Positions 1 through 22,243 of a stretch of 22,243 nt of DNA are shown here, piece by piece. Below the pieces are notes generated by a model. It made no database searches. It saw nothing but the letters and a program-made list of their open reading frames with translations, and was not told the DNA's origin. The stretch is from an uncultured archaeon (GTDB taxonomy: Archaea > Asgardarchaeota > Lokiarchaeia > Sigyniarchaeales > SOKP01): positions 1 to 22,243 of the forward strand of contig CAYUTF010000034.1 of NCBI GenBank assembly GCA_964447495.1. The letters are read 5' to 3'. Position 1 is the stretch's first letter. The number at the start of each line of letters is the position of its first letter. The translations under genes and the position numbers were made by a program.

Positions 1-191
1 CAGGTACAGCAAAGATAGAAATTCTTTTTATGAATATGGATGATTATGTTGAAGACATAAAAAAATTAATTTGTGCAGGTAAAGATAAACAGCAATTACG
101 TCATGATATGGCTCAATTAGTTTACCCATTGACCTTATTTGAATTAGGAGAGCTTTTTATCTTTTTAGGAAAAAGGGCATTTTTAAAATAA
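1..191 (+). CDS. 3' end of a hypothetical protein (partial, runs off the window edge)
   Basis: The frame starting at base 3 is open for 62 codons (GTAKIEILFMNMDDYVEDIKK...FLGKRAFLK) to TAA at 189-191 and converges on the next gene. No family recognised. Confidence 0.55.
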   Translation, partial: GTAKIEILFMNMDDYVEDIKKLICAGKDKQQLRHDMAQLVYPLTLFELGELFIFLGKRAFLK

Positions 192-239
192 TGGTCTGTT
201 TTATTATTCTATTTTTAACACTTTTAATATACTTAAAAA

Positions 240-1214
240 TTAAGAATCAAGAGTAGTAATTGATCTTGATTGAAGTGCATATAAAATATCATTTTCAATA
301 GCCCATTCAATATCTTGTGGATATTTCATGCATTTTTCAAGTTTTAATCCCAAATGATAGAGTTTATTGAGTTGTAATTGATTTAAGGAACATATCTTCT
401 TTAAATTATCGTCCATATCAATTAGAATGGTTGATGATCCTTCTGGATTTAGTACTGACTTTTTTTCTTTTTCTCCGATTATTTTAGTCAGAATTGTCGC
501 GTTTTTTTTATTTAAAATTATCACATCAGGTATGATAGCATTATTGGTGATAGTATCTCCTAAACCCCAAGTTGAATTGATCATCATTTCTCCTAGATTA
601 TTGTTGATAACATTAGCGGTAAATAATACTCCAGATGCGTCGGGATTAATCATTTTTTGGATGATTACAGCAATTTCAATATCTAGTAAGGAGAGCTCTA
701 CTCCCATTTTTTTCATATGAAGAATATAGAGGAGAGCTTGAGGTGAAAATAACGATGCCCAGCATTTTCTTATTGAAAGCATAATTTCTTCAAGATTTTT
801 AGTATTAAGAAAGCTTTCAGCTTGTCCTGCAAAAGAAAAATTTTCTGAATCTTCTATGTTTGCTGAAGATCTAACCGCAAATGATGGATTTTCACCTAAA
901 ATTTCTTTAACTTTATGAAAAGCCTTTCTTATTTCGCTTATTATTTTTTTTGGAATATTGGAACTTAAAAATAAATCTTTTATTTTACTTGAAATATTTA
1001 TCACAGATTTTGGATGATATTCTTTTGATAATATTTCAAAAATCTCATCTTGAAACTTAGATTCTTGAAGGAATAATTTATATGATTTTGTATTGATAAT
1101 AAATCCTGGAGGGACATTTAACCCGATATTCGCCATTTCAATGATGGTTGAACCTTTTCTGCCATATAACTCACTGTTGCTAGTTTCTTCATCTATAAAT
1201 CCTATATATTCCAT
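240..1214 (-). CDS. Stand-alone PEP/pyruvate-binding (PPDK_N, ATP-grasp) domain protein, PEP synthase/phenylphosphate synthase beta-like
   Basis: Motifs GRKG..I, VPPGF, FAVRSSA..EDS..FSFAGQ, ASGVLFT, WGLG and PQDIEWA...LQSRSIT. The protein ends right after the ATP-binding domain. Confidence 0.92.
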   Translation of the reverse strand: MEYIGFIDEETSNSELYGRKGSTIIEMANIGLNVPPGFIINTKSYKLFLQESKFQDEIFEILSKEYHPKSVINISSKIKDLFLSSNIPKKIISEIRKAFHKVKEILGENPSFAVRSSANIEDSENFSFAGQAESFLNTKNLEEIMLSIRKCWASLFSPQALLYILHMKKMGVELSLLDIEIAVIIQKMINPDASGVLFTANVINNNLGEMMINSTWGLGDTITNNAIIPDVIILNKKNATILTKIIGEKEKKSVLNPEGSSTILIDMDDNLKKICSLNQLQLNKLYHLGLKLEKCMKYPQDIEWAIENDILYALQSRSITTLDS

Positions 1215-1246
1215 AATTCTAAAAAGAGTTAAATCAAATTTGAAAA

Positions 1247-1603
1247 TTATTCAATTAAATAAATGAATCCTTTATTTTCTCCATTATGCTTAAGCAAAAC
1301 TCTCTTTCCATTCAAACTAGAAATATTTTTTCTGTTTAACTTTATAGCCATAATACAAGGAATGCCAAATTCCCTTGAAACGATGGCTAAATGAGATCCT
1401 GGCCCACCTGTAGTACAAATTGTCCCTACTAATTCTGATAATATAGGGCTTAGAGTTGTTATTCCGGCATCGTCCACAATGCATATTTTACCCGCAGCAG
1501 AATCAAATAAATTGACAACATCTTCTATGGTTTTAATATAAACTAATTCACCAGATACCTCTGTTTTTGATGAACAAGAAAAACCTTCTCCGATTTTTTC
1601 CAT
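1247..1603 (-). CDS. Stand-alone PEP-utilising enzyme mobile (phospho-His swivel) domain
   Basis: TTGGPGSHLAIVSREFGIPC matches the G-G-x-x-S-H-x-A-I-x-x-R-E-x-G-I-P phospho-His signature. The ATG at 1603 is preferred over the track's TTG at 1618 because GAGGA lies just upstream of it. Confidence 0.9.
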   Translation of the reverse strand: MEKIGEGFSCSSKTEVSGELVYIKTIEDVVNLFDSAAGKICIVDDAGITTLSPILSELVGTICTTGGPGSHLAIVSREFGIPCIMAIKLNRKNISSLNGKRVLLKHNGENKGFIYLIE

Positions 1604-1703
1604 AGTAATATTCCTCAATTTAAATCGAAATGAGATAAACTAATTACATTTTAATTTTTTATATAATACTTAAATTTTATCAAAGGGTCTTATAAGATGT
1701 TTA

Positions 1704-1717
1704 AAACTTTATATAAA
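1704..1717 (+). promoter_or_regulatory. Putative archaeal BRE/TATA promoter in the divergent intergenic region
   Basis: AAAAC-TTTATATAAA lies about 50 bp upstream of the ATG at 1769. AT-rich background lowers specificity. Confidence 0.45.
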
Positions 1718-1768
1718 ATAGAAGTCTTTATAGATGTAACTTTATTTTAATTTCGGAGCGCAACGTAG

Positions 1769-2926
1769 ATGAATGTGAATGAAGCCAATGAATTGATTAA
1801 GAAAGCATCAGAACTTGTGGACTTTCAAGTTTCAAAACGTGGTCTCTTAGAAAGTCAACTTTTTCCAGTAACCGCCTATATTTGTGTATCTTTTTATAAT
1901 GCTTATGATATGCTTTATGATGTATTGAGTAAAGTCGCAAAAAAGACCACTCCCGAAAAAATGGGGAAAGAAAGTAGAAAAATCTTATCAGAAATTCACG
2001 CCTTAAGTATCTTTTATCTTCCTTTATATTATATGGTTGGAAGAATGGGGGAAATCTCAAGAAATAATGGAGATCCACAAACAGAAACGGTAGAAAAGAG
2101 AGAACAGACAATATTTGTGTTAGACTTCTGGAATCGTTTGGCTCGATCCTATTTTCCAAATAATCAATTATCTGTGTATGACTCCAATAAAAAAAATGTC
2201 GCATTAAATCAGGAAGATGTTGACTGGGTTAATGATAGAATCGTTGATGTCACTTTTGAGAAAGCAAATAAGATAAAGAGAATAATGGCAAATCTTGAAA
2301 CTCTATCCTTTCTAGATGAGTGCGAGGCTAGAGCAAAAATATGTGACCATGGGCCATATGAAGTAGGAAATAATGAAAAATTGGTTTTTAGAGAAATATC
2401 ACACTTATATGATGGCGGTAAACCTCATTTTACTTGGTCTAAGACAGAAGCGGAAGCACCTTATAATAATATTGCATTTGTATATCGCCTGAAAGATGTT
2501 GAGGTATCATTCGATGACTTTGCTACTCTTGAAACAAATCCTGCTGATTTTTCTAAACATATTACCGGTATAGGGCTGTTTATAAGAGAGGGGGAAAAGG
2601 TCAAAACAATTGATTTTGATGAACTTCAACCTTTTAGCGACTATTCTGTTAATGCCAATAAAGAATTATTTCTTAAATTTTCGAAATGGGACCGAAAACA
2701 AAGATTAATTGCAGGAGCATATGCATATTGTTATGGTTATGCTAGATTTACAAACTTCATAGGATTTACAGATGAAGTTAATTGGGATCTCACAGAAAGA
2801 ACCATGAATAAATATATTCCTCATTTTATGGAAAGTGATTTTGACCCTGGTATCCCCCGTCTTTTTAGAAGCAAAGCTAAGAAAAAGAGAGAAGGACCAT
2901 CACTATATTTACTGCCAGAGGATTAA
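1769..2926 (+). CDS. Conserved hypothetical protein, candidate partner of the split PEP-utilising enzyme
   Basis: 385-aa ORF with GGAG upstream. Segments LESQLFPVTAYI, VLDFW and DHGPY resemble uncharacterised proteins I recall next to PEP-utiliser genes in Actinobacteria (recall only, unverified). Confidence 0.7.
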   Translation: MNVNEANELIKKASELVDFQVSKRGLLESQLFPVTAYICVSFYNAYDMLYDVLSKVAKKTTPEKMGKESRKILSEIHALSIFYLPLYYMVGRMGEISRNNGDPQTETVEKREQTIFVLDFWNRLARSYFPNNQLSVYDSNKKNVALNQEDVDWVNDRIVDVTFEKANKIKRIMANLETLSFLDECEARAKICDHGPYEVGNNEKLVFREISHLYDGGKPHFTWSKTEAEAPYNNIAFVYRLKDVEVSFDDFATLETNPADFSKHITGIGLFIREGEKVKTIDFDELQPFSDYSVNANKELFLKFSKWDRKQRLIAGAYAYCYGYARFTNFIGFTDEVNWDLTERTMNKYIPHFMESDFDPGIPRLFRSKAKKKREGPSLYLLPED

Positions 2927-2931
2927 TTAAA

Positions 2932-3861
2932 ATGGATGGAAAAAAAGAATCCTTTAATTTAAATGATTCTGATGAATTCCTCCATATCCCTACTGAGGAA
3001 CTAAAGTGGCGCGAATCTTATTACTTTAATTGGGTAGATGTTGAAAATAAAATCTCAGGTTTTTCTACAATTGGTATTGTTCCCAATGAAAATAAGCGTG
3101 AATTCGTTTTTATTTTATTTTTGAAGGATAGAAATGAAATCTACTATAAAGAACCTTCACTTGAGAAATATGATAATGATATTAATCACATGTTGCGAGA
3201 AAAGAGACTTATTTATAAACTAATTACTCCTTTTAAAAAATGGCAAATAGAATATGCCTCAAGAAAGCTATCCTTTAATATTAGTTTTGAAACCCGATTT
3301 CCTAGTTATAGCTTTGGAAAAGATTCTTCAGCTTCTTGGCATCAGCATTTTGAGGCTTCTGGACTTATAAGTGGATCATTAAGTGTTAATAACAGAAATA
3401 TTTTAAAGATTAAAGGGTATGGACAGAGAGATAAGAGTTGGGGGTTTAGAGATTGGCACCAATTTGATAAATGGTATGCTGCCCATTTTCAATTTAAAGA
3501 ATGGTCATGTGCTTTTCGTAAAGATTATATAAACACTAGAATTGATCTTTCAGGTCATTTGTCCCGTAAAGAAGGGAATATTCCCTTGGAATCATTAGAG
3601 ATTGAAACTGAAATTGATAATGATCAATTTAAGAGTCCCCTTTCAAGTATTTATACTATTACTGATAAGACAGGGGCTATTTATGAAATTAGAGCAGAAC
3701 GAATAAAAAAAGATTCTTTTATCAGATTTGTAAGAAATTTTCCTACTGGTTATACTGAATTATTTGAACAAATGGTAGTAATGAAGAATTTAGACACCGG
3801 TGAAGTTGGGAGTGGAATGATGGAACATCTCAGAACAATAAAAATTAATCATAAAATATAA
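2932..3861 (+). CDS. AttH/CrtC/tocopherol-cyclase-like beta-barrel protein (DUF7064-like)
   Basis: WRESYYFNW, HFEASG..SG.L and G.GQRDKSWGFRDW motifs. It starts 5 bp after the upstream stop, so it is probably co-transcribed. Confidence 0.7.
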   Translation: MDGKKESFNLNDSDEFLHIPTEELKWRESYYFNWVDVENKISGFSTIGIVPNENKREFVFILFLKDRNEIYYKEPSLEKYDNDINHMLREKRLIYKLITPFKKWQIEYASRKLSFNISFETRFPSYSFGKDSSASWHQHFEASGLISGSLSVNNRNILKIKGYGQRDKSWGFRDWHQFDKWYAAHFQFKEWSCAFRKDYINTRIDLSGHLSRKEGNIPLESLEIETEIDNDQFKSPLSSIYTITDKTGAIYEIRAERIKKDSFIRFVRNFPTGYTELFEQMVVMKNLDTGEVGSGMMEHLRTIKINHKI

Positions 3862-3870
3862 TCAAAATGA
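3781..3870 (+). repeat. Copy 1 of a diverged 90-bp direct repeat (3' end of the 2932-3861 gene)
   Basis: Aligns without gaps to 4593-4682. The 16-mer TGGAATGATGGAACAT is identical at 3813-3828 and 4625-4640. Confidence 0.85.
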
Positions 3871-3914
3871 TTCCAGACATCAAATTTAAATGAGATTCAC
3901 GGAACAAAAAGATA

Positions 3915-4514
3915 TTACAGAACTGTAAAGGATGAAAGAGCTCTTTTTTGTAATTCTATCTGCTCCTTTTTCCATTGAAAATCTACTAGTTGTCCATTCG
4001 ATCTAAGTTTTTTCCATTTTTCTTCCACAATCTCTTCTAAATATAAAATCAGTAGTTCCTGATTCTTTTCCTCATTGAGCATTGTGACAAGACGATTGGT
4101 GAAAACCATGGAGGGAAATATGTACTTATTTTTCTCCACAAATGTAATCAACTGAAATACATCAGAATTAGGCTCCCAATCATCATATGTTGTTCGATCT
4201 ATAAAATTGTCCCTTTGCCATAAAATTCCTCCTAGTTCGAGTATATCCATTGATTCATATTTATATGATTTATTAACTTTAGGGAGGAAGTATTCATGCT
4301 GAAGAAAAAATAACTTCGAGATGTGTCTTTCTTTCTGTTTATTGGTATAGTAATTAGTAAATACATAATGAAATACTTTAGCACAATCATATATCACTAT
4401 CTCTTGATTTCCTATATATTCAAAACCTTTTGCTAGCTGTAATTTAATTGAAAGCGCCCCCGAAATGTTTATTTGATGACCTGAAATCTCAATATCAATG
4501 AGTTTTTGCGACAT
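3915..4514 (-). CDS. Hypothetical (orphan) protein inserted antisense into the plus-strand gene series
   Basis: 199-aa ORF with ATG start and AGGT upstream. No recognisable motif. Confidence 0.7.
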   Translation of the reverse strand: MSQKLIDIEISGHQINISGALSIKLQLAKGFEYIGNQEIVIYDCAKVFHYVFTNYYTNKQKERHISKLFFLQHEYFLPKVNKSYKYESMDILELGGILWQRDNFIDRTTYDDWEPNSDVFQLITFVEKNKYIFPSMVFTNRLVTMLNEEKNQELLILYLEEIVEEKWKKLRSNGQLVDFQWKKEQIELQKRALSSFTVL

Positions 4515-4592
4515 ATTAACTTTTTACCTGTATTAATTTAAACAGTTATTAGATATGAACTTTAATCTTTAAATCACTTGTATATAGAAATT

Positions 4593-4682
4593 TTGAAAAA
4601 TCTTAATACAAGGGAGAACGGAACTGGAATGATGGAACATTTAAGAATAATAAAATTCAATTATAATGTAAAATCAATGTGA
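4593..4682 (+). pseudogene. Relic 3' fragment of a homolog of the 2932-3861 gene (repeat copy 2)
   Basis: Translates as LKNLNTRENGTGMMEHLRIIKFNYNVKSM* versus MKNLDTGEVGSGMMEHLRTIKINHKI* (16/26 identical). An in-frame stop lies upstream at 4563-4565. Confidence 0.8.
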
Positions 4683-4687
4683 TAATA

Positions 4688-6331
4688 ATGGTAAAATTTA
4701 AAAGAGGACACCTCTATTATCCTAGAATTCCCGTCCAGGCTTTGCTGGAAGATACTGCAGGAAGATTTCCCGAGAGATTCGCTTTTCTATATCCTATGAG
4801 AATGACTTTTCAAGAGTTTAAAAGAAAAGTAGATATTTTTGCAACTATATTGAAAAATTTAGGCGTGAAAAAAGGAGATCGGGTTGCTTTATTCAGCCCA
4901 AATTCGATAGAGTGGGAGATCTCTTTTTATGGCTTAGAGAAAGCGGGGGCAATCTTGGTCCCAATGAATCCACAATTTAAAGAAACTGAAGTAAAATACG
5001 AGTTAAATGATTCAGGTGCTGAAACTGTCATAGTTTCTCAAAACCTTTATTCTGTTCTAGATAAAGTGAGATCCCAAACATTTCTCAAGCATGTTATAAT
5101 TATGGAGTCTGAAGAGGGAGCCAATATTGAACTACCAGAAGGAACATTAGGATGGTCCCGATTAATGGAAACAACTACTTCAAATCCTCCAGATATAAGT
5201 TTTGATACTGAAGAAGATCTCGCAGCTCTCGTATACACCAGTGGAACAACAGGACTTCCAAAAGGCACCATGCTCACCCATTATAATATCGTTTCAAATG
5301 TTATTCAAGTATCACAGATTTTCGAATTAAGTGAGTTAGATGTTGCTATGATTGTCTTGCCTCTCTACCACATTTATGGATTAAATGTTGGAATGAATCA
5401 ATCAATATGGTTGGGGGCAGCACAAGTGGTTACACCCCGATTTGATGTAAGAGAATTTTGTGAACTAATTGAGCGATATCAAGTCTCATACAGTTTGTGT
5501 GTTCCTCCAATATTTTTAGCAGTAGTTAGGCATCTTGAAGACCCAAAAAATAATGGATATGATTGGACCAATCTCAAGATCTTTAATAATGGTGCAGCGC
5601 CCATTCCTTTAGAGCTTCTCGATAGGTTTGATAAACTTGCGAGAGAGAAATGTAATGCTTTAGAAGTAACCGTACAACATGGATGGGGTTTAACCGAAGC
5701 ATCTCCGGTAGTTGCAGTCAATCCAATGTATAGACCCAAAATGGAATCTCAAGGAACGCTCATTCCCGATACTTTTCATAAAATAATTGATATTGAAACT
5801 GGTAAAGAGTTATCGGAACGCGGACAAGTGGGAGAACTCGTTATTAAAGGACCTCAGGTCATGAAAGGATATTGGAACAAGCCAGAAGATACTGAAAACG
5901 CTTTTTGGATTGATCCTATTACGGATGAAAAATGGTTAAAAACGGGCGACATGGCTCATATAGATGAAGATGAATATGAACATCTTGCCGATCGCATCAA
6001 GGAAATGATCAAATATAAGGGGTGGAGTATCGCTCCCGCTGAGCTCGAAGATTTACTTTTTAAGAATCCACACGTGTTTGATGCCGCTGTTATCGGCAAA
6101 CCATCCAAAGAACTCGATATCGGTCAAATACCTAAAGCTTTCATAATTTTAAAACCCGAATTTAAAGGAAAAGTGAGGGAGCAAGAGATCATAGATTGGG
6201 TAGCTGACCGTATTTCAGCTTATAAAAAAATCCGGGAGGTTGAATTCGTAGAATCCATCCCAAAATCTGGTTCTGGCAAAATTCTACGGAGAGAATTAAT
6301 GGAAATTGAGAAGAAAAGGGTGGAACTATAA
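4688..6331 (+). CDS. AMP-forming long-chain fatty-acid/aryl-CoA ligase (ANL superfamily)
   Basis: YTSGTTGLPKG, GWGLTE, TGD, DRIKEMIKYKG and PKSGSGKILR motifs. ATG at 4688 is the likely start (the track uses GTG at 4679). Confidence 0.95.
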   Translation: MVKFKRGHLYYPRIPVQALLEDTAGRFPERFAFLYPMRMTFQEFKRKVDIFATILKNLGVKKGDRVALFSPNSIEWEISFYGLEKAGAILVPMNPQFKETEVKYELNDSGAETVIVSQNLYSVLDKVRSQTFLKHVIIMESEEGANIELPEGTLGWSRLMETTTSNPPDISFDTEEDLAALVYTSGTTGLPKGTMLTHYNIVSNVIQVSQIFELSELDVAMIVLPLYHIYGLNVGMNQSIWLGAAQVVTPRFDVREFCELIERYQVSYSLCVPPIFLAVVRHLEDPKNNGYDWTNLKIFNNGAAPIPLELLDRFDKLAREKCNALEVTVQHGWGLTEASPVVAVNPMYRPKMESQGTLIPDTFHKIIDIETGKELSERGQVGELVIKGPQVMKGYWNKPEDTENAFWIDPITDEKWLKTGDMAHIDEDEYEHLADRIKEMIKYKGWSIAPAELEDLLFKNPHVFDAAVIGKPSKELDIGQIPKAFIILKPEFKGKVREQEIIDWVADRISAYKKIREVEFVESIPKSGSGKILRRELMEIEKKRVEL

Positions 6332-6554
6332 TTATTTATTCTAATTTTATGATTATTATAAGATTTTAAAAAATTTAGTTTAAAATGATTGCTTTAGTAT
6401 TTATAATTTACCGATATCTTCTTATTAGTCCTTTACGATTTTTAAAAAAATAAAAAATATTGAAAAGTTTAAATTCTAAATATTGTAAATCTAGTTAATT
6501 AAATTATTCTGAAAAATTTAAACATAAAAATTAGGAAAAAGGGTGTATTGGTAA

Positions 6555-7427
6555 GTGTGTCAATGGTGTACAAAACATGGCGCTGGAAAGAAATGGTACA
6601 TGAATTCTAAGAATTATCATGCGGATCAAATCTCATCTGAAGAAGATATGCGAGAGTATCTTACTGAACAATGGATGAATTTTGAGCAGATATATATTCG
6701 GAAGATAACAGGGTTCTCGTCTAAAGATTTGGGATATAAATTAAAGATGCCAATCATTGGAAGGATTCTTCGCTCCAAAGCAGAAGCCATGATTCATAGT
6801 GAAAAGAAAAATAGGAATCCTAAAAATGCTGATGGTCATTTTGGTCAGGTTATTCCATTAGAGGATGCTCAGATTATTATGTCTCAATTAGCTGACGAAC
6901 CGATCATTTTAAATTACTGTATGTGCCGTTGGATGCAAAGGAAAAAAAAGGAAGCGGTTTGTATTAATTTTGGGGTATTATCTGAAGTAATTGAAAAATT
7001 ACCACGTTTTATTCCTAAAGAGAGGACATGTAGAATTGATCGAGAAACTGCTATTGAAAAGTTAGAAGAATTTAATAAAAAGGGATATATCTCATCAGTT
7101 TGGTTCCAACCAGTTCCATATATTAATGCGATATGTTCTTGTGAAAGTCCCGAGTGCGGAGGATTTACATTAAGAAACAATTTTGATCTTCATGTCATGT
7201 ACAAGGCGGAATATATTATTCAACTTGACCAAGATAAATGTCAAGGATGCAAACAATGTGTAGCGATGTGTCAGTTAAATGCGATTCGCTATATTCCATC
7301 GATGGATAGAGTAATTATCGATTATAATAAATGCTTTGGATGTGGTATTTGTCGTCACGCATGCAAATATGATGCTTTAAAATTAATTCCGAGGGAGGAA
7401 TATCCCGGATTTGATGGAACGTATTAG
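6555..7427 (+). CDS. 4Fe-4S dicluster domain protein with a Cys-rich N-terminal region
   Basis: C-terminal CQGCKQCVAMC and CFGCGICRHAC motifs. Extra conserved-looking Cys sites CQWC..HG, CMCR and ICSC...C. GTG start. Confidence 0.85.
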   Translation: MCQWCTKHGAGKKWYMNSKNYHADQISSEEDMREYLTEQWMNFEQIYIRKITGFSSKDLGYKLKMPIIGRILRSKAEAMIHSEKKNRNPKNADGHFGQVIPLEDAQIIMSQLADEPIILNYCMCRWMQRKKKEAVCINFGVLSEVIEKLPRFIPKERTCRIDRETAIEKLEEFNKKGYISSVWFQPVPYINAICSCESPECGGFTLRNNFDLHVMYKAEYIIQLDQDKCQGCKQCVAMCQLNAIRYIPSMDRVIIDYNKCFGCGICRHACKYDALKLIPREEYPGFDGTY

Positions 7428-7435
7428 GTGATGAT

Positions 7436-7714
7436 ATGAGCAAGAGTAAAAAAAAGAAAAGGACCAAAATTGAAATTGACTATTCTATCTGTGGAGAAAA
7501 AGGCAAAATCGATCCCAGAGATTGTGGTTTATGCTTAAAATCATGTGATCCGGCGGTGTTTGTAATGCATCCAACAATTGGAACGGAAGATAAACAAGAA
7601 AACCCATATGATCCCCAGGATTGGCGTATTACGCCTATTTGGGGTTCTTTATGTTCTCGATGTTTTAAATGTGTTGAAATATGTCCTGAAAAAGCCATTA
7701 CCGTGTCGTGGTAA
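7436..7714 (+). CDS. Small ferredoxin-like 4Fe-4S protein
   Basis: C-x10-CGLCLKSCDP and CSRCFKCVEICP motifs. GGTGA ribosome-binding site overlaps the upstream stop. Confidence 0.85.
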   Translation: MSKSKKKKRTKIEIDYSICGEKGKIDPRDCGLCLKSCDPAVFVMHPTIGTEDKQENPYDPQDWRITPIWGSLCSRCFKCVEICPEKAITVSW

Positions 7715-7785
7715 AGGTAAACATATAACCTTTATATTATTTTTCTCCTTATTATTTTTTAGTCATGAATCAAAGGAAAGTATAG

Positions 7786-8922
7786 ATGATTAATTTGAGT
7801 GAAAGAGTTAAGAATATAATCAAAAGGAGTATCATAATTGATACGCTTAGTCATGGTCCCATCTTATGGACCGAGCCATTTATCAAAAAAACCGATGAGC
7901 TGTTAGCATTAGATCTCAATCCCTTCAAGATAGTCCAAGAATTATTATTAGATTTTTCGAAAGCTGCTGTTTCAGATGATGATTACTTTAATAACTTAAA
8001 AAGCGCATGGAAAGATTCGGGAGTGAATTGCGTAAGTTGGACACTTGGACCTATTCATGAAAAACCATACTCTCTCGAGGGTGTTCGGCACAATCTTGCA
8101 TTAATGACTCATCTTTTAGAGAATAGAGGGGAATTTTTTGTAAAAATCCTCCATGCCGAGGATATGAGATATGCTAAAATGGAAAAAAAAATTGGAGTTA
8201 TTTACAACCTGCAAGATTTAGGGTTTATCGGTACTGATCTCGAACTTTTAGAGCATTTTTATTTGATGGGATTTCGAATAATGCAATTAACATATAATAG
8301 TAAAAATAGCATTGGGACTGGCTGTACTGCAAGACGTGATAAAGGGTTAACGGAATTTGGATTAAAAGTTATTGAAAAAATTAATCAATTAAGGGCAGTT
8401 ATAGATATTTCACATTGTGGACCTCAAACATCTATGGATGCTGTTATAAATTCATTACAACCGGTAGTTGCATCTCATACATTAGCAGATAGTGTATTTA
8501 AACATGATAGGGCTAAATCAGATGAATTATTACAAATTATCGCAGAAAAAGGAGGGTATGTCGGTGTTTTAACGGTTCCAGGGTTTTTATCCAACAAATC
8601 AAAAACAACGATAGAGGATTGGCTAGATCACATAGATTATATTGTCAATTTAGTGGGGATTGATCATGTGGGAATTGGTACTGATTACTATGGCTATTCA
8701 TTACCAGATAATTTAGCCAAAAAAATTGATGAGCTAATTGGGATATTAGGATTTCGTCAAGAACATAGAGCTACTTTCTTGGACAAAATGGAGGATTTTG
8801 AGAGTTATGAAAAGTTTCCTAATTTAATCAAGGGATTAATTTCCAGAGGATACGGCGATAATGACATACAGAAAATAGCCGGAGAAAATTTTCTACGGGT
8901 TTTTCAAAAGATTGTAGGCTAA
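7786..8922 (+). CDS. Membrane dipeptidase (peptidase M19)-family amidohydrolase with atypical metal ligands
   Basis: QLTYN, GLTEFG, IDISH, ASHT, GIDHVGIGTD and KIAGENFLRV motifs. Confidence 0.9.
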   Translation: MINLSERVKNIIKRSIIIDTLSHGPILWTEPFIKKTDELLALDLNPFKIVQELLLDFSKAAVSDDDYFNNLKSAWKDSGVNCVSWTLGPIHEKPYSLEGVRHNLALMTHLLENRGEFFVKILHAEDMRYAKMEKKIGVIYNLQDLGFIGTDLELLEHFYLMGFRIMQLTYNSKNSIGTGCTARRDKGLTEFGLKVIEKINQLRAVIDISHCGPQTSMDAVINSLQPVVASHTLADSVFKHDRAKSDELLQIIAEKGGYVGVLTVPGFLSNKSKTTIEDWLDHIDYIVNLVGIDHVGIGTDYYGYSLPDNLAKKIDELIGILGFRQEHRATFLDKMEDFESYEKFPNLIKGLISRGYGDNDIQKIAGENFLRVFQKIVG

Positions 8923-8941
8923 AAAACCACTATATCAATTA

Positions 8942-9967
8942 TTAGAATAATTTTTCAACCAATTCTTTTTTTTCAGTTTCAGAGGATTTATATAAAGCGC
9001 AAATTAACCGTAAGACTTTAGAGCTTTCCTCTATAGTATTTAGATAAGGAATATCGTTTAAAATCCAATCGGCAAAAGCTTCTAAACTCCCAGCAATATA
9101 AGGAGCGTAATTATACATTTTTTTGGGAGAATAATTCTTAACGCCATACCAATTTAAGGAAGATGGAACAGGTCCACTATAAGTTGCACGTCCCTTCTTT
9201 CCGAAAATCAATAATTCTACCATTCCTTTTGTACTTTCAAAAGGAGGTTCGACAATCATAGAACTATTTATTTGAGCGAGAACTCCGTTTTCGAATTCTA
9301 CGATTCCAAATCCCAAATCTTCGGTATCTATATTTTTAAATTTGATAGTTTTTATTTTTCCTATGACCGTTTTTGGTTCTCCTAACGCCCAGATCATAAT
9401 ATCAATTATATGAGATGCTTGAGTGATTAGTGTACCGCCTCCTGCGAACTTTTTAGTAATTCTCCAATCAGCGTCATTAAAGTAAGAAGAATCTCTACTA
9501 AAATAGACATTACAGTTTGCGTAATAAATATCACCCAAGACACCTTCATTTATCCCATTCGACAATTCAAAACACTTCTGATCATATCTATATTGATAAT
9601 TAAATCCCAGTTTAAGATGAGGATATTTTTTATCTAGGTGATAAATTTCCCGAGCATCTTCAACCGAGATACCAGCAGGTTTTTCACAAAACACGTGTTT
9701 ACCATTTTCAAAAGCTAATTTTATATGATCTCTGTGAAGATAATGAGGTGTTGCGATATACAACACATCAAAATCCTCTTTGTCAAACATTTCATTAATA
9801 TCGGTATAAGCACATTCCTTACCAGCTATTCTTTTAGCTCTTTTAAATTCGGTGTCGGCAGCAGCAACAAACTTTGCATTTTTAACGATTTTAAAGAACG
9901 CTTTAAATTCTCTTGCAATTTCACCGCATCCTATAATACCAATTTTAATATGTTCTCTATTTGCCAT
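8942..9967 (-). CDS. Gfo/Idh/MocA family NAD(P)-dependent oxidoreductase
   Basis: GIIGCGEIA Rossmann motif, IATPHYLH, HVFCEKP and GGGTL...SH..D. Confidence 0.93.
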   Translation of the reverse strand: MANREHIKIGIIGCGEIAREFKAFFKIVKNAKFVAAADTEFKRAKRIAGKECAYTDINEMFDKEDFDVLYIATPHYLHRDHIKLAFENGKHVFCEKPAGISVEDAREIYHLDKKYPHLKLGFNYQYRYDQKCFELSNGINEGVLGDIYYANCNVYFSRDSSYFNDADWRITKKFAGGGTLITQASHIIDIMIWALGEPKTVIGKIKTIKFKNIDTEDLGFGIVEFENGVLAQINSSMIVEPPFESTKGMVELLIFGKKGRATYSGPVPSSLNWYGVKNYSPKKMYNYAPYIAGSLEAFADWILNDIPYLNTIEESSKVLRLICALYKSSETEKKELVEKLF

Positions 9968-10111
9968 AATACATCTTATTTATTGAAGCTGTTTTTATGT
10001 GTATAAAACAATGTATTAAAGTTATAATTTGATAAAAATCACAATTTAAATAACCTTATCTTTAATAGTTTTTAATAAATAAAATAGGCAATTAAAAAAT
10101 TAAATTCTAAT

Positions 10112-11473
10112 ATGCCAAAAAGAACGTATCATAGTTTCATATATCAAAATCTTGAAGACCTAAACAAAGAATTAGAAAAATTGGGTATAAAATTACCTTT
10201 AAGTTACAATGTCGATCTCTTAAAAACGCCCAAAGTATCTAGTCATATCTTTATCCCTAATAGAATTTCAATCCAACCTATGGAGGGTTTTGATGCGAAT
10301 TCTGATGGAACCCCTAGTGAATTAACTTTAAAGAGATACATCAAGTATGCTCAAGGTGGGGTAGGCCTGATCTGGTTCGAAGCAACAGCAATTTCTGAAA
10401 GTTGTCGTTCGAATTCTCATCAACTCCATTTAAATGAGAAAAATGCTGATAAGTTCAAAAGGATTATAACAAAAGTACGAGAAGAATGCAATCATACATT
10501 ACATAAACTCGGTTTTAAAGACAAATGTATCCTTATACTCCAATTAAACCATTCAGGGAGATATAGTAAATTAAATAGTGAGCGATTTCCTATTAGAGCT
10601 TATCATAATATGAAATTAGATCGAGCAATTAAGGCATCCAAAGAAAAAGGAGTTGTCATCACCGATAAAGAGCTCAATGAACTCAAAAATATTTGGGTAA
10701 AGAAGGCGTTAATTGCTCAAAAGGTAGGTTTTGACGGAGTTGATATAAAAGCTTGCCATGGATATTTGATTAATGAACTATTATCTTCACGAATAAGAGA
10801 AAATTCTATTTATGGAGGAATGCAATTAGAGCATCGAACCAAATTTCTTTTAGATATAATTAGGATTCTAAAAAATAAAATTTCCTCTGATAATTTTCTG
10901 ATAACGACACGATTAAGTATTTATGATGGGATTGAATATCCTTATGGATTCGGAGTAGGACCTAGAGAAAATAGTGAAGTTTCAATTAATTATGATCTAT
11001 CAGAGCCAATAAAGTTAATTAAAGATTTATATACAGGGGGGGTTAAATTAATCAATTTGACGTGTGGTAATCCTCATTTTCGACCATATATTACTCGTCC
11101 CTTTGATGATCCCGTTAAAGGCGAACCTTTTCCTCCAGAACACCCATTATTAAGTCTCTATAGAATTATGGACTTAACGGGTCAAATTAAAAAAACCATT
11201 CCTAGGAATATGATTGTCATTGGTTCTGGATTCTCTTACTTACGTCACCTTGCTGGATACCTAGCAGCAGGGATGATTGAAAATAATAACACAGACATTT
11301 GTGGATTTGGAAGAATGGCATTTGCTAATCCAAATTTTCCAAAACAAATCTTCAAAAACGGAATTATCGATAAAAAAGAAACATGTATAGCATGTTCAAA
11401 ATGTTCTGAATTGATGAAATTAGATAAACATACGGGATGTGTTATAAGGAATCCAGAATATAAAAATAATTAA
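10112..11473 (+). CDS. NADH:flavin oxidoreductase (Old Yellow Enzyme-like) with a C-terminal Fe-S motif
   Basis: PNRISIQPMEG, GLIWFEA, LQLNHSGR, GFDGVDIKACHGYL, YGG..LEHR and a terminal CIACSKC-x10-C. Confidence 0.92.
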   Translation: MPKRTYHSFIYQNLEDLNKELEKLGIKLPLSYNVDLLKTPKVSSHIFIPNRISIQPMEGFDANSDGTPSELTLKRYIKYAQGGVGLIWFEATAISESCRSNSHQLHLNEKNADKFKRIITKVREECNHTLHKLGFKDKCILILQLNHSGRYSKLNSERFPIRAYHNMKLDRAIKASKEKGVVITDKELNELKNIWVKKALIAQKVGFDGVDIKACHGYLINELLSSRIRENSIYGGMQLEHRTKFLLDIIRILKNKISSDNFLITTRLSIYDGIEYPYGFGVGPRENSEVSINYDLSEPIKLIKDLYTGGVKLINLTCGNPHFRPYITRPFDDPVKGEPFPPEHPLLSLYRIMDLTGQIKKTIPRNMIVIGSGFSYLRHLAGYLAAGMIENNNTDICGFGRMAFANPNFPKQIFKNGIIDKKETCIACSKCSELMKLDKHTGCVIRNPEYKNN

Positions 11474-11480
11474 AGAGCTC

Positions 11481-12278
11481 TTACTTTAATTTATATTCCT
11501 TAGCGGTATTATATAAATAACTAAAGTAATAATTAGCTGCTGGTCCAAACGCAATGTGATCGGTGACCACACCAAAGTAGGACAACTTTTTGAAGAATTT
11601 TTGAGTTAAAATTATGAAGGCATCCTCTCCCTCATCGATAACAGCACAATTTCCAAAAACTTGATCACGTGAGCGTATAACAGATATTTTAGTATATTTT
11701 GACAATAATTCAATAAATTCTTTATCTTTAAAAGCTTCATCTTCAACTAGAATTCGAATATCTGTGACTCCTCTTGCTCGAGCTTTCTTTATATCATCAT
11801 AAAAGATGTCAAGAAATTCAAAATCGGACGCAACCAAATAGAGGGCATTTTTAGCTTGTTCGATTAATGTTAAGCTCTTTGTAATGCATATATTCCTTCC
11901 ACGATGTATATATAATGCAACTTTTATCGGAGTATCATGTGATTGATATATAGGAGTTAGTGTATTTATGATTGTATTGGAATATTTATCAAAATTATCA
12001 TTATATTGTTTCTTGGCTATTATAAGCGCCTCATCCGGGCTTTTCGCAAAATACCTCGAAGGGCGACTCTCTTCCTCCCTAACCAAAAACTTCTTTTCCT
12101 TTTCCAACTGTGTGAGAATATTATATATTCGCGAATAGGGGACTCCTGAAGCCTCGGAGAGTTCTCGAGCATCCATTGGTCCCTTAACGATAAGGGTGAG
12201 ATAAATCGCAATTTCATAATCCGTTAATCCTATGTTTCTTAGAGATTCTTTCACGTTTTCTGGAATTTCTTTTGACAT
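11481..12278 (-). CDS. TrmB family transcriptional regulator
   Basis: N-terminal winged HTH GLTDYE..IY..L...ARELSEASGVPYSRIYNIL..L plus a PLD-like effector domain (ARARGV..IRIL). GGTGG upstream. Confidence 0.92.
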   Translation of the reverse strand: MSKEIPENVKESLRNIGLTDYEIAIYLTLIVKGPMDARELSEASGVPYSRIYNILTQLEKEKKFLVREEESRPSRYFAKSPDEALIIAKKQYNDNFDKYSNTIINTLTPIYQSHDTPIKVALYIHRGRNICITKSLTLIEQAKNALYLVASDFEFLDIFYDDIKKARARGVTDIRILVEDEAFKDKEFIELLSKYTKISVIRSRDQVFGNCAVIDEGEDAFIILTQKFFKKLSYFGVVTDHIAFGPAANYYFSYLYNTAKEYKLK

Positions 12279-12406
12279 TATTGACCACCAAAATTTAAAA
12301 TCGTGTAATTGAAGAGGTTTTAGGCATTTATAAGAATTTTGTTATATAGTTAATATTATCTTCCATCCTATTAATTATTAGTTATCAATACGATATTTCA
12401 CGATAA

Positions 12407-12478
12407 TGACAAAACTCCCATGCATAGGGAGGGTCTTCTTGAGACAATTGTTTTTTCTCAAGCGTCATACATTTGCCA
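12407..12478 (-). promoter_or_regulatory. Putative eukaryote/Lokiarchaeota-type SECIS element
   Basis: Minus strand reads ATGA-CG-CTTGAGA-AAAAACAATTG-TCTCAAG-AA-GA. This gives an AUGA/GA core (12468-12465 with 12435-12434), a perfect 7-bp upper stem and an apical loop opening with an A run. A possible lower helix is TGGCAAA/TTTGTCA. Confidence 0.65.
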
Positions 12479-12671
12479 ACTTTAGAAAATTCCCCGATAA
12501 GTGTACTAAATTTATACATCCTCATCCTCCTCCCCCTGTATTGTTATCTGCGACAGATTGGATTACTATCAATATTATTATAACAGTTACAGCAGAAATT
12601 ATTAATATTACAGCAAATATGGGGAGAAAAATAGATTTATCTCTAGATTTTTCAAGTATTTCATTTGACAT
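12465..12671 (-). CDS. Small single-pass membrane protein, candidate selenoprotein (68 aa with Sec50; 49 aa if TGA is a stop)
   Basis: MSNEILEKSRDKSIFLPIFAVILIISAVTVIIILIVIQSVADNNTGGGG-TGA(12524-12522)-GCINLVHLSGNFLKLANV-TGA. It has a clear ~24-residue hydrophobic helix, a Gly-rich GGUGC motif and a SECIS-like hairpin downstream. Absent from the ORF track. Confidence 0.65.
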
Positions 12672-12736
12672 ATATTGTTAATAAGACCATCGACTATGAA
12701 AAACTTTTCATGTTATATTTAGTACTAATTTATTTG

Positions 12737-14374
12737 TTAGGTTTGGTTTGTTGAAAAGTATTTATTTTTGAATTTTTTTCTCATTGCTTCGGGATTTTCA
12801 CCTTTTTTTAATACAAAATCTTCGTATTTACTGTATAAGCTAAGCATATCACTATATAATTGACAAACTCCGTCTTTAGGGAGGATAGATTTACTAGAAG
12901 GGACAATTTCCCACTTTTTCATAATCTCTGACCATTTAATATTTGTACCAATATTGTCATAATACGATTTCGCACTCCTTAATGTCGCACCCAATGCCGC
13001 AGAATCTGAAATCCTGGATATTATGACCTTAGTATTGAAAATGTCTGCAACAACTTGCAAGATTTCTCGGTTTTCTGAACCTCCACCAGTTGCAATAATT
13101 TCAGTGGGTTTATCTTTTATCCATTGGGAGTGAAGTCGCATCGATAAAAATTGAGCTTCGATTATCCCTCGTACGTTTGCCTCTAGATCATTCTCATCAA
13201 AACCAAAACGATATACATTAGGCTCTAATATTAAAGGTACAATTTCAGGATAAAAGTAGGGAAGCATTATCTTTCCGTTATTTCCAGGAGGGGTAATTTT
13301 TAAAATCTTAGAGAAATCATTCCAATTGAGATGAAAGTGATCTCTAATTGCTTCTCTTGCCAAGGAACCATTCTTGAAACAGATTAAGCCAATATAATCT
13401 CCCGTAGGCGCTCCAAAAACATGGCTTTCACCGCTAAGATCGAATGAGAGACTCTTCATATAACTAAAATAAGTATCGCTTGTACCCAAACTAATTGCTA
13501 CTTTACCTGGATCAATAATTCCTACCCCAATAAGGCTATTTGGGTTGTCTCCTGACCACACAATTATGTTAGTTTCTGGAGAAAACCCATATCGTTCTAC
13601 ATAGTACGATGAAATCTCACCGACAATCTTCGATGATTCTGTTAAAGACGGTAATTTTTGTGTTAAGTTTGGCGCAGTTGCATTAAGCGCTTTATTATCC
13701 CATTTCTTAGTGGTTATATTCATTAAATTCATTCCTGCGCCATCACCGTGATCAATCGGAGAATTTTTTCCCAATAATAAAGACGACATAAAGGAGCTAA
13801 TTAGATGGATTGTAGCCGTAGAATCATACTTTTTGGGATTTTCCTGATAAAATTTCCTAATCTGAGGTCCAGAAAACCGTTCAAAGGTATTTGAACCTGT
13901 AAGTTTAATGGTCGCTTCTAAACCACCTAAACTGTCTCTAATTTCGCTGCATTGTTGAGAAGTACTTGAATCCATCCAAACAGGGCTAATCTCTCTTGAG
14001 AATACCTCTCTTAACTGCTTAGCTAAAGGCATTAGTGGATTAAGTTTTTTTAAAATAGGTTGAAATTTACTATTTAAATATACAGTGCCATGCTGCTGTC
14101 CTGAGCCACTAATTGCCTTGATATTCTTTATTGGAACATTCGATTTTAGGAGCTTTTCAAATAATAAATCTAACGCTTCCACCCACATTAAAGGAGTAGA
14201 GTAAACCACTTTTTCATCCTCAGAGATATGCACCCCATTTTGAGTACGAAAATGTGATAAATCTTTATCATAGTTAATTATTATTTTGGTGATGATCTTT
14301 GTTGAATTACTGTCAATTACTATTCCAGTAAGACTCTGAGTAGAGCAATCTATACCAAGAAATAATTTTGTCAT
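12737..14374 (-). CDS. xylB: Xylulokinase, FGGY family (eukaryotic XYLB/Xks1-like subtype)
   Basis: LFLGIDCSTQS, SGSGQQHGTVY, WMDSST, ERFSGPQIRK, GDNPNSL, SLGTSDT, CFKNGSLARE and ATGGGSEN motifs. Confidence 0.88.
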   Translation of the reverse strand: MTKLFLGIDCSTQSLTGIVIDSNSTKIITKIIINYDKDLSHFRTQNGVHISEDEKVVYSTPLMWVEALDLLFEKLLKSNVPIKNIKAISGSGQQHGTVYLNSKFQPILKKLNPLMPLAKQLREVFSREISPVWMDSSTSQQCSEIRDSLGGLEATIKLTGSNTFERFSGPQIRKFYQENPKKYDSTATIHLISSFMSSLLLGKNSPIDHGDGAGMNLMNITTKKWDNKALNATAPNLTQKLPSLTESSKIVGEISSYYVERYGFSPETNIIVWSGDNPNSLIGVGIIDPGKVAISLGTSDTYFSYMKSLSFDLSGESHVFGAPTGDYIGLICFKNGSLAREAIRDHFHLNWNDFSKILKITPPGNNGKIMLPYFYPEIVPLILEPNVYRFGFDENDLEANVRGIIEAQFLSMRLHSQWIKDKPTEIIATGGGSENREILQVVADIFNTKVIISRISDSAALGATLRSAKSYYDNIGTNIKWSEIMKKWEIVPSSKSILPKDGVCQLYSDMLSLYSKYEDFVLKKGENPEAMRKKFKNKYFSTNQT

Positions 14375-14592
14375 CCAATAATTAGCCTTATTACTCTATA
14401 GTATAATAAAGCTATATGAATTTGATGAAGATTTACTTTATTTTATTTATCTTCTAAATAAAAAGATAGTTGTTTTTGACAAAAGCTTACGATTAAAATT
14501 TTGAAAATATGACATTTGATTTAGTTTTCACGACAAAATCAATATTTTTCGAAAGAAAAAAATAGTTTTTGGTAAGGAAAAGCAATAAATTT

Positions 14593-14618
14593 ATTACGAA
14601 ATATATATAATTTGTAAT
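14593..14618. promoter_or_regulatory. Imperfect palindrome, candidate operator between divergent xylB and the Lrp gene
   Basis: ATTACGAAATATATATAATTTGTAAT is self-complementary at 22 of 26 positions. AT-rich background lowers significance. Confidence 0.35.
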
Positions 14619-14737
14619 TAAGTTTAACAATTTTATAAAATTAAAAATCATAAGATAGTATCTCACTAATATTAAAAATTGATTTTCAAATAAATCATTT
14701 AAAAATATTGGAATGTATCATAAGAGGTTGATAAAAT

Positions 14738-15157
14738 TTGGATCCAATTGATTTAAAAATACTTGAGGAGTTAAAACAGAATGGTAGAGTTTCATTTAGC
14801 GACATTGCTGAGAGAGTTGGAAAGACTGAGGCTACAGTGAGAAGACGCGTAAAAACTTTGGAAAACGAGAACGTAATAAAAAAGTATACTATTGAATATA
14901 ACATTAATTCCAAGCCTAAGACTCGTGCTACAGTCAAAATCGAACCTGATTTCAAGGAAATTAAAGCTATTATGAAAGAATTAATCGAAATTGATGAGAT
15001 TACAGATATTTGGCGTCTAAGTGGAGATTGTGGACTTTTTATCAAAGTAGAAATCCCATCTATTGAGCAGTTTAATCCATTAATTGAAGAAAAGATTTCT
15101 CAAATTAAAGGTGTTAAAATTAGTGAAACCTGTTTTATAACGGATATTATTAAATAA
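14738..15157 (+). CDS. Lrp/AsnC family transcriptional regulator
   Basis: MDPIDLKILEELKQNGRVSFSDIAERVGKTEATVRRRVKTL HTH followed by a RAM domain (LSGDCGL). TTG start with GAGGT upstream. Confidence 0.95.
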   Translation: MDPIDLKILEELKQNGRVSFSDIAERVGKTEATVRRRVKTLENENVIKKYTIEYNINSKPKTRATVKIEPDFKEIKAIMKELIEIDEITDIWRLSGDCGLFIKVEIPSIEQFNPLIEEKISQIKGVKISETCFITDIIK

Positions 15158-15340
15158 TATTATAAATCAATTTTCTTTATCTTTTTACTATTTTCTTATT
15201 TTCTTAAAGGATTTTAAAAAAAAAGTATAGAGAAATATAAGAAGGTACTTAATAACAAATAATTTTTAATTTATAAACAATTTAGTAATAAATCCTCAAC
15301 CAATATCAATATTAAATATTACAATAAAAAAGGATAACTT

Positions 15341-15829
15341 ATGGCAATTAAGAAAGGAGATATTATCAAAGTCGAATATGAAGGACGCTTGGATGACGGC
15401 ACAATCTTCGACAGTACTGAACTAAATGATGGCTTACCATTAAAATTCGAAGTGGGAAAAGGGCAATTAATACGTGGTTTTGATAATGCGGTTATTGGTA
15501 AAGAAACTGGAGAAGAATTCGAAATAAGTCTTGAACCTAATGATGCGTACGGAGATTTTGATCCCACATTAGCACAAACGGTAAGTATAGAACAATTTCC
15601 AGAAGATATAACTCCCGAATCAGGAATGATGCTAAGAATTGATGGCCCAAATAATACTTACTCAATTGCTTGGATCAAGGATGTTGATGAAGAATTCGTG
15701 ACAGTTGATATGAATCATCCATTAGCAGGAAAAATTCTGAACTTTAAAATAAAAATCGTAGAAACAGGATGTGAACCAGATCCACCAGAAATGTGTGGAT
15801 GTGGAGTCGACTGCGGTCATGAGCATTGA
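15341..15829 (+). CDS. slyD: FKBP-type peptidyl-prolyl isomerase, SlyD-like
   Basis: VEYEGRLDDGTIFDST, GQLIRGF, AYG and VDMNHPLAGK.LNF motifs, plus a Cys/His tail. Confidence 0.93.
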   Translation: MAIKKGDIIKVEYEGRLDDGTIFDSTELNDGLPLKFEVGKGQLIRGFDNAVIGKETGEEFEISLEPNDAYGDFDPTLAQTVSIEQFPEDITPESGMMLRIDGPNNTYSIAWIKDVDEEFVTVDMNHPLAGKILNFKIKIVETGCEPDPPEMCGCGVDCGHEH

Positions 15830-15955
15830 ATTAATGTAATAATTAAAAATTTTTTATTTACTATTCACTTTTTTATAAATTTCAAGAAACAATTTAATTT
15901 ATTTATTTTAAACAATTTTGATACTTAGTAAGATTAATCCCTTTATGAGTATAAC

Positions 15956-17275
15956 ATGAGCTATAAATTTACAAAAGAAGAATTAGAAAAGCTTTTAGTG
16001 GATTATAACAAAATTGCTCTCAAAGATCTTGATATCCCAAAAGAAGTGTGTATATGGGATGAAACTTTAAGGGATGGCGAACAAAGTCCAACTGTGTACC
16101 TAACTTTAGATGAAAAGATACATTTAGCAAAAATGATGGATGAGATTGGTGTAAAGATCATTGCTGTTGGATATCCTGCCGTTTCAGAATCTGAAAGAAG
16201 AATTGTGAGAACAATTGTAAACGAAAATTGTAAAAATGCATCAATTGTAGGGATTGCACGTCCAAGAAAAGAAGATATTGATGCATGTATCTATGCTGAT
16301 CTTAAAGAAATCGTAATCTTTATGCCGATTTCGCCAATATTTATGAAGACATTAAAGCTAACAGAGCAAGAAGAATTAGAACAAATCACAAACGCTATTC
16401 ATTATGCTAAAGATAATGGTTTTAAAGTTAATTGGGTCTCTGAAGACGGTACTCGCGCAGAATTTGAACATTTAAAAAATGTTTTCTTAACTTCTATAGA
16501 AGCGGGAGCTGAAAGAATTGTATTAGGAGATACTGTAGGCGTTCTCACACCTCATTCTACATCATATCTCATTAAAAAAATTAAAACAGAAGTAATTCAA
16601 ATTCTAAAAAAACCAATACCAATAGGGATTCATACCCATAATGACTTTGGTTTAGCTGTTGCGAATACAGTGACAGGTGTTTTTGAAGGTTGTAGATATC
16701 CTCATACATGTATAAATGGATATGGAGAGAGAGCAGGGAATGCCGCATTAGAAGAAGTTGCTACAATTCTCGAAAGGACGGGTATTAACACGGGAATAGA
16801 TTTAACAAAATTACCAGAATTGAGTGAAGTATGTGAGAAATATTTCTGTAAGCCTTTATCCCAATATAAACCAATTGTAGGAGAATATGCTTTTTCGCAT
16901 GAAAGTGGTCTTCATATTGCGGGAATTTTGGCACATCCCTTAACTTATGAACCCATTAATCCTCGAATGGTTGGTAGACGCCGTAAATTTTACTTAGGAA
17001 AATTCTCCGGATCGCAATCAATTTTGCATGCATTAAAACAAAAGATCAAGGTTTTAGATTTAGAGATTCCTGATGAGATAATAAAAAAAATAGTACAAGA
17101 AGTTAAAAAAAAACATGAAGAAACTTCAAAAGAAGAATTAAGAAAATCATTTAATATCATTAAAGAGGAGTTAAAGAAAATAACCAAAGGAGTAGGAGAT
17201 AAAGAATTCTTTGAAATTGTAAATAAATATGCTCAACCCTATGTATCTGAAGAATTTAAGCCTAAAAATGAATGA
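15956..17275 (+). CDS. DRE-TIM 2-oxoacid:acetyl-CoA condensing enzyme (homocitrate/isopropylmalate/citramalate synthase family)
   Basis: DETLRDGEQ, HTHNDFGLAVAN, GERAGNAALEE, HESGLH and LGKFSG motifs. No LeuA regulatory domain, so the substrate cannot be assigned. Confidence 0.9.
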   Translation: MSYKFTKEELEKLLVDYNKIALKDLDIPKEVCIWDETLRDGEQSPTVYLTLDEKIHLAKMMDEIGVKIIAVGYPAVSESERRIVRTIVNENCKNASIVGIARPRKEDIDACIYADLKEIVIFMPISPIFMKTLKLTEQEELEQITNAIHYAKDNGFKVNWVSEDGTRAEFEHLKNVFLTSIEAGAERIVLGDTVGVLTPHSTSYLIKKIKTEVIQILKKPIPIGIHTHNDFGLAVANTVTGVFEGCRYPHTCINGYGERAGNAALEEVATILERTGINTGIDLTKLPELSEVCEKYFCKPLSQYKPIVGEYAFSHESGLHIAGILAHPLTYEPINPRMVGRRRKFYLGKFSGSQSILHALKQKIKVLDLEIPDEIIKKIVQEVKKKHEETSKEELRKSFNIIKEELKKITKGVGDKEFFEIVNKYAQPYVSEEFKPKNE

Positions 17276-17306
17276 TTAGAAAGAAATCAGCAAAGTATTT
17301 CAATAT

Positions 17307-18668
17307 TTATAATAAATCATTAATTTCTTTAAGATTCTTTTCCGATTTCTTTAAATCTGTTTTTAATTGACTTGTTCTTTTTTCATATGATTTTTGATCC
17401 ATTGAACCCGCTTGAAATTTCTTTTCGATAAAATCTAATAAACTTCTCATCGAATTTAGTTTACTTTCTAAAGAATCTCTTTCTGTTTTTAATTCCTTCT
17501 TCTTAAGCTTCTTTTTAGATTTTAATTTTGGGGTAAATTCTAAACTTTTTTCGTCTTCAATGCGGGGTAATCCAATAAAAGGTATATCTGCATCCTTCAA
17601 CAGACTTACTGGTTTAGGAGGTAAATCAGTAAGGCTTTTATCTGATTCTAAAAGCATATCAAAACTATTATCAGCAGTTTTTTCTACAACTTTAGGTATT
17701 GATTTTGGTGGCTTCAGTGTTGAAGGGTGAATTTCAATCATTTCATTATTAGATGCACTAGCAGTCTTTACTAATTTATCAATGGTGTTTTTTATGGTAG
17801 TAATTTGATTTTGGAATATCTTTAACAATTCAAACAATTCACTTTTCTGTGATATTCTCATTGAAAAATCGATATCAATTTTTCTTTTTTCATCTGGAAT
17901 TGTTTCAATTGGGCTAGAAACATAGTTATTAGGTTGACTTATTGGTTGAGTTACAACTTCAGGTATTTCTCCTTTGGATCTTAATTCCATTCTATAATCA
18001 GAGACCAACCACATAAAAATATTATACGCTAAAGTAGGATGATCATCAGTATTGAAACCGCCTCCAACATTATCCCTAAATAATTCATAGCTCCCAATTG
18101 CACATACTCTTCCGTTATCTGGCTGGGAAACACACATTAATGGAGTTGAGAATGGCTCTGAGGTCTCATTTGATGATGCTATAGAAAATGCATTTCCCAT
18201 TATAGTAAGAGAACAGCCGGATCTATAACATATCGAAGAAATTCCATTAGTAATAGGATGAGGCGGGATAAATGCAGTGATAATTGGTAAATTTTCCAAA
18301 CCTAAGTTTGAAGTCTCATCTAACACCTGATCATTCTCAAATAATATTCCAAATTGCTGACTCAATTCACTTAAATTACTATTACGCCCTCTATCGCCTC
18401 CTGCATGTGATAATAAAAATAGCCCCCCACCATCTTCCTCAACCCATTTATAAATTTCTGTGATCTCCATAGAAGATATCTTTGCAAAATCAGGACATAC
18501 AAATACTAAAATATCAAATGGTTTTAATGATTGTTGGGTTATAGGCGTTTCTAAGAAATTGTAACAAATAAAATCATTTGAATTTAGAAAATCTCTCAAT
18601 TCAATTAGATTCTCATCAATCTTCCCTCGAGGTTTGTGGGCTATATCAAAAGCAATAGTATATGGCAT
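17307..18668 (-). CDS. GIFT (GldG/IFT52)/DUF4350-like domain protein with Pro-rich linker and C-terminal coiled coil
   Basis: The N-terminal ~220 aa fit a class-I GATase-like fold (IAFDIAH, DILVFVCP, GGGLFLL, L..QFGI.FEND.V.D, HPITNGI, GRVCAIGS). The C-terminus is Lys-rich with heptad repeats. Confidence 0.7.
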   Translation of the reverse strand: MPYTIAFDIAHKPRGKIDENLIELRDFLNSNDFICYNFLETPITQQSLKPFDILVFVCPDFAKISSMEITEIYKWVEEDGGGLFLLSHAGGDRGRNSNLSELSQQFGILFENDQVLDETSNLGLENLPIITAFIPPHPITNGISSICYRSGCSLTIMGNAFSIASSNETSEPFSTPLMCVSQPDNGRVCAIGSYELFRDNVGGGFNTDDHPTLAYNIFMWLVSDYRMELRSKGEIPEVVTQPISQPNNYVSSPIETIPDEKRKIDIDFSMRISQKSELFELLKIFQNQITTIKNTIDKLVKTASASNNEMIEIHPSTLKPPKSIPKVVEKTADNSFDMLLESDKSLTDLPPKPVSLLKDADIPFIGLPRIEDEKSLEFTPKLKSKKKLKKKELKTERDSLESKLNSMRSLLDFIEKKFQAGSMDQKSYEKRTSQLKTDLKKSEKNLKEINDLL

Positions 18669-18787
18669 ATTTTTTCCTTAAAAATTTTTTATGATCTTTA
18701 TTTTTATAAATAACAATAATTATCTTCCTATAAATAAATTTCATATATACTAAAAAAAAATCTATTTTAAAATTATTTGAAGATTTA

Positions 18788-19885
18788 TCAGTAAATAGTT
18801 TTATCTCCTATTATCAAATTATCTTTACTTATATTTTCGACTCTTACATTATTCCCTATTATCGAATTTTCAGATATTAAATTTTTTAATATAACTTCTT
18901 GCTCAATTACACTATTTTCCAATATTGAATTCTCGATGTGAGAGTTCTCGCCGATTGAAACATAAGGTCCGATGACCGAATTAATAATTTTTGAATTTTT
19001 TCCGATATATACGGGATTTCTTATGAAGGATTTATCAATATTAATATTATTCTTTTGAAAATCCTCTTTTTTTGTTGATTCTTGTTGTAGTAAATATTTA
19101 TTTCCATTTAATAATTCAGAAGGTCTTCCAAAATCCAGAATCCCCTTTTTTAGATTAACCGCAGCAATTTTAAAACCGCTATCTACTAAATCTTGAAGAC
19201 TTTCTGTAAGATATATTTCTTTTGAGTCTTCTGTTCGCTTATCTAAATATTTTTTAATGTTTTTGAATAATGCTTGGGTTGCTGAATTAGAAAATGCATA
19301 AATTCCAGCAATCGCTAAATTTGAAATATACGTTTCAGGTTTTTCTATTAATTGCTGAATTATCGAATGTTCATCGACAGTGACTATTCCATAAGAGTTT
19401 GCATTTTCTTTAGGAACTTCCATTACGGTTATAATCCCATCCACGTTTGATTCAAAATATCTGTACATTATATAGGAATAATCATCAATAGGTATCATAT
19501 CTGCTAAAAATATTAAAGCTCCTTCCCTTTTATCTTCCTCTTTGTTTACATATTCACTTTGATTAAAATTTTGTTGAGCAAGATATACCGCTTCTCCTAA
19601 ACCCCAGAAATAAGGAATATCATCATTGTATCCACGCGGTTTTTGTTCTATAAAAGTTAATTTAAATGTGTTTTTATATTTCTCTTTTACAAACTCTGAA
19701 ATCTGTCGTTTTTTGTATCCTACAATCAAAATTAATTCTGTATCTGAATCAAAAGTATCACTAAACTTATTTAAAATATGTTCTAATACAGTCTTACCTG
19801 CAACTTGAATAAAGGTTTTTGGCTTACTTAAAGTAAACGGGCGTAATCTGGACCCTATTCCTGCACATGGCCCTATTATTTTCAC
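18788..19885 (-). CDS. Sugar-phosphate nucleotidyltransferase (glucose-1-phosphate thymidylyltransferase long-form-like)
   Basis: AGIGSRLRPFT..KPK, YGIV, EKP, SNLAIAGIY and DFG motifs, with a C-terminal left-handed beta-helix. GTG start. Confidence 0.92.
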   Translation of the reverse strand: MKIIGPCAGIGSRLRPFTLSKPKTFIQVAGKTVLEHILNKFSDTFDSDTELILIVGYKKRQISEFVKEKYKNTFKLTFIEQKPRGYNDDIPYFWGLGEAVYLAQQNFNQSEYVNKEEDKREGALIFLADMIPIDDYSYIMYRYFESNVDGIITVMEVPKENANSYGIVTVDEHSIIQQLIEKPETYISNLAIAGIYAFSNSATQALFKNIKKYLDKRTEDSKEIYLTESLQDLVDSGFKIAAVNLKKGILDFGRPSELLNGNKYLLQQESTKKEDFQKNNINIDKSFIRNPVYIGKNSKIINSVIGPYVSIGENSHIENSILENSVIEQEVILKNLISENSIIGNNVRVENISKDNLIIGDKTIY

Positions 19886-19916
19886 GCGGTTTTTGCTCTA
19901 TAAAAGTTAATTTAAA
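19633..19916. repeat. 34-bp direct repeat, 33/34 identical (19633-19666 and 19883-19916)
   Basis: CACGCGGTTTTTG[T/C]TCTATAAAAGTTAATTTAAA occurs twice, 250 bp apart. One copy is inside the CDS and the other spans its start codon and upstream DNA. Confidence 0.9.
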
Positions 19917-19988
19917 AGTATTATTACTTTTCTTTTAATAATTAATTGAATTACGTTAAATTACTTAAACTTTCATATAAAAATATCA

Positions 19989-20765
19989 TTAGTAAAAGGG
20001 AGATTTATCTGAATCAAATACTCTTTGTAGATAACCAAAGAGTAGATCAAGACCTTGTTTTTCTTTAGTTGTGCAAGGAATTAGTTCTGCTGTTGAACCC
20101 ATTTGTATAAACACATCAGAAATCAAAATTGATAATTCTCGAATAAGTCCACTTTCTCGTTCATTGGTAGAGTCCTCTAAAGCTTGAAAATCTTGACTCC
20201 AATTAACAATCATATCGATTTGATCTTCATCTAATAAGTCTGATTTTGTTAGAAGATTGATTTGAGAGATTTTTCTGAAACGAAACTGGACTGAGGCCGC
20301 TAATAATAAAGTAGAAATAAAACCATTAGGTCGAAGGACTAAATTTGAATCGAATAAAAAAGTAACTGCTCTTTGTACATCACCTATTCCCAATGAACTA
20401 GCAATTAAAGGTCCAGTTTCTCGAAATGCAAATAATTCAAGTTGACCCGCTGTATCGACTAAAACCCAGTCAGGATTAAAATCATCTATTTCTTCTTTAA
20501 TATCGTCTAAGAAATTAACCATCAAATCTGAAGCTAATATCATTGCTCCATTTGGTCCTAAGCCATATTTTGTCATAACTTCCTCAAGCACGATATAATC
20601 TCTTATATCAATGTCAGGAGTATAAGGAACGATTTTTACTCCAGGATCTAGATTTATGGTAATTACGGATATCTCAGGATCTCGATTTATCATATATTCT
20701 TTTAATTCACCGGTGAGAGTAGATTTACCACTACCAGCAGTGCCAATGAAATAATTAATTAATAT
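19989..20765 (-). CDS. GPN-loop GTPase (archaeal GPN/XAB1 family), probable ATA start
   Basis: INLDPG, YGLGPNGA, DTAGQLE and TKSD motifs. The Walker A FIGTAGSGKST is in frame upstream of the track's ATG (20693). The start at 20765 is inferred. Confidence 0.9.
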   Translation of the reverse strand: MLINYFIGTAGSGKSTLTGELKEYMINRDPEISVITINLDPGVKIVPYTPDIDIRDYIVLEEVMTKYGLGPNGAMILASDLMVNFLDDIKEEIDDFNPDWVLVDTAGQLELFAFRETGPLIASSLGIGDVQRAVTFLFDSNLVLRPNGFISTLLLAASVQFRFRKISQINLLTKSDLLDEDQIDMIVNWSQDFQALEDSTNERESGLIRELSILISDVFIQMGSTAELIPCTTKEKQGLDLLFGYLQRVFDSDKSPFY

Positions 20766-20854
20766 CTTCTTTTCCCTTCCTTCATTCTATTTTCGATATA
20801 TAAATTCTTCTAGTCTACTATAATTAAAGATTTATACTTAAACTATTTTAAGAA

Positions 20855-21835
20855 TTATTCTGGCTTTTTCAGATCACTTAGACTGATATTTTTATTTTCT
20901 TGTTTTTCAAGTCGTTTAATCTGGTTATTAATTGCCGCCTCTTCCTTTTTTCTCAAATCTTCCTCATTAAGTGTTAATGCTTTAAGTTCTTCTTCACTCA
21001 TTGGTTTCAAAATATCTTTTATACTAAAACCATTGTTTTTCTCGGTCACTTCCTTAAACTTGGACTTCATTTCTTTAATGACCAACATCTTTACGGATGA
21101 AACACTCGATTGAATCAAACTAGCTACTTTTTCAGAGGTTATTCTATTAATAGAGGGTCCGGGGATTCTTTGAGGAATTCCTTGAGGAGGTCCCATCGGA
21201 ACACTGTTTAATGGCATATTTTGTAAAGTGGTAGTGAGATTTTTTAAATGGGATTCAATATTTTTTAGAGTTTGATTACTTTCATTTATCATTGTGAGTA
21301 AGGATTGATCAACAGTATAACTTTCCACACTATTTTTTTCATAAACATAGGTCCTTTCTTCTTTATTTTTAGTGTAATCTTTTTTAACTTCTTGAAATAC
21401 TTTTTCTTTAGTGAAATTTTGATGCTGAGTTCGGTTTTTAGTTAAATCAATATATTGAAATCCAACATAACAATCTTCATTTATCCATATATCTGAAATA
21501 TTAAATTTTTCGGCGAATGAATACTCTATTCTTTGACCAGAATGCAGATAAATACTTAATTTCAATATCTTGAATTGTAAATCATCATAACCTTGAATCT
21601 CATCTAAATCAATAGAAAAGCTTAAGTACTCTTGAGAATGATAGATTTTCTTAACCGAGACTAAAGAAGGTGTTTGTCGAAAATAGAGTTGATCTGATAC
21701 GATTTTAGATATTTCAAATCGAAAACTAAGACGCTTAATTTTATCGGGAAGAAATAAAATTTGTTCTTCCTCATCTTTCTTGAATTCTAAAAAAAGTTTC
21801 TTCTGATCGTCCCAAAATAGTTGGAACAATTCCAT
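20855..21835 (-). CDS. Hypothetical protein with coiled-coil and Pro-rich segments
   Basis: 326-aa ORF with a beta-rich-looking N-terminus, a heptad segment, PMGPPQGIPQRIPGP and a charged helical C-terminus. Confidence 0.8.
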   Translation of the reverse strand: MELFQLFWDDQKKLFLEFKKDEEEQILFLPDKIKRLSFRFEISKIVSDQLYFRQTPSLVSVKKIYHSQEYLSFSIDLDEIQGYDDLQFKILKLSIYLHSGQRIEYSFAEKFNISDIWINEDCYVGFQYIDLTKNRTQHQNFTKEKVFQEVKKDYTKNKEERTYVYEKNSVESYTVDQSLLTMINESNQTLKNIESHLKNLTTTLQNMPLNSVPMGPPQGIPQRIPGPSINRITSEKVASLIQSSVSSVKMLVIKEMKSKFKEVTEKNNGFSIKDILKPMSEEELKALTLNEEDLRKKEEAAINNQIKRLEKQENKNISLSDLKKPE

Positions 21836-21962
21836 TTTAAAATTAAACCCTAATTATTGTAATTTATTTTCTATTTGATGTATCTAAGGTTAAATTTTTA
21901 ATATAACTTTAAAATATGGTGAGTTTATAGAATTATTAATTTATAGGAATGGCAGTATAGTC

Positions 21963-22243
21963 TTAATCTTTTAACCTTGAAAGATAATATATTGGTTTTT
22001 TTATTACTTGTTCAAAATACTCAATTTCTTCCTTGGAATGGTCACCTAAATAATTTTTTATATCAATAATAAGAATAGCGTCATGATTATGTAACTTTCT
22101 CAAAGCAATTTCCTGCAACTTTTCCCATTCCGCTTCCGAAAATAATTCCTTATTTAATAAACCATCAACAGAGCAAAAATATACTTGCTTTTTATAAATA
22201 ATTTGTAATATTGATTCTACTTTAATAAAATATTCTTTAAAGC
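21963..22243 (-). CDS. 3' part of a small nucleoside 2-deoxyribosyltransferase/DUF4406-like protein (partial)
   Basis: The frame from 22241 is open for 92 codons to TAA at 21965-21963: FKEYF...RKLHNHDAILIIDIKNYLGDHSKEEIEYF...KPILYLS. This resembles the RKI..AD.I.V....Y.G.ST..EIEY....K.V.Y pattern. Confidence 0.6.
   Translation of the reverse strand, partial: FKEYFIKVESILQIIYKKQVYFCSVDGLLNKELFSEAEWEKLQEIALRKLHNHDAILIIDIKNYLGDHSKEEIEYFEQVIKKPIYYLSRLKD

Follow-up and report, generated by a model that had tools for sequence, protein, structure and literature searches.

The window analyzed here, a 22,243-nt stretch of DNA from an uncultured Lokiarchaeial archaeon, holds a small open reading frame (ORF) with a TGA in frame at codon 50 and a hairpin a short distance beyond it. 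Is this TGA an ordinary stop or a Sec codon, and, if it is decoded as Sec, what kind of protein is made, and is that protein related to the small membrane selenoproteins SelK and SelS (SELENOK and SELENOS) of eukaryotes? An earlier note, made from the sequence alone, had proposed an unannotated small membrane selenoprotein with a eukaryote-like 3' SECIS element. That proposal is supported by the checks of the TGA, the coding sequence, the hairpin, and the Sec machinery described below, and none of the outcomes that it had named as refuting was seen; the kinship with SelK and SelS that it also raised is not supported.

A 68-codon open reading frame with an internal TGA

Direct reading of the minus strand gives an ATG at 12671 and an ORF of 68 codons (12671..12468). 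The N-terminal product, MSNEILEKSRDKS, is followed by a hydrophobic stretch and NNTGGGG; beyond the TGA at codon 50 come Gly-Cys and 16 more codons, and the second stop is likewise a TGA (12467..12465). The start codon, charged N terminus, transmembrane (TM) helix, Gly run, internal TGA, and residues beyond it all lie where the earlier note had placed them. The features of the gene are as follows.

12468..12671, minus strand: selenoprotein coding sequence, 68 residues, from the ATG at 12671..12669; the final TGA is excluded.
12546..12629, minus strand: TM helix, residues 15–42, from AlphaFold2, hydrophobicity, and flank charges.
12516..12536, minus strand: Gly-rich loop with the Sec/Cys motif T-G-G-G-G-U-G-C, residues 46–52, from sequence and conservation.
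12522..12524, minus strand: Sec codon TGA, codon 50, invariant across homologs.
12468..12515, minus strand: C-terminal tail INLVHLSGNFLKLANV, hydrophobic or amphipathic, residues 53–68, from coding signal and AlphaFold2.

The identical TGA and hairpin recur in four DNA assemblies that were not flagged as a possible origin of the window, which makes an assembly error unlikely. In public databases, relatives appear as 47-aa hypothetical proteins ending GGG or as translations in which the TGA is read as Trp, labeled as Lokiarchaeota and Promethearchaeota MAGs. The 47-aa entries end at the TGA, which bears out the suggestion that gene callers had missed the gene. They also fit a rival explanation, in which translation simply stops at the TGA, the product is a 49-residue membrane peptide ending GGGG, and the hairpin is a terminator or an unrelated RNA structure.

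The TGA and the coding sequence beyond it are conserved

Related loci were drawn from one Lokiarchaeial family and a sister family. The set comprises 93 Sec-type loci (36 distinct same-genus loci and groups of 40 and 17 more distant ones) built on a common plan: a K/R-rich N terminus, one TM helix, a Gly-rich linker, an in-frame TGA, a nearby Cys, and a hydrophobic tail. TGA occupies the Sec position in 93/93 of these, as the earlier note had predicted for a real Sec codon, and TAA or TAG occupies it in none. A search of 42 genomes of the genus returned 23 rows at E ≤ 2.6e-4, each with exactly one internal TGA. The internal codon is fixed although the terminal stop varies among the 36 genus copies (TGA 17, TAA 18, TAG 1), which argues against an ordinary stop. 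The Sec column is also the sole invariant column in both protein alignments. Members of the first (A2) are 22–44% identical to the window's protein, with G47 and G49 at least 90% conserved; in the second, wider alignment, mean column identity is 20% and the Sec column is still invariant.

Coding past the TGA, which the earlier note had also asked to be checked, is indicated by Cys. An in-frame Cys lies within four codons past the TGA in 36/36 genus members, against 1/36 and 8/36 in the other two frames, and this too speaks against an ordinary stop. In the distant set, an in-frame Cys lies within four codons on either side of the TGA in 37/40 loci compared with 1/40 and 9/40 in the other frames. 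At codon position 2, the frequency of U past the TGA (0.46) is close to that ahead of it (0.45), compared with 0.30–0.34 in the non-coding control. Two further measures were weak. The length of the open frame past the TGA is non-discriminating (12 codons or more stay open in frame 0 at 68/76 loci and in frame +2 at 57/76), a point on the side of the ordinary-stop explanation, and substitutions at the three codon positions past the TGA (30/20/33 in 14 close pairs) are weakly periodic.

The surroundings of the Sec residue are variable. The Sec/Cys motif takes the forms UxC, CGU, CxxU, and UC among members, and tail length varies from 1 to 61 residues, which leaves the TM helix, together with the Gly linker and Sec, as the constant part of the protein. 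In one genus, members end in GGGUG or GGGGUC directly before the stop, including one ending ...PPPNGGGUG; this is the sole genus with a penultimate Sec. A nearby Cys is missing in 3/40 distant members, and His occurs at +3 to +9 after Sec in 13/36 genus members. No single chemistry is therefore conserved except Sec itself, and a Sec-Cys-His metal site was rejected because His is found in just those 13/36.

Most selenoprotein families have an ortholog with Cys in place of Sec. Among the homologs found here, there was no clear Cys-for-Sec ortholog. The only candidates are one locus (L141), which has GCNCR in place of the C-x-x-U of its relatives and retains the SECIS element, and two Cys-only proteins (P0105 and P0122) whose match scores stem from the TM helix.

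A SECIS element overlaps the end of the open reading frame

The hairpin that the earlier note had placed 53 nt past the TGA is present, and its AUGA overlaps the second stop. The RNA features, read on the minus strand, are the following.

12407..12478, minus strand: complete Y-shaped SECIS element, whose lower stem pairs 12478-12472 with 12413-12407.
12434..12468, minus strand: SECIS core and arm, with AUGA at 12468-12465 and GA at 12435-12434.
12415..12431, minus strand: second small SECIS hairpin, CUCCC/GGGAG with a 7-nt loop, from the fold.

The arm pairs 12463-12456 with 12444-12437, eight positions made up of seven Watson-Crick pairs and one G.A, and is capped by an 11-nt apical loop, AAAAACAAUUG (12455-12445). 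The AUGA core begins 53 nt past the Sec UGA in the window, and the UGA-to-AUGA distance is 51–60 nt across the genus copies. Minimum free energy and centroid structures coincide for the window element (-19.2 kcal/mol). The 76-nt element folds better than most shuffled sequences (z -2.08; 4/200 shuffles fold as well), and the whole 252-nt 3' region is no more stable than shuffles (z -0.76). The single-sequence evidence for a SECIS element is thus modest, and it is the comparative evidence that is decisive.

All 36 genus copies have AUGA, an 8-bp arm, an 11-nt A-rich loop, and GA. Their arms are 97.6% paired, with changes on both sides at 7/8 pairs; 0/500 shuffles match this, and slid controls are 35–56% paired. 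The conserved downstream hairpin that the earlier note had called for is therefore found with a covarying arm. The second hairpin (ACCC-CGCAA-GGGU in homologs) is 93.1% paired. A covariance model (R1) trained solely on the SECIS elements of this small-protein family scored the window element at 59.9 bits and found one element in 51/60 distant loci, each at E ≤ 6e-6. With the same model, the SECIS elements that follow three HdrA-MvhD/FrhD clusters in the host genome were recovered (E 1e-7 to 7e-6), and the host HdrA-MvhD elements have an identical Y shape, second hairpin included. The curated SECIS families of Rfam gave no match over 11000-14000 at E ≤ 10, only chance-level hits.

The type-I eSECIS-like model, as set out in the survey text of PMC11227280, has a GA_[G/A]A core, an upper stem of 7–15 bp with at most two mismatches, and a loop of 8–20 nt that starts with A; the window element fits it in core, arm, and loop. 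Like the Asgard SECIS elements of HdrA-FrhD/MvhD, FrhA, and Prx-like genes (Mariotti 2016, Huang 2024), it has an AUGA_GA core, an arm in the 8–9 bp class, an 11-nt loop opening with A's, and a position right after the stop. It differs from them in serving a 68-codon ORF that belongs to no known family and in its spacing, with only 51–60 nt between UGA and SECIS and, in the window, an AUGA that overlaps the terminating UGA.

The host genome carries the machinery for Sec that the earlier note had asked about. A tRNA-Sec with anticodon UCA adjoins SepSecS, and the same contig encodes an EFSec/SelB-type factor (245 bits, above cut-off). There is also a PSTK-like kinase (E 4e-42; 144.8 bits, short of the strict equivalog cut-off of 290.5) and a SelD whose gene has one in-frame TGA, i.e., a SelD that itself contains Sec.

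These data make an ordinary stop very unlikely: the hairpin agrees with Asgard SECIS elements in its core, in the length of its arm, and in its A-rich loop of 11 nt, it shows compensatory changes, and a model built from it recovers the elements of the host's HdrA-MvhD genes. The window ORF very probably encodes a real Sec-containing membrane protein that annotation cuts off at the in-frame TGA.

Distribution and gene setting

A profile match was obtained in 96/134 other genomes of the host's taxonomic family. Elsewhere among 400 genomes of the phylum, there was no clear member outside this Lokiarchaeial family and its sister family. The small gene is standalone, without an operon, and its family is a diversified one whose members come mainly from this Lokiarchaeial family and its sister.

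A regulator gene of the TrmB family (by Pfam) directly follows the small gene, on the same strand, in the window and at four other loci of the genus. The TrmB promoter/leader is unusually conserved; a DNA-level search of 40 relatives matched only this region, the small ORF being too diverged. These observations suggest another function for the ORF, as a selenium-sensing upstream ORF in which read-through or termination at the UGA controls the downstream regulator gene. We regard this as extremely unlikely. TrmB is served by a separate, conserved promoter with a TATA motif in the interval from the SECIS element to the TrmB ATG, the TM helix and Cys are under coding constraint, and the ORF keeps its architecture in other genera, where unrelated genes lie downstream (an ARMT1-like phosphatase, or a phosphoglycerate kinase on the opposite strand).

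The neighborhood was also considered as a clue to the function of the protein and rejected: it is kept within genera and not across them, and the neighbors are unrelated enzymes. Since they differ between genera, gene context gives function no support. TATA-like motifs occur 24–33 nt upstream of the small genes, a weak signal in AT-rich DNA, and a Shine-Dalgarno sequence occurs in 4/34; this pattern is weakly compatible with leaderless mRNAs.

A predicted single-pass protein with Sec outside the cell

With the family alignment as input, AlphaFold2 predicted a helix at residues 15–42, with mean pLDDT values of 76, 90, and 83 for the 10-residue blocks covering residues 11–40, and a low-confidence helix at residues 52–66 (block means of 57 and 53, residues 51–68). 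The best 19-residue Kyte-Doolittle window averages 3.4 in the window's protein, and the family median is 3.1. Flank charge (K+R) is 4.3 on the N-terminal side compared with 0.12 in the linker, and the N-side bias is seen in 75/76 members. The positive-inside bias gives an N-in/C-out orientation, so Sec is predicted to lie outside the cell. The hydrophobic segment has a median length of 23 residues, and the linker between TM helix and Sec is about 11–12 residues long (median 11).

A K/R-rich n-region, a hydrophobic core, and small residues (GGG) just before Sec could also describe a cleaved signal sequence, with a cut after the Gly run that frees or lipid-anchors a Sec-x-Cys peptide; the retention of the tail as hydrophobic coding sequence is in keeping with this. 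The h-region of a typical signal sequence is shorter than a 23-residue membrane span, however, and 23 residues is the median here. Cleavage in the members of the one genus that end GGGUG or GGGGUC would leave a product of two residues, and tail length, at 1 to 61 residues, is inconstant. A cleaved signal sequence is therefore unlikely.

Taken together, the evidence makes it highly likely that the locus is a standalone gene for a 68-residue, SECIS-decoded, single-pass selenoprotein, with its N terminus predicted to lie inside and its Sec/Cys center outside. In the model that we propose, the UGA at codon 50 would be read as Sec under the direction of the type-I eukaryote-like SECIS element (12478..12407) in the 3' UTR, acting from 56 nt downstream by means of the host tRNA-Sec and EFSec, and 18 further codons would follow. 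Translation would end at the second UGA, which is probably too close for recoding because it lies inside the SECIS core. The K/R-rich N terminus of the single-pass product would sit in the cytoplasm, and a flexible Gly loop of approximately 11 residues would present Sec-x-Cys at the outer membrane surface, where Sec and the neighboring Cys could form a reversible selenenylsulfide. The short hydrophobic or amphipathic tail helix would probably lie on the membrane or dip back into it. A redox or chalcogen/metal-handling center at the membrane surface is the function that this arrangement suggests.

Comparison with SelK/SelS and other known proteins

In SelK and SelS, Sec sits in the last two to three residues of a long, disordered, Gly/Pro-rich C-terminal domain, which is cytosolic, so that the Sec-bearing C terminus faces the cytosol; both proteins have C-terminal ends of the GGUG type. 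The window's protein resembles them in being short and single-pass, with Sec in a Gly-rich segment toward the C terminus and a 3'-UTR SECIS element with AUGA...GA. It differs in that its Sec lies 18 residues from the end, most members having a hydrophobic tail after Sec, and in its predicted N-in/C-out orientation, which would make Sec extracytoplasmic.

The earlier note had left it open whether the protein is a homolog or an analog of SelK/SelS, and the evidence for homology did not materialize. The relevant Pfam families, which we take to be PF10961 for SELENOK/SELENOG and PF06936 for SELENOS, were matched by 0/36 and 0/43 members at E ≤ 10; matches were judged by family name, and neither SelK_SelG nor Selenoprotein_S was among them. 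A profile search of the PDB gave only TM-helix and coiled-coil noise. The likeness drawn in the earlier note is further weakened by the linker of only about 11 residues and by the prediction, in 75/76 members, that Sec lies outside. What can be said for true homology is that the coarse architecture is common to both groups, that one genus has the ...PPPNGGGUG ending, and that no known group is more closely related to eukaryotes than Asgard archaea, as stated in the text of PMC11227280. Set against this are the confinement of the family to one Lokiarchaeial family and its sister family among 400 genomes of the phylum and the report of Huang et al. (PMC11227280) that Asgard archaea have no eukaryote-specific selenoprotein family. 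True homology with SELENOK/SELENOS is accordingly very unlikely in our estimation.

The sole Pfam family with motif-level resemblance is the FeoB-associated Cys-rich family, PF12669, whose members are likewise tiny membrane proteins in which a segment rich in Gly and Cys comes after a single TM helix. This family aligns with residues 22–52 of the window's protein, far below the gathering threshold (12.5 bits vs. 27; E 0.14–0.18), with matches in 3/36 and 3/43 members. Unlike the present family, PF12669 has Cys only, without Sec. Thioredoxin reductase carries a C-terminal Gly-Cys-Sec-Gly redox tail on a large soluble flavoenzyme. The two share a flexible, Gly-flanked Sec beside a Cys, capable of forming a selenenylsulfide, whereas here the Sec motif is the only recognizable functional element of a membrane-anchored mini-protein.

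Discussion

Published surveys, as far as their main texts go, count seven selenoprotein families in Asgard archaea, found by homology to known families (PMC11227280), and 11 in all archaea (PMC13188914); the families named in both are soluble enzymes or enzyme subunits throughout. The present family is absent from the selenoprotein lists in the main text of these publications, and supplementary tables or a groundwater-MAG study might list such candidates. Homology surveys would miss it because it lacks both a known domain and a clear Cys homolog.

A bolder reading is that an Asgard-specific radiation of membrane-anchored mini-selenoproteins was the evolutionary source of eukaryotic SelK/SelS-type proteins. 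We consider this very unlikely. In its weaker version, surveys that work by homology miss a substantial share of Asgard selenoproteins; at least three families outside the names given in those main texts are visible in the host genome, namely the small membrane protein, a Cys-Sec-Sec protein, and a Sec-ending zinc-ribbon protein.

If the proposed reading is true, the window encodes the first archaeal selenoprotein anchored in a membrane, which would probably also be the first protein of any archaeon to display Sec outside the cell. Archaea would then have a larger set of selenoproteins than has been assumed, and one that is more specific to individual lineages. SECIS-first searches of Asgard genomes would still pay off, and public gene models would be truncated at the Sec codon by the hundreds. 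The layout of a TM helix, a Gly-rich segment, and Sec would already be in use in the closest relatives of eukaryotes, and the independent invention of eukaryotic membrane selenoproteins would thereby become testable.

The small ORF and its host

A small ORF with an internal TGA lies on the minus strand of the window, laid out as follows.

12671, minus strand: start ATG, from reading of the sequence
12524..12522, minus strand: in-frame TGA at codon 50, followed by Gly-Cys and 16 residues
12467..12465, minus strand: terminal stop, also TGA, overlapped by the AUGA of the hairpin

The product begins MSNEILEKSRDKS, continues with a hydrophobic stretch and reads NNTGGGG before the codon 50 TGA; translation table 11 gives it as 49 aa. 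A hairpin starts 53 nt past the first TGA and reads AUGA-C-GCUUGAGA-AAAAACAAUUG-UCUCAAGA-A-GA. The earlier note had described this strand in the same terms (ATG at 12671, TM stretch, NNTGGGG, TGA at codon 50, Gly-Cys plus 16 residues, hairpin at 53 nt), and its reading matches the sequence exactly. DNA contigs from four other runs bear out its sequence, at the DNA level only. Taken alone, the window sequence offers modest evidence for a selenoprotein.

The host genome (3.8 Mb, 98% complete; the window is its contig C34) contains a tRNA-Sec with anticodon UCA (57.7 bits), which directly adjoins SepSecS (E 1e-113), and an EFSec/SelB-type factor (245 bits) on the same contig. Also found were a PSTK-like kinase (E 4e-42, with a score under the strict equivalog cut-off) and SelD, which itself contains one in-frame TGA. 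Homologues are labelled in databases as Lokiarchaeota and Promethearchaeota MAGs. These genes indicate that the host decodes selenocysteine.

The TGA is conserved across a family of small ORFs

At the DNA level, a search in 40 relatives hit nothing but the downstream gene's promoter/leader. That 48-nt stretch (minus strand 12297-12344) precedes the TrmB-family gene at 11481..12278 and holds a TATA-like box and the TrmB leader. In the eleven same-genus genomes that match it best, its identity is 79-96%, against 22-44% (protein) for the flanking small ORF, and it may be an autoregulatory operator.

A protein search matched 38 of 42 genomes of the genus at E <= 10, and each of the 23 rows with E <= 2.6e-4 had exactly one internal TGA. 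Reading of 38 loci gave 36 distinct proteins, all with a K/R-rich N terminus, a TM helix, a Gly run, the TGA and a nearby Cys. This Cys lies at +2 (U-x-C) or +4 (U-P-S-T-C), and 11-19 more codons follow. Among aligned members, identity to the window's protein is 22-44% and the sole invariant column is Sec; the TGA is the most conserved feature of the small gene.

A family profile had matches in 95 of the order's 154 genomes and in 125 of 400 from the phylum; clear ones come only from the taxonomic family of the host (96 of 134 other genomes) and from a sister family (3/3). Most other matches (20 at E <= 0.001) fall in much longer ORFs of 104-1212 aa, and the TM helix seems to drive them; of two examined, L137 was uncertain and L140 lacked Sec. 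Sec-type members made up 57 of the 60 distant loci fetched. The earlier note held that TAA or TAG at codon 50 would count against it; all 93 Sec-type loci keep TGA at that position and none has TAA or TAG. The related genomes are kin, so counts among them are not independent events. The Sec/Cys motif varies (UxC, CGU, CxxU, UC), and one genus of the family terminates directly after GGGUG or GGGGUC.

The sequence past the TGA was compared with other frames and with the sequence before it. Open-frame length was uninformative (at least 12 codons open in 68/76 loci for frame 0 vs 57/76 for frame +2). Substitutions at codon positions 1/2/3 in 14 close pairs numbered 30/20/33 past the TGA vs 134/78/134 before it, the same shape but a weak signal. 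An in-frame Cys codon occurs within 4 codons past the TGA in 36/36 genus copies, and the other frames have one in 1/36 and 8/36. For the distant set, with 4 codons on either side of the TGA allowed, the figures are 37/40 in frame against 1/40 and 9/40. U at codon position 2, a mark of hydrophobic residues, has a frequency of 0.46 past the TGA, compared with 0.45 ahead of it and 0.30-0.34 for a non-coding control. By the Cys and U measures, the stretch past the TGA behaves like coding sequence.

The downstream hairpin has the features of a SECIS element

Folding of the entire 3' region does not stand out from shuffles (z -0.76), and no curated Rfam family matches it; the 76-nt element alone does fold better than shuffles (z -2.08). 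As defined by Huang et al. (PMC11227280), an Asgard type-I SECIS combines a GA_[G/A]A core, mostly AUGA_GA, with 7-15 bp of upper stem and an 8-20 nt apical loop that in Lokiarchaeia starts with A's. All 36 genus hairpins fit this definition: AUGA is set 1-2 nt from an arm of 7-8 bp with an 11-nt loop, and the return arm is followed, after another 1-2 nt, by GA (35 copies) or AA (one copy). They begin 51-60 nt past the UGA. Across the aligned copies, the arm shows 97.6% pairing and both sides have changed in 7/8 pairs, values reached by 0/500 shuffles; when the partner columns are slid, pairing across the full 12 pairs falls from 96.1% to 35-56%.

R1, a covariance model trained solely on the 36 genus sequences, found the window element (59.9 bits) and at least five more in the host genome (E <= 9e-5; 150 of 5226 candidates scored). 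Of these five, three immediately follow HdrA-MvhD/FrhD clusters with multiple in-frame TGAs in their ORFs. A fourth such cluster turned up in a pattern scan, as did a hydrogenase large subunit ending DCULSCAAH. Among the 60 distant loci, R1 found exactly one element in 51, every one at E <= 6e-6. Two of the nine misses are non-members; the others, four from a single genus and three from the sister family, fit a looser pattern. The hairpin, whose conservation the earlier note proposed to check, is thus kept well beyond the genus, and its layout and covariation indicate that it is the host organism's SECIS.

For the window element, the MFE and centroid structures agree on a Y shape of lower stem, AUGA...GA arm and second hairpin, like the fold of the host's three HdrA-MvhD elements. 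In these three-way Y elements (window 12407-12478, C5:23281-23368, C51:4549-4637 and C126:2476-2565), the closing stem encloses the AUGA...GA arm together with another short hairpin, rich in G/C, which the consulted portions of the Asgard SECIS papers do not mention.

A second subfamily (loci L133, L142 and L146-L153), from another genus within the host's taxonomic family, has a poly-acidic linker of Asp/Glu in place of the Gly linker. It combines a TM helix with C-x(1-3)-U, a hydrophilic tail of 40-60 residues and a SECIS, into which the open frame itself extends at several loci. Locus L141 (G112:C136), of the acidic subfamily, reads DDDDGCNCR where relatives show C-x-x-U; it retains a SECIS (R1 48.3 bits) with Cys seemingly in place of Sec, and may be a recent Sec-to-Cys conversion. 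L141 and the database proteins P0105 and P0122 are uncertain candidates for Cys orthologues.

Two further ORFs of the host lie outside the window. A 158-residue ORF (C1:138253..137780, minus strand; locus L062:1605-2078) has two adjacent in-frame TGAs, giving G-C-U-U at codons 122-123, and a type-I SECIS after its stop (R1 40.8 bits). It had no Pfam match at E <= 0.1 and was matched in 117 of 134 other genomes of the taxonomic family at E <= 1e-5, with both TGAs kept in nearly all matches listed. It looks like another selenoprotein family, absent from the family names of Huang et al. 2024. A 37-residue zinc-ribbon-like ORF (CxxC...CxxC; C48:18401..18288, minus strand) ends RFK-TGA-TAA, with a SECIS ~45-55 nt downstream (R1 49.4 bits); the terminal RFK-U-stop is kept in 6/6 loci (L177-L182), making it a candidate tiny selenoprotein with C-terminal Sec.

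The family in databases and the literature

A profile search through 5.8 billion proteins brought up 66 relatives. All but a few of them are 47-aa hypothetical proteins ending GGG, which bears out the suggestion that gene callers had missed the selenoprotein. An exhaustive search of 1.84 billion representatives gave 63 matches of like kind; in the longer entries the TGA is rendered as Trp (GGGW.C), an artefact of the pipeline. Entries P0003-P0005, P0069, P0070, P0073, P0077, P0085, P0101 and P0120 read the Sec codon in this way (GGGW.C...); gene calling on their contigs presumably used a TGA=Trp table, producing spurious full-length "Trp" selenoproteins.

The family was overlooked because database relatives end at the TGA or read Trp, and because the survey of Huang et al. 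relied on homology to known families, of which seven are given (PMC11227280). The SECIS-first search of Mariotti et al., in the portions consulted, reported no further candidate in Loki (PMC4989117). A 2026 review counts 11 archaeal selenoprotein families (PMC13188914, consulted in part). The word "transmembrane" is absent from all three texts, and "membrane" occurs only twice, in PMC13188914, in other contexts. None of the papers listed by a full-text literature search dealt with small transmembrane archaeal selenoproteins; supplementary tables and a groundwater-MAG study cited in PMC13188914 were outside its scope.

Predicted product and role

AlphaFold2 with the family alignment gave a confident helix at 15-42, a loop at 43-51 holding GGGGU and a low-confidence helix at 52-66. 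Across 76 members, the N-terminal flank averages 4.3 K+R vs 0.12 in the linker, a bias that holds in 75/76; the linker is net acidic (median 11 residues) and the tail has a median of 17 residues. By the positive-inside rule, the N terminus is predicted to be cytoplasmic, which would place Sec just outside the membrane.

Homology to SelK/SelS, one option raised in the earlier note, did not hold up. Only the coarse layout is shared: profile searches found no SelK/SelS match to family members, the family's linker is short and its predicted orientation is opposite. FeoB-associated Cys-rich membrane proteins gave the sole motif-level Pfam resemblance, far under threshold. On these grounds we file the small ORF as a putative new selenoprotein family that would use the known Asgard Sec-decoding system and belong to no described protein family.

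Within the genus, the small gene keeps an FGGY kinase upstream and the TrmB regulator downstream (four other loci compared). In other genera its neighbors are instead an ARMT1-like phosphatase, phosphoglycerate kinase, a hydrolase, an MFS transporter or a NUBPL-type ATPase, so the gene stands alone. A Sec-Cys-His metal site was rejected as a general feature because His is present in only 13/36 genus members.

Metal binding of some kind would be an unlikely second reading, and a cleaved secreted or lipidated selenopeptide a minor and quite improbable variant. The constant features of the family are the anchor, the flexible Gly linker and Sec with Cys one to four residues away, and they point to a selenenylsulfide-forming center at the membrane surface. 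A redox or chalcogen-handling role at that surface is the likeliest of the readings, and we propose it tentatively.
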